This document shows, piece by piece, positions 1 to 64,000 of a stretch of DNA of 64,000 nt. The notes beneath the pieces were generated by a model, which was not told the origin of the DNA, made no database searches, and saw nothing but the letters and a program-made list of their open reading frames with translations. The position numbers and the translations under genes are program-made. The DNA lies in the NCBI GenBank assembly GCA_009783855.1, contig WRCO01000002.1, positions 25,038 through 89,037 on the forward strand. Direction: 5' to 3'. The stretch comes from Alphaproteobacteria bacterium. GTDB taxonomy: Bacteria; Pseudomonadota; Alphaproteobacteria; Rs-D84. The stretch's first letter is position 1. The number at the start of each line of letters is the position of its first letter.

Positions 1-4
1 TGAA

Positions 5-955
5 ATGCGTCGCATTTCATCAGAGCAGGGCATAGGTTTTGGGGTGGTTGCAGAGTTGGAAGATGAGACGAAGCTGTCCGTATCATGGACAGAGGGCGAC
101 ACATACAGACGCGCAACGGTCGACGGTGATGCGGCGCCGCTTTCCGATTTGGCGCGTTATTTGCGCCTTGTCTGGCTTACGCCGAAAGAAGACCGGCTGT
201 TTTACGATTCCGCGTCCGACCGCCGCGCGTTTTTCGACCGGTTGGCGGCAAGTTTTGATTCGGCGCACGCCGGCCGCGTAGCGCGCATGGCAAAGCTTTT
301 ATCCGAACGGGCGTTCGCGCTTAAATCCGGCGCCGCGAGTGAATGGCTTCGCGCAATCGAAAAACAGCTTGCCGAAACTGCCGTTGCTGTCGCCGCCGCG
401 CGGGTGAAATATGTCGGAGAGGTGAACTATTTTCTGGGGCATAAGGCATATGGCACAGGGAATAACGAAGATGAGAATGCCTTATGCCCTATGACCTATG
501 CCCTTGCCATTGCCGGGGTCTTGGAGCAAAAATTATCAGCCGGGCAGAATGCCATGGATACGGAAAAAGAGTATGCCGAATATTTGTCGGGCGAACGCGC
601 GCTTGTTCATGAAAAGATGACAATCGACGGCGCGCACAAATCCGACATGACAATGTTTAACCAACCGCTTTCCATGAATGTCGCGATGACGTCTACCGGG
701 CAACAGAAATCGGCGCTGCTCTCGCTTATCATCGCCCATGCGAAATTATTGCATGCGAAAACGAATGCGCGGCCTGTCGTACTGCTTGACGAAGCGGCGG
801 CGCATTTGGACGCCGATGCGCGCGCGAACCTGTTCGCGGAACTCTCCGAAACGGATTCCCAGGTATGGGCGACCGGCGTCTGCCCCTTGCTTTTCCAAGG
901 GGTCGGGGGCGCGATATTTATTGGTTGCGAAAACGGCCGGATTATAGAACAATAG
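5..955 (+). CDS. recF: DNA replication/repair protein RecF, C-terminal part (5' end lies outside the window)
   Basis: The ORF runs to the window edge. It carries the C-terminal SMC/ABC-type signature LLDEAAAHLD and the RecF-like tail LLFQGVGGAIFIGCENGRI. Confidence 0.75.
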   Translation: MRRISSEQGIGFGVVAELEDETKLSVSWTEGDTYRRATVDGDAAPLSDLARYLRLVWLTPKEDRLFYDSASDRRAFFDRLAASFDSAHAGRVARMAKLLSERAFALKSGAASEWLRAIEKQLAETAVAVAAARVKYVGEVNYFLGHKAYGTGNNEDENALCPMTYALAIAGVLEQKLSAGQNAMDTEKEYAEYLSGERALVHEKMTIDGAHKSDMTMFNQPLSMNVAMTSTGQQKSALLSLIIAHAKLLHAKTNARPVVLLDEAAAHLDADARANLFAELSETDSQVWATGVCPLLFQGVGGAIFIGCENGRIIEQ

Positions 956-959
956 AATC

Positions 960-1418
960 ATGAAGAAAAATATCGACTATCAGCATCTTCTTGAACGCGC
1001 GTTGCGGGCGGTTGTTAAGGACGCGCTTACGCATGCACAATTCAACGGTCTTGGCGATAATACGCATTTCTATATCACTTTCAGAACGCGCGAGCCGGGC
1101 GTGAATATCCCCGATTTTCTTCGCCTTCGATATCCGGAGATGATGACTATTGTGCTTCAATATTCTTTTTCCAACCTTAACGTGTCGGACAAAGAATTCG
1201 GCGTGACGCTTACCTTTGACGGCCGGCCTTTTTATATTCGGATTCCTTATAACGCGCTTGTCGAATTCAAGGACCCGTCTGTGGACTTTATGCTTCAATT
1301 TCAAAACCGCGGGCATAATGATTCAAGCAATGATTTGGAATTGCCATTAAATGAAAAAACAACGGAAGATGAAGCGCGCGTCGTATCGCTTGATGAATTC
1401 AGAAAAAAGAAAAAATAA
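960..1418 (+). CDS. sspB: SspB-like ClpXP adaptor (stringent starvation protein B family, alpha-type)
   Basis: 152 aa. N-terminal LLERALRAVVKDAL followed by HFYITFRTREPGVNIPDFLRLRYPEMMTIVLQ is typical of the alphaproteobacterial SspB fold. The C-terminal tail is acidic and Lys-rich. Confidence 0.5.
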   Translation: MKKNIDYQHLLERALRAVVKDALTHAQFNGLGDNTHFYITFRTREPGVNIPDFLRLRYPEMMTIVLQYSFSNLNVSDKEFGVTLTFDGRPFYIRIPYNALVEFKDPSVDFMLQFQNRGHNDSSNDLELPLNEKTTEDEARVVSLDEFRKKKK

Positions 1419-1435
1419 AACAAAAGGAGAAAAAG

Positions 1436-1621
1436 ATGAACAAACTTATCGGTTACATCATAATTCTTGGCGTGATTGCGCTTACCCTTATCGCGGGCTG
1501 GCTTGCAAGCGGGCTTGTGGCGCAGCATGTGCGGGGTATAGACGACATGTTCGTACAGATGGTCGGCATTGCCGTCGGAATCATCGGCGGATACTTCGTA
1601 TTGCCAAAAGTTGTGAAATAA
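1436..1621 (+). CDS. small hypothetical membrane protein (61 aa, two TM segments)
   Basis: RBS aaaaggagaaaaagATG. Two hydrophobic helices. A terminator follows. Confidence 0.4.
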   Translation: MNKLIGYIIILGVIALTLIAGWLASGLVAQHVRGIDDMFVQMVGIAVGIIGGYFVLPKVVK

Positions 1622-1650
1622 AAAATCCGCCGAAAGGCGGATTTTATTTT
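1622..1650. terminator. bidirectional rho-independent terminator (aaatccgcc-gaaa-ggcggattt plus T-run)
   Basis: Perfect 7-bp stem, GAAA loop, T-rich on both sides. It overlaps the accC stop. The same hairpin recurs at 22510, 24472 and 31905. Confidence 0.7.
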
Positions 1651-3005
1651 GGTTCTTCTTTCTTTGGTATCAGAACCCGCTCCATCCATTGATTGTCAAT
1701 GGTAAGGTTTTTAACGTCTTCGGATTCCAGCAGTCTTTTATGCAAAGGAATCGTCGTCTTTACGCCTTCGATTGAAAATTCGTCCAACGCGCGTTCCGAA
1801 CGAAGCATGCATGTCGAACGGTCCGGCGCCCAGACGATAAGCTTTGCAATCATGGAATCATACGTCGGCGGGATGCGCCATCCGTCGTACGCCGCGGAAT
1901 CAATCCGGATGCCAAGTCCGCCCGGGGGCGAATACGCGGTTATCTGGCCGGCGTTCGGGATGAATGTCTCCGGGTCTTCGGCGTTGATTCTGAATTCAAT
2001 CGCGTGGCCGTCCGATTTCAAATCCGATTGGTCGTATCCCAATTTTTCGCCCATTGCGATGCGTATCTGTTCGCGGACCAAATCGACGCGGTATACCATT
2101 TCCGTCACAGGGTGTTCAACCTGCAGCCTTGTATTCATTTCAAGGAAATAGAATTTCCCGTCTTCAAACATGAATTCAAGGGTTCCGGCGTTCGTGTATC
2201 CCATCTTCTTTGCCGCAACGGCGCAGGTTTTTATCATGTCGTCCCGCTGTTTCTTGGTAAGACAGGTCGCGGGGCATTCTTCCATGACTTTTTGGTGCTT
2301 TCTTTGCAGGGTGCAGTCGCGCTCGCCAAATATGACGACATTGCCGTGTGTGTCGCCCAGAACCTGAAACTCTATATGACGCGGATGGACAAGCAGTTTT
2401 TCCATATAAAGCGTGTCGTCACCGAATCCGTTAAGTGCTTCCGCTTTGGTCATCTGGAACGCGGCCGGCATTTCTTCGGCGGAATATACTTTGCGCATTC
2501 CTTTGCCGCCGCCGCCCGCCGCCGCTTTAAGCATTACCGGGTATCCTATTTTCTCCGCCCACGAATGCGCGTCCGTCAAAGTATCCACCGCGCCGTCCGA
2601 TCCGGGTATAAGGGGAAGGCCGCATTTCGCCGCGGTATGTTTTGCGACGACCTTGTCACCCATCTCGGCCACAATCTTGGCGCCGGGCCCAATCCAAATC
2701 AGTTTATGCTGTTCCACCTTTTCGATAAAGCCGGACCGTTCGGACAGGAATCCGTATCCGGGGTGAATCGCGTCCGCGTTGGTAAGAAGCGCGGCGGTAA
2801 GGATGGCGGATTCGTTAAGGTATGATTCTTTTGCCGGAGCGGGACCGATACATACGGATTCGTCCGCAAGTTTCGCGTGCAACGAATCCTTGTCCGCGGT
2901 CGAATAAACGGCGACCGAACGGATTCCCATGTCGCGGCATGCACGTATAATGCGCAGGGCGATTTCCCCGCGGTTCGCAATAAGTATTTTGTTTATGGCT
3001 GGCAT
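1644..3005 (-). CDS. accC: acetyl-CoA carboxylase, biotin carboxylase subunit
   Basis: 453 aa. N-terminus MPAINKILIANRGEIALRIIRACRDMGIRSVAVYS. ATP-grasp motifs present (GGGGKGMR). Confidence 0.95.
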   Translation of the reverse strand: MPAINKILIANRGEIALRIIRACRDMGIRSVAVYSTADKDSLHAKLADESVCIGPAPAKESYLNESAILTAALLTNADAIHPGYGFLSERSGFIEKVEQHKLIWIGPGAKIVAEMGDKVVAKHTAAKCGLPLIPGSDGAVDTLTDAHSWAEKIGYPVMLKAAAGGGGKGMRKVYSAEEMPAAFQMTKAEALNGFGDDTLYMEKLLVHPRHIEFQVLGDTHGNVVIFGERDCTLQRKHQKVMEECPATCLTKKQRDDMIKTCAVAAKKMGYTNAGTLEFMFEDGKFYFLEMNTRLQVEHPVTEMVYRVDLVREQIRIAMGEKLGYDQSDLKSDGHAIEFRINAEDPETFIPNAGQITAYSPPGGLGIRIDSAAYDGWRIPPTYDSMIAKLIVWAPDRSTCMLRSERALDEFSIEGVKTTIPLHKRLLESEDVKNLTIDNQWMERVLIPKKEEPK

Positions 3006-3015
3006 TTTATTTCGT

Positions 3016-3087
3016 AAAGCGCAAGGCGTGAGACGTAAGACGGTATTGTCATATTACGCTTTACGCTTCACGCCTTACGCCTCGCGG
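3016..3087. repeat. palindromic repeat element (family C, ggcgtaaggcgtgaagcgt-type) in the accB-accC spacer
   Basis: aagcgcaaggcgtgagacgtaagacgg ... cgctttacgcttcacgccttacgcctcgcg forms an imperfect inverted repeat. Related copies sit at 28141-28170, 41498-41524 and 41711-41740. Confidence 0.6.
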
Positions 3088-3088
3088 G

Positions 3089-3559
3089 TTATTCAATTAC
3101 CATCAACGGCTGGTCGAATTCCACCGCCTGGCCGTCGGTTATATATATTTCTTTGACCGTTCCGTCCTTGTCGGCTTTCACGGGGTTGAACGTCTTCATC
3201 GCTTCGATAAGCGCGATGGTGTCGCCCGCCTTGACCTGTGTTCCGACGACTATGAACGCCTTGGCGCCCGGTTCCGGCGAAAGATAGGCGACGCCCACCA
3301 TCGGCGATTTAATCGCATTCGCCGCGGATGCGGCGGGGGCCGCCTCTGTGGCGGCTGTCGCGGAATTATTTTGCGGCGGGGGCGAAAATACAGTCGGCGC
3401 CGCGGCAACGATGTTCTTTTGTTTCGACAGTTCGATTTCCCGACGGAATATTCCAAAAAGGAACGATGTTTCGACTTTGAATTCGGTCAGTCCCATTTTA
3501 TCCATCATTTGGGACATGTGTTCGACTTTGTTAAAGTACGATGAGAAATAAGACGGCAT
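3089..3559 (-). CDS. accB: acetyl-CoA carboxylase biotin carboxyl carrier protein
   Basis: C-terminal biotinyl domain with an EAMK motif (IEAMKTFNPVKADKDGTVKEIYITDGQAVEFDQPLMVIE). A Pro/Ala-rich linker is present. Confidence 0.85.
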   Translation of the reverse strand: MPSYFSSYFNKVEHMSQMMDKMGLTEFKVETSFLFGIFRREIELSKQKNIVAAAPTVFSPPPQNNSATAATEAAPAASAANAIKSPMVGVAYLSPEPGAKAFIVVGTQVKAGDTIALIEAMKTFNPVKADKDGTVKEIYITDGQAVEFDQPLMVIE

Positions 3560-3677
3560 ATAAATTTCCTTATTGTTCGATTATCAGTGGGCCCATGCCA
3601 GGCCGGTATGCGGGAATTGTACCACGTGGAACCGGCTTGTCAAATAGTTAATGGCTGTCGCCACCGCCGCGAACAAT

Positions 3678-4388
3678 TCAGGGATTCGTAAAGGTGTTGA
3701 GCGCCACGGAACGGAAAGTGGCGTCCATGTTCGCGTCCGCGCAACCGCTTGGGCAAATAAAGGCGCAATCGGCGGCGGTCGAGTCGGTCCTGCGGAACAC
3801 CCACACGCCATTAGCGCCGTCGGAACGCCGTTTCAAACGGCACCAGCATTGACGAGTTGTGCCGCTGAAAGGAATTGCGGGGAGGGCGGGATCGCCCTGG
3901 ACCGCCCAAGTGCCCGTGGTGGGGCTGCACGTCGATTGAACCCAATATGTCGGATAGACGCCGACATTTGTCAGGCCGGCATTCCTGGCTGTAGAGTTGA
4001 AATCCCTTACAGATTGTCCGCCGAAATTATTGGGCAGGCCATGTTGCCCGCCATTCCATGTATAAATTTGCGGATAGTCCGCCGAGATTGTGGTGAATGT
4101 ATGGTTGGGGGGCGGAGTCAGACTGAAAATATCGCCGCCAGGCATCCGGAGGGACAGGCGGCCGGGCGCCGTGTCGCTGGTCAGGAAGCCGTACCATATG
4201 TCGCCTTCGGGCATCCGGACGGCAAGCGCGGGCGAGCTTCTCTTGTCGGATGTCAATATAACCGCCTGGGGGCCGATGTGCATAGTTCGGATTGTTGCCG
4301 CATGCGCGGATATCGCAATCAGCAATCCGATAAGAACTGGAACGAGTGATTTCAATTCAAAACCCCTGTTGCACAATAAAACCGCCAA
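3678..4388 (-). CDS. hypothetical secreted protein (signal peptide, 8 Cys)
   Basis: N-terminal signal LVPVLIGLLIAISAHAATI. No recognisable domain. Sits between the accBC and rnpA-yidD blocks. Confidence 0.4.
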   Translation of the reverse strand: MAVLLCNRGFELKSLVPVLIGLLIAISAHAATIRTMHIGPQAVILTSDKRSSPALAVRMPEGDIWYGFLTSDTAPGRLSLRMPGGDIFSLTPPPNHTFTTISADYPQIYTWNGGQHGLPNNFGGQSVRDFNSTARNAGLTNVGVYPTYWVQSTCSPTTGTWAVQGDPALPAIPFSGTTRQCWCRLKRRSDGANGVWVFRRTDSTAADCAFICPSGCADANMDATFRSVALNTFTNP

Positions 4389-4674
4389 GGGAATTGACGG
4401 TCGGGGAGTTTGTAAATCAGTCTATGATTGATTCCGTGGTTTTTGTCCGCCGCGCTTGCACGCATCGGGACTATTGTATAGCCACCGGCCCCCCGACCAA
4501 AGTCGGGGACATAACGGTGCGTTTGCACCATTACATCATAGATAACGATGCAATCGCACCGCATAGACTGGGCTTACAATAGCCCCGAACCCAAATCCCT
4601 TTGGATTCATCAGTATTATAAGGAATTAATCATAAAAAACAAAGGATAAAAAACAGCCGACACCGGCGCAACTG

Positions 4675-4890
4675 TCAACCGACCGGGTCGTACCCGAACC
4701 CGCCGCCGGGGCGGCATCTTGATATTCTGCGCACCGCAAGCCATGCGCCGCGAAGGCATCCGTGCTTTTCTATCGCCTGCTTTGCGTATTCGCTGCACGT
4801 TGGGACAAACCGGCACGCGGCCCGCCCGCCAATAAATGGGGAAATCGCCATTTGGTAGAGTTTGATAAAAAATAGAAAAAGAGACTTCAT
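4675..4890 (-). CDS. yidD: membrane protein insertion efficiency factor YidD
   Basis: 71 aa. [55 protein letters not shown] is the conserved YidD signature. Confidence 0.85.
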
Positions 4891-4894
4891 GTTA

Positions 4895-5015
4895 ATTTTT
4901 AGTTTTGAGTATTGAGTTTTGAGTTAATGCGTTCGTGCTTCGCACTCACAGTTGATTAATTTGTAACTGTCGGCGCTGGCCGACACCATAATTCAACACT
5001 CAACACTCAAAACTT
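4895..5015. repeat. inverted-repeat-flanked ~100-bp insert between rnpA and yidD
   Basis: agttttgagtattgagttttgag (4898-4920) pairs with ctcaacactcaacactcaaaact (4992-5014). An inner hairpin tgtcggcgctggccgaca is present. Confidence 0.5.
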
Positions 5016-5376
5016 TTAACTTTTTCAACGCCGTTCTCATCAGGCTTTGCGCAAGTTCGAAATCGGCGTCAAGGACCCCGGCGCGGATGATGAATATATA
5101 ATCCATGTCGGGCGACATATGTTTTTCATTTGCGCGAATCCATACGCGAAGCATCCTTTTTCCATGGTTGCGGTCCACGCTGCGCTTAAGGGTTTTCTTG
5201 GTCACCTTTATCCCGTATTTCGCATCGCCCGGCCATTTTGTTTTTCTTGCGCGCGCGACGAAAAACTCCGTCCGATAAGTCGGGTCGTCTTCGGACAGTT
5301 CAAAATCTTTATGCTTTTTTATAATCGGTCGCATGGGGCCAGTATAAAACGCGGAATCCCAAATAGCAAATAACAA
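4993..5376 (-). CDS. rnpA: ribonuclease P protein component
   Basis: 127 aa basic protein with RnpA-like KRSVDRNHGKRMLRVWIRANE. It is immediately upstream of yidD (conserved rnpA-yidD order). No rpmH was found upstream in the window. Confidence 0.7.
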   Translation of the reverse strand: MLFAIWDSAFYTGPMRPIIKKHKDFELSEDDPTYRTEFFVARARKTKWPGDAKYGIKVTKKTLKRSVDRNHGKRMLRVWIRANEKHMSPDMDYIFIIRAGVLDADFELAQSLMRTALKKLKVLSVEC

Positions 5377-5380
5377 AAAC

Positions 5381-5409
5381 TTGCATGCTTGGAAATATGT
5401 GTCTATAAT
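5381..5409 (+). promoter_or_regulatory. sigma70-type promoter for pnp (TTGCAT-17 nt-TATAAT)
   Basis: TTGCAT at 5381-5386, TATAAT at 5404-5409, spacer exactly 17 nt. About 105 nt upstream of the pnp ATG. Confidence 0.6.
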
Positions 5410-5514
5410 CCGCCCTGCAGGAGAGATGATTGTTCTATTGTGCGCCCGAGCCGGCGCAGAATTGAATAATTATCTCCTGTAAAAATAACAACTTAAAAAC
5501 AGGAGATACTTATT

Positions 5515-7683
5515 ATGGTATTTGGTAAACTATTCAAAAAAGATGAAAAAGCACAGTTAAACCACCCGGTCTCGGTTTCGATGGAAATCGGCGGCAAGGT
5601 GCTTACCCTTGAAACCGGACGCTTTGCAAAACAAGCGACCGCATCCGTTATGGCCACGATGGGACAGACCATGGTGCTTGCGTCCGTGGTTGCGGAAAAG
5701 ACCGCCGTCGAAGGACAGGACTTTTTCCCATTAACCGTGGATTATCAAGAAAAATTCGCATCCGCCGGAAGAATCCCGGGTTCGCGCGACCGCCGCGAAG
5801 GCCGCACCACGACAGCGGAAACATTGACAGCGCGCCTTATCGACCGGCCCATACGCCCGCTTTTCCCCGATACTTTCAAAAACAAGGTTCAGATTACGGC
5901 GACATGCTTTTCGTATGACAAGAAAAACAGCCCGGATATTTTGGCGATGATTGCGTCAAGCGCGGCTTTGGCGATATCCGGCGTTCCGTTCGGCGGTCCC
6001 GTCGGCGCGGTGCGCGTGGGATACGACGACAAGGGATATGTTTTGAATCCGGATGTCAAAACACTTGATGACTTGGAAATGGACCTTGTCGTCGCGGGCA
6101 CCAAAGACGGCGTTTTGATGGTCGAATCCGAAATCGGCGAATTGGATGAAAAGACAACGCTTGGCGCGGTTAAATTCGGTTTTGACGCGTTCCAGCTGGT
6201 CATCAAGCTTGTCGAAGAATTGAAAGAAAAAGCGGGCAAAGAAGCGTGGGCGGCCGAAGAGCTTGCCCCCGAATACAAAGCCATGCAGAAAGACTTTGAA
6301 CAGTTCGCGGGCGAAATCGAAGCGGCGCTTGGCATTTCCGACAAACTGCCGCGCCGGGATACCTTGGCATCCATACGGGACAAGGCTTTGGCGCGCATAC
6401 CGGAATTGTTTCCGGAAAGCAAGATTGCCGCCGGCACCTTGAAATCATGGGGGGCGGAAATTGTCGACGTCCTGGGTGGGCGCATTATGCGCGAAAGCAT
6501 TCTGGCGGGAAATCCCCGCGTCGATGGCCGCGACAATAAAACCGTGCGCCCCATCGAGTGCGAGGTCGGCATCCTTCCGCGCGCGCATGGTTCGGCATTG
6601 TTCACACGCGGCGAAACGCAAGGCCTGGTCACTTTGACGCTTGGCGGCACATCGGACGCTTTGCCGATTGAAAACATGGGCGGCAAGTCCGAAGAAGGTT
6701 TTATAATGAACTATAACTTTCCGGGATTTTCGGTGGGTGAGGCGAAAATGCTTCGCGGACCCGGGCGCCGTGAAATCGGGCATGGAAATTTGGCGCTTCG
6801 CGCTTTGCGCCCGATGCTTCCGACAAAGGACAAGTTTGATTACACCGTCCGCATAGTATCGGACATTTTGGAATCCGACGGGTCGTCGTCAATGGCGACG
6901 GTATGCGGCGGAACGCTTGCCATGATGGACGGCGGTGTGCCGATGACCAAACCGGTCGCGGGAATCGCCATGGGCCTTATCAAAGAAGGCGACAAGTATG
7001 CCGTGCTTTCCGACATTCTGGCGGACGAAGACCATCTTGGCGACATGGATTTCAAGGTCGCGGGAACCAAAGACGGAATCACTTCGTTGCAGATGGACCT
7101 TAAAATCACATCCGTGAATTTCGACATTATGGAAAAAGCATTGGCCCAGGCGCGCGAAGGCCGCATGCACATACTTGACGTCATGTCCGACGCGATTAAA
7201 TCGCCGCGCAAGGAACTTTCCGAATTCGCGCCCCAGGCGTTTGTCATGAAAATCCATCCGGATAAAATCCGCGAAGTGATTGGAAAGGGCGGAAGCGTCA
7301 TCAAATCCATCACCGCGGAAACGAACACCGGTATTGACCTGTCGGACGACGGCACCGTGAAAATCATGTACACGGACATTGCGGACCGCGACGCGGCGGT
7401 GGAAAGAATAAAATCCATTGTCGCAGAACCCGAAGTCGGCATGATTTACGAAGGCGTCGTGTCCGGTAAAAAGGATTTCGGACTGTTCGTGAAAGTCATG
7501 AACGGCACATTCGAATCCATGGTCCATATTTCCGAAATCACGGGCGAACGCTTGAACACCATCGAAGATGCGAAACTTTCCGAAGGCGACAAAGTGTTTG
7601 TGAAGTACCTTGGGCTTGACAAGCGTGGCAAAACCCGCATGAGCATGGTCGGAATCAATCAAAAAACGGGAGCGGAGAAATAA
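5515..7683 (+). CDS. pnp: polyribonucleotide nucleotidyltransferase (PNPase)
   Basis: 722 aa. Two RNase PH domains, a KH domain (IREVIGKGGSVIKSITAETNTGIDL) and an S1 domain. FFPLTVDYQEKFASAGRIPGSRDRREGR matches the PNPase N-terminal motif. Confidence 0.95.
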   Translation: MVFGKLFKKDEKAQLNHPVSVSMEIGGKVLTLETGRFAKQATASVMATMGQTMVLASVVAEKTAVEGQDFFPLTVDYQEKFASAGRIPGSRDRREGRTTTAETLTARLIDRPIRPLFPDTFKNKVQITATCFSYDKKNSPDILAMIASSAALAISGVPFGGPVGAVRVGYDDKGYVLNPDVKTLDDLEMDLVVAGTKDGVLMVESEIGELDEKTTLGAVKFGFDAFQLVIKLVEELKEKAGKEAWAAEELAPEYKAMQKDFEQFAGEIEAALGISDKLPRRDTLASIRDKALARIPELFPESKIAAGTLKSWGAEIVDVLGGRIMRESILAGNPRVDGRDNKTVRPIECEVGILPRAHGSALFTRGETQGLVTLTLGGTSDALPIENMGGKSEEGFIMNYNFPGFSVGEAKMLRGPGRREIGHGNLALRALRPMLPTKDKFDYTVRIVSDILESDGSSSMATVCGGTLAMMDGGVPMTKPVAGIAMGLIKEGDKYAVLSDILADEDHLGDMDFKVAGTKDGITSLQMDLKITSVNFDIMEKALAQAREGRMHILDVMSDAIKSPRKELSEFAPQAFVMKIHPDKIREVIGKGGSVIKSITAETNTGIDLSDDGTVKIMYTDIADRDAAVERIKSIVAEPEVGMIYEGVVSGKKDFGLFVKVMNGTFESMVHISEITGERLNTIEDAKLSEGDKVFVKYLGLDKRGKTRMSMVGINQKTGAEK

Positions 7684-7767
7684 AGGTGGCTGGTGCTGGT
7701 GATTCGTGGGTTTGGAAATTATTACAACTTCACGTCACCAGCCGCCACTGAACGAAGTGAGCGAAAG
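7684..7767. repeat. family A palindromic repeat (GGTGGYTGGTG / CACCAGCC arms); its 3' end gaacgaagtgagcgaaagATG abuts a start codon
   Basis: aggtggctggtgctggtgattcgtgg ... cacgtcaccagccgccact. The same tail (aacgaagtgagtagaaATG) precedes infB at 19745-19757. Confidence 0.65.
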
Positions 7768-7947
7768 ATGTACGAAAAGAATAAACAGGATATCACAAGG
7801 TATGTCGGGTGCGCTTTGATTCCGTTTGCCATTCCTTTGTTTTTGATAATGTGGGGCGTGATTGGAATTATTGATAAAGCGGAACAAAAAGCCGAATACA
7901 ATCGCACATGCCGCGAAATCAGAAAAGCCCGTGAAAAACAAAAATAA
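7768..7947 (+). CDS. small membrane protein, paralog 1 of a 4-gene tandem family
   Basis: ITRYVGCALIPFAIPLFLIMWG TM segment plus a basic tail. Paralogous to the next three ORFs, which share RDYC/RDYF and an A(P)V(L)(I/L)P TM motif. Confidence 0.4.
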   Translation: MYEKNKQDITRYVGCALIPFAIPLFLIMWGVIGIIDKAEQKAEYNRTCREIRKAREKQK

Positions 7948-7959
7948 GGTTGGCAGACG

Positions 7960-8190
7960 ATGAAATTCGAACTGTTGCATGAAGTGCGGGATTATTGCAA
8001 AGAAACTTATAATTTTCAGCGCGCGATATTTAATGAATCGCCGCGTTTTATGAAAACCATAGGACAGTCCACCGCCTTTTTGGCGCCTGTGTTGATTCCG
8101 GCGTTCTTCGGCGCCGTCTTTTTGATGTACTGCGCTTACAGCCCGGTAAAAGAAATAATAGACCATTATTCCAATAAAAAGCAGAGATAA
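7960..8190 (+). CDS. small membrane protein, paralog 2 (MKFELLHEVRDYCKETY...APVLIPAFFGAVFLMY)
   Basis: Tandem paralog. Single TM. Basic C-terminus. Confidence 0.45.
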   Translation: MKFELLHEVRDYCKETYNFQRAIFNESPRFMKTIGQSTAFLAPVLIPAFFGAVFLMYCAYSPVKEIIDHYSNKKQR

Positions 8191-8200
8191 GGAACAGACA

Positions 8201-8443
8201 ATGTGGGATTATTGCAAGAATGTCTATCATTGGAAACGTGAAGAGCTTGTCGGCCCAAAAACACCGCCCGCTAAGAAAGTCATTGGGCATGCCTGTGCGG
8301 TTGCGGCCCCTGTAATAGGCACGGCGATATTATCCATGTGGTTTATAATATGGTGCGCATTGAAATCAGGCGATATAATCAAAGACAATATTGGAGATTA
8401 TAAGCATAAGAAAAACTGGCGAAAAGTCACGAAACAAAGATAA
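8201..8443 (+). CDS. small membrane protein, paralog 3 (MWDYCKNVYHW...AAPVIGTAILSMWFIIW)
   Basis: Tandem paralog. Confidence 0.45.
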   Translation: MWDYCKNVYHWKREELVGPKTPPAKKVIGHACAVAAPVIGTAILSMWFIIWCALKSGDIIKDNIGDYKHKKNWRKVTKQR

Positions 8444-8454
8444 GAAGTATAAAT

Positions 8455-8817
8455 ATGGACCAGGCAAAACAAAAGGGACGGGTGATGAATTTCAAGCCGC
8501 TGCACAACATACGGGATTATTTTGTCGGGTCTTATGACTTTGTAATCGGCGATTTGGACACCCTTCGGTATTGGCACCTGAGGAAATTTGACAAGGATTT
8601 CGTGTTTTATAACTCGGAAAAACCCAATATTTTTACTGTGCTTAAAAATTGCGGGGAAAAATCCATGATGTATGTTGCCGCGGTTTTGGCCCCCGTGCTG
8701 TTGCCAATGGGTTATTGTGGATGGAGAATCGAGAATAGGGTTTCAAAAAAGAAAAGAGAGTTGCCGACATTCAAAGAATTTCTGCAGCGCATTATTGAAG
8801 AATCCAGATTCAGATAA
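8455..8817 (+). CDS. small membrane protein, paralog 4 (FKPLHNIRDYFVGSYDF...AAVLAPVLLPMGY)
   Basis: Tandem paralog, longest copy. The start could be the internal M at 8485. Confidence 0.4.
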   Translation: MDQAKQKGRVMNFKPLHNIRDYFVGSYDFVIGDLDTLRYWHLRKFDKDFVFYNSEKPNIFTVLKNCGEKSMMYVAAVLAPVLLPMGYCGWRIENRVSKKKRELPTFKEFLQRIIEESRFR

Positions 8818-8833
8818 AAACAAGGAGCAGACA

Positions 8834-9133
8834 ATGGACATGAAAGCATTGATGGAACAGGCAAAGGGGCTGCAGGCAAAGGTCAGCGCGGCACAGGATT
8901 CGCTGTCCCGCACCGTTGTAAAGGGCATTGCCGCGGGCGGAATGGCGATTGTAGAAATGACTGGAAAATATGAATTGGTTAAGCTAACATTATCGCCGGA
9001 TATAGAGCAGGAAGACCTTGAAAGCATGACGGCAATCATATCCGCCGCGTTTAATGACGCGAAAGCGAAAGCCGACGCGACAATTGACAAGGTTATGTCG
9101 GAAGCCACGGCCGGTATGCCGCTTCCGCAGTAA
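8834..9133 (+). CDS. ybaB: nucleoid-associated protein YbaB/EbfC family
   Basis: RBS caaggagcagacaATG. MDMKALMEQAKGLQAKVSAAQDSL...SPDIEQEDLESMTAIISAAFNDA matches the YbaB pattern (MKQAQQMQ...LLEDLVAAAFNDA). Confidence 0.8.
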   Translation: MDMKALMEQAKGLQAKVSAAQDSLSRTVVKGIAAGGMAIVEMTGKYELVKLTLSPDIEQEDLESMTAIISAAFNDAKAKADATIDKVMSEATAGMPLPQ

Positions 9134-9137
9134 GGTT

Positions 9138-9213
9138 TGGACGATTAGCTCAGTTGGTAGAGCGTCTCGCTTACACCGAGTAGGTCGGCGGTTCGAGCCC
9201 GTCATCGTCCACC
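9138..9213 (+). tRNA. tRNA-Val (anticodon TAC)
   Basis: Cloverleaf GGACGAT / ATCGTCC acceptor stem, anticodon loop cttacac, T-arm GGTTCGAGCCC, 3' CCA encoded. Confidence 0.85.
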
Positions 9214-9441
9214 ATAAAATTCGGAGAGAGAATGACTGGATGGACACATTCTTGACAGTTGGGCGTTTTTAATCCGCGCCTTTTATTATCTGAAAAAGAT
9301 TTGCGGAAAAATTCACGATTTAGAGAAATATCGCTTTAATCCCTTGACTTTTCCTGGGGGGGGTAGAATTGCATTGAAAGATACGTCTGGTGACGTGTAT
9401 TTTCGGCCTATATAAACAAAAGGAAAAAATATGAAAAAATA

Positions 9442-10059
9442 ATGCTTACATCATTGGGTGCATTGCTGATTGCTAATTCAGCCAGTGCAGTGGATATACG
9501 TCCTTATACATCGCTGAAACTTGGATATAACAGTCTTAACAGCGAATATAACGTGACAAAGCCGGTAGTCATAACAGAGGATTTAGAACGCATCGGCGGT
9601 TTTGTCGGCGCGATTGCTGGCGGTGTATCATTCGGCGTGCATGATATGGTCGGTGTGCGCGCGGAACTTGAATATTCCTATACCCGGAACAGCGGAAAAG
9701 TATACAAGGGTTACGACGATAAACGCACAATTACCGATAATAGAATTCTGGCGAATGCGTATGTGGATTTCGGTGGAAACAATTGGGTCGGGTTCAACCC
9801 GTATATAGGGCTTAGCCTGGGATATGGTTTTGCCAGTGGTAAAGAATTTATTGAAGGCGGGGTGGATCTTAAAGCCAACGGATTGGTATACGGCGGGTCT
9901 GTCGGTGTGGCATATTCCGTAACCAACAATATCGCCGCTGATTTGGGCGTTCGTTATCTGATGGCTAACCGCAATTGGAGCGTTACTGCCGTGGACGCTG
10001 AAGGCAAATTCAAAAGCAATGACCTTTCCGTATTGTTCGGAGCGCGTTATACTTTCTAG
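9442..10059 (+). CDS. outer-membrane beta-barrel protein (OmpW/opacity-porin-like, 8-strand type)
   Basis: Signal peptide MLTSLGALLIANSASA. Alternating hydrophobic beta-strands. C-terminal aromatic signature ...GARYTF. Confidence 0.6.
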   Translation: MLTSLGALLIANSASAVDIRPYTSLKLGYNSLNSEYNVTKPVVITEDLERIGGFVGAIAGGVSFGVHDMVGVRAELEYSYTRNSGKVYKGYDDKRTITDNRILANAYVDFGGNNWVGFNPYIGLSLGYGFASGKEFIEGGVDLKANGLVYGGSVGVAYSVTNNIAADLGVRYLMANRNWSVTAVDAEGKFKSNDLSVLFGARYTF

Positions 10060-10083
10060 GAATACATAGAAAGAACGAAAATA

Positions 10084-10112
10084 ATACCACTCTTTCATGG
10101 GTGGTATTTTTT
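10084..10112 (+). terminator. rho-independent terminator after the omp gene
   Basis: ataccac-tctttcatgg-gtggtat followed by TTTTTT. Confidence 0.6.
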
Positions 10113-10516
10113 GCGCACCCTTGCGGGGGCGGCAAAAAGCGCATTGGAATTCGAATTCCGGAAAGGTTTTAAGAAAAACCACAGAGTTTGGAAAAACAAT
10201 TTTATAAGTTTACTTTTCAATATCCATTTTATATAATGAAACCTGAACCTGTGGAGACATTGGTTCAGGACTGTGATTAGTCCTTATTGAATGCGGTGCA
10301 GTTATTTGCATTGTTATCTGATGTAATGGTGTTTTTACTGCACCGTTATATCCTGGCCTTGTGGTCGGGAAGTCGTTTGCTATAAAACAGGGGAAACCCG
10401 AAGGCAACGAAGTCATTTCATTCAATATGATTAATCAACTTCCTGACCGCCATTCCTTGGCGGCTTTTTTGTCTCCCAAAAACAGAAATAAAAACCTAAA
10501 AGGGAAGAAAATAACA

Positions 10517-11041
10517 ATGAAAGTCGCAATCATATTAGGCACAGTTTTAACTGTGCCCACACAATTATTGGCAGGCCCATTCAGAAATAGAGCGGCAATA
10601 GGCGATATGTGGATGTCTGCTTCCATATTTTATGCTTATGGTATGTCCGCGATGGAAAAAGATTGGGCGGGAACTTTGCAATTTACCGGGTCTTTGGTAT
10701 CTGCGCAACTGGCAACGCAGGGCTTGAAAGAAACCGTTCAGGCACGAAGACCGGACTATGGCGACAATATGTCGTTCCCAAGCGGGCACGCCGCCGCCGC
10801 GTGGTCCAGCGCGATGTTTGTTCATAAGAGATACGGATGGAAACAGGCGTTGTTTCCCTATGCAATGGCGGGCGCTGTGGCTTGGTCCCGTGTTGACCAA
10901 AGGGCGCATTATTGGCACGATGTAATCGCAGCCGCGGGAGTGAGCGCGTTATTCACCTGGATTCTTGTCGACCGTTACGAGAATATCAGGATAGAGGCGG
11001 CGCCGGGGCATGCAAAGTTAAATTATAATATCGCGTTTTGA
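10517..11041 (+). CDS. PAP2-family phosphatase (acid phosphatase / lipid phosphatase type)
   Basis: PAP2 motifs KETVQARRP, PSGHAAAAWSSA and SRVDQRAHYWHDVIAAAG. Signal/TM at the N-terminus. The start was chosen at the ATG with RBS gggaag. Confidence 0.7.
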   Translation: MKVAIILGTVLTVPTQLLAGPFRNRAAIGDMWMSASIFYAYGMSAMEKDWAGTLQFTGSLVSAQLATQGLKETVQARRPDYGDNMSFPSGHAAAAWSSAMFVHKRYGWKQALFPYAMAGAVAWSRVDQRAHYWHDVIAAAGVSALFTWILVDRYENIRIEAAPGHAKLNYNIAF

Positions 11042-11517
11042 CGGCGGCGGCCGCGCTATCCAACTTTTCCTTGAAAACCCGGATGGGCGCTGCTATGCTT
11101 TTCGGCATGAAACGATATGTAATAATGTTTGCCTTTTTACTGCCTGTTGTCGCGGCGCTTGGCTGGTACGGGATGATGACTTCGGCCCAGCTTGAGACAG
11201 CGGCGGGCGCGCAGAAAATCCCGCCGACAATGGCGCGGAAAATGATGAACGGGCCGAAGGAATTCGTGCTTCTTGACGTGCGCACCGAAGAAGAATTCAA
11301 GGAACGGCGCATTAACGGCGCGCTTTTAATCCCTCATGACGAAATACACGCGCGCGCAAAGGATTTGCCGGCGGACAAAAGCAAACCTATTTTCGTATAT
11401 TGCCGCCTTGGCCGCAGAAGTCAGGTTGCGGGCGAAAAACTTGCCGGGCTTGGGTATAAAAACGTATACGACATGGGCGGCGTGGTAGATTGGCCGTATG
11501 AAACGATTGGGGGCTGA
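11038..11517 (+). CDS. rhodanese-domain protein with N-terminal TM anchor
   Basis: Rhodanese active-site loop IFVYCRLGRRSQVAGEKL. The start is ambiguous (11038, 11083 or 11107). Confidence 0.6.
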   Translation: MTAAAALSNFSLKTRMGAAMLFGMKRYVIMFAFLLPVVAALGWYGMMTSAQLETAAGAQKIPPTMARKMMNGPKEFVLLDVRTEEEFKERRINGALLIPHDEIHARAKDLPADKSKPIFVYCRLGRRSQVAGEKLAGLGYKNVYDMGGVVDWPYETIGG

Positions 11518-11519
11518 AA

Positions 11520-12056
11520 ATGACGGTAAAAATCATATTCGAAGCGCATTCGACGACTTGGGACAACGAAGCGGAAAAATCATCGGGATGGAACGATGTC
11601 CGGCTGTCGTTGCCGCTTGGGTACAAACAATCCGAAGAACTTGGCGAACGTTTCGTCGGCAAGCATCTTGACGCCATATTTTGTTCGGACCTGCAGCGCG
11701 CGTATCTGTCCGCCGAAATCGGTTTTGCCGGACGGGATATTCCGATTTTCCGCGACGCGCGTTTGCGCGAATGCAATTACGGCGATTTGACGCAAGGTCC
11801 CGCGGACGCGGTCAACGGTCAAAAGGCGGAAAGGATAGACGTCCCGTTTCCAAACGGCGAAAGCTATACCGACACCAACAAGCGTATGAAAGAATTTCTG
11901 GACGAATTAAAGACCAATTATGACGGCAAGACGGTTTTGGTTGTCGGGCATCGCGCCACTCAATACGCGCTTGACCATTTTATCCTTGGCCAGCCTATGA
12001 AAGAAATTGTCGCAAAGAAATTCAAATGGCAACCGGGTTGGGAATACGAACTGTAA
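11520..12056 (+). CDS. histidine phosphatase superfamily (PGAM-like) protein, non-canonical N-terminal motif
   Basis: The fold is PGAM-like: IIFEAHSTTWDNEAEKSSGW in place of RHGxT, plus VLVVGHRATQYAL carrying the conserved His. It lacks the canonical RHG Arg. Confidence 0.5.
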   Translation: MTVKIIFEAHSTTWDNEAEKSSGWNDVRLSLPLGYKQSEELGERFVGKHLDAIFCSDLQRAYLSAEIGFAGRDIPIFRDARLRECNYGDLTQGPADAVNGQKAERIDVPFPNGESYTDTNKRMKEFLDELKTNYDGKTVLVVGHRATQYALDHFILGQPMKEIVAKKFKWQPGWEYEL

Positions 12057-12065
12057 GGCGACGCT

Positions 12066-12434
12066 ATGACCAATTACTCAAAAGTCTGCGAATTTCATAA
12101 AAAATACGACCGTTTTCTTGACCTTGGCAAATTGCCGGAAAATCAGGCGGCGTTCAGAGTCGGGTTTATTGAAGAAGAACTTGGCGAATTAAAGAAAGCC
12201 GTGGCGAATGATGACTGTGTCGGGATTCTGGACGCGCTTGCCGATATTTTATACGTAACCTATGGAATGGCGGCGGAATACGGTTTTGACATGGACGAAG
12301 CGTTCGGCAGGGTTCACGAAAGCAATATGTCAAAAACCATGACCCGGGATAAGGGAAAGCTTGCCAAAGGACCGGGGTACAAGCCGGTGGATTTAACCGA
12401 TTTGGCGCGTATCCCTTCGAATCAAAGGGGTTGA
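12066..12434 (+). CDS. MazG-like nucleotide pyrophosphohydrolase (NTP-PPase, all-alpha)
   Basis: FIEEELGELKKAVANDDCVGILDALADILYVTYGMAAEYGFD is the EExxE...D metal-binding helix pair of MazG/HisE-like NTP-PPases. Confidence 0.55.
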   Translation: MTNYSKVCEFHKKYDRFLDLGKLPENQAAFRVGFIEEELGELKKAVANDDCVGILDALADILYVTYGMAAEYGFDMDEAFGRVHESNMSKTMTRDKGKLAKGPGYKPVDLTDLARIPSNQRG

Positions 12435-13561
12435 GGATTCAGGCGCAGCTGTCCGCAAGCGCTTCCGATGTCCGCGCCGCGTTCGCGCCGGATGCGCGTA
12501 TGGATGCCGTTTTCTTTCAATATATCTTGGAACCGATGCACCGCGTTGTTCGATGGCGCAGACAAGTCGCCGCGTTCCGCGACCGCGTTCCAGGGGATTA
12601 AATTCACCATTACGCTTTTGTCTTTTAACAGCGCGGACAATTGTTCGGCGTGTTCGGGGGCATAATTTCCCCCACCCGTCCCCCGATTTGGGGTGGGAAA
12701 ATCCAAAAGTATATATTCAATCATCAATTGGCGGCCGGTTCTTTCGCTGTGCGCGAAAGCGGCGTCAAGGACGTCCGCAATCGGATAACGTTTGTTTATG
12801 GGCATTAATTCGCCGCGCAATTCGTCGTTCGGCGCGTGCAGGGAAATCGCAAGGTTCACCGGTCTGGCCCATTCGGTCAATTCGTTGATACCCGGAACAA
12901 TGCCGCATGTCGATACAGTCATCCGCCGCCATGAAATGCCAAGTTTGGCATTCGCGGTTCCAAGAAATCCGCGAAGGTTTTCAGTGTTCTGCAACGGCTC
13001 GCCCGTGCCCATCACAACGATATGCGACACGTCGTTATTATTTGGGTCGCCGTTCGCGCGGACTTTGTGTGCGTCGTGGGGCGCAAGGCGTGTGCGAAGC
13101 TCCCATTGCGCCGCCAAAACCTGTGCCAGCATTTCATTGGCGGTTAAATTTCTTTTTAATCCAAGAAGCGTCGATGCGCAGAATTTACAGCCCATGGCAC
13201 AACCGGCCTGTGACGATACGCATACGCTGTTCCCGTAACTTGTGCGCATAAGGACGGTTTCTATAATATCGTGCTGTTGATTTGTGTCGGTGGTTCGCAA
13301 TAAGAATTTTGTTGTCTGCCTGTCCAGGGATTCTAATTTCTGCTCTATCGTGCAGGGCAGGGTTTGCGCCGCGCGGCCAAGGTCGCGGCGAAGGCTCTCC
13401 GGCAGATTCTTCATGACCGAAAAATCGGGCGCGCCGCGGTACAGCCATTCTTGTACTTGCTTCGCCCTGAATCTCGGCTGTCCAAGACCGACGACGAATT
13501 GTTCCAATTCGGAAGGGGGCATATTGAAGAGGATGGGTTTATTGCTCATAAAAACTGACAA
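12422..13561 (-). CDS. rlmN: 23S rRNA (adenine2503-C2)-methyltransferase RlmN (radical SAM)
   Basis: CVSSQAGCAMGCKFCAS radical-SAM cluster motif. GTGEPLQN. A C-terminal Cys is present. Confidence 0.9.
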   Translation of the reverse strand: MSVFMSNKPILFNMPPSELEQFVVGLGQPRFRAKQVQEWLYRGAPDFSVMKNLPESLRRDLGRAAQTLPCTIEQKLESLDRQTTKFLLRTTDTNQQHDIIETVLMRTSYGNSVCVSSQAGCAMGCKFCASTLLGLKRNLTANEMLAQVLAAQWELRTRLAPHDAHKVRANGDPNNNDVSHIVVMGTGEPLQNTENLRGFLGTANAKLGISWRRMTVSTCGIVPGINELTEWARPVNLAISLHAPNDELRGELMPINKRYPIADVLDAAFAHSERTGRQLMIEYILLDFPTPNRGTGGGNYAPEHAEQLSALLKDKSVMVNLIPWNAVAERGDLSAPSNNAVHRFQDILKENGIHTRIRRERGADIGSACGQLRLNPQPL

Positions 13562-13580
13562 CTGACAGCTAACAACCGGG
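13553..13580. repeat. family B repeat (ctgacaactgacagctaacaac type)
   Basis: One of at least 7 copies of a gttgtcagttgttagctgttag-like element. Others are at 16570-16600, 16643-16677, 31931-31966, 32709-32744, 34998-35030 and 35188-35222. Confidence 0.65.
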
Positions 13581-13631
13581 GTTACGGAAATGGATAACGG
13601 TTCGCCTGGCGAACACCGCGGTTGTCGGTTG

Positions 13632-14531
13632 CTAGTCCAACGCTCCCCTGTAACTTGGGTTATTTATCACTATGACCGCGCGGCGGCGCAATTGTTTAAG
13701 CTGTTGGTCGGCAAGGAACAGCGACCGCTTGAACGTCACATTCTGGCGCACGACTTCGTCAAGGTTTTCGAATTCCGCCATCTGCGTCCGCGAACAGACA
13801 ATCAAAACGGACCGGTCTTCTCCGCGCGGGGACCAAGTAAGTTCGGCAAGCCCCGCAATCCGCGCCCTTATATCTTCGGCAAGTTCGAATTCCGGAACCG
13901 TTATCCGGACCGGCACGCCGCCAAGGTTTCGCGCCTGACTCATCGCGTCGTCGCAATCCTTCGGCGTTGTCAATTTCGCCGCAATATCTTCCGGAATATC
14001 CACAAGGCGGATAAGCGTCGTATCAACGGGCAGGCCGCGCGTGCGGGAAAGAAGGGCAAGTTCGTCCCGCACGTCCGCGTCCGTTATGCTTACCGTCGGC
14101 ATTATCGTGCGGCCGATTACCATCTGCCACGCGATATGCGCGCGGGTTGATGCGCGAAGCATTTCCGCGCCGACAGGGTCAAGCGTGTCAATGGGCAGGC
14201 CCCGTGCGCGCAATGAATCCAATTCGCGCCGGACGTCCGCATCCGAAGGGTTTATTTGTATCTGCGCCGCGTGGTGAAGTTTTATATGGTCGTCTATGAT
14301 TTCTGAAAGCGCGCGGATGCGGTTGTCCGTCGATACCTGTCCCTTCATATTCATGATGCGCGCGCGCGCTGTAATGTCGCGGTCCGTTATCGGGTTGCCG
14401 TTAATGCTTGCGGCGATGGTGGCGGCGTTTGCGGTAAAGCCGCAAATAGAGCACAGAGCACAGACCAAAGAGCAAAAATGTATGCGTTTGGAAATTTTAT
14501 TCTTTAATATCGGCATTTGTTGGGTCTCCAT
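13632..14531 (-). CDS. surA: SurA-like periplasmic chaperone (N-terminal SurA domain; short form without a clear PPIase domain)
   Basis: Signal peptide. SurA_N-like helical region. Sits between lptD and rlmN, as in many alphaproteobacteria. Only 299 aa. Confidence 0.45.
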   Translation of the reverse strand: METQQMPILKNKISKRIHFCSLVCALCSICGFTANAATIAASINGNPITDRDITARARIMNMKGQVSTDNRIRALSEIIDDHIKLHHAAQIQINPSDADVRRELDSLRARGLPIDTLDPVGAEMLRASTRAHIAWQMVIGRTIMPTVSITDADVRDELALLSRTRGLPVDTTLIRLVDIPEDIAAKLTTPKDCDDAMSQARNLGGVPVRITVPEFELAEDIRARIAGLAELTWSPRGEDRSVLIVCSRTQMAEFENLDEVVRQNVTFKRSLFLADQQLKQLRRRAVIVINNPSYRGALD

Positions 14532-14570
14532 TGTTGTTATCTGTTATCTGTGCTCTGCGCGCAAAGCGCG

Positions 14571-16640
14571 CTATCTTCTTCCTTCCACCAATCTCAAGCT
14601 GAAGACAAGTTTGATGGTCGTGGTTCCGACATAGTTTTCGTCCACGCCAAAGCCGCGCCGGATTGCGCCGTCGCGCGCGTATTCAAGCCCAAGCATATAA
14701 CACGGATGTTCGTAATAAAGCCCGGCCTGTTGCCTTTGTATGCGTTCGTCCGTGATATTGTACGTCGTGCGCGCGCGAAGCCTCCACCGTTCGGTAAGTC
14801 CCGTGCCAAACCCGCCCGCGATTTCATTCTGGCGGCTTTCTTCCGTGAACGGGTCGCTTAACTGTACCGCCATTATATACCCGGCTTCGATAAAATCGGT
14901 TTTGCCGAACCGCGCCATGGATTCTATGTGGCGCAATGCGAAACTGTCGCGGTAAAACCGCGCGCGGTTGTTTATGGCGAACCAGTTTTTGTATTCAAGC
15001 GAAAGACGTCCAACAAAATCGGACCGGCCCGCGTGAAACCCGGAATTCGGGTCCAGACCGGCTGTTTCGGAAAAGTCATAGGTCTGTCCCGCAAAACCGG
15101 ATACGGATATTCCGTTCGCAGAAAAAGCCGACCAGTCAATACCGTAATCCGCATAATTGCTGTTGACCCAAAGGTCGTATCCGGCAAAGCGGTTGTTGGA
15201 AAACAAAGTCGCGTCCGACAAGACCGAACCGGCCGAATCTATGTCCGTAAACGCGGGCGAATCAAGCACGCGCATCATTGTAAACCGGGCGCGCGGCTTT
15301 AACACATGCGTCCAGTTTTCAGAACTGTTGTTTATAAGCGGAAGCGCCCATTCGATATATCCCGATGGTAAAAACCGTGTTTTGGTTCCGGTAAAGTTGG
15401 GGTCGCCTTCGAACCTTGTCATATCGGCGTTATCAAAATAATAAATATCATACCGGGCCTGGGCCGACAGGGTAATACGCTGTCCCCCCCGTATTATCCA
15501 CGGAGAGGCAACGCCGACAGAGCCAAGTATGCGCTGCATCCTGTCGGCGTTTTGGGAATTGTAAATCCCAATCATATCGCCCGTGAAAAAGGCGTAAGTG
15601 TCGGCATACAGCGGCGCCGTTTGGAAAACGCCGTGAATGTTCGGAAGAATGTCGCCGGATTGGGAAATGGTGCGCCTGTTCGGATTAACGCGGAGTTCTT
15701 GGAACGTATGCGCGCTTGCGCGGACGTATCCCGAATCCGCAAAAACCTCCACGCGCCCGCCGGAATCAAGGAACGGCTGTGCGTCATAGAATCCGTATCG
15801 TTGCAAATATGTCTTGTCGGACGTGCGTTGCAGGAATATCGTCGCGCGCGCATGGTCGCCAAGTTCAATCACATCGTTGTTGAAGACGTGCCATCTGTTG
15901 TTCCCCGCCCTGTTGCGCGTGTACGACCCTGTTGTCCGGAACTGTGACCGTTCGGCGTTAAGGCGGTGCTCTATTTGCCAAAGCGGGTTTTCGCCCGTCA
16001 GGTGCGCGGGCGTAAAGGTGAAATCATGCATATCGGAAAGCGCGATGTAGACCGGGAAATTAATCTGGGTCCCCATGCCGGTCGTCGTGTTCATGTACGG
16101 TATAAGCAGACCGGACCGCCTTCGGACCGTAGGGTCCGGATAAGCCAGATAAGGCGACCAGAATATCGGAATATTATACGCCCAGAAGACCGCGTTGTAA
16201 AACTGCATGACGCGGGTGTCGGTATCATGCCGCATGCGTGACGCCGTGACCTCCCATGCATTTATGCCGTCGTCGCAATCTTCGCATGCCGTGTACGTGA
16301 CGCGGGCCGCGGTTGTTATATTGTCGGTCCGGTCGGCCCTTTCGGCGGAAAAGAATGTCCGCCTGCCAAGCCATACCTGTACATTGTCGCCGCCGGCAAG
16401 CGCGCCCCGTTGCTCCATATGCGCGTCGGACCATGTCATGCGCTGGCCGTCGGCGGTTTCCATCTCTGCTTGTCCGACGGTTCGTATCGCCTGGGACCGT
16501 CGGTCAAATTCTATTCTTTCCGCGGTAATCGTCCGCGCGGATTCAAGGTCGACGGAAAGGGCGTACGTTGAACTAACAACCAACAACGAACAACTAATAA
16601 CCAGTGCGGTGCGAAAAAAATGAAAGGAATAATTTTGCAT
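14571..16640 (-). CDS. lptD: LPS-assembly protein LptD (organic solvent tolerance protein)
   Basis: 689 aa. Signal peptide, N-terminal OstA-like domain (AERIEFDRRSQAIRTVGQAEME) and a large C-terminal barrel. Upstream neighbour is lptG. The signal peptide contains a family B repeat-derived segment (SCSLLVVSS). Confidence 0.85.
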   Translation of the reverse strand: MQNYSFHFFRTALVISCSLLVVSSTYALSVDLESARTITAERIEFDRRSQAIRTVGQAEMETADGQRMTWSDAHMEQRGALAGGDNVQVWLGRRTFFSAERADRTDNITTAARVTYTACEDCDDGINAWEVTASRMRHDTDTRVMQFYNAVFWAYNIPIFWSPYLAYPDPTVRRRSGLLIPYMNTTTGMGTQINFPVYIALSDMHDFTFTPAHLTGENPLWQIEHRLNAERSQFRTTGSYTRNRAGNNRWHVFNNDVIELGDHARATIFLQRTSDKTYLQRYGFYDAQPFLDSGGRVEVFADSGYVRASAHTFQELRVNPNRRTISQSGDILPNIHGVFQTAPLYADTYAFFTGDMIGIYNSQNADRMQRILGSVGVASPWIIRGGQRITLSAQARYDIYYFDNADMTRFEGDPNFTGTKTRFLPSGYIEWALPLINNSSENWTHVLKPRARFTMMRVLDSPAFTDIDSAGSVLSDATLFSNNRFAGYDLWVNSNYADYGIDWSAFSANGISVSGFAGQTYDFSETAGLDPNSGFHAGRSDFVGRLSLEYKNWFAINNRARFYRDSFALRHIESMARFGKTDFIEAGYIMAVQLSDPFTEESRQNEIAGGFGTGLTERWRLRARTTYNITDERIQRQQAGLYYEHPCYMLGLEYARDGAIRRGFGVDENYVGTTTIKLVFSLRLVEGRR

Positions 16641-16642
16641 AT

Positions 16643-16677
16643 TCAGTTGTTAGTCGTTAGCTGTTAATTGTTAATTC
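16643..16677. repeat. family B repeat between lptG and lptD
   Basis: attcagttgttagtcgttagctgttaattgttaattcg. Confidence 0.65.
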
Positions 16678-17749
16678 GCGGTCTTACGCCCGCAAGTATG
16701 AAAAACAAAACGGTTATGGCCAAGACCTGTCCCGCAAGGATTCCGAAAAAGCCCCAAAGCCCAATCGCCAAATCGCCAAGCACCATAAAAGCCGCCATCG
16801 CAAGAGACATCCCAAGCGTCGCCATCGGCGCCGCCATATTGAACCCGGCGCGGCGAAGGAGAGAGGATTTAAGCAGCGCGGCAAGGGCGATAAGGGCAAG
16901 CACAATACTCATAAGCGGGCCCAAAAACCTTGTCGACATTTCGGATAAAATGCGCCGCTGGTCCCTTGGGCGGAACGTGTCAAGCCTTTGCGCTTCGCGA
17001 ATCAGATCCAGCGAAGACAAACGCCGCACACGGAATATATTTCCGGGGTCCCTGTCCGCAAGGTTCAAATCCATATCCATTGAATCAAAGGTGCCGACGG
17101 CGAAGTTTTCATCCCTGAACTGTACGCTTCCCCTTTCCATCGCGATTGAAAGCCCGCGGTCGGTATGGATAAGTTTTCCGCTGTCGGCCGATATTATCAT
17201 CTGGTTTTTTGTGTCGCGGTTGTCGAAAAGCATCAATCGCGACAAATACGTTCCGGCGACCTTTTCAACAAAGACCACAAGCCCGCGCGACATCTGCGTG
17301 AATGTCGCCTCTTGCAATTTCAGGTGCGCAAGGCCGAACCGCATGTTCCATTGGGTGTCGTAAAACTTTGCCTGGGTCGCCGGCACGACAAACATATTCA
17401 TTGCGAAATGAAGCGCGACGATGAGCCCCGCAAACACAAGCGCGGGTCGCGCAACCTGCAGGGGGGAAAGACCCGCCGCCGCCGCAACCGTGATTTCGCG
17501 ACCCGATATAAGCCGCACATACACGAACATAATCGCGATAAATGTGGAAAACGGAATTATAATGGAAAGAATCAGGGGAAGCATCATGGCCGTAAGCCCA
17601 AGAAATCCGACAAGACTTATCCCGTATTGAATAAGAAAGCGCAGCATCGAAAGTATCTGCATCATCCAGGCAAGTCCGGCCAAGACAAGCAGCAGCATTA
17701 TAAAAAATGCAACAAGCTGTTTTGTGAAATAGTTCGATAGGGTTCTCAT
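16664..17749 (-). CDS. lptG: LPS export ABC permease LptF/LptG family (YjgP/YjgQ)
   Basis: 361 aa, 6 TM. YjgP/YjgQ-type architecture with a periplasmic beta-jellyroll insert. Immediately upstream of lptD. Confidence 0.75.
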   Translation of the reverse strand: MRTLSNYFTKQLVAFFIMLLLVLAGLAWMMQILSMLRFLIQYGISLVGFLGLTAMMLPLILSIIIPFSTFIAIMFVYVRLISGREITVAAAAGLSPLQVARPALVFAGLIVALHFAMNMFVVPATQAKFYDTQWNMRFGLAHLKLQEATFTQMSRGLVVFVEKVAGTYLSRLMLFDNRDTKNQMIISADSGKLIHTDRGLSIAMERGSVQFRDENFAVGTFDSMDMDLNLADRDPGNIFRVRRLSSLDLIREAQRLDTFRPRDQRRILSEMSTRFLGPLMSIVLALIALAALLKSSLLRRAGFNMAAPMATLGMSLAMAAFMVLGDLAIGLWGFFGILAGQVLAITVLFFILAGVRPRINN

Positions 17750-17872
17750 TCGTGGTTGGTGGCCCGTGCCGGTGGTTCGTGTCCGAGGTCGTATTCTAGT
17801 ACAATGGAGAATAATATCAAATTATTTTTATAAATCCGAACCACCGGCCGCCAACACGAACACGAATCACGA
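17750..17872. repeat. family A palindromic repeat (long copy) abutting the lptG start codon
   Basis: cgtggttggtggcccgtgccggtggttcgtg ... ccgaaccaccggccgccaacacgaacacgaatcacg. The arms are reverse complements with an AT-rich centre. Confidence 0.7.
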
Positions 17873-17982
17873 TTTTCCTTGCATTTCCCCGATTCGTAGT
17901 TAATAATCCCCGTGTTCTTTAATAAATTAATTAGAGAGCGGGTTCGTAAAAGAGCCCGCTCTTTTAAGTAAGATGGTGGTTG

Positions 17983-18083
17983 GTGTTGGCGGTTGGTGAT
18001 TCGTGTTTTGGATTTTTGGGCAATAACATCCATAAATTCACGTCACAAGCCATCGGCGCGAACCACCGACCACGAAACGACTA
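17983..18083. repeat. family A palindromic repeat upstream of nusA
   Basis: gatggtggttggtgttggcggttggtgattcgtg ... cgcgaaccaccgaccacgaaacg. It ends 15 nt before the nusA GTG start and supplies the aaggag RBS context. Confidence 0.7.
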
Positions 18084-18098
18084 ACAAGGAGTGCGAAC

Positions 18099-19670
18099 GT
18101 GTCATTCGAATCAATGCCAAGACAGGACCTGTTGCTTGCCGTCGAATCATTGGCGGCCGAAAAAATCATAGACCGTGAAATCGTCATGGAATCATTAGAG
18201 GCGGCAATCGCCAAAATCGCCGGACAAAAATACGGTACCGAATTCAATATCGCCGCGCATATCGACCGGCGGAACGGCGCCATTAACGTAAAGCGCCTGT
18301 TCGACGTCGTCGACCCGGACAACCTTGGCGAAGACGAACTTGGCGAACCAATCCCGTTCAACAGCGACACCATGATAACCGTCGCCAAGGCGAAAAAATA
18401 CGCAAAAGACCCGAAAATCGGCGATGTTGTCGAAGACCCGTTGCCCGAACCGGAATTCGGGCGCATGGCGTTCCAGACCGCGAAGCAAATCATGACCGCG
18501 CGCGTCCGCGATGCCGAAAAAGGCCGCCAGTTTGAAGAATTCAAAGACAATATCGGCGACATTGTAAACGGCGTCGTAAAGCGCATCGAATTCGGAAACG
18601 TGTTCGTCGACATCAACAACCGCACCGAAGGATACATCAAGTCAACCGAACTTATCCCGGGCGAAAAACTGCAACCGGGCGACCGCGTTCGCGCGCTTGT
18701 CATGGATGTCGCGCGTTCCAATTCGGGCCCCCAAATCTTTTTGACGCGCACTCATCCGATGTTCATGGAAAAACTGTTTATGCAGGAAGTGCCGGAAATA
18801 TACGAAGGCATCATCCGGATTAAATCCGTCGCGCGCGCGCCGGGAAGCCACGCCAAAATCGCCGTCACCACCGACGACCCGTCCATAGACGCCGTCGGAA
18901 TGACCGTCGGTATGAAGGGAACCCGCATCCAGCCGGTCATCAACGAATGCCACGGTGAAAAAATCGACGTCATCCTTTATTCCGAAGACCCGGCCGTATT
19001 CATCGTCAATGCCATCCAGCCGGCAAAGGTTCAAAAGATTATCGTCGACGAAGACACCCGCACCGCCGCGCTTGTCGTCGCGGAAGACCAGCAATCGCTT
19101 GCCATCGGCCGCCGCGGACAGAACGTGCGCCTTGCGTCCCAATTGACGGGATGGAATATCGACGTCATGAACGAAATGGAAGAAATGGAAAAACGCGCGA
19201 AGGAATTCAAAGAAAAAACCGAACTGTTCACCAAGGGATTGGACGTCGACGAAATGATTGCGCATCTTCTTATCACCGAAGGTTTCCGCACTATTGAAGA
19301 AATCGCTTATGTGGACCTTTCCGAACTCTCGACCATCGAAGGTTTTGACGCCGATCTTGCCACGGAATTACAGGGCCGCGCAAAAGCGCATATCGAAAAA
19401 CAGGAACAGGAATATCGCGACACCGGCAAACAGCTTGGCATGAACGAAGACCTTTTGCTGTTCGATTTTGTAAAGCGGCCGACAATCTTGGCGCTTGGCC
19501 GCGCAGGTATACGCAGTCTTGAAGACTTGGCGGATTTGGCGTCCGACGAACTTGTCGAAATCCTTGGCGAAGACAATATGTCCGAACGCCTTGCCGGCCG
19601 CATCGTCATGAAAGCCCGTGAACAGGCGTATGGAATAGGGGACGAGAAGGAAGAGGAAGAACAGGAATAA
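18099..19670 (+). CDS. nusA: transcription termination/antitermination factor NusA
   Basis: 523 aa. GTG start. S1 plus two KH domains (IGRRGQNVRLASQLTGWNIDV). Acidic C-terminus. Confidence 0.95.
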   Translation: MSFESMPRQDLLLAVESLAAEKIIDREIVMESLEAAIAKIAGQKYGTEFNIAAHIDRRNGAINVKRLFDVVDPDNLGEDELGEPIPFNSDTMITVAKAKKYAKDPKIGDVVEDPLPEPEFGRMAFQTAKQIMTARVRDAEKGRQFEEFKDNIGDIVNGVVKRIEFGNVFVDINNRTEGYIKSTELIPGEKLQPGDRVRALVMDVARSNSGPQIFLTRTHPMFMEKLFMQEVPEIYEGIIRIKSVARAPGSHAKIAVTTDDPSIDAVGMTVGMKGTRIQPVINECHGEKIDVILYSEDPAVFIVNAIQPAKVQKIIVDEDTRTAALVVAEDQQSLAIGRRGQNVRLASQLTGWNIDVMNEMEEMEKRAKEFKEKTELFTKGLDVDEMIAHLLITEGFRTIEEIAYVDLSELSTIEGFDADLATELQGRAKAHIEKQEQEYRDTGKQLGMNEDLLLFDFVKRPTILALGRAGIRSLEDLADLASDELVEILGEDNMSERLAGRIVMKAREQAYGIGDEKEEEEQE

Positions 19671-19757
19671 TTCGTGTTGGCGGCTTGTGCTGGTGGCTGG
19701 TATATGCCACGAATCACCAGCACAAGCCACCAGTCACAACGAACGAAGTGAGTAGAA
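19671..19757. repeat. family A palindromic repeat between nusA and infB
   Basis: ttcgtgttggcggcttgtgctggtggctgg ... ccacgaatcaccagcacaagccaccagtcac, followed by aacgaagtgagtagaaATG (infB start). Confidence 0.7.
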
Positions 19758-22133
19758 ATGGCAACACTGACACTTAAAAAATCTGTCGATACGGGCGCCG
19801 TGCAGTCTGCAAAGGGTGCGGTCATATCCGTGGAGCGGCGGCGCAAAATTGAAATTCCTGGTACGCGAACCCTGCGGGAAGAGCCGAAATCCCCGGTCGT
19901 GAAGAATGCCGCGGATGAAAAACTCCGCGCCGTGTTGTCGGCCGCGAAAGAACGCGAAGCCCAGCGGCAAAAACAGCAAGCCGAAGAGGAGGCCCTTCGC
20001 GCACGCCGCGATGCGGAAATACAACGCGAAGAAGAAGAATACGCCGCGGTAAAAGAAAAATTAAGCGCGAAAGTGTCCGTCGAAGAAGACGATAAGAATC
20101 AGGAGTCAGCGGCCAGAAGCCAGCCGGTCGGACGCCTTGCGTTCGCCAACCGCACAGCCGGCGGTGATGACGAAGAAGACCGCCGCAGACCCGGCAAGCA
20201 TAAAAAGGCCCCGGTTAAAAAAGATTTCTCCAAAGGCAAGATTTCCATCCGCGATATCGTTATGGCCGGCGGCGACGGCGAAGACGACGAAATCGGCGTC
20301 CGTGCCGCGCACAGACGGTCCGAAGCGTCCCTTAAAAGATTCCGCGACAAGGCAAGGCAGGCGTTCGCCGCGCCCGTAAAAGTATCGCGCGAAGTCGTGG
20401 TCGGCGATTCGATTACTGTGAAAGATTTATCCGCCGCCATGGCCGAAAAAGTCGGCGCGGTTATCAAAAAGCTTATGGAAATGGGAATGATGGCGTCGCA
20501 GAACCAATCGCTTGACGCCGATACCGCCGAACTTGTCGCGCATGAATTCGGCGCGACCGTAAAGCGCGTTGTGACCGTGCCCCATTCCGAATTGTTGGAA
20601 CGCGCGCCGGATGCCGCAAATTTGAAACCGCGCGCGCCGGTCGTCACCGTCGTGGGTCACGTCGACCATGGAAAGACTTCGCTTCTTGACGCGTTCCGCA
20701 ATGCGAACGTGGTATCGGGCGAAGCCGGCGGAATAACACAGCATATCGCGGCGTACGAAGAAAAATCCGCGTCCGGAAAAATTATCACTTTCCTTGACAC
20801 TCCCGGTCACGAAACATTTTCCGCGATGCGTTCGCGCGGCGCGAATATGGCGGACATAGTCGTCCTTGTCGTTGCGGCGAACGATTCCATAATGCCGCAG
20901 ACAGTCGAAGCGATAAGCCATATACGCGCGGCAAAGGTCCCGTTTATCGTTGCGATAAACAAAATCGACCTTGGCGAAGCGGACGCGCAGAAAGTCCGCA
21001 CCGACCTGTTGCGCCACGAGGTTCAGGTTGAACAAATGGGCGGCGATATTCAATCGGTCGAAATATCCGCGACGAAAAAAATCAACCTTGATAAACTTGA
21101 AGACGCGATTTTATTGCAAGCCGAATTAATGGATTTGAAGGCCGACCCGGATATGCCCGCAGTGGCGTCGGTGGTCGAAGCCAAAATGGAAAAGGGGTTG
21201 GGACCGACCGCGACCATCCTTATGCAACAGGGAACGCTCTCCGTCGGCGATGTGTTCGTTGTGGGCGAAACATGGGGGCGCGTGCGCGGCCTTATCAATT
21301 CCGAAGGCGTTCGGGTGAAATCCGTCGGGCCGTCGCAGCCTGTCATCATCCTTGGCCTTGAATCGGTGCCGCACGCGGGCGACGAATTGCGCGGCCTTGA
21401 AACCGAAGCGCAGGCGCGCGAAGTCGTGGAATACAGACAGCATAAAAGACAAGTCGCCGCAAATACCGCAAAGCGTTCCAGCCTTGAAGAAATGTTCGCA
21501 AAGCGCGACGAAACAAAAAAACTTGCATTGCCCGTCGTGCTTCGCGCGGATGTTCAGGGTTCCGCCGAAGCCATTCGCGACATGCTGTCGGGTGTGCATT
21601 CGGAAAAGGCCGAAATTGACCTTGTCGCCGCGGGCGTCGGACAAATTACCGAAGGCGACGTGCGCCTTGCCGCGGCGTCGAACGCAATCATCGTCGCGTT
21701 CAATGTGCGCGCGGATTCTGCCGTGCGCGAACTTGCCAAATCATTGGGCGTGGACATACGGTACCATTCCATCGTGTATCGCATTACGGATGAATTGAAA
21801 GAAATCCTTACCGGCAAACTTGCGCCGGAACGCCGCGAAAACTTTATCGGATACGCCGATGTCATCGCATTGTTCACAGTGGGCAAGGGTGTGCGCGTCG
21901 CCGGATGCCGCGTAAGCGAAGGCGTGATAAAACGCGACGCGAACGTACGCCTTCTTCGCGACAACGTTGTTATTTACGACGGCAAAATCGGACTTTTGAA
22001 ACGCGAAAAGAACGAAGTGAAAGAAGTCGGCGTCGGCAATGAATTCGGCATGTCGTTCGACAAGTACAACGACCTTAAAGAAGGCGACCGCGTGGAATGT
22101 TATGAAGTCGAAAACATCAAAGCGACATTATAA
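19758..22133 (+). CDS. infB: translation initiation factor IF-2
   Basis: 791 aa. G-domain [25 protein letters not shown] and NKID motifs. Confidence 0.95.
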
Positions 22134-22144
22134 AGGAGTCCAAA

Positions 22145-22510
22145 ATGGCAAAATTTGCAATAAAATTCGAAACACCATATCGGTTGGCCTATGAGCATAA
22201 GATAGCCAGCATAGCGGGCAGCGATGTTACATGGGAATTTGATTTTGCCGAAAAATGGGCCGCAAAAATATTGAAAGAAATGAACGCGGGTAAAAAGATG
22301 ACGAAGCAGCTTGTCAACAAAATGGCCAAACTGGTATATCCAACTTTTGGCGCCAATGCCCCCGCGTTACACCCAATGGCCGAACAAGTGCTGGTCAAAT
22401 ATTGGGTCCACGGTTCCCAGTTTGGCGAGATTGTCGGGATGCAAAAGCTCGACATAATGAAGAAACGCCATTACGCCGAAATGACAGAATTAAGGCTTGC
22501 AAGATACTGA
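22145..22510 (+). CDS. hypothetical protein (121 aa), not RbfA
   Basis: Occupies the position where rbfA usually follows infB, but shows no RbfA KH-fold motifs. A terminator follows. Confidence 0.35.
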   Translation: MAKFAIKFETPYRLAYEHKIASIAGSDVTWEFDFAEKWAAKILKEMNAGKKMTKQLVNKMAKLVYPTFGANAPALHPMAEQVLVKYWVHGSQFGEIVGMQKLDIMKKRHYAEMTELRLARY

Positions 22511-22535
22511 AAATCCGCCGAAAGGCGGATTTTAG
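22510..22535. terminator. rho-independent terminator (aaatccgccgaaaggcggattt), identical to the 1622 copy
   Basis: Perfect hairpin plus a T-run. Confidence 0.7.
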
Positions 22536-22571
22536 TATCCTGAAACATACTCTCTTTACACCTGAATCTTT

Positions 22572-23858
22572 TTGTTTTATAGTTCCGTTGTGAAAAAACT
22601 TATTCCGTTGTTATTAATCCCTTTGCTGTGCGCATGCGCCCAGTCGATGGAGCGGCGGCTTGACAGCGTTCGGGATGATTTCGAATCGCGAAACTTCGCA
22701 AAGCAAAGGGTCGGCGACCGGAATCTTGACCCGCTGCTTGCCGGGAATGCTTTGTTCCAACAGGGCAAATTTGCCGACGCGGACACGGAATTCGAATCAA
22801 TAAACCGGCGGATGGCGGACGCGCAATCGTCCGGCATAATCGGCAACGTCACGCGTATCGCGGCCGGCAACATGGCGGCGGATTACAAGCCTTATTTTAT
22901 GGACGACCTGTTCGTATCATATTACCAGGTTTGGGCGGCGCTTGCAGAACGCCGGTTTGACGACGCGCGCGTGATTATAAATCAATCTTATGCGAAACAG
23001 CAAAGACTGTCACAGGAATACGCGTCGCTGCTTCGTTCGCGCGAAAGGGATACGGACGGCCTTGGCGCGAATATGCGCCGCGAAAACGCACAATGGGAAT
23101 CGTTCGGCGATATCATGAATCCGGCGCTTACTTACCTTGCCGGAATTTATTTTTTGAATTTCGCGCAGAACCCGAACGACTTTGAAACCGCGCGCACGTA
23201 TCTTGCCCGCGCGGACGGAATGGCGCCGGGCAACACGTTTGTAAAGAATGACATCGCGGCCGCGCGCGGCGGCCGCGCGCCGGAAAATACTACATGGATA
23301 TTTATTGAATCGGGCTTTGCGCCCAGGCTTCGCGAACGGCGAATCGATTGGCCGATTATATTACCAAGCGGCCCGCGCGTGGTGTCGATTGCAACGTCCG
23401 AGGCAATCTTCTCTCCCGCCCCGGCGCGAATCGACGGTGCGGAATTAATCGCGAATACAGACGCGATGTTTCTGACAGAATACAAGGAGTATCAGGTTAA
23501 CGAAGCCCTGCGCGCGCTTGCGTCCATCATATCGAATCTTGCGCTGCAAAACGCGGCGAACCGGCATGCGGGGCCGCTTGGCGGTCTTGCCGCGGTGGCG
23601 GTAAGCATCGCGGCGACAAGCGCGGAAATACGGACATGGGCGACCCTTCCCAAACGGATTTACGTCATGCGCATTGATAAAGGCACAGGGCTCAGAGCGC
23701 ATGGCATAAATGATAACGAAGTCTTGATTGAAATCAAATCCGGTGGTAGAGTCTTGAAAGAAATACCGGTATCAAGAACTGGCAATGATTTGATTTACAT
23801 CAGATTAACGAGCAATGAAATTAAACCAAAGATAATAAAACTTAACCAAAAAGGATAA
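22572..23858 (+). CDS. hypothetical lipoprotein (428 aa; lipobox LLCAC)
   Basis: Signal plus lipobox LLIPLLCAC. No recognisable catalytic motif. Probably co-transcribed with the next lipoprotein gene. Confidence 0.4.
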   Translation: MFYSSVVKKLIPLLLIPLLCACAQSMERRLDSVRDDFESRNFAKQRVGDRNLDPLLAGNALFQQGKFADADTEFESINRRMADAQSSGIIGNVTRIAAGNMAADYKPYFMDDLFVSYYQVWAALAERRFDDARVIINQSYAKQQRLSQEYASLLRSRERDTDGLGANMRRENAQWESFGDIMNPALTYLAGIYFLNFAQNPNDFETARTYLARADGMAPGNTFVKNDIAAARGGRAPENTTWIFIESGFAPRLRERRIDWPIILPSGPRVVSIATSEAIFSPAPARIDGAELIANTDAMFLTEYKEYQVNEALRALASIISNLALQNAANRHAGPLGGLAAVAVSIAATSAEIRTWATLPKRIYVMRIDKGTGLRAHGINDNEVLIEIKSGGRVLKEIPVSRTGNDLIYIRLTSNEIKPKIIKLNQKG

Positions 23859-23861
23859 AAC

Positions 23862-24467
23862 ATGAACAAATCATTTCTTTTGCTTATCCCCGTGCTTCTT
23901 GCCGGTTGCGGCGGGACGCGCGTAATCGACACAACCGACCAGCGTGCGGTTGCGGGTATGGCGCATGTTATGGAATTAGAGCACCGCGACTGGACGGATA
24001 CGGCCGACATGATGGTCAAATCGATGTTGGATTCCGGCGCTTTCCGCCGGATTGAAAATCCGGTTATCGCAATGGGGCCGATGATTAACGACACCAAACA
24101 GCGGTTCGATACCGATATATTGGTGCGGAAAATCCGGTCCGACCTTGTGAACAGCGGCCGCGCCCAGATGGCGACAAACTTTACCGGCGAAGACACGACA
24201 TCCGACGCCATGCGCGCACAGCGCGGCAATGTCGAATTCGACGCCGCGACAATCGCCGCGCGCGGAACCCTTGTCGCGCCGAACATGTCGTTGTCCGGCA
24301 AGATGATACAGCGCAACCTGCACGTCCCCGGCACAACATTTACGCGCAGCCAGGAACGCGTGGAATACTATCTTCAACTGGTGCTGACCGACCTTCGCAC
24401 GGGGCTTTCGGTTTGGGAGGAAGAAAGACAGATTGTCAAACAAGGCCGAAATGCGCCCAGATGGTAA
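23862..24467 (+). CDS. lipoprotein, LpoB-like (penicillin-binding protein activator family) candidate
   Basis: Lipobox LLAGCGG. GPMINDTKQRFDTDILVRKIRSDLVNSG...YYLQLVLTDLRTGLSVWEEE resembles the LpoB/COG3417 fold. Confidence 0.35.
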   Translation: MNKSFLLLIPVLLAGCGGTRVIDTTDQRAVAGMAHVMELEHRDWTDTADMMVKSMLDSGAFRRIENPVIAMGPMINDTKQRFDTDILVRKIRSDLVNSGRAQMATNFTGEDTTSDAMRAQRGNVEFDAATIAARGTLVAPNMSLSGKMIQRNLHVPGTTFTRSQERVEYYLQLVLTDLRTGLSVWEEERQIVKQGRNAPRW

Positions 24468-24471
24468 TAGA

Positions 24472-24497
24472 AAATCCGCCAAACGGCGGATTTTTTA
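24472..24497. terminator. bidirectional terminator (aaaatccgccaaacggcggatttttt) shared by the LpoB-like gene and der
   Basis: Hairpin plus T-run. Overlaps the der stop. Confidence 0.65.
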
Positions 24498-25844
24498 ATC
24501 ATACGGATTCTCGGTTTTTGAATACTCCACAACAACGGGCAAGGATTCCCAATCAAGCGCTTTCGCAATACCCTTGCGCAAATAGCGCGTGTATGATTCC
24601 GGGATGTCGCTTGCCCCGCCTACATTTATTGTTATCCGCATCGGGCGCCGGCCAGTTAATGACGCGAATTTTATCTTCATGGGTCTTTTAAGGCGGCTCA
24701 TCGGCGGTTGCCGCGCGGCGATTAATTTTTCAAGCGTGCGGTTTATAAAGCTTGTCGCGGCGGGTTCGTTCGACGATTCCCATAATTCATAGGCGCGCTT
24801 CATCATATTGCGGACGCCTGTTCCCTTTTCGGCGCTGATTGGAAGTATCAGGGGCTTTATAATCTGATGAAATGAATTTGCGAATTGTTTTTTTAATTTC
24901 AATAATTTTTCATCGCGCGATTCTGCGGGCACCAAATCCCATTTGTTAAGCGCGACGGCAAGGATTTTACCCGCATCATAAACCCGTCCCGCGATTCCCA
25001 ACGCCTGGTTTTCTATGTTCTTTGTCGCGTCGACGATTAGAATCACAACATCGGATTTGAAAATCGCATCCAAAGATTTAAGCGCGGCAAGCGTTTCAAC
25101 ATCGTCCGTCACATTCGCCTTGCGCCGCAGGCCGGCCGTATCGACAAGCGTTATATCGCGGCCAAGGAATTTCGCGCGCGTCCGCACAGTGTCGCGCGTG
25201 ATACCCGGCTGGTCCTTTACAATCATCCGCTCTTCGCCAAGTATCTTGTTCACCAATGTGGATTTGCCGACGTTCGGTTGGCCCATAATCGCGACGCGAA
25301 GCGCTTCACGATTCGTGTCGCAAGAGTTTAGGGTTGAGGGTTTAGAACTGGGATTATCTTTATCTAAACTCTGGATAAAATCTATGATTCTATCCAACCC
25401 TTGCTTATGTTCCGCGCTGATTAGAACCGGTTCACCAAAGCCCAGTTTATAAAATTCAGAAATATCCGCGTTCCGTTTTCCTTCGGTTTTATTGGCAAGA
25501 AGCAGAACGGGCCGGTTCGCTTTCTTTACAATCCGCGCCCAATCGGAATCCGCCGGGTGAAGCCCCGCGCGCCCGTCGACCACAAACAATACCGCGTCGG
25601 CGTCTTTAATCGCCGCCAATGATTTGTCGGTGGATATTTTTCCAATTTCATCGGTTCTGGTCTCAAGGCCGGCCGTATCTATAAGTCCGATTGGAAAATC
25701 CAGGCTTTCGACCCTCAACTCTCCAGCGACGCAGTCGCGGGTCACCCCCGGCCGGTCATGCACAAGCGCGTCGCGGCTGTGCGTCAATTGATTGAACAGC
25801 GTCGATTTTCCAGTATTGGGGCGCCCGGCGATTGCAAGTTTCAT
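24495..25844 (-). CDS. der: ribosome-associated GTPase Der (EngA), two GTP-binding domains
   Basis: MKLAIAGRPNTGKSTLFNQL and a second G-domain IMGQPNVGKSTLVNKILGEER. KH-like C-terminus. Confidence 0.95.
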   Translation of the reverse strand: MKLAIAGRPNTGKSTLFNQLTHSRDALVHDRPGVTRDCVAGELRVESLDFPIGLIDTAGLETRTDEIGKISTDKSLAAIKDADAVLFVVDGRAGLHPADSDWARIVKKANRPVLLLANKTEGKRNADISEFYKLGFGEPVLISAEHKQGLDRIIDFIQSLDKDNPSSKPSTLNSCDTNREALRVAIMGQPNVGKSTLVNKILGEERMIVKDQPGITRDTVRTRAKFLGRDITLVDTAGLRRKANVTDDVETLAALKSLDAIFKSDVVILIVDATKNIENQALGIAGRVYDAGKILAVALNKWDLVPAESRDEKLLKLKKQFANSFHQIIKPLILPISAEKGTGVRNMMKRAYELWESSNEPAATSFINRTLEKLIAARQPPMSRLKRPMKIKFASLTGRRPMRITINVGGASDIPESYTRYLRKGIAKALDWESLPVVVEYSKTENPYD

Positions 25845-25847
25845 TGT

Positions 25848-25989
25848 CGTGACTTGTGTTGGTGGCCCGTGGTTCGGGGCCAGGGTAATTTTTCAATTGT
25901 GTTTTGTTATTTTCGCCACTATTATATAACAGAAAATAACAAAAGCAAAGTATTCCGTAATACGGTCTACAAGTCACCAGCACGGAGAA
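25848..25989. repeat. family A-related composite repeat (GGTGG arms flanking an AT-rich core)
   Basis: gtgttggtggcccgtggttcgggg ... caagtcaccagcacgg. Confidence 0.5.
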
Positions 25990-25993
25990 TAAA

Positions 25994-26608
25994 ATGGCAA
26001 AACGAAATTCATACAGACACCTTTTGACGGGGTGGTTCGCGCATATAGTACAGATAATCACAAACCCGAAACAATTCTTTTCAAAAATTGTCGCCGACGG
26101 CAATATGGACGAATCCATGATGAAGGCGTTCATGTACGGTTTGCTTGGCGGTGTTCTTGTCCTTGTCATACAATATATCGGTGGCGCGGATTTGACTATG
26201 CAGCTTGTCTTTTCCAAACTTGTCATCGTGCCGGTGCTTGCCGTGGCGCTTCTCTTCGTTCTTGGCGGGATGCTTATGCTTGTATCCGAAATCACCGGCG
26301 GCGAACGCGATTGGGAAATCGGTATCAAGGGGCTGGCATCCGTGTTCTTTATATACCCAATCATCCTTGTCATGAATTCTTTGGCGTTCAATTGCACATC
26401 GCTTTGGGTCATAAGCGCGATTGTCGACGGATATGTCCTGTTCCTTTTGTACAACATCGCCGTATATTGCATGAAGGGCAACAAGACGCGCGTCCTTGTC
26501 GTTATCGGCGCTTTTGCTTTCTTTATGCTTACCGTGTACGCGACGGATTACAGGTTCGGATGGCTGTCGCTTAAAAACTATGCGGCGGCGCTTGAATGTT
26601 ACAGATAA
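25994..26608 (+). CDS. Yip1-domain membrane protein
   Basis: 204 aa, 5 TM. N-terminal HIVQIITNPKQFFSKI followed by a Yip1-like TM bundle. Confidence 0.4.
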   Translation: MAKRNSYRHLLTGWFAHIVQIITNPKQFFSKIVADGNMDESMMKAFMYGLLGGVLVLVIQYIGGADLTMQLVFSKLVIVPVLAVALLFVLGGMLMLVSEITGGERDWEIGIKGLASVFFIYPIILVMNSLAFNCTSLWVISAIVDGYVLFLLYNIAVYCMKGNKTRVLVVIGAFAFFMLTVYATDYRFGWLSLKNYAAALECYR

Positions 26609-26636
26609 AAAATCCCGCATTCGCGGGGTTTTTTAA
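26607..26636 (+). terminator. rho-independent terminator (aaaatcccgcattcgcggggtttttt)
   Basis: Hairpin plus T-run after the yip1 stop. Confidence 0.65.
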
Positions 26637-26716
26637 TGGTGGCCGTTTCGTGCCTGTCCAATATATTAAGCATCCTGTAATTATCCATAAAAGAAATTAT
26701 TTGCTGTGGCAGGCAG

Positions 26717-27127
26717 TTAAATACTGCTGACTTTTATATTATTCTTTCTTAATAATTCTGCGGCCACCCCATCGCCTTGGATTTGTTTGCCGCTGAAAGT
26801 GCCATCATATTGCATGCCGACGCCACACGAAGGGCTTCCGTTCTTGCCTATAAATTCTGTTGCTCCGATATTTTTTGCAAGCTTTAATGTTTCATTTGCC
26901 CAATTGTTAAAATCTTCAGTGTAATCTTTTCCGGTTACGGATAAAATTTTATCGCCCACTCGCTCGCAAGCTTCTCTTGGTGTTGGAAGCCCAGCCATCA
27001 ACTCTGGACAAACTGGGACAGCCTCCCCACAAGCGACCATATTTCGGATTTCGTTATTTAATTTGTTTGCGCCGTCGTATCGGCAGTTAATTCCACATAA
27101 ACAAGCGGCAACCAGTTTCATTGTCAA
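26717..27127 (-). CDS. DUF523/TudS-family [4Fe-4S] protein (thiouracil desulfurase-like)
   Basis: KLVAACLCGINCRYDGANK. DUF523 N-terminal Cys pattern (ACLxGxxCRYDG) plus a downstream Cys. Confidence 0.5.
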   Translation of the reverse strand: MTMKLVAACLCGINCRYDGANKLNNEIRNMVACGEAVPVCPELMAGLPTPREACERVGDKILSVTGKDYTEDFNNWANETLKLAKNIGATEFIGKNGSPSCGVGMQYDGTFSGKQIQGDGVAAELLRKNNIKVSSI

Positions 27128-27149
27128 TCCTCTTTATATGTTCCACTTG

Positions 27150-28181
27150 TTAAAAACTTGCGCGGATGCCGGCCGTTATAAATGGCGAAAAGTCGCCGGC
27201 GTTTATAACCGCGCCGCCGGATGTGAAGACGCTGAAATACTGGTCTATTTTATACCGCAATGACGCAAGCCCCGTATGGGTAAGATAGGAATTCGGATGT
27301 TCGGGATTGTTGTCCCAGATGCCGACGGCGGAAAATATATAAGAAAGCGACCCGGACCAGTTAAGGAAATCGTAGGACGCGCCGATGCCCCCCTGCAGGC
27401 CGTCCGACGGAGCGGTTATCGGGTTGTTGTCGTAAATACCGCGCGCGGTTATGCCAAAGTTCCAACTTCTGTGCTGTATATTCGTGCCCAGCGCCAATTG
27501 ATACCGGGAATCGGCCGTGACGTTCGGCGCGTACGAATCCGCGGACAGGTTGTTCGGGCGGTCTATATACCCAGCGCCAATTGATACCGAATATTTCGTC
27601 CGGCCGTGCGGCATCCGGTATCTTATGCCGATGTCGGTTGCCGAATCGAAATTCGTATTGAACGGCGATACGGACATTCCGACCTGTACCGGTCTTGTCG
27701 GGACGGTCACGGTTGTCGCGCGGAACGCGTATCTTGTCCCGGTTGCGACCGGGTTGGCGATGACATTCCGGGCGCCGGTCATGTCATAGAAAAGCGGAGT
27801 GCTGTTCGCGCGAAGCGACCCGACATCGGGAAGTCCCACGCCAAGTTTCGCCGCTACGGATTCGGTCCATCCCAATTCCACGCGGCCGTACGGGCTTTCC
27901 GTAAAGATAAATATGTCGTTATAGAAATATTCGCGGTCGACTCCGGTCCGTTCAACAGAGTATACCGCGCCAAGCGTCCAGCCGTTCCATACCGCGTAAT
28001 TGGCCTGGGCCCTTATGCGATAATCGTACACCGTATATTCCGGCATACCCGCGCCGCCCGTCGCATGCCCCGAAAGGCGAAGCCCGACGCGGTTGCGGTT
28101 ATAAGTGAACGCATCGGCGCTTTGCACACAAAGCGCTGAAAGGCATAAGGCATAAGGCATAAGGCGTAAGAATTTTTTCAT
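27150..28181 (-). CDS. outer-membrane beta-barrel porin-like protein
   Basis: Signal MKKFLRLMPYALCLSALCVQSADA. C-terminal ...GIRASF. The signal peptide region contains a (ccttatg)x3 heptamer tract. Confidence 0.55.
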   Translation of the reverse strand: MKKFLRLMPYALCLSALCVQSADAFTYNRNRVGLRLSGHATGGAGMPEYTVYDYRIRAQANYAVWNGWTLGAVYSVERTGVDREYFYNDIFIFTESPYGRVELGWTESVAAKLGVGLPDVGSLRANSTPLFYDMTGARNVIANPVATGTRYAFRATTVTVPTRPVQVGMSVSPFNTNFDSATDIGIRYRMPHGRTKYSVSIGAGYIDRPNNLSADSYAPNVTADSRYQLALGTNIQHRSWNFGITARGIYDNNPITAPSDGLQGGIGASYDFLNWSGSLSYIFSAVGIWDNNPEHPNSYLTHTGLASLRYKIDQYFSVFTSGGAVINAGDFSPFITAGIRASF

Positions 28182-28245
28182 GGGCCAATTATAACACAAT
28201 AGCGTTGGCTGGCAAGAATTTTTGCAGGAACAAAATATATATGCC

Positions 28246-29196
28246 TTACGCCTTGTTGGCGTCGGCCAAGATTAACGATTGTAATTTTGTAAACGCGCGT
28301 TCTTCAATCTGTCTTACGCGTTCGCGCGAAATGCCCAATTTTTCCGACAATTGTTCAAGCGTCAGCGCCGGGTCGGACAGACGCCGCGCGACAAGAATCT
28401 CGCGGTCGCGTTCCGGCAGCGAGGCAAGGTGTTTGTGCAAAAGCTCGTGTCCGAATTTTCGAAACTGCAAATGCTCAATCCTGTCTTCGATGGATTCGGA
28501 ATCGTCCGCAAGATTGGACAGGATGTCCGTCCCTTCGCTTTCGTCGCTGTATGCGGGGCGGTTAAGCGAAAGGTCGCGCGCGCTTATGCGGCGGCTCATC
28601 CTTGTTACGTCTTGTTCCGGGACTTCCAGGTACTCCGCAATTTGTTTCGTCTGTTCGTCGGACAGGTTGTTGTCCATAATGCCAAGCGCGCGTTTCGCCC
28701 GCGCAAGGTTGAAGAACACGCGCTTTTGATTCGCGGATGTTCCGATTTTCACCATCGACCAGTTATTAAGGACGAAATCGTAAATCTCGGCCTTTATCCA
28801 AAACATCGCATAGGTCGAAAACCGAAACCCCCGGTCCGGGTCGAATTTTGATAAAGCCTGCATAAGGCCCAAATTTCCGGAAGCGATAAGTTCCGATATC
28901 GGAATGCCGTAATTCTTGAAATCATAGGCGACGGAAACCACCATGCGAAGATGGCTTGACACCAGTTTTTCCGCGGCGAACTTGTCGCGCGCATCGCGCC
29001 ATGCGACGGCGAATTCATGCTCTTCTTCGGCGGATAACAGGGGGAAAGCCTGGACCGACCTTATGTATCTTTCAAGGTTGGCGTCGTCGGACAGGGCGAC
29101 GGACGGCATGCCGTAAGCCGCCGGAAGCGCTGTCGCCGTTTTTTGGTTGTCTTTTTTCTTGTCTTTGTTTCCTTTCATGGTTAAATTATAGTGCAA
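28246..29196 (-). CDS. rpoH: RNA polymerase sigma-32 factor RpoH
   Basis: RpoH box QKRVFFNLARAKRAL. Regions 2 and 4 present (LSEKLGISRERVRQIEERAFTKL). Confidence 0.9.
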   Translation of the reverse strand: MHYNLTMKGNKDKKKDNQKTATALPAAYGMPSVALSDDANLERYIRSVQAFPLLSAEEEHEFAVAWRDARDKFAAEKLVSSHLRMVVSVAYDFKNYGIPISELIASGNLGLMQALSKFDPDRGFRFSTYAMFWIKAEIYDFVLNNWSMVKIGTSANQKRVFFNLARAKRALGIMDNNLSDEQTKQIAEYLEVPEQDVTRMSRRISARDLSLNRPAYSDESEGTDILSNLADDSESIEDRIEHLQFRKFGHELLHKHLASLPERDREILVARRLSDPALTLEQLSEKLGISRERVRQIEERAFTKLQSLILADANKA

Positions 29197-29261
29197 ATTA
29201 AAACGATTGCAAATATGATGGAAATAATAGTATATTTAGCGTCAGAAAAAAGGAGCAAGCA

Positions 29262-29966
29262 ATGAAATCCATGCTTGAAAAGTTCAAAAAGAACAAAACC
29301 GCCGTGCCGGCCCAGAAAAAAACACTTTCGGACCATGCGGAAGACGCGCTGTACCGCGAAGTTAATGAGGAAGTACAGGCACAGCAAATGTACGATTTCA
29401 TAAGAAAATACCTGCGCGTTCTTGTTGCGGTTGCGGCGCTTGCGGTCGTGGTTGTTGTCGCGCTTCAATTGTCAAAGGCTCAAAATGCCAAAACTTTGCG
29501 GCAATCCGCATCGGCATACGAATCGGCCATAATGATGCTTGACGCGGGCAACCCGGTTGCCGCCCGCGAAGCGCTTGTCCGCGCGGCAAGAAGCTCAAGC
29601 GGCGGTATGGCTGACCTTGCATTGTTTTCGGCCGCAAGGATAGATTTGCAAATGGGCGACAGCGACGCAGGAGTGGCAAAACTTGAACAGCTTGTCCGGA
29701 ATGGCCGGACGCGCGATTTTCGCGACCTTGCGCTTGTCAAGCTTGCCATGATGAGGGCGGAACACATGACGGGACGTCAGTTCGAGCAGTTCCTTGCCCC
29801 CGTACAGACCAAACGGTCGCCGTTCTATTACACCGGCATGCTTTTGGTTGCGAAAAAATATCTCTCTGTCGGCGAAGATGTCGCCGCCCGCAGATGGCTT
29901 GACAGAATTACGTCCGACCGCGGCGCCCCGCCAAGCGTTGTGGCAGAGGCGGAAATGTTGAGGTAG
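29262..29966 (+). CDS. YfgM-like membrane-anchored TPR protein (UPF0070)
   Basis: Cytoplasmic N-terminus, one TM (VLVAVAALAVVVVVAL) and a periplasmic TPR-like domain. Immediately upstream of the bamB-like gene, as in the yfgM-bamB arrangement. Confidence 0.55.
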   Translation: MKSMLEKFKKNKTAVPAQKKTLSDHAEDALYREVNEEVQAQQMYDFIRKYLRVLVAVAALAVVVVVALQLSKAQNAKTLRQSASAYESAIMMLDAGNPVAAREALVRAARSSSGGMADLALFSAARIDLQMGDSDAGVAKLEQLVRNGRTRDFRDLALVKLAMMRAEHMTGRQFEQFLAPVQTKRSPFYYTGMLLVAKKYLSVGEDVAARRWLDRITSDRGAPPSVVAEAEMLR

Positions 29967-29971
29967 AACAA

Positions 29972-30066
29972 AGAGCATAGGGCACAGATAAGTGTTGAAA
30001 TTAAAAAGATATTTTACGGATATTAAAAAAGCATCTATGCTCTATGCTCTATGCTCTATGCTCTTG
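29972..30066 (+). promoter_or_regulatory. conserved 5' cassette E1 plus (CTATGCT)x4 heptamer tract preceding the bamB-like gene
   Basis: cacagataagtgttgaaattaaaaagatattttacggatattaaaaaagcatct followed by atgctctatgctctatgctctatgctc. Near-identical copies are at 38930-39003 and 53440-53530; a diverged copy is at 40925-41040. Confidence 0.7.
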
Positions 30067-30765
30067 CTTTTGGCTGCCTGTTCCAAAACCGACCCTGTTT
30101 TGCCCGGAACGCGGCATCCCATATTCCATGCCGGCGGAATCAATCTTTTGGACCGGGCGGTGCCGGATTCCGCGCTTGCCGATATACGGGAGACCGGCAT
30201 ATATGACAATACGTATCGACAGGATTCGAACAATGTCGTCTGGCGGGATACAGAACGCGTATTTTCCGGACTTCCCACAAGCGCCCGCGTTGCGGGCGAA
30301 AGACGGCCGATGGTGGCGGGCGACCATATAATCGCAGGACTGTCGACCGGCGAAGTCGTAAAGGTAAACCGCAACACCAAAGAACCCGAATGGGTCGCGG
30401 ATGTATTCAGGACGTCCGCCATGACCGGCGGGTCAAGCATCCTTGACATAGTCGCGCCTGTTGTCATTGAAAACGACAGATTCATATATGCCGGCGGGCT
30501 TGGCAACGCTTTCTGCAAACTTGATTTTAACACGGGCGCTCGGATATGGTGCGCCGACATCGGCGTGGGCAAGCCGTTCATAGTCCGTGCGGGCGTATCA
30601 TACGTTGTCGGCACGAACGGATTCCTGTATGCGATTGACACCCGCTTGGGCGATGCGTTCTGGCGTGCGGAAATAAGAAGACAGGCAGAGCCGAAAATCT
30701 CCGGCAACGTTATTGCCGTTGGACGGGAAAAATTCGATGCAAGAACGGGGGATAAATTAAAGTGA
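29992..30765 (+). CDS. bamB: BamB-like PQQ beta-propeller lipoprotein (short form, 257 aa)
   Basis: Lipobox LLLAAC|S. PQQ-like repeats (DRFIYAGGLGNAFCKLDFNTGARIWCADIGVG, YVVGTNGFLYAIDTRLGDAFWRAEI). The start is ambiguous (GTG at 29992 or ATG at 30037). Confidence 0.55.
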   Translation: MLKLKRYFTDIKKASMLYALCSMLLLLAACSKTDPVLPGTRHPIFHAGGINLLDRAVPDSALADIRETGIYDNTYRQDSNNVVWRDTERVFSGLPTSARVAGERRPMVAGDHIIAGLSTGEVVKVNRNTKEPEWVADVFRTSAMTGGSSILDIVAPVVIENDRFIYAGGLGNAFCKLDFNTGARIWCADIGVGKPFIVRAGVSYVVGTNGFLYAIDTRLGDAFWRAEIRRQAEPKISGNVIAVGREKFDARTGDKLK

Positions 30766-30861
30766 CGCCGGCCACCAGCGCGAGCCGCCAACACCATTTT
30801 TTCCTTGCCCCCAGGCGATAAGTTTTCTAGAATCATCATCAAGAGAAAACGGGAGAGACAA

Positions 30862-31905
30862 ATGCCACAGAAAAAAACCAAAAAGCCGGTAAAAACGGCG
30901 GTCGAACGAGTCGCGGTCAAAAAGCCCGCACCCGGTTCTTTGCGTATCGCGCCCGCGCCGCGCATACCCGCCACGCGCGCAATGCCCGCGCCGTCTGGAA
31001 ACAAGCTTGTCCATTATGTATACTTGGGCATAATTCTGTTCTTTATTTCGTCGACGTTCTATATCATGGGGCGCAGTTATCACATATTCAACCCGGGCGC
31101 GGACGCCGTGCACGTCGCCATGATGGATATGTCCGGAATGACTGTGGAACAACGCGCCGCGCTTGCGCGCGAATATCTTGAATCGGGGCGGTACAAACTG
31201 TTCGCAGGCAATATTGCGGGCGCGGTCCTTGACCTTTCCGTATCAATTGAAGCGGACGCGACGGACCCGTTCGCGTTCATTTATCGCGGGGAAGCATTTT
31301 TACAGATAAGCGACCTTGACAGGGCCGAAGCCGATTTCACCCGCGCTTTGGAACTTGACGACGGGAATCCGGTCGCGCTTTACGACCGCGCGATGGTCAA
31401 CATAAGGCGCGAAGTCTTTGCGTCTGCGATAAAAGACCTTGACGTTGCGCTTGTATCAAACAGGACGCGCAGGACCGACATCCTGTCCGACCGCGACATC
31501 CTGTCCCGGCGCGCGCAATTGCACCTTTGGATGAAGAATTTCCAGGCGGCGGCGGCGGATTATACGGCGGCGATTGCGGCAAGCGGTCTTATAATTAACC
31601 CGGATGATTTGGCGGGCCGGGCCGAAGCATATACGGGGTTGCAGGCCTGGTCGCCCGCGGCGCGCGATTATCTTGCCGCGATAACGATTATATCCGAAAG
31701 GATACAGGATGCGACGACGGATGACGAACGCGAAAACATGTCGCGCATGGCGATGTCGTATTTTGAAAAATCCGCCGCGCTGCATGTCTTGCTGCATGAC
31801 TTTGTTGCGGCGCGCGCCGACCTTGAATCCGCGATTATGATTGGGACGGCGCTTGGCGACGATGATGCGGTCACCCGTATGCGAAGCCTGTTGGAAGGAA
31901 TGTAA
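30862..31905 (+). CDS. TPR-repeat membrane protein
   Basis: Basic N-terminus, one TM (LGIILFFISSTFYIM), then multiple TPR-like helices. Confidence 0.45.
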   Translation: MPQKKTKKPVKTAVERVAVKKPAPGSLRIAPAPRIPATRAMPAPSGNKLVHYVYLGIILFFISSTFYIMGRSYHIFNPGADAVHVAMMDMSGMTVEQRAALAREYLESGRYKLFAGNIAGAVLDLSVSIEADATDPFAFIYRGEAFLQISDLDRAEADFTRALELDDGNPVALYDRAMVNIRREVFASAIKDLDVALVSNRTRRTDILSDRDILSRRAQLHLWMKNFQAAAADYTAAIAASGLIINPDDLAGRAEAYTGLQAWSPAARDYLAAITIISERIQDATTDDERENMSRMAMSYFEKSAALHVLLHDFVAARADLESAIMIGTALGDDDAVTRMRSLLEGM

Positions 31906-31932
31906 AAAAATCCGCCGCAAGGCGGTTTTTTT
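31905..31932. terminator. bidirectional terminator (aaaaaatccgccgcaaggcggttttttt)
   Basis: Hairpin plus T-runs on both sides. Confidence 0.65.
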
Positions 31933-31934
31933 AA

Positions 31935-32708
31935 CTAACAACTTTTAGCTGTCAGTTGTGTTAACTCTTTCCCGGTCAATTCTCTGAACTTTCCAGATTC
32001 CAGATTCCCAAGTTCTATCGGGCCGTAAGATTCCCGATTCAGCTTGGATACAGGGAGTCCAATATAATCAAACGCGATGCGGATTTCGTTTTTCTTGCCC
32101 TCGGTCAATTTGATTTTTACAAGCAATGGATAACGCGACAGCAATTCAATCTCCATGGGTGCGTATTTCACGCCGTCTATTGTCGCGCCGCGGCGAAGCG
32201 AATCAAACACGGAATCGTCCGCCGAAAGGGGCGATAAGAATTCACGAAGACGGCGGACGCCGTTCGGAGATTTTGCCGCCCCCGGGTCGGGTCGAAGCTT
32301 TGCGGTGTATACGCGGACGATTTTGGATTCCGGCAATGTCAGGCGCCTTGCAATATCGCCGTCGTTGGTAAGCAGCAGCAGTCCCGTCGTTTTGTAATCC
32401 AGCCGCCCGACATATTTCAAACCGCGCATATTTTTTGGCAGACAGTCGTAAATTGTTTTACGTCCGTCGGGGTCGCGCAGCGTCGTCATTGTGTTTGCCG
32501 GCTTGTTGAATGCGATTATTTGTGTTCGGGTTCGTGTGCGGACGGGTTCGTTATTTATGGCGACGACGTCATTCGGTTCGACAAAAAAGACGGGTGTTGT
32601 AACCGGTTTGCCGTTTACGGAAACGGAACCGTTTTCGATAAGACGCTCGGCCTCGCGCCGCGATGCGCCGCCAGAGTCAGAAATAAATTTAGCAAGTCTT
32701 GTTTTCAT
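31935..32708 (-). CDS. pseudouridine synthase RsuA/RluB family (S4 domain + PSU catalytic domain)
   Basis: S4 motif RLAKFISDSGGASRREAERLIENGSVSVNG. Catalytic GRLDYKTTGLLLLTNDG. The C-terminal tail encodes a family D repeat (NLESGKFRELT). Confidence 0.8.
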   Translation of the reverse strand: MKTRLAKFISDSGGASRREAERLIENGSVSVNGKPVTTPVFFVEPNDVVAINNEPVRTRTRTQIIAFNKPANTMTTLRDPDGRKTIYDCLPKNMRGLKYVGRLDYKTTGLLLLTNDGDIARRLTLPESKIVRVYTAKLRPDPGAAKSPNGVRRLREFLSPLSADDSVFDSLRRGATIDGVKYAPMEIELLSRYPLLVKIKLTEGKKNEIRIAFDYIGLPVSKLNRESYGPIELGNLESGKFRELTGKELTQLTAKSC

Positions 32709-32744
32709 AATAACAGTTGTTAGCTGTTAGTTGTTAGTTTTTAA
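32709..32744. repeat. family B repeat at the 3' flank of the T4CP gene
   Basis: cagttgttagctgttagttgttagttttt. Confidence 0.65.
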
Positions 32745-34980
32745 CTTCCCTTGTCTCCCCCGTCCCGTAATCGTATACTTTCGGCACGCCGGGGTACCCC
32801 ATTGTCGCGTGGTGCGACGGGACAAGAAATTCGGGCAACGCCGCCGCGCGCGGAATATCGGTAAGTTTGAACAAATCTTTTTCTTTGCCCGGCCAGACCC
32901 ACGGGACGTCCGCCTCAATCGGGCGATGCGGATAGCCCTGTAAAATCACAAGAAGTTTATCCGAATCAAGTTTCATTATGTCCATCGGACTGTAAAGCAG
33001 CGCCGCTTCTTTTTTGTCGTCTTTTACTTCGCCGGTTTTGTCGTCCGTCTTTTCTTCAATCTTTTTCTGGTATCCTATCATCCTGCTGAACTTGTCCGCA
33101 GTGTCGTAACTGTTTTGACGGAACACAAGTTTCACCGCTGTTGTCGATATTATGGTTTCGGCGGCGTCCGCACCGTATTTGTCCCGGATTTGGGCAATAT
33201 CCTGACCGATTATAAGATACGAAACCTGTTGTCCGCGGCCAAGGTCGGGCCCCTGAATCACAGCCTGCATCTTTTGCATTTTCGGCATTTCGTCCAGCAC
33301 GAACAAGACCGGCGTCGGCCCCAGTTTTTGACCGGCATGCGTATCTTCCGGCTTGTTGGTAAGAAGAAACGCCGACATAAGTTCGATGAATATCGCGCTT
33401 ATCGGATTCAATGCCTCCGCATCGACCATGTTTATGGAAAGGTAAACGGTAACCGGCTCCCACTTTCCCGTCTTTTTGTTTTTGATTCCGCGCAAATCGG
33501 AAAAATGAAAATCGGAATGCGACGTGCGGTTGCGGACGGCCGCGTTTCGGAAAATGTTAAGCCCCGACAATGCCGTCGACATAATCGACCCGCGTTCCTT
33601 GTCCGGCGTGTTTGCAAGCTGTGTAAGTTCTTGGATGGACCGGTGCGCGTATCCGTATTGGCGCGCCTCTTCGACCGCGTCGTGGAACAAATCCTTCATC
33701 GGGTCGGCCATCATCACCATCTGGTCGCCTTGTTTGCGCCTGTCTTCCAATTCTTCGGCGATTCTTATCTGGTTCGTGGTAAGCCAGTCAAGAACCATGG
33801 AAAGCGACGCCTCTTTGCCAACCCATGCGGCCGGTATATTCGCCCAGGTTCCGACGGGAACATAATTCGCGGCCGACAAAGCGCCCGTGGAAAGCATATG
33901 CCGCGCCGCCGCCGCGTTCGGGTCCCGCATCATCGCATACCGTTCGTCAAGAAGGACTCTGTCGGTCTGGTCGAATGTTCCGGAATCAAGGCGCGATTTG
34001 AAATAATCGTTCCATTTTGCGCGCTCTACCTTTGACACAATAAATTGTAAGAATCCGGTAAGCGCCGCGCGGCCCGTAGTGACCCAGTGCGGGTCGGCGG
34101 ACGACGTCGCCTTGTCCGCGACAAGCGTCGCGCAAATAGAGTCTATATAAAGGTCGCGTTTTTCTTGAACAAACGGCACGTGTTCGGGCGACAACGGATT
34201 CCACGACGGATAATATATGCCGCGTTCCGGGTCGTCTTGACCCGCCCAGTTTATGATGAACACCGGACCGATGCCCGCGCGGTACCCGCTTGTCAAAGCG
34301 TCCAATTCAGGTTTGGGGTCGTTGACAATCATGGACACCTTATCGCATTTGAATATGGTCGGCATAACTATGCCGCGGGATTTACCGGACCCCGGCGGCG
34401 CGACGCAAAGCGCGGACAATGTTTCGTCCAGCATAAGGAATTTCTTTTTGAATTTGCCAAGGACGATTATAAAACCGCCGAACAGGCCTTCTTTGTTCTT
34501 TTTGTCGCGGCCCATGCCCTTTACATCATTTTCGTTCGCCTTGCGGGAAGAATCGTCCGCCCACCAGTTCGTGCCATGCGGATTAAATTCGCCAAGGAAC
34601 GTCGGAATCGTAAGCAAATGATACGCGATTATTGCAAACAAGGGCGTAATAACCGGTAAATCGGGGCGAAGGACCGCGCGGACAAGCCATGCCGGAATCT
34701 CTGCAAAAATGCGCAGACCGAACGTATGCAGAATCTGGTCGAAATAAACATGAAGCCACGTGATTGTCGCCGGGCTCCACCCGTACCGCCATATATGCTC
34801 GATTGCAAAGGAAAGTCCGAACGCGGCGATGGATGCAAACCAGGCAAGGAAAAGATAACGGTATTTCCAGAACACAAGGCGCATGTGCGTCCGTTTGTCG
34901 CCCTTGTACGCGTCGGACGAAAAGATGCCAAGGCCCTTGCCTTTACCGCTTACAGATAAGATGTTGAACTTTGCAACCAT
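32734..34980 (-). CDS. type IV secretion coupling protein (VirD4/TraG/TrwB family ATPase), orphan
   Basis: 748 aa. N-terminal TM pair. Walker A LCVAPPGSGKSRGIVMPT (compare VirD4/TraG xAPTRSGKGVGxVIPN). Walker B PVLFVLDEMPKM. No other T4SS genes are adjacent. Confidence 0.6.
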   Translation of the reverse strand: MVAKFNILSVSGKGKGLGIFSSDAYKGDKRTHMRLVFWKYRYLFLAWFASIAAFGLSFAIEHIWRYGWSPATITWLHVYFDQILHTFGLRIFAEIPAWLVRAVLRPDLPVITPLFAIIAYHLLTIPTFLGEFNPHGTNWWADDSSRKANENDVKGMGRDKKNKEGLFGGFIIVLGKFKKKFLMLDETLSALCVAPPGSGKSRGIVMPTIFKCDKVSMIVNDPKPELDALTSGYRAGIGPVFIINWAGQDDPERGIYYPSWNPLSPEHVPFVQEKRDLYIDSICATLVADKATSSADPHWVTTGRAALTGFLQFIVSKVERAKWNDYFKSRLDSGTFDQTDRVLLDERYAMMRDPNAAAARHMLSTGALSAANYVPVGTWANIPAAWVGKEASLSMVLDWLTTNQIRIAEELEDRRKQGDQMVMMADPMKDLFHDAVEEARQYGYAHRSIQELTQLANTPDKERGSIMSTALSGLNIFRNAAVRNRTSHSDFHFSDLRGIKNKKTGKWEPVTVYLSINMVDAEALNPISAIFIELMSAFLLTNKPEDTHAGQKLGPTPVLFVLDEMPKMQKMQAVIQGPDLGRGQQVSYLIIGQDIAQIRDKYGADAAETIISTTAVKLVFRQNSYDTADKFSRMIGYQKKIEEKTDDKTGEVKDDKKEAALLYSPMDIMKLDSDKLLVILQGYPHRPIEADVPWVWPGKEKDLFKLTDIPRAAALPEFLVPSHHATMGYPGVPKVYDYGTGETREVKN

Positions 34981-35033
34981 AGTGGTATTATAACATAATA
35001 ACTGACAACTGACAACTAACAGCTAACAACTAG
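34981..35033. repeat. family B repeat at the 5' flank of the T4CP gene
   Basis: aactgacaactgacaactaacagctaacaac. Confidence 0.65.
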
Positions 35034-35035
35034 AG

Positions 35036-35722
35036 ATGAAAAATATACCAAGGATTTATATAAATGAAAATTTGGAAGTTGGGCGAAGTTTCCCGGTGTC
35101 CAGGGACATCGCGCATTATTTGACCCGTGTTATGCGAACGGACAGATGTTTGGTGTTCAATTATGGAAAAGAGTTCAAGGCTGAGCTTTCAGTTGTCAGC
35201 TGTTCGTTGTTAGTTGTCAGTCCTACTGGGCGGCCCGACCCGTCGAACAATTTGACGCTTGCGTTCGCGCCGGTAAAACAGGCGCGGATGGAGGAAATGC
35301 TTTCCATGGCGACCCAGATGGGCGTAAAAAGGCTTCAGCCCGTAATCACTGCCTTTGTAAATGAACATCATCCGAAATGGGAAAGGATTAAAAAAATTGT
35401 CATAGAGGCGGCGGAGCAATCCGGAAGAAACAGCGTGCCGGAATTGGCAGAGCCGCAAAAATTTACAGAATTTCTGCAGGGGGTAAAAGACTTGGTTTTT
35501 GCGGACGAACGGGCCGCGAGCCCCCGGTCCTTTCCAGATTCCGGGCTTGCGTTGCACGCGCCCCGGAATGACACAATCGTTTTGATAGGGTCAGAGGGCG
35601 GATTTTCAGACGCGGAATTTGATGCGCTGGACAAAGCGGGCGCGACTGGCATAAACCTTGGGCCGACAATTCTTCGGGCGGAGGTCGCTGCGGTGGTGGC
35701 GATTGCGAAAGTTGTTGGTTAA
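35036..35722 (+). CDS. rsmE: 16S rRNA (uracil1498-N3)-methyltransferase RsmE, with an in-frame family B repeat insertion
   Basis: N-terminus MKNIPRIYINENLEVG. SPOUT C-terminal IVLIGSEGGFSDAEFDALDKAGATGINLGPTILRAE. Residues ELSVVSCSLLVVSPTG are encoded by repeat 35188-35222. Confidence 0.8.
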   Translation: MKNIPRIYINENLEVGRSFPVSRDIAHYLTRVMRTDRCLVFNYGKEFKAELSVVSCSLLVVSPTGRPDPSNNLTLAFAPVKQARMEEMLSMATQMGVKRLQPVITAFVNEHHPKWERIKKIVIEAAEQSGRNSVPELAEPQKFTEFLQGVKDLVFADERAASPRSFPDSGLALHAPRNDTIVLIGSEGGFSDAEFDALDKAGATGINLGPTILRAEVAAVVAIAKVVG

Positions 35723-35745
35723 AGATAAAGCCGGCAAAGCTGGAT

Positions 35746-36054
35746 TTATTTTTTATTAAGCTGTGTCAAAAAGTCCGGAAAGCTTTCGTCTTCGTCTTCG
35801 TCTTTTTCTTCCGTTGCCGGTTCCTGGCTTTTGGTGCCGTTTTCCTTTCCGTTGCCGTTTCCGCGGACGCCGTCGATTTTGGTCTGTTCTTCGGATACTA
35901 TGCGGCCGTAATGTTCCGCCATTTGCAACAGTCTTTCGCGTTCGATTTCATCCGAAGTCTTGCGCGCTTGGTCAAGATATTGCCGGCGTTTTTCGCGCCA
36001 GCGGTGGCACCGTTGAATCATAAGTCCGGTCGACATTTGATTTTTTTTATACAT
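35746..36054 (-). CDS. DUF4167-like small basic/acidic protein
   Basis: ERERLLQMAEHYGRIVSEE resembles the DUF4167 AEHYxQHAEHYFR core. Basic N-terminus, acidic C-terminus. Confidence 0.4.
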   Translation of the reverse strand: MYKKNQMSTGLMIQRCHRWREKRRQYLDQARKTSDEIERERLLQMAEHYGRIVSEEQTKIDGVRGNGNGKENGTKSQEPATEEKDEDEDESFPDFLTQLNKK

Positions 36055-36160
36055 ATGGAAAACTTTTGTTTAATGCGGGGGGCATACAGTTGGTCAGTTT
36101 TAAGTTTTATGGGGGTAAATCCGTTAAACGCACCGTGATTATAAACCGTCCTAAAACCGT

Positions 36161-36189
36161 TTGCAATAAATTTTTTAACCGACTAGAAT
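36161..36189 (+). promoter_or_regulatory. sigma70-type promoter TTGCAA-17 nt-TAGAAT directly upstream of Tad-like gene 1 (possibly a leaderless transcript)
   Basis: TTGCAA 36161-36166, TAGAAT 36184-36189. The ATG at 36196 is only 6 nt downstream. Confidence 0.45.
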
Positions 36190-36195
36190 TCGGGC

Positions 36196-37644
36196 ATGGA
36201 GAGAACGACAAACCAAAGCAGCGGAAATTTCATGTTACAGGCCTTGCTTGCGCTTGCGCTTGTCATCGCGTTTATGCCCATGCTTGTGCGGAAAATGGCG
36301 CGCTCGGGGTTCGATGCGGAAATGAACGCGGCCATGCAACAGGTTAATTCCGCGGTGCCGGCCGTGCGCGCGTTCGGGCGGGATAATTACGATTCGCTTC
36401 AATTCGGCGTCCAGATATACGAAGGACGGGATTTCCAAGACGCTTTGGAACCGTACGGGCTTCCCATCGGGTTTGTGCCGCGGACGCCCTTGGGACAGAA
36501 CATCGTCATGATTACAACGCGGAACGACAGCGAGACCATCGCATGGCTTCGTATTATGGGCGGGCGCGCGACCGGGATAGAAAAGGCCGAACTTGCTTTG
36601 CGCATCGGATTCTGGGCGGCGGATGTGGACGGCAACAGGCTTTCCGGCGCGACCGGCGGATGGGACAAGGATATGACGGAATTCGGATACAGGCCGGCAA
36701 GCGGCGCCATATACGTCCGCGTGCCGCTTTCGCATGAATTTTCGGACCTTCTTTCCACCACCGCGCGAAATATCGAAGCCAACCGGATGCACGTAAACCT
36801 TAACATGGGCGGCCGCGATGTGCGCGCCGCGCGCGACATAACCGCACGCGAAGGGAATTTCCGTTCGGTGCTTTCCGGCGATTTCATCCTTTCCGGGGCG
36901 GAAGACGGCCGGCGCCAAAGAAACAGATTTTCCGAACTTAACATACGCCGCGCTCATTTTCAATCAAGGGACGGTTCGAACGCGCTTAACATATCGCGCG
37001 GCACGATGAATGCCCGCTCCGTGGTTGCGCCGACCGTATCCAGATATGGCGACCCGGGTAATCTTACAAGCGAATCCGTATCCGTGCACAATTTTGCGAT
37101 GGCGGCCGGACGCACGGGGTTTATGGGCCCCACCGTATGGGAAGTGCGCGGCGATGCGATATTAAGCAATGTGACGCTTAACACCGAACGCGTGGAGGTC
37201 GGCGGATATATAAACGCCACGCGCGGCCAGGACGTGTTCGTGGATGAAGACGAGCTTACCTTTAATCAAAAATCCGGAATAGAAACCAATATCGTATCGG
37301 CGACCGCGCTTACCCTGCGCGACCAGACTTCGAACGTTCTGCTTGAAGGAGGGTCGGGACCGGTAATCATCGACATCCGGCCGGCGGGGGTTTCCGTGTT
37401 GCCCGACGTGCTTTTGGCCGGGATAAACAACGACGGCATCGCGGCGCTTGCAAGCCCGTCGGACGAATCAGACATAATGACCGCATGCAGAGGCATAATC
37501 GGCGGCCTTCCCGGAGTGAACGCAAGGTACGAGCAGAATTCGCTGGCGCAGAATATAATATGCCGGTTTGTGTTTTGGCAAAGGCTTGAACAAAGAATAG
37601 ACAAGATGCAATGCATACTTGATAGAGGGGAGGAGAATTGTTAA
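36196..37644 (+). CDS. TadG-like large pseudopilin-family protein (prepilin-type N-terminus G|NFMLQALLALALV; beta-helix-like C-terminal repeats)
   Basis: N-terminus QSSGNFMLQALLALALVIAFMPML resembles the TadE/G-like (RGNxAxxFAL) class III signal. Shares the paralog motif MHVNLNMGGRDVRAARDITA with the next two genes. Confidence 0.45.
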   Translation: MERTTNQSSGNFMLQALLALALVIAFMPMLVRKMARSGFDAEMNAAMQQVNSAVPAVRAFGRDNYDSLQFGVQIYEGRDFQDALEPYGLPIGFVPRTPLGQNIVMITTRNDSETIAWLRIMGGRATGIEKAELALRIGFWAADVDGNRLSGATGGWDKDMTEFGYRPASGAIYVRVPLSHEFSDLLSTTARNIEANRMHVNLNMGGRDVRAARDITAREGNFRSVLSGDFILSGAEDGRRQRNRFSELNIRRAHFQSRDGSNALNISRGTMNARSVVAPTVSRYGDPGNLTSESVSVHNFAMAAGRTGFMGPTVWEVRGDAILSNVTLNTERVEVGGYINATRGQDVFVDEDELTFNQKSGIETNIVSATALTLRDQTSNVLLEGGSGPVIIDIRPAGVSVLPDVLLAGINNDGIAALASPSDESDIMTACRGIIGGLPGVNARYEQNSLAQNIICRFVFWQRLEQRIDKMQCILDRGEENC

Positions 37645-38923
37645 GGCGTATATGAACCTGATAAAAATGATTTTCACCGGAACAGACAGCGCGCCCCGCC
37701 TTACGTCTTGCGGCGACGAACGCGGCGCAAGTCTTCTTGAAACGCTTCTTGCCATCGGGCTTGTCGCGGCGATGGCGCCTTTTGCGTACAACCGCGTGCT
37801 TGACGTAAGCCGCGATATAGCCGACGTCGCCGCCGCGCGGCGCATTCATAATTGGAAGGAAGCCGCCAAGGGATTTATCCGCGCAAACCAGATGGATTGG
37901 GAGGACGATGCGATTTTTGAGCTTTCCGAACGCGACCTTGTCGCGATACGGGCGCCGGACGAAGGAAAACAGGCCATCTTTCCATACGCCGCGTTTATTG
38001 AAAAATTCAGTCATGCGGGCGGCACGACCATAGAGGCGTATATTCTGTTCCCCGGCGAATTCGACGGAATCCGTATGCACCGCATCGCGCACCATCTTGG
38101 CGCGGACGCCGCCGTCGCGGGCGACGCGCAAATCGCATTTTCCGCAAGCGGCGGCTGGAGCATAGAATCGGACATATTGGAAGAAAATGATATTGTGTTC
38201 CGCGTGTCCGTAAATATGCCGATAGACGATTCATACGCGTTCATGCACCGGGTGGATACCGGCGACGAAAGGCTTAATACCATGGAGCGTGACCTGTCCA
38301 TGTCGCGCAACGACATAGTCCATGCGGGCGCGGTTAACGCAGGTCTTCTTGATTCCAAAATGGTCGGTGCATGGTTTGCGGGCGGCGGTGCATTTTCCGC
38401 GGACGAAGCCGTATTCCCCCAAGGCGCCAATGTCGACGGCGGCGGAGTATCGTTCGCGGCGGTCCGCGTTGTGGGGGATATTATCGGTTTTCGTAATATA
38501 CATGCGGGCATATTCGCGGGCGGCGGCGGGGCCTTGAACTGGTCCGCTCAGGGGAATATAATCGCCGACCGGGTGAATATAGCCGAAGCGGTTCACGTTG
38601 GAAGAAACATGACCGTAAGGTCTCCAAACGTCCGAACGGTTTCCGGATTCCTTGGCATAAGCGTGCATTCTCTGGCGACCCCGTTTGTATCCACCGAAGA
38701 ATTGCGGTTTGCGGACGGCTTTGGGCTTTCAATTTCCAACGAACTTTCGGCAAGCTTTACCGACGGGCCGTTAAGGCTTGGCAACTGGGCGTTTCCGCGG
38801 ACACCTGCGCCAAGATTTGCGGACCTTGTCCTTACACAAGGAGGCGCAGTCAAAGGCGGCGTGCCAACAGGATTTGAAAACATAATGAGCAGGAATTGGA
38901 AGGCTTTAAGGCCAAGGGAATAA
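37619..38923 (+). CDS. TadE/G-like pseudopilin-family protein 2 (G|ASLLETLLAIGLVAAMAPF, Glu at +5)
   Basis: Prepilin peptidase-type site ERG|ASLLE. Gly-rich beta-helix-like C-terminal half (GANVDGGGVSFAAVRVVGDIIGFRNIHAGIFAGGGGALNW). Start alternatives at 37652 or 37667. Confidence 0.45.
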   Translation: MIEGRRIVKAYMNLIKMIFTGTDSAPRLTSCGDERGASLLETLLAIGLVAAMAPFAYNRVLDVSRDIADVAAARRIHNWKEAAKGFIRANQMDWEDDAIFELSERDLVAIRAPDEGKQAIFPYAAFIEKFSHAGGTTIEAYILFPGEFDGIRMHRIAHHLGADAAVAGDAQIAFSASGGWSIESDILEENDIVFRVSVNMPIDDSYAFMHRVDTGDERLNTMERDLSMSRNDIVHAGAVNAGLLDSKMVGAWFAGGGAFSADEAVFPQGANVDGGGVSFAAVRVVGDIIGFRNIHAGIFAGGGGALNWSAQGNIIADRVNIAEAVHVGRNMTVRSPNVRTVSGFLGISVHSLATPFVSTEELRFADGFGLSISNELSASFTDGPLRLGNWAFPRTPAPRFADLVLTQGGAVKGGVPTGFENIMSRNWKALRPRE

Positions 38924-38929
38924 AAATAG

Positions 38930-39003
38930 AGCAAAGACAATAGAGCGCAGATAAATGTTGAGATTAAAAAGATATTTTACGGATATTAAAAAAGCATCTA
39001 TGC
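38930..39003 (+). promoter_or_regulatory. conserved 5' cassette E2 (no heptamer expansion)
   Basis: cgcagataaatgttgagattaaaaagatattttacggatattaaaaaagcatctatgct. Confidence 0.7.
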
Positions 39004-40307
39004 TTTTGCCTGTGCGAACGCGTTCTCGCAGCGAGCGCGGCGCGACGCTTGTCGAACTTCTTCTTGCGCTGGCGGTGGCGGCGGCCATGCTTCCATTTAT
39101 AATAAGACAGGCCGACGTGCGGACCCGCCGCGCGGAAAATATAAAAGCCGCCGCCGACCTTGGCAAAGTCAAATCCGCGCTTGAAAGATATATGGAAGCG
39201 AACAGGCACGAGCTTTTCTCGACCATAAGCCGGAACGTCGTGCGCGTATCGATTTCCGATTTGGAAGAACACGGGCTTGATACCGCCAATCTTGACAAGT
39301 CGGAACAGTTCCAGATGCGCGTCGTTAAAAGCGCGGACCGGGGCGGGCGGTCGTTTCTTCAGGGCGTCGTCATCATGGACACGGAAGGCATCGCGCCGAT
39401 AAGGACGCGCGAAATCGCGGCAATCGCCGGCGGCGGCGCGGGATTCGCCGACGATAACATAACATACGGCGCATTCGGAACATGGCGCGTAAGCGCGAAC
39501 GTATGGAACGCGCGGTTTACCGACAGGTCGCTTCTTGAAGTCACGGATGCCATACGGTCGGGCGAAGAATTCCTGCGCCGCATAGTGTACGAAGACGGCG
39601 GCGCGATGATGCATTCGCCGCTTGCCCTTGGCGGGCACGACATAGTCAACGCGCGGTCGGTGTTCGCGGAATCCGCGCGCTTTGCCGAATTCGTGAATTT
39701 TACGAACGCATCGGCAAGCCGCCTTGTCATGGAAGGCAAACCGACACTTGACGGCAATGTGACCATATCCGGAGAATCAACGGTTTCGGGCGTGCTGAGT
39801 TCCGATTCACGAAGCATGGAAGTCGGCCGCATGACGGTATCCGGCACTTCGCGGTTCGGCACGGTTAATGCAAACGAATTATGGGCGGGCGATTTGGAGC
39901 TTGCCGGATTTTCGGTCCAAATTGACGAGCGTCGCCCCGCCACGCTGTCGGTCGGCCGGTCGATTGACATGACCGGCGGACGCGTTGTCTCCATGCTTGT
40001 CGCGGTGGGACACGGGGGAAGCACTACGCCGCGGCTTTTCGTAAAAGACCGGGTTGAAGACGCAAGAAATCCCGAATATTTTTGGGATGTCGCGACGGGT
40101 GAAGCCATGCTTTCCGACATATTTATCCCCGCGCTTTCCAATATGGCGCGGACCGCCATAGGCCGCGAACAGCCGGGAACGGAATCTCATCGCATCCTGT
40201 CCCAGGTTGCGAACAACGCCAACGCGACGGTCGCGGATTATATGCGCGCGCTTGCCGAAATAGAACGCCGCGTCACGGCAAGGTTTGATGCGTTGAATTT
40301 GGAATAA
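38955..40307 (+). CDS. TadE/G-like pseudopilin-family protein 3 (SERG|ATLVELLLALAVAAAMLPF)
   Basis: Class III signal with Glu at +5. Beta-helix-like repeats (GNVTISGESTVSGVLSS...MTVSGTSRFGTV). The probable true start is the ATG at 39000 (MLLPVRTRSRSERG leader). Confidence 0.45.
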   Translation: MLRLKRYFTDIKKASMLLPVRTRSRSERGATLVELLLALAVAAAMLPFIIRQADVRTRRAENIKAAADLGKVKSALERYMEANRHELFSTISRNVVRVSISDLEEHGLDTANLDKSEQFQMRVVKSADRGGRSFLQGVVIMDTEGIAPIRTREIAAIAGGGAGFADDNITYGAFGTWRVSANVWNARFTDRSLLEVTDAIRSGEEFLRRIVYEDGGAMMHSPLALGGHDIVNARSVFAESARFAEFVNFTNASASRLVMEGKPTLDGNVTISGESTVSGVLSSDSRSMEVGRMTVSGTSRFGTVNANELWAGDLELAGFSVQIDERRPATLSVGRSIDMTGGRVVSMLVAVGHGGSTTPRLFVKDRVEDARNPEYFWDVATGEAMLSDIFIPALSNMARTAIGREQPGTESHRILSQVANNANATVADYMRALAEIERRVTARFDALNLE

Positions 40308-40310
40308 TTT

Positions 40311-40426
40311 GGCGGTTGGTGGCCCGTGCCGGTGGTTCGTGGTAAAATAAAAATTTGATATTATCGCTTATTGTAATAAAATGCGAATCACGAAGGCGAG
40401 TCACCAGCCGCCAACACGGACCACCA
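40311..40426. repeat. family A palindromic repeat ending at the start codon of the zinc-ribbon protein
   Basis: ggcggttggtggcccgtgccggtggttcgtgg ... cgagtcaccagccgccaacacggaccaccaATG. Confidence 0.7.
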
Positions 40427-40924
40427 ATGAAAATAACATGCCCATTTTGCAAAATCGAATACGCGGCGAAAATCCCAAAGGGACGGCGCGCGGAATGCAT
40501 CGTGTGCGGCCATGTATGGGCGCCGGACGGCGCGCGCGGAAGGAACAGGATTCTTATGTGGCTTTTGATGGCGGCTTTCGCGCTTTTGGTGGCGGTGATT
40601 GCGATTACCATGACGACAAGGTATGCCCCGGCAAATAAGACAGAAGAAACAATCGTCGTCGAAATGACCGGCTTTCGGCGGACTGCCGCCGCGGACGGCG
40701 CGCGCATTGTCATATCCGGAAGGGTCAAGAATATGTCCGGAAGGGTTTACGGAATTCCCGACATCATGCTTGTCCTGCGGGACGATGCGGGTGAAATTGT
40801 ATTTACCCAAAGAATCATGCCGCCCGCGCCGGTTCTGGATATTGGAGAGGTTGCGAAATTTTCCCACACCCTTTCCGGCGTTCCGGAAAATGCCAGAGCG
40901 GCCCGGGCAGAGTTTGTAAGATAG
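40427..40924 (+). CDS. zinc-ribbon (MJ0042-type CxxC) + TM + DUF3426-like domain protein
   Basis: MKITCPFCKIEYAAKIPKGRRAECIVCGHVW zinc ribbon, a single TM, then a ~100 aa beta-rich domain. This architecture matches DUF3426 proteins. Confidence 0.5.
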   Translation: MKITCPFCKIEYAAKIPKGRRAECIVCGHVWAPDGARGRNRILMWLLMAAFALLVAVIAITMTTRYAPANKTEETIVVEMTGFRRTAAADGARIVISGRVKNMSGRVYGIPDIMLVLRDDAGEIVFTQRIMPPAPVLDIGEVAKFSHTLSGVPENARAARAEFVR

Positions 40925-41040
40925 CACATAGAACACAGATAATAGAACATAGATAGGAGAACGAACAAATGTTGAGATTCAAAAACAATTTTACAGGTCT
41001 TTGGAAAGCATCTGTGCTCTATGTTCTGTGCTCGATGCTC
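40925..41040 (+). promoter_or_regulatory. diverged conserved 5' cassette E3 with degenerate heptamer tract
   Basis: acagataatagaacatagataggagaacgaacaaatgttgagattcaaaaacaattttacaggtctttggaaagcatctgtgctctatgttctgtgctcgatgctc. Confidence 0.55.
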
Positions 41041-41493
41041 TTGGTCTCGGCGCGAGCCGCGCCGACATGTCCGCCGTGCGTATGCCCGTCCATACCGCCG
41101 TCGATTTTTTCGACAAGCACGGATTGGGAAGCGGTGACGGGGATGCGCCTTTCCGAATTTATGGTTTCGTTCGGTCGCGATGGAAGCATCGGCAATATCG
41201 GGTGGGAGATATATTTCCTTGACGGATTTCCATGCTATGGCCAATCGGAGACCGCGCGCATGTGGGTAAGTCCGTCGCGCCATTACGCAATCGACGGCGG
41301 CGCCGACGCGCGCGGCCGCATCACGTGCCTTTATGCGCCGAAAACCGTAAAGCTTGCATGGCGCGAGGCAAGGCGCGACGCGGCGCAGGCGCGCACACGC
41401 GGGATGGCCGTTTGCGAAGTGGAGCACAGCGGACGGAACATCACAATCCGATTGGACAAATGCGAAAGGACGGATTGGGGTGATTTGCGATAA
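40969..41493 (+). CDS. hypothetical secreted Cys-rich protein (174 aa)
   Basis: Signal peptide after the cassette leader. APTCPPCVCPSIPP motif. 8 Cys. Confidence 0.4.
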   Translation: MLRFKNNFTGLWKASVLYVLCSMLLVSARAAPTCPPCVCPSIPPSIFSTSTDWEAVTGMRLSEFMVSFGRDGSIGNIGWEIYFLDGFPCYGQSETARMWVSPSRHYAIDGGADARGRITCLYAPKTVKLAWREARRDAAQARTRGMAVCEVEHSGRNITIRLDKCERTDWGDLR

Positions 41494-41512
41494 CAACCGT
41501 AAGGCGTAAGGC

Positions 41513-42478
41513 GTGAAGCGTGAGGAATTTGTTTTCATCGTTGAAGAACAGGACGCGGGTTTGCGTGTCGATAAATTTATCGCGTCCAGATTGACCGAAT
41601 ATTCTCGTTCTGAAATCCAAAAATTTCAAATAACGAAATCTGGCGCTGCAACAAAGCTTTCCGAAAAGGTAAAGCTTGGTGAAAAATATGAAGTTGCCGT
41701 TTTAATAAATATGCCTTGTGCCTTGTGTCCTATGCCTTCTTCGAAAAAAATATCCTTGGATATTTTATTCGAAGACGACGACATCATCGTTGTCAACAAG
41801 CCGCGCGGAATCGCAATGTATCCGGGCGCGGGACGCGACAGCGGAACATTGGTGCAAAGCGTTCTGGCGCATACGAATCTGTCGTCCATCGGCGCGGACG
41901 GCATGCGGCCCGGCGTTGTTCACCGCATCGACAAAGACACGTCCGGCGTTGTGATTTTTGCAAAAACGGATTCGGCGCACCGTGCGCTTGTCACGGTTTT
42001 TTCCGAACACAATCTGGTGCGGAAATATATCGCGTTTATTTGGGGCGTGCCGAACTGGCTTTCCGCGGATATTTCCGGAAACATAGGGCGGTCGACGCGC
42101 AACCGCCAAAAAATGACTATGGTCAAAACCGGCGGAAAGCCCGCGCACACAAGCGCCGAGGCTATAAACGTCTGGCCGCGCGCGAATATTTCGGAATTGC
42201 GGTGCACTTTGGACACCGGCCGCACGCATCAGATTCGCGTCCATCTTGCCGCGCATGGTTTTCCCGTTTTGTGCGACCCGCTTTACGGGCGGGGCGGGGC
42301 GCGGCTGGGCAGTGTCAAGGACCCGGAATTATTGGAATTTCTGCGTGAAAACCGCGGTCAGATGCTTCATGCCGAAGTATTGGAATTAACGCATCCGATA
42401 ACCGGCGCGCCATGCAAATTCCGCGCTAAATTGCCGGGGGACATGAGTGCGTTGAAAGAGATTCTTAACGAAAAGTGA
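41513..42478 (+). CDS. rluD: pseudouridine synthase RluD/RluC family, with an in-frame family C heptamer repeat insertion
   Basis: S4-like N-terminus. Catalytic HRIDKDTSGVVIFAKT. GTG start. Residues NMPCALCPMPSS are encoded by atgccttgtgccttgtgtcctatgcctt (41711-41740). Confidence 0.85.
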   Translation: MKREEFVFIVEEQDAGLRVDKFIASRLTEYSRSEIQKFQITKSGAATKLSEKVKLGEKYEVAVLINMPCALCPMPSSKKISLDILFEDDDIIVVNKPRGIAMYPGAGRDSGTLVQSVLAHTNLSSIGADGMRPGVVHRIDKDTSGVVIFAKTDSAHRALVTVFSEHNLVRKYIAFIWGVPNWLSADISGNIGRSTRNRQKMTMVKTGGKPAHTSAEAINVWPRANISELRCTLDTGRTHQIRVHLAAHGFPVLCDPLYGRGGARLGSVKDPELLEFLRENRGQMLHAEVLELTHPITGAPCKFRAKLPGDMSALKEILNEK

Positions 42479-42605
42479 AAAATGAAGAGTGAAAAGTTGT
42501 TGTGTCGCGACAAAGCCGCGAACGCAACCACTTTTCACCCGTCATTATTCATTTGATTGATTTCCCCCAATATGATAAAATAAGTTGAAATAAAGAGAGG
42601 ATAAT

Positions 42606-45488
42606 ATGCGCTCATATTCCAAACCATTTTTTGTCTTTGCATTTTTTGCAATCGGGCTTGTCATATCCGCCGATGCCGCGCCAAGGGTGTCAAGCGTAAG
42701 GCCGGGCGTCACTGTCCAGTCTGCAAGGTCGCGCATATCCACCGCCGGTCTGCAGATTCAGGCGCCTATACCGGTGGTGCCGGCGCTTCCCGTATTCGAC
42801 GGAACGTGCGCGAATCCCGCGCCGGAACAATTGGACGCGCTTCGCTGCACCCAACGGTATTTCGCATGTCTTCGCCGCGATATGGTATGCGGGGAGCATT
42901 TCGAACTCTGCGACACTATCGCCCGGTTTAATCAACGGCGCATGTTTTGCCAGGATGAGCTTGCGCGTTGTCCCGCGACCGTCATCGCCGAACTTTTCGG
43001 CAATCCGATAACACAGACGGTCGACGCGGAAAACATGGCGATGTGCGACGGCCAATGGACGGTGGTCCGCCGCGATTTCACGCCCGGCCTTCACGATATT
43101 CAATTGGCGTTTAACGCAAGCCTTGGGCCCAATCAGCTTTCCGGAATCGGCCGCGAAATATGGGCCGGCGCCGAATGGGCGGCCGCCAATACTTTGAGGG
43201 TTTGCGAATCCGTCGCGAACGCATGCCTTACCCGCGCGTGCCGGAATGAACCGCACAAGTGTTTGGGACGGCAATTCCTGTTGCCACAGGTCGCGGATAT
43301 CGCGGGCCTGGCCAGCGATGAAACGGAAAGAACCCACGCCGGAATCGCGACCGAGCGCGCCCGGTTTGTGGTGCCGCCGACATTGGTGCGGAATTATGCC
43401 GAAAACATGCTTTGGGAAGATGCGAACGTGATGCAGTATCTTCGCGCGGAATGCGGGTCTGAAATCGGAACGAACGAACATTGTTTCCGCCTTGCCAATC
43501 CTAATTCAAGATTTGGGTCATCGGACCAGTTTGAGGCAAACCTTGCATTTGATACGGTAATGACGGGTGAAATAAACCGCCGCGCATGGGTACAGGCGCG
43601 AAGCATAGAATGGCTTGCCGCCGCGGTCGCCGAAGTGGTGACGTCGTGCGAATTGGCGATTGAAGATTGCGTAAAGAATACATGCGGGTTCGGTTCGATG
43701 GCTTCGTGTTACGGCCGCGCGCGCAACCGGGACGGGTTGGTCAACCTTGCCGCAGGCACGGTAAACGATGAAATCGCAAGAATATGCAGACCGCAGATTG
43801 CCGAGAATCAGCATTGCCGCGACCTTCGCCCCGCGGGCGAAAGCGCGACCGCGGTATGGACGCATTTCTGGGGCGCGGGGGCGGAATCGACGCGCCTTTC
43901 CGCACGCCTTTCGTCGCAATTGCAGAACGCGTTTTCTGAAACGGGCAAGGCGAATATGCGCCGCGCGTGCCAGACCGCCGCAACCGCGTGCGTGCGTCAG
44001 GAATGCGGAAACGATTTCACAAGATGCCTTGTCCGCGGCGCGGACGACGACACGGGCCGCCGGGAATTCAACAACGACGGCCGGCCGATAATTGCCGGAG
44101 CCCAGGCGGGCGGATTTTCGCAAGACATGGCGCGCGGGCTTTGCATGCTTACCGTAAAGGAAATACGGGCGTGCAACGATTGGTTCGATATACAGTTTGC
44201 GGAAAGCGCGATGACCGAAAGCGGTCAATGGGGCGCGCTTGATTCATGGACCGCGGGCCGCGATGCGCGGAACGCATGGGGGGGCGATAACAGAACCCAT
44301 GTATGCGTGCTTGAACGCATGCCGATGATAGAAGCGGAAGTGCAAGCAATCGGCGATATGAGGATGTTCAGAAACCTTGGCGTTGCAGCGCGGCGGGCCG
44401 ATGTTTCCGAAAACGACTTTGGATGCGCGATGCAGGGGCGCCGGATATTCGACGAACTTATCGCGGACATCGCGGCCGAGGCACAGCAAAGACTGATAGT
44501 CGCCGCGAACGAAGCAAAGAACCAATGCCTTGACAGAAACCGCGTGCGCGGGTTACAGGATAATTTCGTATGGGCGAATGTAAGCGACCTTCGCGACAGA
44601 TTCAACCCGGTACAGGGAATCCTTGTCCAGGATATAAGGCCGACGGCGGATATTTGGGATGGATTCTGTGCGGTGCGGATTACGATGAATTCGGACGATA
44701 CGATATTGAACAATCATTTGAGCGGCGTCATGGCGTCAAGGAATGTAAGATACTTTTCGGTGGGCGATGCCGCAGTCTGCGGAAGCTGGATGTCGCAAAG
44801 CGACCTTGAAAGTCTTGAAGACGCGGTGCGTGCCGCAAACCCGCAAAGCAGGGTGCAAAAGGGTACGTCCGGTCGATGGATGGGCGCGATTACGGGCATA
44901 CTTGGCGGCGGTGCCGGCGGTATAGCGGTTGGCAATATGATAGGTAATGCGGGGGCTAGAGACAACTGTACCACCAGAGGAGGCACATCTGCTTGTAATA
45001 TGTGTGGTCATCAAATAAGAGGTACTGATGCGGGTGACGTGGATGACAGAGTTTGGTATACATGCGATATTTCCATAATTGGAAACGAAGTTGTGGTGAG
45101 TAATCGCGAAACTTCACGGGAACCACCAGTGTCCGAAGGGGGCGGCGGACGTATTGGCGATACCTTTATAGCCAGCACCTTACGCGGTTGCAATGACGCG
45201 GTAGATAATCTTTTGAATCAGTGCAACGCAGGCAACCGCAACAGGACGATGCAGCTTGGGCGACATGGAATAACGGGTGGCCTTGTTGGCGCGGCGGGTC
45301 TTGGCGCCGTCGGACTTATCGCCGGAAACCAGATAGACGTGGCAAGACAAAGAACGGCCCAAGAAGAAGAACGCCTTAAACAAGATGCCGCCGTTGCCGA
45401 ATGGTTCAATACAATCGGTTCAAGAATCAATTGCTTCATCGACGGCAGACAGGTCGGAAGATTCGGAGATCCGATAGAGATAAGGTAA
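42606..45488 (+). CDS. large secreted Cys-repeat protein (960 aa) with C-terminal glycine-zipper segment
   Basis: Signal peptide FVFAFFAIGLVISADA. About 45 Cys in recurring AxxCxxxxCxxxxxxC units. C-terminal GITGGLVGAAGLGAVGLIAG. A terminator follows. Confidence 0.45.
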   Translation: MRSYSKPFFVFAFFAIGLVISADAAPRVSSVRPGVTVQSARSRISTAGLQIQAPIPVVPALPVFDGTCANPAPEQLDALRCTQRYFACLRRDMVCGEHFELCDTIARFNQRRMFCQDELARCPATVIAELFGNPITQTVDAENMAMCDGQWTVVRRDFTPGLHDIQLAFNASLGPNQLSGIGREIWAGAEWAAANTLRVCESVANACLTRACRNEPHKCLGRQFLLPQVADIAGLASDETERTHAGIATERARFVVPPTLVRNYAENMLWEDANVMQYLRAECGSEIGTNEHCFRLANPNSRFGSSDQFEANLAFDTVMTGEINRRAWVQARSIEWLAAAVAEVVTSCELAIEDCVKNTCGFGSMASCYGRARNRDGLVNLAAGTVNDEIARICRPQIAENQHCRDLRPAGESATAVWTHFWGAGAESTRLSARLSSQLQNAFSETGKANMRRACQTAATACVRQECGNDFTRCLVRGADDDTGRREFNNDGRPIIAGAQAGGFSQDMARGLCMLTVKEIRACNDWFDIQFAESAMTESGQWGALDSWTAGRDARNAWGGDNRTHVCVLERMPMIEAEVQAIGDMRMFRNLGVAARRADVSENDFGCAMQGRRIFDELIADIAAEAQQRLIVAANEAKNQCLDRNRVRGLQDNFVWANVSDLRDRFNPVQGILVQDIRPTADIWDGFCAVRITMNSDDTILNNHLSGVMASRNVRYFSVGDAAVCGSWMSQSDLESLEDAVRAANPQSRVQKGTSGRWMGAITGILGGGAGGIAVGNMIGNAGARDNCTTRGGTSACNMCGHQIRGTDAGDVDDRVWYTCDISIIGNEVVVSNRETSREPPVSEGGGGRIGDTFIASTLRGCNDAVDNLLNQCNAGNRNRTMQLGRHGITGGLVGAAGLGAVGLIAGNQIDVARQRTAQEEERLKQDAAVAEWFNTIGSRINCFIDGRQVGRFGDPIEIR

Positions 45489-45491
45489 ACA

Positions 45492-45521
45492 AAAACACCC
45501 GGCGAAAACCGGGTGTTTTTT
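45492..45521 (+). terminator. rho-independent terminator (aaacacccggcgaaaaccgggtgtttttt)
   Basis: 9-bp stem plus a T-run. Confidence 0.7.
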
Positions 45522-45541
45522 GTTTGCCTGTTCCGTGCTCT

Positions 45542-45570
45542 CCCCGTCATCCCGGCGAAGGCCGGGACCC
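45542..45570. repeat. family D inverted repeat, left arm (ccccgtcatcccggcgaaggccgggaccc), flanking the GIY-YIG gene
   Basis: Reverse-complementary to 45968-45993. Related copies at 60341-60368. Confidence 0.7.
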
Positions 45571-45577
45571 ACTGCCT

Positions 45578-45946
45578 TCAGGCTGTCTGTATATTTATCT
45601 CATCCGGCTTATATTCCGGCACAGGTTCAGCATAGGCATGTATGCCCGCGCCGCGAATTTCATCCCAAAGGTCTATCCAATACGGATTCTTGCTTATTAT
45701 CAAACGCAATTTCCAATTGCGTTTCCATTCTTTTAACTGTCTTTCCCGCCGAACCATTAATTCCATATCTTCAAAAAATTCATAATATACGATTTTATCA
45801 ACACCGTATTTCGTGGTAAACCCGCCGTAGAATTTTTCCTTGTGCTGTGCGACGCGGGCAATCAAATCGGAACTTGACCCGATGTACAGCGTTCCCATTT
45901 TATCGCTTGCTATAATATATACAAATCCGGCTTTCTTATTCAGCAT
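45578..45946 (-). CDS. GIY-YIG nuclease superfamily protein (small stand-alone type)
   Basis: FVYIIASDKMGTLYIGSSSDLIARVAQHKEK...YGVDKIVYYEFFEDMELMVRRERQLKEW gives the GIY...YIG motif plus conserved R and E. Confidence 0.7.
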   Translation of the reverse strand: MLNKKAGFVYIIASDKMGTLYIGSSSDLIARVAQHKEKFYGGFTTKYGVDKIVYYEFFEDMELMVRRERQLKEWKRNWKLRLIISKNPYWIDLWDEIRGAGIHAYAEPVPEYKPDEINIQTA

Positions 45947-45967
45947 CAGAGAATGTCGTTCCGCAAT

Positions 45968-45993
45968 GGTTCCCGGCCTTCGCCGGGATGACG
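45968..45993. repeat. family D inverted repeat, right arm (ggttcccggccttcgccgggatgacg)
   Basis: Pairs with 45542-45570 across the GIY-YIG gene. Confidence 0.7.
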
Positions 45994-46034
45994 TTAAGAA
46001 GTTGTTGAAAGTTTATAAAGTCGCGTCCGTATTT

Positions 46035-46706
46035 TTACAACTTCACAATTCCATTCGTTGCGAACAGCTGTCCGTTTTCTTCGTATATTTTTCCGCCGGA
46101 TTCAAGCACCATCAATTCTCCGGCGCAAAGCTCCGCGTAATTCAAAGGGTCGCTTATAAACGCGTCAAACTTTCCCGTTGCAACAAACGCCAAATCAAGC
46201 GCCGCACAGCCGGTCGCACGCTTCGCGCCGGTATTCGGTATCCGGTATTCGGTATTCGAATAACCGATGGTAAGGTCCGCCGGATCGGACAGTTTCGACA
46301 CGCGGTGGCGGTTGGAATGGAACGCACTGAAAATAAAACATCCCGCGTCTTTTTCCGCGTAATACAATTTATCCGCAATCGGCGCGTATGTAAGGCCTGC
46401 GCGCGCCTCGCCGTTCACGCGAAGCGCAAGCGTTATCGCAAAATGTGAATTGCCGCGCACGAAATTCTCGGCGCCCGAAAACGCCAAAACAAATTCGGAA
46501 ATCCCGTCGCCGTCCGTCGACATGTTCGGAGTCAATACGCCCGCAGTCGGCCGCACAAGCGTCAAATCCGACAGAATCATTTGTTCGATTCTTTGTTCGG
46601 CCCTGCGCACAAAATCGCGCGCGCCGGGCAATGATTGCTGAAGCTGTTCCACCTCTCCGAAATCGCGGCGGATACCCGTCGCCGTCCGCGACAATGCCGC
46701 AAACAT
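46035..46706 (-). pseudogene. inositol monophosphatase (SuhB) family, degenerate and N-terminally truncated
   Basis: C-terminal AALDLAFVATGKFDAFI motif is present. The catalytic DPxDGT is replaced by FSGAENF. A family D 52-bp repeat lies upstream (46756-46808). Confidence 0.4.
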
Positions 46707-46807
46707 CTGATTTAATTCCGAAGAGCCTTTTAAGAGGTTTTCTGTTCTTTCCAATTCCGGGTCCTTTCCAGATTCCGGACAATTGCTTCGCAATTTCCGG
46801 AATGACA

Positions 46808-47017
46808 CTAAAACTTGAAGCCGTCGAATTTCTTTTTGAACTTGTCCGCCTGCTGGCCTTTGTCCACGGACTGTTTCTGGCCGGTCCATGCGGTGTGGTT
46901 AAGGTTGTCGACGGACAAAACCTGGTCCTTTTTAACGCTTGAATACATTTTCACGGTCTTGCCGTCGGTCATCGTCACGTTGATTTCGTGATACGCCGGA
47001 TGAATGTTTTTTTTCAT
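46808..47017 (-). CDS. rpmE: 50S ribosomal protein L31 (type B, non-zinc)
   Basis: MKKNIHPAYHEINVTMTDGKTV... Confidence 0.8.
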   Translation of the reverse strand: MKKNIHPAYHEINVTMTDGKTVKMYSSVKKDQVLSVDNLNHTAWTGQKQSVDKGQQADKFKKKFDGFKF

Positions 47018-47118
47018 AATATTTGCCTTTTTATTTTGCAATGGCCCGCCTTCACTTCGTTATGGCGCGGCACTCAAATTTCTTAAGATTTTGCGCGGCA
47101 AAATTTAACGAAATTCGG

Positions 47119-47192
47119 TGGTTGGGGCGCAGGGACTCGAACCCCGATAAACAGAACCAAAATCTGTTGTCCTACCATTAGACGACACCCCA
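47119..47192 (-). tRNA. tRNA-Gln (anticodon TTG)
   Basis: Reverse complement: tggggtgtcgtctaatggtaggacaacagattttggttctgtttatcggggttcgagtccctgcgccccaacca. Anticodon loop ttTTGgt, T-arm GGTTCGAGTCC, CCA encoded. Confidence 0.8.
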
Positions 47193-47254
47193 GTGTCTGC
47201 AATGCCGGAAGATTATACACGCGAATTGATGAAAATCAAGGGGATAGTTGCGGA

Positions 47255-47797
47255 TTAATACCCGCCGATACAGCCAAGATATGAATTGCCCGTGCCCTCG
47301 ACAAGTGATATGAATTTCTTTTTATTCCGACCGGAAAAAAGTCCCAAAATAGTCCCCGCATCCGTCGCAAGCATATCAAGCGACAACGCAACGCCCGTAT
47401 TCATCTTTTTGAAAAACGAACTTGACGGATGGATTTCGGCCGTAAATAAACGTGAGCCGTCGCGCTTGTGCGCGCCGAGGCTTTGGGCGCGGGATGATTT
47501 TCCTATGACCATTAAATGACAATCCGCGGAAAGGATGATTTTGCCCGTGACTTTTACGTCTTCGTTGCCAAGAAGGCCGCCCCACCAGCCGACGGAATCC
47601 ACAAACACTGGGATATAAAGTTCCGCATCGGGGTTTGTTGCGAAAAAATCCGAAATATCCGGCTCTGTATGAATGACGCGCGGCATCTGGCCGGTCGCTG
47701 CGAAAATCTCTTTGCGCGCGGCGGCATAGAGCGAATCGCCCCGTGTACGCTTCGTGCCGTAAAAAAGTACCGGGTATGCAGTCGATTCGGGCTTCAT
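47255..47797 (-). CDS. hypothetical protein (180 aa)
   Basis: Intact ORF. No motif recognised. Confidence 0.3.
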   Translation of the reverse strand: MKPESTAYPVLFYGTKRTRGDSLYAAARKEIFAATGQMPRVIHTEPDISDFFATNPDAELYIPVFVDSVGWWGGLLGNEDVKVTGKIILSADCHLMVIGKSSRAQSLGAHKRDGSRLFTAEIHPSSSFFKKMNTGVALSLDMLATDAGTILGLFSGRNKKKFISLVEGTGNSYLGCIGGY

Positions 47798-47816
47798 TTC
47801 AAGGGATTATATCATA

Positions 47817-48036
47817 ATTAGTGGCTGGTGGCTAGTGATTAGTGGTTGGTGGTTTGTGGCTTGTGCCGGTGACTGGTACGGTTGTCTGATATATTAGACA
47901 ATCATTAATTAACGCATAAATTAAAGGCTGTCCACTATAGTGGACAGCCTTTAATTACAGGCCATTAATACGAACCACCGGCACGAGTCACGAGCACGAA
48001 TCGCCAGCACAAGCCACAAGCACAAGTCACCGGCCA
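47817..48036. repeat. largest family A composite palindromic repeat (~220 bp) with central perfect palindrome ggctgtccactatagtggacagcc
   Basis: Left arm tggtggctagtgattagtggttggtggtttgtggcttgtgccggtgactgg. Right arm cgaaccaccggcacgagtcacgagcacgaatcgccagcacaagccacaagcacaagtcaccgg. Confidence 0.7.
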
Positions 48037-48040
48037 TCAA

Positions 48041-49366
48041 TCACTTCTGAAGGCCCGCGTATGTTTTTTTGACGCCGCTCCAAAGGCCTTTGCCCTGCTC
48101 CTTTGCCTTGTTATAATATTCTTCGGGCACCTTTATACCCTTGAACAGGTTGTTTATTATCGCCGGAATCGACGTCATGAAAAATCCGATAAACAAACCC
48201 GCCATGATTATTGTAACCAGGCTTGTATTCTGAAGCGTAAGACCGTCCATAAGATACCGCGAATCATTGTTCTCCAACGCCGTTTGCAGCAAATCCGAAC
48301 CCTGGAACTCTCCGAACATCGCATTCAAAAACATCACCGCAAACACGACAAGGACGGCGACCGCAACAATGCCAACCGTATTCTTGACAAGGTCGTCTAT
48401 CATACCCTTAATCTTTTCGCCTTTGGCGCCCGGCATGACTTTCCAATCGCTGAACACCCAGCCCAAAAGAAACAGCGGAAGCATTATCAAATCCAACGAA
48501 ATCCGCATAATCGTTTCAAGAAAATACATCGGAATCGGAAGCAGCGCCATAAAAAACAAAAATATGATTATCGCACCCGCCGCAATAAGACCCATGTTCG
48601 GAAATATCGGTATATCCCACAAAAATGTGTGCATATAACGCACATCGAACGCAGAATTAAGCAGTGTCCAGCCGACAGTCATGCCAAGCCCCGTCATCTT
48701 GTGAATCCCGCCCAATTGACAGGTCAGATTATGCCGAAGCCTTGGCGAAAATATCCCGTCCGGCGAACCTGTGCTGCCTTCGGCGATTGCGGTTGCGATG
48801 ATGCAGGCTTCGAACGCATGCCTGTTTCCTTCGTCGGCAAACCTGTCCGCCGCGCCGCGGCCAAGCGACAGGCCGGTGTTGAATACAGGCTCTATCAGCG
48901 CGCCGCCGATAATCTTTGGAAGCGGCGCCAAAAGCAGCGCGCTGACAAATATAAGCTTTACAAGCAGAATACCGAATTTCTCGGCAAGCGTCCACGCGCC
49001 GCCTTCTTTTTTCATATCAACCTCGGCGCCTTTTGCGCCTATCCAGCTTGAAATGACGGTCCATGCGACCCAAACCGCCGCAAGCCCAAGCGATATCGGA
49101 ATCACGGCAAGCCCGACAGCCCTGTATATCCTTGGCACAAAGTCGGAAAGCGACGCGACAACGCCGCCGAACATGCCGCATGTCCAACAGCTTGAAAAGA
49201 ATGTAAGCGCGCCCGACATATCAACCGGCGCAAAAGACCTGTATATCGAAAATCCGATGATGCCGCCCCCAGCGGCGATGCCGCCGATGGCAAGCATCGA
49301 AATCGCCGACGCCGATAACGGAAACAGCGCAAGAAATGCGGGAAAAAGTTTTTTTAATTTATCCAC
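48041..49366 (-). CDS. polytopic membrane protein, paralog P1 of a 5-gene family (signal peptide; CWTCGMF motif)
   Basis: 441 aa, at least 8 TM. SSCWTCGMFGG. C-terminal tail KKTYAGLQK is shared with P2 and P5. Divergent from P2. Confidence 0.4.
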   Translation of the reverse strand: MDKLKKLFPAFLALFPLSASAISMLAIGGIAAGGGIIGFSIYRSFAPVDMSGALTFFSSCWTCGMFGGVVASLSDFVPRIYRAVGLAVIPISLGLAAVWVAWTVISSWIGAKGAEVDMKKEGGAWTLAEKFGILLVKLIFVSALLLAPLPKIIGGALIEPVFNTGLSLGRGAADRFADEGNRHAFEACIIATAIAEGSTGSPDGIFSPRLRHNLTCQLGGIHKMTGLGMTVGWTLLNSAFDVRYMHTFLWDIPIFPNMGLIAAGAIIIFLFFMALLPIPMYFLETIMRISLDLIMLPLFLLGWVFSDWKVMPGAKGEKIKGMIDDLVKNTVGIVAVAVLVVFAVMFLNAMFGEFQGSDLLQTALENNDSRYLMDGLTLQNTSLVTIIMAGLFIGFFMTSIPAIINNLFKGIKVPEEYYNKAKEQGKGLWSGVKKTYAGLQK

Positions 49367-49413
49367 AAATCCCCCGGAATTTGCTTTGCATTATACCATA
49401 AATCTTTCCTATA

Positions 49414-50718
49414 ATGGCGAAGATTATGAGAGGGTTCTTTCTTTTTGCCGGCTTGCTTTTGCTGCCGCTGCCTCTGGCGGCCGCAGGAATCGTCGACGCG
49501 CTTTCGCTTGCGGGGTTTGTCCCGCTTGTCCTTGACGCGATGATGACCGTCGCCATGACCGGATACGAATTTTTTGTCGGCGACGGATTCGGCATCATAT
49601 ATATTCTTGTCTGGGGCTGGCTTGGCATTACTGTCGGTCTTTATCTTGTCCGGATGTATCTTCCTTCGAAATGGCTTGGCATGTTCGGCGTTCAGGGCGA
49701 CGACAGGCTTGCCAAAGGCGAGCTTTCCGGAATGCAAATCGGCGAAGATTTGTTAAAGCCCGGCATACGCGCAATCTTCGCGGTCTTGGTTCTTTTGCAA
49801 GTCCGGCCGCAGTATATAACAACCTTTATCGTGGACCCGTTCCTTCGTTTCGGCGCGATATACACCGACAGCATTTATCGCGAAGTTTCCCAAGGAAACA
49901 CAATGTTCGGCGCGCCCCCGGTCGTAAAGTGTCCGGAAGGGTTGCTTATGAACATAGAAAGGACAAGAGGATATATTTCCGAAGCCGGGTGCAACTTTCT
50001 TATCCAGCCGGTCGCGCAGATAACGCACGCCAACAACTTTATCATAAAGCGCGGATTCCGGATGTTGACCAGCGGCATCGGGGGGCTTATGACGCTTATC
50101 CCGCGCGGCGGGGAAAATTTCATGAATATCATAACGGGATTCCTGTTGATTACCACGTTCGTATCAAGCAACTTTTTCATGGCGCTTCTTGTCATCCAGG
50201 GGATATTCACGTTCGGAATGACGCTTGTGCTTTATCCTTTCAAAGTGCTTAAATACGTCGCAAAGCCGGCGGACGGCAAGGCGTGGTTCGACCCGTGGGA
50301 CGCTTTTTCCGATATTATCCCCGCGCTTCGCAATCTTGTCATCACCATGATTGCGTCCATGTTCATTATGCTTATCAATATCGCCATAGTGCGCGCGCTG
50401 TTCAATTGGAACGAAAGCATGTTCGTCGAAGTGGCGGGCGGAACCGCGACCGCCAACGTGCCGACGGCGGCGGCACAGGGCGCCATGGGATTCGGTCATC
50501 ATTCCGTGACGTGGCTTTCCGCGATATTGACGTTCTATCTTATGCTTCGCATTTTTCAGATGACGCGCGAAAAGCTTGCCGAATATACGTCCGGAACGCC
50601 GTCGACGCTGTATGACAAAGCGAAATCCGACGCGCAATCGTTCGTGGGCGGAACAAAAAAATATTCGGCCGGAACGTGGGATGCGTTCAAATGGGTGAAA
50701 AACAAGGTTGGTAAATAA
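49414..50718 (+). CDS. polytopic membrane protein, paralog P2
   Basis: 434 aa. Signal-like N-terminus. C-terminus GGTKKYSAGTWDAFKW. First gene of a translationally coupled P2-P5 operon. Confidence 0.4.
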   Translation: MAKIMRGFFLFAGLLLLPLPLAAAGIVDALSLAGFVPLVLDAMMTVAMTGYEFFVGDGFGIIYILVWGWLGITVGLYLVRMYLPSKWLGMFGVQGDDRLAKGELSGMQIGEDLLKPGIRAIFAVLVLLQVRPQYITTFIVDPFLRFGAIYTDSIYREVSQGNTMFGAPPVVKCPEGLLMNIERTRGYISEAGCNFLIQPVAQITHANNFIIKRGFRMLTSGIGGLMTLIPRGGENFMNIITGFLLITTFVSSNFFMALLVIQGIFTFGMTLVLYPFKVLKYVAKPADGKAWFDPWDAFSDIIPALRNLVITMIASMFIMLINIAIVRALFNWNESMFVEVAGGTATANVPTAAAQGAMGFGHHSVTWLSAILTFYLMLRIFQMTREKLAEYTSGTPSTLYDKAKSDAQSFVGGTKKYSAGTWDAFKWVKNKVGK

Positions 50719-50720
50719 TA

Positions 50721-51920
50721 ATGATGTGGCTTGAACCTCTTGTCGACCGTACGGCGCAGTGTTGGGGATGCGGCGTGTTTGACATGCTGTTTTCGGTCGT
50801 GTCGGTCGCCGCCGCCGGCATGTACGGCGCCATGACGACGATTGCCGTCGCGTTGCTTGCCGTGTTTATCGCGTTCTATGTCCTTTGGTCGGTGTGGCAG
50901 AACCTGTACGGCGATGCGAAAGAGCCCATATATAAAAAATATTTTCACCCGGTGCTTGTAAATTCATTAATCGTGCTTGCGCTGTTGTCTTTGGGCGTGG
51001 TGTTCCCGCGCATGATAACAACGATGACCATAGAGCCCATAGCGCGGGTGACGCTTGTCTATTCCGAAAGCATGCTTAACAAAACAACACAACAGGTCGA
51101 TTTACAGGTCCCATATACGCCAAAGGAAATGCCGGAAGACGGGTTTTACCGGCCGGAGCTTCGCGATACCATAATCAGCCTTGTCAAAACTTCCACCACA
51201 CAATTCCAGGCGATGATGACCATGGGGCTTCTTGTCGTCGACCGGTCGTTTTCATGGTCGGCCCTTAACGGAATCGGCGCGATGGTGAAACATTTCGTCA
51301 TGCTTATCATGGGGCTTACGATTGTTTGGAATTTTTTCAAGCTGTTCGTAAAATTCTGTCTGTATTTTGTCGACGTCATCATCAACCTTTCTTTGTTCGC
51401 GTTCTTCTTTCCCCTGGGCCTTGTGTTCTTTGTGCTCAAGAATTCCGAAAGCGAAGGCTGGGTGAAAAAAATCGGGGAAAACATCGCGCCCGGAATGCTT
51501 AACAAGCTTATCGGGTCCATTGTCACGCTTGCGACGGTTGTCATCACGTACACCGTCATCCTTGTGCTTATGGCGCGGTTCTTTTCGGGTGATTCCGAAG
51601 GCGGCGCGGAGCTTGCGCGCGCGATAATGTCCAACGACCCGACCAACGATTTGTTTTCGGGTGCGATTGCCGAAGACAACCTTGCCGCGATGACTCTTGG
51701 GGGCATCGTCGTGCTTGTGTTCGTCATCCGGTTCCTTGCCGGTCAGATAGACGAAGTTGCAAAGATGATTACGCAATCGTTCAACATAGAGGTTCAAAAA
51801 CCCGAAGTCGGGGAAAAGTTGGGCGAAAGCGTGCTTGCGGTCGGCGAAAAAACCAAAGGGTTCGCGTGGGAGGAAGCAAAGCTTGGGCTTGGCATAGGAG
51901 AGGATAAAAACAAAACATAA
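50721..51920 (+). CDS. polytopic membrane protein, paralog P3 (QCWGCGVFD motif)
   Basis: 399 aa. Start 3 nt after the P2 stop. Confidence 0.4.
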   Translation: MMWLEPLVDRTAQCWGCGVFDMLFSVVSVAAAGMYGAMTTIAVALLAVFIAFYVLWSVWQNLYGDAKEPIYKKYFHPVLVNSLIVLALLSLGVVFPRMITTMTIEPIARVTLVYSESMLNKTTQQVDLQVPYTPKEMPEDGFYRPELRDTIISLVKTSTTQFQAMMTMGLLVVDRSFSWSALNGIGAMVKHFVMLIMGLTIVWNFFKLFVKFCLYFVDVIINLSLFAFFFPLGLVFFVLKNSESEGWVKKIGENIAPGMLNKLIGSIVTLATVVITYTVILVLMARFFSGDSEGGAELARAIMSNDPTNDLFSGAIAEDNLAAMTLGGIVVLVFVIRFLAGQIDEVAKMITQSFNIEVQKPEVGEKLGESVLAVGEKTKGFAWEEAKLGLGIGEDKNKT

Positions 51921-53434
51921 TGTGGAAAGCGGCGCTTATCTTTACCGCCATAAGGCTGATTATCGGAATCGCGGTTATCGGCGTCGCTGTTTCGTATATG
52001 TCGCGGTCCATAGACGGCGTGGTTGTGTCGTACGTAAGCCTTGATTCGTTTCTTCGCGCCATCGGTGCGTGCGACGCGTATGGCAATTGCGACATCGCGT
52101 ATACAAGCGGGTGTTTCCTTTGCAAATATGTCGAACAATTGTTCTTTATAATCGGTGACGCGGCGTATGCCTTTTGGGATGCGTTAATCGGGAATATATG
52201 GATTCTGATGTCGGTTGGGTTTGTGATATTCCTGTTCCATCACAGTTATAAACACATAAGGGATGCGAACGCCGCGGCCGCGACACAGCATGCCCAGGAA
52301 AAGAAATTTGATTTCAAGGCGTGGTTCGACCCGGTTTGGAAATTGGGCGTGCGGGTGTTTGTTGTCGGCGCGCTTCTTGGCGTTGTGGGATACGGCGGCG
52401 CGCCGGTGGTAAAAACGGTCGCCGATGTAACAATAACGCCCGTGATGTTTATAGGGTCAAGCCTTGCCACCGTGGCAACGGGGATAAGCGATACCGCGGC
52501 GTGCGGAAGCGGCCGCGGCATAGAACGGGAAGGCACCGACATACTTGGGCCGGCGCTTCAACCGTTTATGTGCGTGATTGGGAATCTGAATGCGGTCGTG
52601 CTTGCCGGGGCGGCGGGCGGGTTTGCGCTTATGAATTACACCGCGCTTGGGATTGGAGGCGGGCTTTGGACATGGGTCGCGGGGCTTGGCATTGTCATTA
52701 TGTTCATGTTCATCGGGTTCAATATATTCTTCAAGATATTAAGCGTCGTGTTCCAATTGGTGTTTTTAATCATATTCCTTCCCCTGTTTATGGCGGCGTG
52801 GGCGTATGAAAAGGAATGGACGCTTATGGCGGGCTCTGTGTCCAACGCAATCGGAATGCTTGCCAAATGCGCGGTCCGGATTATTGCGATAACGCTTCAG
52901 ATTTTAATCTTTTACGGCATGGTGCAGTTTGTCGCAATCGAATTCTTTCCGGGGACGGATGAATCGCGGGCGGCGGGATATACCGTGCTGTTGCCGGCTG
53001 GAATACTTGATAACCAAGGCATGGGAGCCCAGGGACCGACAGACAGGCAAACGGCGTCGGTTATGGAAGTATTTTCAAGATGCGAAGCGGTCGGCACCGC
53101 GGACGGAGTAATGAATAAAAACGCGTTCCGCGATTGTTTCAGGGCGGAAAGGGCCAAAGTGGAGGCAATATATCCCGGAGCGTTCGATTTCATGAGGCAA
53201 GGCTGGTCGTTCCTTTGGATGATGATAGGATTGATATTCGTTTATTTCTTTGCCGTGATGAAAAAGGTTGAAGATATGCTGCTTGGCGGGAAAGACAATA
53301 CCGGCGATGATTTATTCGGGTCCGGCGGCGGAACTCCGTTTGAATACGGAAGCCATGTCCGGCAATTCGGTATGAGCATATGGGGCGTGCAAAAGGGAAT
53401 AGTTAACAAGATAGAGGGAATATTCAAACCTTGA
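51920..53434 (+). CDS. polytopic membrane protein, paralog P4 (GCFLCKYV motif)
   Basis: 504 aa. TAATG overlap with P3. Confidence 0.4.
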   Translation: MWKAALIFTAIRLIIGIAVIGVAVSYMSRSIDGVVVSYVSLDSFLRAIGACDAYGNCDIAYTSGCFLCKYVEQLFFIIGDAAYAFWDALIGNIWILMSVGFVIFLFHHSYKHIRDANAAAATQHAQEKKFDFKAWFDPVWKLGVRVFVVGALLGVVGYGGAPVVKTVADVTITPVMFIGSSLATVATGISDTAACGSGRGIEREGTDILGPALQPFMCVIGNLNAVVLAGAAGGFALMNYTALGIGGGLWTWVAGLGIVIMFMFIGFNIFFKILSVVFQLVFLIIFLPLFMAAWAYEKEWTLMAGSVSNAIGMLAKCAVRIIAITLQILIFYGMVQFVAIEFFPGTDESRAAGYTVLLPAGILDNQGMGAQGPTDRQTASVMEVFSRCEAVGTADGVMNKNAFRDCFRAERAKVEAIYPGAFDFMRQGWSFLWMMIGLIFVYFFAVMKKVEDMLLGGKDNTGDDLFGSGGGTPFEYGSHVRQFGMSIWGVQKGIVNKIEGIFKP

Positions 53435-53439
53435 TAGAA

Positions 53440-53530
53440 CATGGATGGAGCACAGATAAGTGTCGAGATTAAAAAGATATTTTACGGATATTAAAAAAGC
53501 ATCTATGCTCTGTGCTCTGTGCTCTGTGCT
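53440..53530 (+). promoter_or_regulatory. conserved 5' cassette E4 plus (CTGTGCT)x4 heptamer tract
   Basis: cacagataagtgtcgagattaaaaagatattttacggatattaaaaaagcatctatgctctgtgctctgtgctctgtgctc. Confidence 0.7.
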
Positions 53531-54932
53531 CTTTTGCGGCTTTGCCGCAGATGCCGCGCCGGTAAGCAATATTCCGGGCGCCATTGCCGAATACGGCCAT
53601 TGGAATACAGATGAAACCCTTCGCCCCATGGTCGACGGAATCCGCAGTGATATAGCCGCGTTCGAAGCCGGGTTCGCAGAACAAGTATTTACCCAAGGTG
53701 ACCAGTTCGTGCCGCCCGAGGCGAAAATCGGACTTGCCATGATTAACGCGTTCACGATGGTCGCGCAATCAATCGACCGGACGCTTGGAAGTTTTGTCAT
53801 CGCGCTTCTTGTCGTTCTGTTCGCGTTCTGGGTGATGATGGAAACGTACCAGGTTATGAAGACCGGCGGCAATATAAGAGAACTTGCAATGAAAATCGTG
53901 CGCAAGGGTTTGTGGATTGCCGTATGGATTATCATACTGGCGTTCGGGCCCGCGCGATTATTCATGATGGTCGCAAGCCCGGTTATACAGGCGGGTATAA
54001 TCATGTCCGACCTTATACTTGATACCATGACCGAAGTCGCGGGCCTGCATCTTCTTGACACATGCGGCGCGATAAGGGGGTATGTCGCGGAAAGGCATAC
54101 GGGCGCCGGGCTTTTCAATGCGGAAGCCACGGCAGATATGCTTTGCATCCCGACAAGGCTTTCCGGATTCTTTTACACGTGCGTCGCGGCGGGATGGAAA
54201 TGGGTGGCGGCGGGCGCCGGAAATGTCTGGGCGGCGGGAACAACCGCGGTGGCGGGCGGGGTCGGCGGCGCCCTTCTTGGCGGCGGAGTGGCCGGGACGC
54301 TTGCCGGAGCCGGCGTCGGCGCCCTGACCGGCGGCGCGATAAGCGGCGGCAACATGCTTACATTCATCATGGGCCTTATATTTATCGCCATATTCGCGCG
54401 CAATATCTGGCTTTTCGCAATCGAAGCGCTTGGTGTTGTGGCAAGTCTTTTCCTTGCCGTCATGTTCTTGCCGTTCACCGCCGTCGCGGAATGTTTCGGG
54501 GGCGGCGAGACAAGCCTTAAAGACCGGGGGATATTCACGGAATTCTTCAAAATGCTTGCCAATATGGTCGGCGGCGGAAAATTGAAATTCCGCGGCCAGC
54601 TTCAGACATTCATAAACGCCGCGATTTATTTTGTGGCCTTGTCCGTTGTGTCTGCCATCGGGCTTGCCCTTCTTGCACAGGTCATCGGACCAAGTCCCGC
54701 GGATTTTGCGGACTCCGTCCCGACGGCGGAAAACAGCACAAGTTTCATGATGGTGCTTGTCGTCGGAATGCTTGTGTCGCATCTTGCCAAAAAGGCGGGC
54801 GATATTGCAAAAGACCTTGGCGGGTCCATAGATGCCGAATTTGGGAAACGGCTTGACGCACAGGCGCAATCTTTACGCGGCTGGGCGGTAGGCAGCGCAA
54901 AGAAATGGTACGGGGTGTTTAAGGGGAAATGA
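53460..54932 (+). CDS. polytopic membrane protein, paralog P5 (cassette-type leader; Gly-rich GxxxG segment)
   Basis: 490 aa. Signal MLCALCSVLFCGFAADA. AGTTAVAGGVGGALLGGGVAGTLAGAGVGALTGG. C-terminus AKKWYGVFKGK. Confidence 0.4.
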   Translation: MSRLKRYFTDIKKASMLCALCSVLFCGFAADAAPVSNIPGAIAEYGHWNTDETLRPMVDGIRSDIAAFEAGFAEQVFTQGDQFVPPEAKIGLAMINAFTMVAQSIDRTLGSFVIALLVVLFAFWVMMETYQVMKTGGNIRELAMKIVRKGLWIAVWIIILAFGPARLFMMVASPVIQAGIIMSDLILDTMTEVAGLHLLDTCGAIRGYVAERHTGAGLFNAEATADMLCIPTRLSGFFYTCVAAGWKWVAAGAGNVWAAGTTAVAGGVGGALLGGGVAGTLAGAGVGALTGGAISGGNMLTFIMGLIFIAIFARNIWLFAIEALGVVASLFLAVMFLPFTAVAECFGGGETSLKDRGIFTEFFKMLANMVGGGKLKFRGQLQTFINAAIYFVALSVVSAIGLALLAQVIGPSPADFADSVPTAENSTSFMMVLVVGMLVSHLAKKAGDIAKDLGGSIDAEFGKRLDAQAQSLRGWAVGSAKKWYGVFKGK

Positions 54933-55103
54933 TAAGAATGTGGGGGCAGATATCATTTGCCCCGAATAATTCCAACAAATTCATAATTTATTATGTGTCG
55001 ACACCTTGTGGGGCAAATGATATTTGCCCCTATATTTAAGCGTTAACAGTTCGCTATTCGCCAAATTTATGATATAATAAATTGATACAAAAAAGGACTT
55101 ACC

Positions 55104-56198
55104 ATGCTTTCAACTTTGCTTGTCGATTTGGGTTTTCGTTCCGCCGCATCCGGATGGTTCGGATTTTCCGGCGCCACCGCCGTGGCCTTCGTCTTCATGA
55201 TTCTTTTTGGACCCGCGTTCATAAATGCGATGCGCGCATGGCAGAAGAAGGGGCAGCCGATACGGTCCGACGGTCCGAAGACGCATCTTGCCAAGGCCGG
55301 CACGCCGACCATGGGCGGGCTTCTTATCCTTTTGGCGATATTTGTGTCCGCCGCGCTGTTCATAGATTTCAGAAACCCGATTCCGTTTGTCGCGCTGCTT
55401 TCGCTTGTCTTCTTCGGCGCAATCGGCTTCGTCGACGATTACGGCAAAATCAAAAGACAGGCGTCCAACCGCGCCGCCGAAATTCTTTCCGCGCGCGCGC
55501 GTCTTGCGCTTGGGGGGATTGGTGCGATTATCCTTGCATTTCTTGCCGACCGGTTTATGCCGTCGAATCCCGACATGCTTCTTTCCATATACATCCCGTT
55601 TTTCCATATCTTAATCCCCGCCGGAATATTCTATTTCGTTTTCGCGTACTTTGTAATCGTCGGATCCGCCAACGCCGCGAACATCACCGACGGGCTTGAC
55701 GGGATGCTTTCCAAAATCATGCTTCCGGTTCTTGTAGTGATAACGGTCGCGCTTTACGGCGCGACGCATTACGGATTCCTTGCGGGCGGAGTATCCCTGC
55801 CGGACGCCGCGGGATTATATCCGATCGTCGGCGCGGTGCTTGGCGCGGTATTGGGCTTTCTCTGGTTCAATGCGAAACCGGCGCAGATATTTATGGGCGA
55901 TGTCGGGTCGCTTGCGCTTGGCGGATTTATCGGAACGGTCGCGATGCAGTTAAAGGCGGAATTTGTCGTCGGGCTTGCCGCCGCAATGATGGTCATCATA
56001 CTTCTTTCAAGTTTTCTGCAGACAATGGTTTTCAAGCTTACCAAAGATTCGTCCGGGCGCGGCCGCCGCATATTCAAGATGGCGCCGCTTCACCATCATT
56101 TCGAACTCTCCGGCCTTGCGGAAACAAAAATAGTTGAACGGTTCTTCATAGCGTCGATTATTTTCAGCGCGGTCGCTTTGGTGTTGCTTAAGGTATGA
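55104..56198 (+). CDS. mraY: phospho-N-acetylmuramoyl-pentapeptide transferase
   Basis: 364 aa. NAANITDGLDGM and MGDVGSLALGG motifs. Confidence 0.95.
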   Translation: MLSTLLVDLGFRSAASGWFGFSGATAVAFVFMILFGPAFINAMRAWQKKGQPIRSDGPKTHLAKAGTPTMGGLLILLAIFVSAALFIDFRNPIPFVALLSLVFFGAIGFVDDYGKIKRQASNRAAEILSARARLALGGIGAIILAFLADRFMPSNPDMLLSIYIPFFHILIPAGIFYFVFAYFVIVGSANAANITDGLDGMLSKIMLPVLVVITVALYGATHYGFLAGGVSLPDAAGLYPIVGAVLGAVLGFLWFNAKPAQIFMGDVGSLALGGFIGTVAMQLKAEFVVGLAAAMMVIILLSSFLQTMVFKLTKDSSGRGRRIFKMAPLHHHFELSGLAETKIVERFFIASIIFSAVALVLLKV

Positions 56199-56201
56199 CG
56201 A

Positions 56202-57350
56202 ATGTTAAAACGCGCAGAGGAAAGTCATCTTACAAGTTGGTTTTTCGAAATTGACCGCAAGCTGTTGATTGCGGTGTTCGCGCTTGTCGCCGTTGGGATA
56301 TGGGCGACCGTCACCGCCGGGTCCGTCGCCGCGGAACGCATGAGCCCGCCGCAGCCGTGGCATTATTTTTTTATCAAGATGATTCCGTTTTATGTTCTTG
56401 GGCTTGGCGCCATGCTTGTGACAAGCGCGTTTAACAAAAAGCTTGCGCTTGCCATCGCGTGGCTTAATATCGCCGTGTGCTTTGTCCTTCTTGCCATGAC
56501 TTTTATCAATCCGGTGATAATAAACGGGTCTGCGCGGTGGGTGCCGCTGTTCGGATTTCGCGTTATGCCGGCCGAAATAATGAAGCCGGGGTTCATAATA
56601 ATCACCGCGTGGTTTCTTGACAGAATGTACCGGATAATGCCCGGCCAGGACATATTCATATCAAAACGCGCGTGGCAATGGGACGGCTGGCCCGCGTATC
56701 TTGTCCCGTTTTTCGCGGCGGTGTATATTATCTTCAATCATCCGGATGTCGGAACGGCCGCGCTGTATTTTATCGTATTCGCCGGGATGCTTTTCCTTGC
56801 CGGGTTGCCGTGGATGCTTGTTTTGGGGATGGGCGGCATCGCGGCGCTTGGCGGCATCGCGGCCTTTCTTACCGTCGGGCATTTCCAGCGGCGCGTTCTT
56901 TTATGGCTTGGGATGGAAGGCGGCGCGGATAATTTCCAGATAAGACAGTCGGTCGCGGCGATAAGGCACGGCGGCCTTCTTGGTTCCGGCGAAGATTCGT
57001 TTATAAAGCAATCGCTTCCCGACGCGCACACGGATTTCATATATTCGGCGATTGCCGAAGATTCGGGCGCGCTTCTTGCCGCGGCGCTTATCCTTGGCCT
57101 TTTGTTTGTTCTTGGGCGTCTTGCGACGAATGCGCGCACCGCGCGCGACCGGTTTGTATTCTATGCCGCGGGCGGAGTGTTCGTGCTGTTCGGGGTTCAG
57201 ACGTTCATCAATATAGCGTCCGCGCTTGGCATGATACCGACAAAGGGAATCACATTGCCGTTCATATCGTACGGCGGGTCGTCGTTTGTGGCGCTTTGTC
57301 TTTTGTTCGGGCTGCTTCTTGCGCTTGTCCGGGAAGACAGATGGAAATAA
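56202..57350 (+). CDS. ftsW: peptidoglycan glycosyltransferase FtsW (SEDS family)
   Basis: SEDS TM core. MPAEIMKPGFIIITAWFL. Sits between mraY and murG, with no murD in between. Confidence 0.85.
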   Translation: MLKRAEESHLTSWFFEIDRKLLIAVFALVAVGIWATVTAGSVAAERMSPPQPWHYFFIKMIPFYVLGLGAMLVTSAFNKKLALAIAWLNIAVCFVLLAMTFINPVIINGSARWVPLFGFRVMPAEIMKPGFIIITAWFLDRMYRIMPGQDIFISKRAWQWDGWPAYLVPFFAAVYIIFNHPDVGTAALYFIVFAGMLFLAGLPWMLVLGMGGIAALGGIAAFLTVGHFQRRVLLWLGMEGGADNFQIRQSVAAIRHGGLLGSGEDSFIKQSLPDAHTDFIYSAIAEDSGALLAAALILGLLFVLGRLATNARTARDRFVFYAAGGVFVLFGVQTFINIASALGMIPTKGITLPFISYGGSSFVALCLLFGLLLALVREDRWK

Positions 57351-57428
57351 TTCGTGGTTCGTGATGGTGGTTTGTAAGTTTGGTTGCCGGTGGAAAAATC
57401 CCCGCAAACTTATACCATGAACCACGAT
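57351..57428. repeat. family A repeat in the ftsW-murG spacer
   Basis: ttcgtggttcgtgatggtggtttg ... ccatgaaccacgataaaaaacc. Confidence 0.6.
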
Positions 57429-57446
57429 AAAAAACCGGAGGTTTTT

Positions 57447-58526
57447 ATGAAAATATGGATAGCCACAGGCGGAACGGGCGGGCATGTGTTCCCGGCGCTT
57501 GCCGTTGCGGCGGAACTTGTAAAGCGAGGCGACCGGGTCATAATATCCGCCGACGGGCGCGTTCAAGAAATGATTCGCAAAAACAAACCGGCGGGCGCGG
57601 GCACCGCGTTCGTATGGGCGTCCGGCGTCGGCGCAAAATCGTCCGTCCGGCAATTAATCGCGTTGTTCAAAATCGGATGTTCGGCGTCGGCGCTTGCCCT
57701 TCGCTTTATGGTTTTGCGCCCGGACAAGGTTGTCGCGTTCGGCGGATACGCGTCCGTTCCCGCAATACTTGCCGCGCGCGCGTTTCGCATTCCGACATAC
57801 CTTCACGAACAGAACGCGCATATCGGCCGCGCGAATCTGTTTGCGTTGCGCTGGGTCGACGTGCTTATGACATCGTTTCCGAAAGTGTCCGGTATTCGGC
57901 ATTCGGATACGGTATCCGGCAAACTACGCGTTGTTTATACCGGTCTTCCGGTTCGGAAAGATTTTATAGATGCCGCGTCCGAATACCGAATACCGAATGC
58001 CGAATACCGGCTGTTGATAACCGGAGGAAGTTTGGGCTCGCAGATTCTGGACGATGTTGTGCCGAACGCTGTGGCGGCGCTGTCCGCGTCCGTCAAGAAA
58101 AAGCTTTTCGTCGTTCATCAAACGCGGCCGGATGCCGTTGCCCGTCTGCAAAGGTTTTACGCCCACAACGGAATCCGCGCGAACGTTCTGTCGTTCATAC
58201 ACGACATGGCGGCGCAGATGGCGGCGGCCGACCTTGTCATTTCGCGCGCGGGCGCAAGCACCGTCGTCGAATTGCAAACCGTGGGCCGGGCGGCGATTCT
58301 GGTGCCTCTTGCCATCAATCCGGACCAGCCGGCGAATGCGGACGCATTCGCGAAAACCGGCGCCGGATTCAATGTGGCGCAAAGCAAATTTACGGTCAAA
58401 TGGCTGTCGGCAACGCTTGCCGAATTGTTTTCCAATCCCGCGCGGCTTCTGAAAATGAGCTCAAGGGCCCGACAGGAAAACAACGCCGTTGAAAATATAA
58501 TAAAGACGCTGGGCATTGATAGTTAA
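57447..58526 (+). CDS. murG: UDP-N-acetylglucosamine--N-acetylmuramyl-(pentapeptide) pyrophosphoryl-undecaprenol GlcNAc transferase
   Basis: RBS ggagg. MKIWIATGGTGGHVFPALAVA. GT28 C-terminal ITGGSLGSQ. Confidence 0.9.
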   Translation: MKIWIATGGTGGHVFPALAVAAELVKRGDRVIISADGRVQEMIRKNKPAGAGTAFVWASGVGAKSSVRQLIALFKIGCSASALALRFMVLRPDKVVAFGGYASVPAILAARAFRIPTYLHEQNAHIGRANLFALRWVDVLMTSFPKVSGIRHSDTVSGKLRVVYTGLPVRKDFIDAASEYRIPNAEYRLLITGGSLGSQILDDVVPNAVAALSASVKKKLFVVHQTRPDAVARLQRFYAHNGIRANVLSFIHDMAAQMAAADLVISRAGASTVVELQTVGRAAILVPLAINPDQPANADAFAKTGAGFNVAQSKFTVKWLSATLAELFSNPARLLKMSSRARQENNAVENIIKTLGIDS

Positions 58527-58536
58527 AGGTTGCAAA

Positions 58537-59181
58537 ATGAAAATAAAAACAAAACGAATCACCAGCACAAGCCACCGGCCACGAATCGTCCTGTTCGATT
58601 TCGACGGGACTTTGTCGTCGCACGATACGAATGTAGAGTTTGGGAAATATTGCTTCAGACATTCGTCAAGACCTTGGCTTTTTCTGCCCGTTGTTGCGGC
58701 GGGGGCGGTCCTTAAATGGGCTGTCGGACATGACCGCGGATTCCGGGTTCGCAAAATCGACATCGTATGGCGACAGATGGTACGGTGTTTTATTACGTCC
58801 AAGATGGCGAAAAAACTCGCGCCGGGATTTGTCCGGGAACATAAAATGCGTCGGTTCGGATGGGCCGCCGAACAGGTCGCTAAAGAACGAAAAGCTGGGA
58901 ATTTCGTGATACTTTCAAGCGCGACGCCTTCGTATCTGATTCTGCCTCTTGTATCCGATATGGATTTCGATTTGATAATCGCGTCACAGGTTGATTCAAA
59001 GCGCCCGTGGAAAATAAAATTCCTTAACTGGGGCCATAACAAGGTTATGGCGCTTGAAAAGGTCATAGCGGGGCGCAAAGTCGTCCGCGCTTATTCGGAC
59101 AGCGCTTTCGACACGCCAATGATGGATTTGGCAAAGGAACAGGTTTGGATTAATCCAAAAACCGGATGTCGGGAAAATTAA
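58537..59181 (+). CDS. HAD-superfamily hydrolase (HAD-IB/phosphoserine phosphatase-like); N-terminus encoded by a family A repeat
   Basis: IVLFDFDGTL motif I. Residues ITSTSHRPRI derive from repeat 58558-58587. Confidence 0.5.
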   Translation: MKIKTKRITSTSHRPRIVLFDFDGTLSSHDTNVEFGKYCFRHSSRPWLFLPVVAAGAVLKWAVGHDRGFRVRKIDIVWRQMVRCFITSKMAKKLAPGFVREHKMRRFGWAAEQVAKERKAGNFVILSSATPSYLILPLVSDMDFDLIIASQVDSKRPWKIKFLNWGHNKVMALEKVIAGRKVVRAYSDSAFDTPMMDLAKEQVWINPKTGCREN

Positions 59182-59184
59182 TTT

Positions 59185-59379
59185 TTACCGAATTTTTTGC
59201 CGTATGTTGTAAAAATTAATCCCGGCCGTTAAAGCGGCGGCAAGGGCGCCGGCGAGAAGCAAAACGGCGATGCCTTCGTGCCGCTGGATTATAAAGCCGA
59301 TTGTGAAAAGAAGAGCGCCGACAGCCGATATAATCCCGGCGGCAAGTTTGCGATTATTCATGTTATTCTCCGAATTCAA
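59185..59379 (-). CDS. small membrane protein (64 aa, 2 TM)
   Basis: Intact ORF upstream of rmuC on the same strand. Confidence 0.3.
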   Translation of the reverse strand: MNSENNMNNRKLAAGIISAVGALLFTIGFIIQRHEGIAVLLLAGALAAALTAGINFYNIRQKIR

Positions 59380-60244
59380 GTTCGCGCAGTTTCTCGGCGC
59401 GCGGTGTGATTTTATTTATCGATGTTTGCAGTTGCTCCAAATCGTCGGTCGTTTGACGGAAGTGGGTCGCCATCTTTGCCGCCCGGTCCGAAAGACGCGA
59501 CAGGTCCGTAAGCAACAATTCCAATTCTTTTTTTATCTGACCCGCGACCCGCTTGATTTTTATATCGGACAGCACGCTGCGCACTGTATTTAACGTCGCC
59601 CACAGCGTTGCCGGTGATACTATGAAAACGCGGCGGCGGGCGGCATAATCGACCAGTCCCGGAAATTCCCGATGCAAAGCCTCGAATATGCTTTCGGCGC
59701 CGATAAACATCATCGCGCTTTCGGCCGTCTTGCCGGAAATTATATATTTGGACGCGATTGCATCGATATGCGTGCGGACCGCGATTTCGAACTGTTTCCG
59801 CGACATCTCGCGGTCGGTTTCCGTTTCCGCCGATTGCATCTTTGCGTAATTTTCAAACGGGAATTTTGAATCAATCGCCATATCGCCCGGCGGATAGGGT
59901 AATTTTATCACGCAATCCGGGCGCGTGCCGTTATCGAAACTGCATTGGAATTCATACGTTTCCGGCGGCATGACATCGGTGACAAGGTCTTCCAATTGCC
60001 GTTCGCCGAATTGTCCGCGCGCCTGTTTGTTGCCCATCAGTATGTTTTTGAAATTCGCAATATCGCCCGATATGGCTTTCAAATCGTTCGCATTTTGCGC
60101 AAGCGCGCCAAGCCGTTCGCTTATCACATCGCGAAGTCTGTTTATCTGGGGCGACAGGTCCGCCGCCGCGGGCGGCTTGCGGAAAAGCAGGACAAGCAAC
60201 AGGCCGATAATTATTCCAAGTGCGATTAAAATATAGGTTGTCAT
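59363..60244 (-). CDS. rmuC: DNA recombination protein RmuC (short form, 293 aa)
   Basis: N-terminal TM. RmuC C-terminal domain (KQARGQFGERQLEDLV...PDCVIKLP...RRVFIVSPATLWATLNTV). Confidence 0.8.
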   Translation of the reverse strand: MTTYILIALGIIIGLLLVLLFRKPPAAADLSPQINRLRDVISERLGALAQNANDLKAISGDIANFKNILMGNKQARGQFGERQLEDLVTDVMPPETYEFQCSFDNGTRPDCVIKLPYPPGDMAIDSKFPFENYAKMQSAETETDREMSRKQFEIAVRTHIDAIASKYIISGKTAESAMMFIGAESIFEALHREFPGLVDYAARRRVFIVSPATLWATLNTVRSVLSDIKIKRVAGQIKKELELLLTDLSRLSDRAAKMATHFRQTTDDLEQLQTSINKITPRAEKLRELEFGE

Positions 60245-60340
60245 TCGGATTTCCTTTGTTATGATTATAAAGTGAAAAGTGATAGGTGAAAAGTGAAAAA
60301 TGGCTGTGTCGCGCTTTGCGCGGCGATTCTATAAACAATG

Positions 60341-60368
60341 GATCCCCGTCTTCGCGGGGATGACGGTA
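60341..60368. repeat. family D repeat (ggatccccgtcttcgcggggatgacggtaaacgc) upstream of the def start
   Basis: Would encode IPVFAGMTVNA if translated. Confidence 0.6.
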
Positions 60369-60374
60369 AACGCA

Positions 60375-60902
60375 ATGCTTGAAATGAAACTGTGCGGCGA
60401 CCCGGTCTTGCGGGAAATTGCCGTGCCGGTAAACGAAATTACAAACGAAATTAAGGACGCAATGCGCCAAATGGTCGGCATGATGGATACTCATCACGGC
60501 GTCGGGCTTGCCGCGCCTCAGGTCGGCATATTGTCGCGCTTTCTTGTCATGAAGGCGGGCGACGAAATCATCCGGATGGTCAATCCGAAAATCACGGAAA
60601 AATCCCCGGAAATTGCGGTTTTGGAAGAGGGATGCCTGTCGATTTTGGGCCCCGACGGCATTCCGATTTTCGCGGATGTCGCGCGGCCGGAATCCGTTGT
60701 CGTTGAATGGATGGATGAACGGGGCCGGCCGCACAACCGAAAGTTTTCCAACACATGCGCGCGGATTGTCCAACATGAAATCGACCATCTTGACGGGATT
60801 TTATTCATAGATTATCTGTCATCCGCCAAACGCGAAATGGTGATGAACAAAGTAAGGAAACGCAAGGCGCCTGTCATGGCGAAGCGGAGCGAAGACGGAT
60901 GA
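60375..60902 (+). CDS. def: peptide deformylase
   Basis: GVGLAAPQVG, EGCLS and QHEIDHLDG motifs. ATGA overlap with fmt. Confidence 0.9.
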   Translation: MLEMKLCGDPVLREIAVPVNEITNEIKDAMRQMVGMMDTHHGVGLAAPQVGILSRFLVMKAGDEIIRMVNPKITEKSPEIAVLEEGCLSILGPDGIPIFADVARPESVVVEWMDERGRPHNRKFSNTCARIVQHEIDHLDGILFIDYLSSAKREMVMNKVRKRKAPVMAKRSEDG

Positions 60903-61756
60903 AGCGTAAGGCGATTATTTTGATGGGCACGAATGATTGGGTGATTCCGGTGTTCGAACGCGCGGCGAATGAACATGATATTGTCGCCGTATTTACCCGC
61001 GGGCCGAAACCCGCGGGCCGTAAAAGAATCGTCACAAAATCGCCGGTACACGTTTGGGCGGAATCACGCGGAATTCCGGTTTATAACAGGGTTAAAGAAT
61101 TTTCAAGTCTCAAACCTCAAATTTCAAATCTCGATTATATTGTCGTTGCGTCGTATGGCGTTATCTTAAAAGACGATGTTTTGAATTTCGCGCCGTGCGT
61201 AAATATTCACCCAAGCGATTTGCCGAAATATCGCGGACCGGCGCCTATGTCGACGGCCGTGTACAACGGAGATACGGAATCGGCGGTTTGTTTGATGCGG
61301 GTCGCGGCGGAAGTCGACGCGGGCGGCGTATATATGCGCGCGCCCTTTGCGATTGGTGAAAATGATACAACAGCGGACGTTGAATCGCGCGTTGGCGCAA
61401 TATCGGCGGAGATGTTAAGCGGATTTTTGGCATCGCCTTCAAACTATCCGTCCGCGGCGCAAGTTGGCACGCCTACGTTTACCCGCAAATGGACACCCGA
61501 TGACGAGATTATAAATTGGAACCGTGGTGCCGAGGCGATTCATAATCAGGTAAGAAGCATCGGCGGACGGACAAAGATAAACGGGTTGGATGTGAAGATT
61601 CTTGAAACGCGGGTTAATAATGACGAATTCCCCTTTGCCAAGGCTTCGGGGGGCAGGCTGGAAATCCTGCGCGTACAGCCGGCCGGAAAAAATCCGATGG
61701 ATTGGAAATCATTCGTTAACGGTTTTCGCGGGGCGCGAATAGAATTTGGGAAATGA
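60899..61756 (+). CDS. fmt: methionyl-tRNA formyltransferase
   Basis: VAVFTRGPKPAGRKR. NIHPSDLPKYRGPAPMSTAVYNGDTESAVCLMRV. Confidence 0.85.
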   Translation: MKRKAIILMGTNDWVIPVFERAANEHDIVAVFTRGPKPAGRKRIVTKSPVHVWAESRGIPVYNRVKEFSSLKPQISNLDYIVVASYGVILKDDVLNFAPCVNIHPSDLPKYRGPAPMSTAVYNGDTESAVCLMRVAAEVDAGGVYMRAPFAIGENDTTADVESRVGAISAEMLSGFLASPSNYPSAAQVGTPTFTRKWTPDDEIINWNRGAEAIHNQVRSIGGRTKINGLDVKILETRVNNDEFPFAKASGGRLEILRVQPAGKNPMDWKSFVNGFRGARIEFGK

Positions 61757-61781
61757 GAAAGCAGGCATAAGGAAAAGGAAA

Positions 61782-62027
61782 ATGAGAAACACGGAAAACA
61801 AACAGTTCAATCTGGACAATACTTATCACATAGCGAAAGTTTGCTGGAATTGTGCGCATTCTTACGAATTTGATTGGAGCAGAAACAGGAAATTCTTTGT
61901 CTGCGTGCATCCGGAAAGAAAAACCCCGGATGCAGAAAAAATAAGATTAATTATCGGAAACAGGCCGCCGTCCGATTTTGATTTTGTCATCCATCATTTT
62001 GGCTGTTGTGAAAAACATACAAGATGA
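61782..62027 (+). CDS. small Cys-rich hypothetical protein (81 aa; CWNC...C...CC pattern)
   Basis: RBS aaggaaaaggaaaATG. VCWNCAHS...FFVCVH...HHFGCCEKH suggests a zinc-ribbon-like fold. Confidence 0.35.
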   Translation: MRNTENKQFNLDNTYHIAKVCWNCAHSYEFDWSRNRKFFVCVHPERKTPDAEKIRLIIGNRPPSDFDFVIHHFGCCEKHTR

Positions 62028-62827
62028 CGCGATACAAACTGATTCTTGAATATGACGGAACGGATACCGTCGGATGGCAGACACAGGCGGACGGCGTGTC
62101 TGTCCAGTCGTTGTTGCAAGACGCAATTTTTCAATTCTGCAAAGAGCGCGTCGAAGTGGTCGCGGCGGGCCGCACCGATGCGGGTGTGCACGCGCTTGCG
62201 ATGACGGCGCATTTTGATTTGGAAAAAGAGGCCGAACCGGAAACGGTTATGGCGGCGGTGAATTTCCACCTGAATAGCGCGCCACCCTTCGCCGAGGCTT
62301 CGGGTGGCAGGCCGGTTTCGGTGTTGGCATGCAAGCGTGTCGACGAAAATTTTCACGCGCGGTTTGGGTGCAGAATGCGGCGCTATAAATACGTCATCCT
62401 TAATCGGCGGGCGCCCGTGGTTCTTGATAAAAACCGGGTATGGTGGGTGCCGCGACCTTTGGATATTGACGCGATGCGGGCGGCGGCGGTGCGATTGGTG
62501 GGCGAACATGATTGGACATCGTTCCGCGCAGCGGAGTGTCAGGGGAAATCCCCAATTAAAACGTTGGATGAGATAAAAATAATTTCCGGGGCTTTCCAGA
62601 GCCCGGACAATTGCGCTTTGCGCGATTTCCGGGATGACACAATAATTTTTGAATTTTCCGCGCGGTCGTTTTTACATCACCAGGTTCGGAATATGGTCGG
62701 AACCCTTGTCGAAATCGGACTTGGCAAACCGTACGACATAGATGAAATCTTCACGGCGAAAAACCGCGCCGCCGCCGGTCCGACCGCGCCGGCATCGGGC
62801 CTTTATTTTGTCGGTGCGGAATATTAA
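62024..62827 (+). CDS. truA: tRNA pseudouridine(38-40) synthase TruA, with a probable in-frame family D repeat insertion
   Basis: MTRYKLILEYDGTDTVGWQTQ, RTDAGVHA and FLHHQVRNMVG. Residues GAFQSPDNCALRDFRDD are encoded by 62590-62641. Confidence 0.9.
   Translation: MTRYKLILEYDGTDTVGWQTQADGVSVQSLLQDAIFQFCKERVEVVAAGRTDAGVHALAMTAHFDLEKEAEPETVMAAVNFHLNSAPPFAEASGGRPVSVLACKRVDENFHARFGCRMRRYKYVILNRRAPVVLDKNRVWWVPRPLDIDAMRAAAVRLVGEHDWTSFRAAECQGKSPIKTLDEIKIISGAFQSPDNCALRDFRDDTIIFEFSARSFLHHQVRNMVGTLVEIGLGKPYDIDEIFTAKNRAAAGPTAPASGLYFVGAEY
62590..62641. repeat. family D long (52-bp) element inside truA
   Basis: gctttccagagcccggacaattgcgctttgcgcgatttccgggatgacac is about 85% identical to 46756-46808 (tcctttccagattccggacaattgcttcgcaatttccggaatgacac). 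Confidence 0.65.
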
Positions 62828-62925
62828 TTATAGATATCAGATAGTAGATAGTAGATAAAAAAGTGTCTACTATAGTAGACAACTTAAAATTCATTGGAAT
62901 AATTCCGGAATACTATGTCTATTAT

Positions 62926-63993
62926 CTATCTATGCCAGATTCTGTTTGTTGGAATTTGGTGAACCCTTCCGTCTTTATAAATCACAAGTCCGCCGGATAG
63001 GACTTGTTCGTCGCAATTCGGCGCGCGGATGCGCCAGGGCGTGACGATGAAATCCACATCGCTGTTGCAGAGTTTTTCTATGTTAAGCGCAAGCGGCACG
63101 AATTGATGGATATACGCAAGTTTCCAATACGGCGTTTCATATATGCAGACTCTGTTTTCGCAGGTCGCGCGAAACTTTTCGCCGTCGAATCCGCGGCGTA
63201 TCGGGCGACGTGTTTCCGGCGGACGGGTCCAGTTTAATTTCTCCCAAGAATCAAAAATCATCCGATGACTGCTGCTGCTTCCGCGGTTGAATTGCAGCGT
63301 GCCGTCGTCCCGCATAAATGCGACAAGTCTGTTATCATGCGACGAATAAAATATCGGCCGGGGGCGCGCCGCAACAACGACCAATGCGACGACTGCAAGA
63401 AATACTGCGGCGAAACGGCTGATTTTTACTTTATTATCAATTATAAATATCCAGCACATCAAAGATAACGTAAAAAGAGAAAGCGCGATTCCGGGCATGG
63501 CCGGCATCTGCGCCGAGGCGTACGGCAGTGCTTGAATCCAGTCTGTAATCGACAGTACGATTGCGTAAACATATGCCGCCCATTCAAGCGGAAAGAGCAA
63601 TCCAAATTGCGACGTTATCGTTCCAATCAGGACAAGCGGCATAATCGCGAACGAAAACAACGGCAGGCAAAGCAGATTGCCGATAAGCGTATAAATCGGA
63701 ACATAGTGAAAATGATATGCTATGTACGGCGTCGTGAAAATAGTCGCGACGACCGATGTCATAAAAAGGATTTTTAACGCGTCGTATACTTTCTGCAATC
63801 GCGTTTTGCGGCTGTATTTCCGCGTTTGGAAATACCAGACGATGCCGAAGACCGCGCTGAACGATAATTGAAAGCCCGCCTGTACGATATAATGCGGATT
63901 TGTAAGAAGCAGCGCGCCGAACACAATCGCCGCGGTGCGAAGCGAAAATATATTCCGCGCGAATATCATCGCAAGAAAGGCAACAAGCGCCAT
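62926..63993 (-). CDS. comEC: ComEC/Rec2-family competence membrane protein (C-terminal part; the N-terminus lies beyond the window)
   Basis: Polytopic competence-domain-like TM region. The ORF is open to the window edge. No MBL HxHxDH motif is seen in the visible part. Confidence 0.5.
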   Translation of the reverse strand: MALVAFLAMIFARNIFSLRTAAIVFGALLLTNPHYIVQAGFQLSFSAVFGIVWYFQTRKYSRKTRLQKVYDALKILFMTSVVATIFTTPYIAYHFHYVPIYTLIGNLLCLPLFSFAIMPLVLIGTITSQFGLLFPLEWAAYVYAIVLSITDWIQALPYASAQMPAMPGIALSLFTLSLMCWIFIIDNKVKISRFAAVFLAVVALVVVAARPRPIFYSSHDNRLVAFMRDDGTLQFNRGSSSSHRMIFDSWEKLNWTRPPETRRPIRRGFDGEKFRATCENRVCIYETPYWKLAYIHQFVPLALNIEKLCNSDVDFIVTPWRIRAPNCDEQVLSGGLVIYKDGRVHQIPTNRIWHR

Positions 63994-64000
63994 AAGAAGC

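Follow-up and report, generated by a model that had tools for sequence, protein, structure and literature searches.

A solo, long-stem hairpin repeat resembling NTS and Ssn-related motifs probably accounts for an in-frame insertion in truA of an uncultured alphaproteobacterium

We analyzed a 64-kb stretch of DNA (the window) from an uncultured alphaproteobacterium with ~50% G+C and found that its truA gene carries an in-frame segment. The segment is probably one lone copy of a short DNA hairpin repeat that belongs, with its long stem, to the NTS/Ssn-related motif (SRM) class and is kept by Ssn-type recognition. An earlier note on this DNA had placed a 52-bp repeated segment at 62590-62641 (GGCTTTCCAGAGCCCGGACAATTGCGCTTTGCGCGATTTCCGGGATGACACA, encoding GAFQSPDNCALRDFRDD(T)) in frame inside truA, and the open reading frame at 62024-62827, with its Pfam domain PseudoU_synth_1, bears this out. 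Exactly three full copies of the repeat were detected within the window using a covariance model, all in + orientation. They are listed here with the genes that host two of them; their bit scores are partly by construction because copies A, B, and C are among the 32 family members from which the model was built.

62581-62641, + strand: copy A, in frame in truA (63.5 bits, E 4e-13)
46750-46808, + strand: copy B, intergenic, in the rpmE-suhB spacer (75.7 bits)
35519-35575, + strand: copy C, in frame in rsmE (67.3 bits)
62024-62827, + strand: truA, host gene of copy A (267 aa; Pfam PseudoU_synth_1, E 2.8e-33)
35036-35722, + strand: rsmE, host gene of copy C (RsmE family TIGR00046, E 1e-31)

Elsewhere in the window nothing scored above 15 bits; the next matches were the reverse strands of the hairpins of the same three copies, and the rest fell below 11 bits. 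Copy C was revealed by a repeat scan and a looser pattern. The 22-mer pattern common to copies A and B has two matches in the window versus 0.00 expected (100 shuffles). Copy A and the segment at 46756-46808 share 43 identical bases, equal to 91% of the 47 aligned ungapped columns, or 74% once end and internal gaps are counted; the figure of "about 85%" given previously is fair. A search of the window against Rfam at gathering thresholds returned only two tRNAs and no family for the repeat, and ARAGORN predicted no tRNA at the copies. A tRNA 3'-end remnant (att-site-like) was considered for the 5' block of paired copies, TTCGACTCCCC...TTTCCA, and was rejected since no T-stem/acceptor register matched.

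The real repeat unit is ~59 nt, slightly longer than 52 bp, and runs from a CC(C/G)GG-NCC block 5' of TTTCCAGA through TGACAC. Its anatomy is CC(C/G)GG-NCC-TTTCCAGA-[TYCCGG, variable stem-loop, CCGGRA]-TGACAC, and the opposite strand has the form TGTCATTCC-hairpin-GGAATCTGG. Read on the strand that carries GTCAT, the unit is TGTCAT-YCCGG-[9-16 bp stem, 3-4 nt loop]-CCGGRA-TCTGGAAAGG. Copies B and C read TGTCATTCCGG-[stem-loop]-CCGGAATCTGG on the reverse strand and share the 3' box GGAATCTGG; copy A reads TGTCATCCCGG...CCGGGCTCTGGAAAGCC on the - strand, with the deviant 3' box GGGCTCTGG. The hairpin proper of copy A (62602-62633) pairs over 14 bp, interrupted by a single bulge, around a loop of 3 nt, and its predicted folding energy as DNA is -13 kcal/mol (z -6.1). 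Stems of 14, 12, and 11 pairs are found in copies A, B, and C, respectively, and the upper stems vary among the three yet remain paired. Two stem architectures recur in the family: copies A and B have an AT-rich stem in which one base is bulged, and copy C has a GC-rich, or "b-type," stem with a 2x1 internal loop.

The same unit is present in other genomes. A metagenome scan with the pattern TTTCCAGANNCCRG-N(10-36)-CCGGRATGACA returned 73 loci, including a few that match coding sequence by chance. The JGI sets Ga0123353, Ga0123355, and Ga0099364 account for about half of the loci; the first is also the source of one truA relative, and contigs of the other two belong to the MAGs Emb289P1bin35 and Th196P3bin127, which we take to be termite-gut bins. 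Others presumably derive from soil metagenomes, judged from JGI contig names only, and show a 61-nt double-hairpin form. A scan of genome contigs with a looser pattern yielded 18 loci, and a narrower pattern demanding CCGGRC after the 5' box yielded no matches there. The motif occurs in Bradyrhizobium (three species), Tardiphaga, Stellaceae, Dongiaceae, and two termite-gut MAGs, where most copies form pairs reading GTCATTCCGGGG...AACCCGGAATC(YRG). Close relatives of the lineage under study come mostly from termite-gut metagenomes. In relatives, the unit usually comes as two inverted copies whose TGTCAT...ATGACA ends face outward, separated by 50-60 nt; the window copies are solo. The repeat has multiplied within this uncultured Alphaproteobacteria lineage, both between and inside genes and both solo and as inverted pairs.

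When 43 distinct copies, drawn from the window and from relatives, were folded, stems had a median of 12 bp and z a median of -5.6. In an alignment of 32 copies (A4), 94% of cells are paired compared with 72% in shuffles, and 105 cells show double changes compared with 36. None of 500 shuffles reached the observed pairing or double-change value, and sliding the partners destroys the signal. The pair formed by columns 27 and 63 switches from T-A to C-G in 10 of the 32 copies, at positions left free in the search pattern. The invariance of the columns corresponding to TTTCCAGA and CCGGRATGACA is by construction because the metagenome pattern fixed them; that pattern placed no constraint on the 5' block, the stems, or the 27/63 pair. 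Because the stems covary freely while the boxes stay constant, the constraint would appear to lie on DNA shape and the flanking boxes, and the peptide inserted in TruA would itself be without function.

Copy A as a whole encodes ISGAFQSPDNCALRDFRDDT. Relative to E. coli TruA (1DJ0, 2NQP), it is an insertion in the turn between two strands and directly precedes the conserved FxHHxVRN helix, in agreement with the earlier placement of the segment in a loop before the FxHHMVRN helix. The net gain is 16 residues at the turn of a beta-hairpin, and the protein has 267 aa compared with 243-249 aa for typical orthologues (most of the 120 best TruA homologues have 243-252 aa). An AlphaFold model of this TruA, made from a 16-sequence alignment, has a mediocre mean pLDDT of 67 and was used only to place the insert between strands; residues 189-205 form a low-confidence loop between the strands at 179-188 and 206-213.

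Ortholog alignment and structure mapping, the check proposed when the segment was first described, put the insertion at a turn, and it is absent from most orthologues. Ten of 15 aligned TruA orthologues have nothing at this position; E. coli, T. thermophilus, the 72%-identical P0004, and most others lack the element. In P0004, from a termite-gut MAG (GCA_009782315.1), the empty site reads ...AAAACA followed directly by GCCGGCGATGAAATT..., and comparison with the empty site of L004 shows no obvious target-site duplication where the element joins truA. The element is carried by the TruA genes of only two close relatives, P0003 (L001) and P0002 (L002/L003), whose proteins are 77-78% identical to that of the window; both have it at the identical site and with the GC-rich stem (...CTTTCCAGATTCCAGGCTCTGCTGCGCAGCCCCGGAATGACACAAT...). 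The finding named earlier as refuting the proposal, this segment in TruA of unrelated taxa, did not turn up. A second, unrelated hairpin is nested within the 5' block in P0002. The turn is a permissive site, since P0005 and P0061 TruA also carry insertions there, unrelated to this one.

Copy C lies in the variable region ahead of the LIGPEGGFS motif in the RsmE family alignment and encodes SPRSFPDSGLALHAPRNDT. Copies C and A use different reading frames in their 5' parts (SFPDSG and AFQSPD, respectively) and the same frame at their 3' ends (RNDT in copy C, RDDT in copy A). The rsmE orthologue in L080 has a copy with the AT-rich stem at the same place (ATTCCGGATAATTTTGCGCAGGCGCAAAATTTCCGGAATGATACA, 33.8 bits). 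At this site, L081 has heptamer repeats followed by AACGACACA, and L083 has two other palindromes. Several close RsmE orthologues show an xNDx remnant there that is absent from more distant ones, a pattern consistent with an old insertion that may have decayed in some lines.

In relatives, too, in-frame copies are common, judging from stop-free ORFs that span the copies and have Pfam domains on both sides. We found in-frame copies or pairs in UvrD of L030 and of L013 (a different metagenome source), an entire pair in DNA polymerase I (PolA) of L070 within the linker that joins the 5'-3' exonuclease domain to the 3'-5' exonuclease domain, an in-frame copy in a radical-SAM enzyme (L015), and an antisense in-frame copy in YidC (L024). 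All intragenic copies observed have a length divisible by three and are located in linkers or in loops that vary. Five of the six reading frames of the conserved boxes are free of stops, the sixth containing one (AA-TGA-C); in-frame survival is therefore easy.

Copy B is homologous to the truA segment and lies 5' of the suhB-like gene, as the earlier note had it, but it is intergenic and outside the coding region. On one side it adjoins the stop codon of rpmE (46808-46810, - strand), right after which it begins, and on the other ~45 nt separate its end from the start called for the suhB-like gene; in public calls for an identical contig, the L31 (rpmE) and Inositol_P (suhB-like) genes are 101 nt apart. 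A terminator role for copy B was rejected because it has no terminator-like site or tail. The C-terminal tail of rluB had likewise been counted as a family segment inserted in frame, which our data contradict: the tail is native conserved sequence. The segment at 31966-32010 shares only CTTTCCAGATTCCAGA with the 5' block of the repeat (15 of 16 bases). It lacks both the hairpin and the ATGACA end, and the family covariance model gives it 8.5 bits (E = 2.2). The residues encoded there, ...YGPIELGNLESGKFRELTGKE..., line up with YGDIPLPKGLPRGGWTEL of E. coli RluB without gaps. The RluB C-terminus is equal in length in 19 orthologues (YGPxELGxLxxGxxRELxxxE), and GxLxxGxxREL is present without a gap in all orthologues compared. 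A decayed copy at rluB (22 of 28 bases match copy B) was rejected on the protein alignments and the model score. The broader proposal of tolerated palindromic loop insertions in housekeeping enzymes holds for truA and for rsmE, which we add here, and fails for rluB and the suhB-proximal copy.

In Neisseria, the NTS has the sequence CGTCATTCCCGCGMAVGCGGGAATCYRG and includes the dRS3 palindrome. It has been generalized to SRMs, inverted repeats of 20-50 nt that stand on either side of small genes with a single GIY-YIG domain (ssnA) (Chenal et al. 2025, Nat Commun 16:2388, PMC11893778). SsnA binds SRMs and cuts just upstream of them, acting on single-stranded DNA only and on one strand only, without RNA binding (PMC11893778). 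The NTS frame (CGTCATTCCCGCG...GCGGGAATCYRG) is also the frame of the opposite strand of our element: both have a GTCAT 5' box, a stem starting TCC/CCC, and a 3' GGAATC-YRG box, and 17 outer-box positions are identical. The HGTCWY that stands right before the stem in SRMs is represented by TGTCAT on the - strand of copies A-C. A semi-palindromic hairpin with a stem of 11-14 bp directly follows this box in the window copies, and the 3' box (RNCYNB; GGAATCYRG in NTS) is present, with copy A deviating. Further points in common are the frequent inverted pairs, the many copies per genome, the enrichment in host-associated Alphaproteobacteria, and a motif-flanked small GIY-YIG gene in the same genome (45545-45993). 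This gene and the canonical short motifs of the window are as follows.

45578-45946, - strand: single-domain GIY-YIG gene, candidate Ssn-type nuclease (122 aa, also in public gene calls; PF01541, E 2e-14)
45545-45572, + strand: canonical short Ssn-related motif (CGTCATCCCGGCGAAGGCCGGGACCCAC) flanking the GIY-YIG gene (published pattern; inverted repeat I6)
45966-45993, - strand: canonical short Ssn-related motif, inverted, on the other side of the GIY-YIG gene (published pattern)
60338-60365, - strand: third canonical short motif (CGTCATCCCCGCGAAGACGGGGATCCAT), in the rmuC-def spacer upstream of def (published pattern)

These three motifs are the matches in the window to the published degenerate SRM pattern, HGTCWYN(0-2)YYVSBRHN(0-5)WNVSBRGN(0-2)RNCYNB, against 0.2 expected. 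The pattern misses copies A, B, and C because their stems, about twice as long, do not fit it; given the described range of 20-50 nt for SRMs, length alone does not exclude them. We refer to the long-stem repeat of copies A-C as D-type and to the canonical SRM as short type. The GIY-YIG gene lies ~800 nt from copy B. As the motifs that flank it are of the short type, the long type may have a partner other than its product. A homologue of this GIY-YIG gene (37% identity) in the termite-gut MAG Th196P3bin127 (L073/L093) has its end 22 nt ahead of a D-type inverted pair. With the window protein, a PDB sequence search gave nothing significant (best 1ZG2, E 0.067), and NCBIfam gave only a sub-threshold match to a group-I-intron endonuclease.

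Several features set the element apart from these known motifs. Its stems are 12-16 bp with a bulge or internal loop compared with ~6-7 bp in NTS and SRMs, and it has an extra conserved 5' block, CC(C/G)GGNCC-TTTCCAGA, on the strand opposite the GTCAT box. Essential genes carry copies of it in frame; NTS, by comparison, seldom lie inside genes (2% in N. meningitidis 8013; PMC11893778). In its behavior, the element recalls another group of repeats that also has an alphaproteobacterial host and a host-associated niche.

Rickettsia palindromic elements (RPEs) are repeats of ~100-150 bp, specific to Rickettsia, that lie in frame in housekeeping protein genes at surface-exposed sites, with function kept. 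They were reportedly described by Ogata et al. in 2000. The likeness, for which RPEs were compared by description, is one of in-frame palindromic repeats at tolerated sites (truA and rsmE here; UvrD, PolA, YidC, and the radical-SAM enzyme in relatives). Unlike RPEs, the units here are ~55-60 bp when solo and ~150 bp as pairs, and they have NTS-type boxes. We assign the element to the SRM/NTS class, as a member with a long stem that behaves like RPEs, because it has the same outer boxes with a longer stem and because GIY-YIG genes stand beside such motifs; the link to Ssn we infer from these likenesses. The insertion is a known kind of event, as with RPEs, and no new system.

By analogy with the characterized NTS/SsnA pairs, the GTCAT strand, when single-stranded, would fold into the hairpin. 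A small GIY-YIG nuclease of the Ssn type, for which the product of 45578-45946 is a candidate, would bind it and cut just upstream. Recognition by the nuclease would keep the boxes conserved, and it may also spread the element.

An alternative that we consider unlikely, though worth weighing, is a REP/BIME-like or generic MITE-like element moved by another enzyme (RAYT/IS200-IS605-type Y1, DDE) or by recombination, with an incidental likeness to NTS and no role for Ssn. REPs have a GTAG box adjoining the stem and a Y1 (HUH) enzyme and are extragenic by definition. Like REP/BIME elements, the present repeats are short imperfect palindromes with an orienting box and alternating orientation, and for both the proposal is that an enzyme, encoded by a gene that the repeats flank, acts on them as single-stranded hairpins; the box here is GTCAT and the associated gene is GIY-YIG. 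The inverted pairs in relatives, ~100 nt apart with hairpin-bearing TGTCAT...ATGACA ends, would suit BIMEs or a generic MITE, and the pair spacer contains GGGAGTAGAA, which includes the REP-type GTAG tetranucleotide. The failure of the strict SRM pattern to match the copies points the same way. REP/BIME elements and RAYT transposases are among the subjects of Nunvar et al. 2010 (PMC2817692). Their parallel with the Ssn system is stressed in the SRM study, where mobility of the motifs through Ssn nucleases is raised only as a hypothesis and no mechanism is demonstrated (PMC11893778). Set against these points, no GTAG or CTAC stands beside the stems of copies A-C, and unsystematic inspection of ~690 kb of loci noticed no transposase beside any copy. 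The only enzyme gene that we found adjoining D-type or short motifs is GIY-YIG, and the seventeen outer-box positions shared with NTS would be left to coincidence.

It is very improbable that the hairpin acts in RNA, as an mRNA-stabilizing, processing, or translation-pausing structure selected in these transcripts. The covariation fits an RNA helix equally well, copy B lies between two co-oriented genes, and the solo intragenic copies in truA, rsmE, and the radical-SAM gene are all in sense orientation. However, pairs place the unit in both orientations within one gene (L070, L030), and the YidC copy is antisense. The conserved asymmetric boxes outside the helix point instead to strand-specific protein recognition, the repeat has neither an Rfam family nor a terminator-like tail, and the characterized SsnA does not bind RNA (PMC11893778). 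Scarcely credible, finally, is a TruA loop selected as a lineage-specific functional extension of the protein (e.g., for tRNA or partner contact) with the DNA similarity secondary: the insertion is kept in three lineages whose truA genes are only ~78% identical in nucleotides, and P0005 and P0061 have unrelated insertions at the same turn, but orthologues with conserved DNA boxes have wholly different peptides (SPDNCALRDFRDDT versus IPGSAAQPRNDT), this DNA also lies between genes at 46750-46808 and is translated in another frame in rsmE, and the AlphaFold model gives a disordered loop.

If the truA segment is indeed an NTS-class hairpin, the odd 16-residue loop of an essential tRNA-modifying enzyme would be the footprint of a selfish or domesticated DNA hairpin and no enzyme innovation. 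Annotators should then be cautious, as such loops, or the junk ORFs that result, would not reflect protein biology. Ssn-related hairpins could colonize coding sequence in frame, in this lineage in TruA, RsmE, UvrD, PolA, and YidC. Two literatures that have been treated separately, on Rickettsia-type in-frame palindromes and on NTS/Ssn single-strand nuclease sites, would be joined, and the copies would offer natural long-stem substrates for tests of Ssn specificity.

We raise more tentatively, as a rather doubtful extension, that essential genes in this lineage do more than tolerate NTS-type hairpins, which would be actively kept up or renewed there. Among the truA genes of the window, L001, and L002, codons for identical residues share their third base in ~60-63% of cases, and nucleotide identity is ~78%. 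The boxes CTTTCCAGA and CCGGRATGACACAAT together are identical at 23 of 24 positions between the window truA and L001, for which a rough binomial calculation puts P at ~0.02 if identity is taken as 78% and at a far lower value if it is taken as 60%. The upper stems of the window truA copy and of those in L001/L002 are unrelated in sequence and differ in architecture. At the orthologous rsmE sites, too, the boxes persist between genomes, and at both sites the upper stem switches between the two architectures. The AT-rich one-bulge stem is found in the window truA and in L080 rsmE, and the GC-rich 2x1-loop stem in L001/L002 truA and in the window rsmE. The conservation of the truA boxes is suggestive of constraint on them, or of conversion or re-insertion. 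Were active upkeep real, it would imply site-directed re-insertion or conversion by an Ssn-dependent single-strand mechanism or, alternatively, selection for Ssn recognition sites in housekeeping genes, for example restricting replacement by incoming DNA; Rickettsia-type in-frame palindromes would thereby be linked to the Ssn system.

The native 3' junction at the insertion sites resembles the end of the element, with GATGAA in truA of L004 and AACGACACA in rsmE of L081. This resemblance could reflect a target preference or simply be remains of the element.

The loop of rsmE that holds the D element, a long-stem hairpin repeat, in the window is occupied by other repeats in relatives. The rsmE orthologue of L081 (10001-10711) carries CTTACGC-type heptamers there, and that of L083 (7030-7749) carries two unrelated palindromes. 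Different relatives thus have different repeats at this position, which seems to be a general insertion sink. In truA, the D element of the orthologue from the relative L002 (8140-8973) is itself split by a nested hairpin insertion, TCCGTCACCGCAAGCGGTGCCGAGACTT; the reading frame is kept, giving the peptide PFHPSPQAVPRLWIPG.

A second palindromic family, distinct from the D element, likewise lies in frame in truA and fmt of the window, and a small Cys-rich ORF separates these two genes:

62276-62308, palindrome GCCACCCTTCGCCGAGGCTTCGGGTGGC in truA, encoding PPFAEASGG
about 61628-61660, related palindrome TTCCCCTTTGCCAAGGCTTCGGGGGGC in fmt, encoding FPFAKASGG
61746-62027, ORF of 88-93 aa between fmt and truA; in the relative L001 at 3354-3620

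The truA copy, GCCACCCTTCGCCGAGGCTTCGGGTGGC, is identical at 27-28 of 28 positions in L001 and L002, whereas identity at synonymous sites is only about 60%. The truA of a further relative, L004, lacks this palindrome. Copies related to it are present in four other loci (L015, L022, L030 and L070). The Cys-rich ORF of the window and L001 has no Pfam match on record, and in L002 and L004 it is missing and fmt directly adjoins truA.

The suhB-like gene, a neighbouring GIY-YIG gene and a four-copy repeat have these positions in the window:

46035-46706, suhB-like gene (inositol-monophosphatase-like protein)
45545-45993, GIY-YIG gene flanked by Ssn-related motifs (SRMs), directly downstream of the suhB-like gene
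29977-30065, 38940-39028, 40954-41042 and 53445-53533, four copies of an 89-nt repeat

The metal-binding motif of the inositol-monophosphatase family is DPxDGT; at its expected place, the suhB-like protein reads LAFSGAENF. A CGAATAC-type heptamer run lies in frame within the gene (46227-46258, encoding NTEYRIPNTG), with an inverted copy at 57980-58011. The SRM-GIY-YIG-SRM cassette is a candidate ssn locus. The 'PGLRRDD'-type peptide is the product of spurious ORFs spanning the cassette's hairpins.

On the contig of L103 (ENA ERZ27257304), the L31 product and GIY-YIG protein are both identical to those of the window. L103 shares its sample of origin with L002 (TruA identity to the window only 78%); therefore, the window's organism and the L002 relative appear to co-occur in one sample.

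The 89-nt repeat finishes in CTATGCT/CTGTGCT heptamer runs, and several further heptamer-run families (ACGAATC/ACCAGCA..., AACTGAC...) are dispersed across the window.
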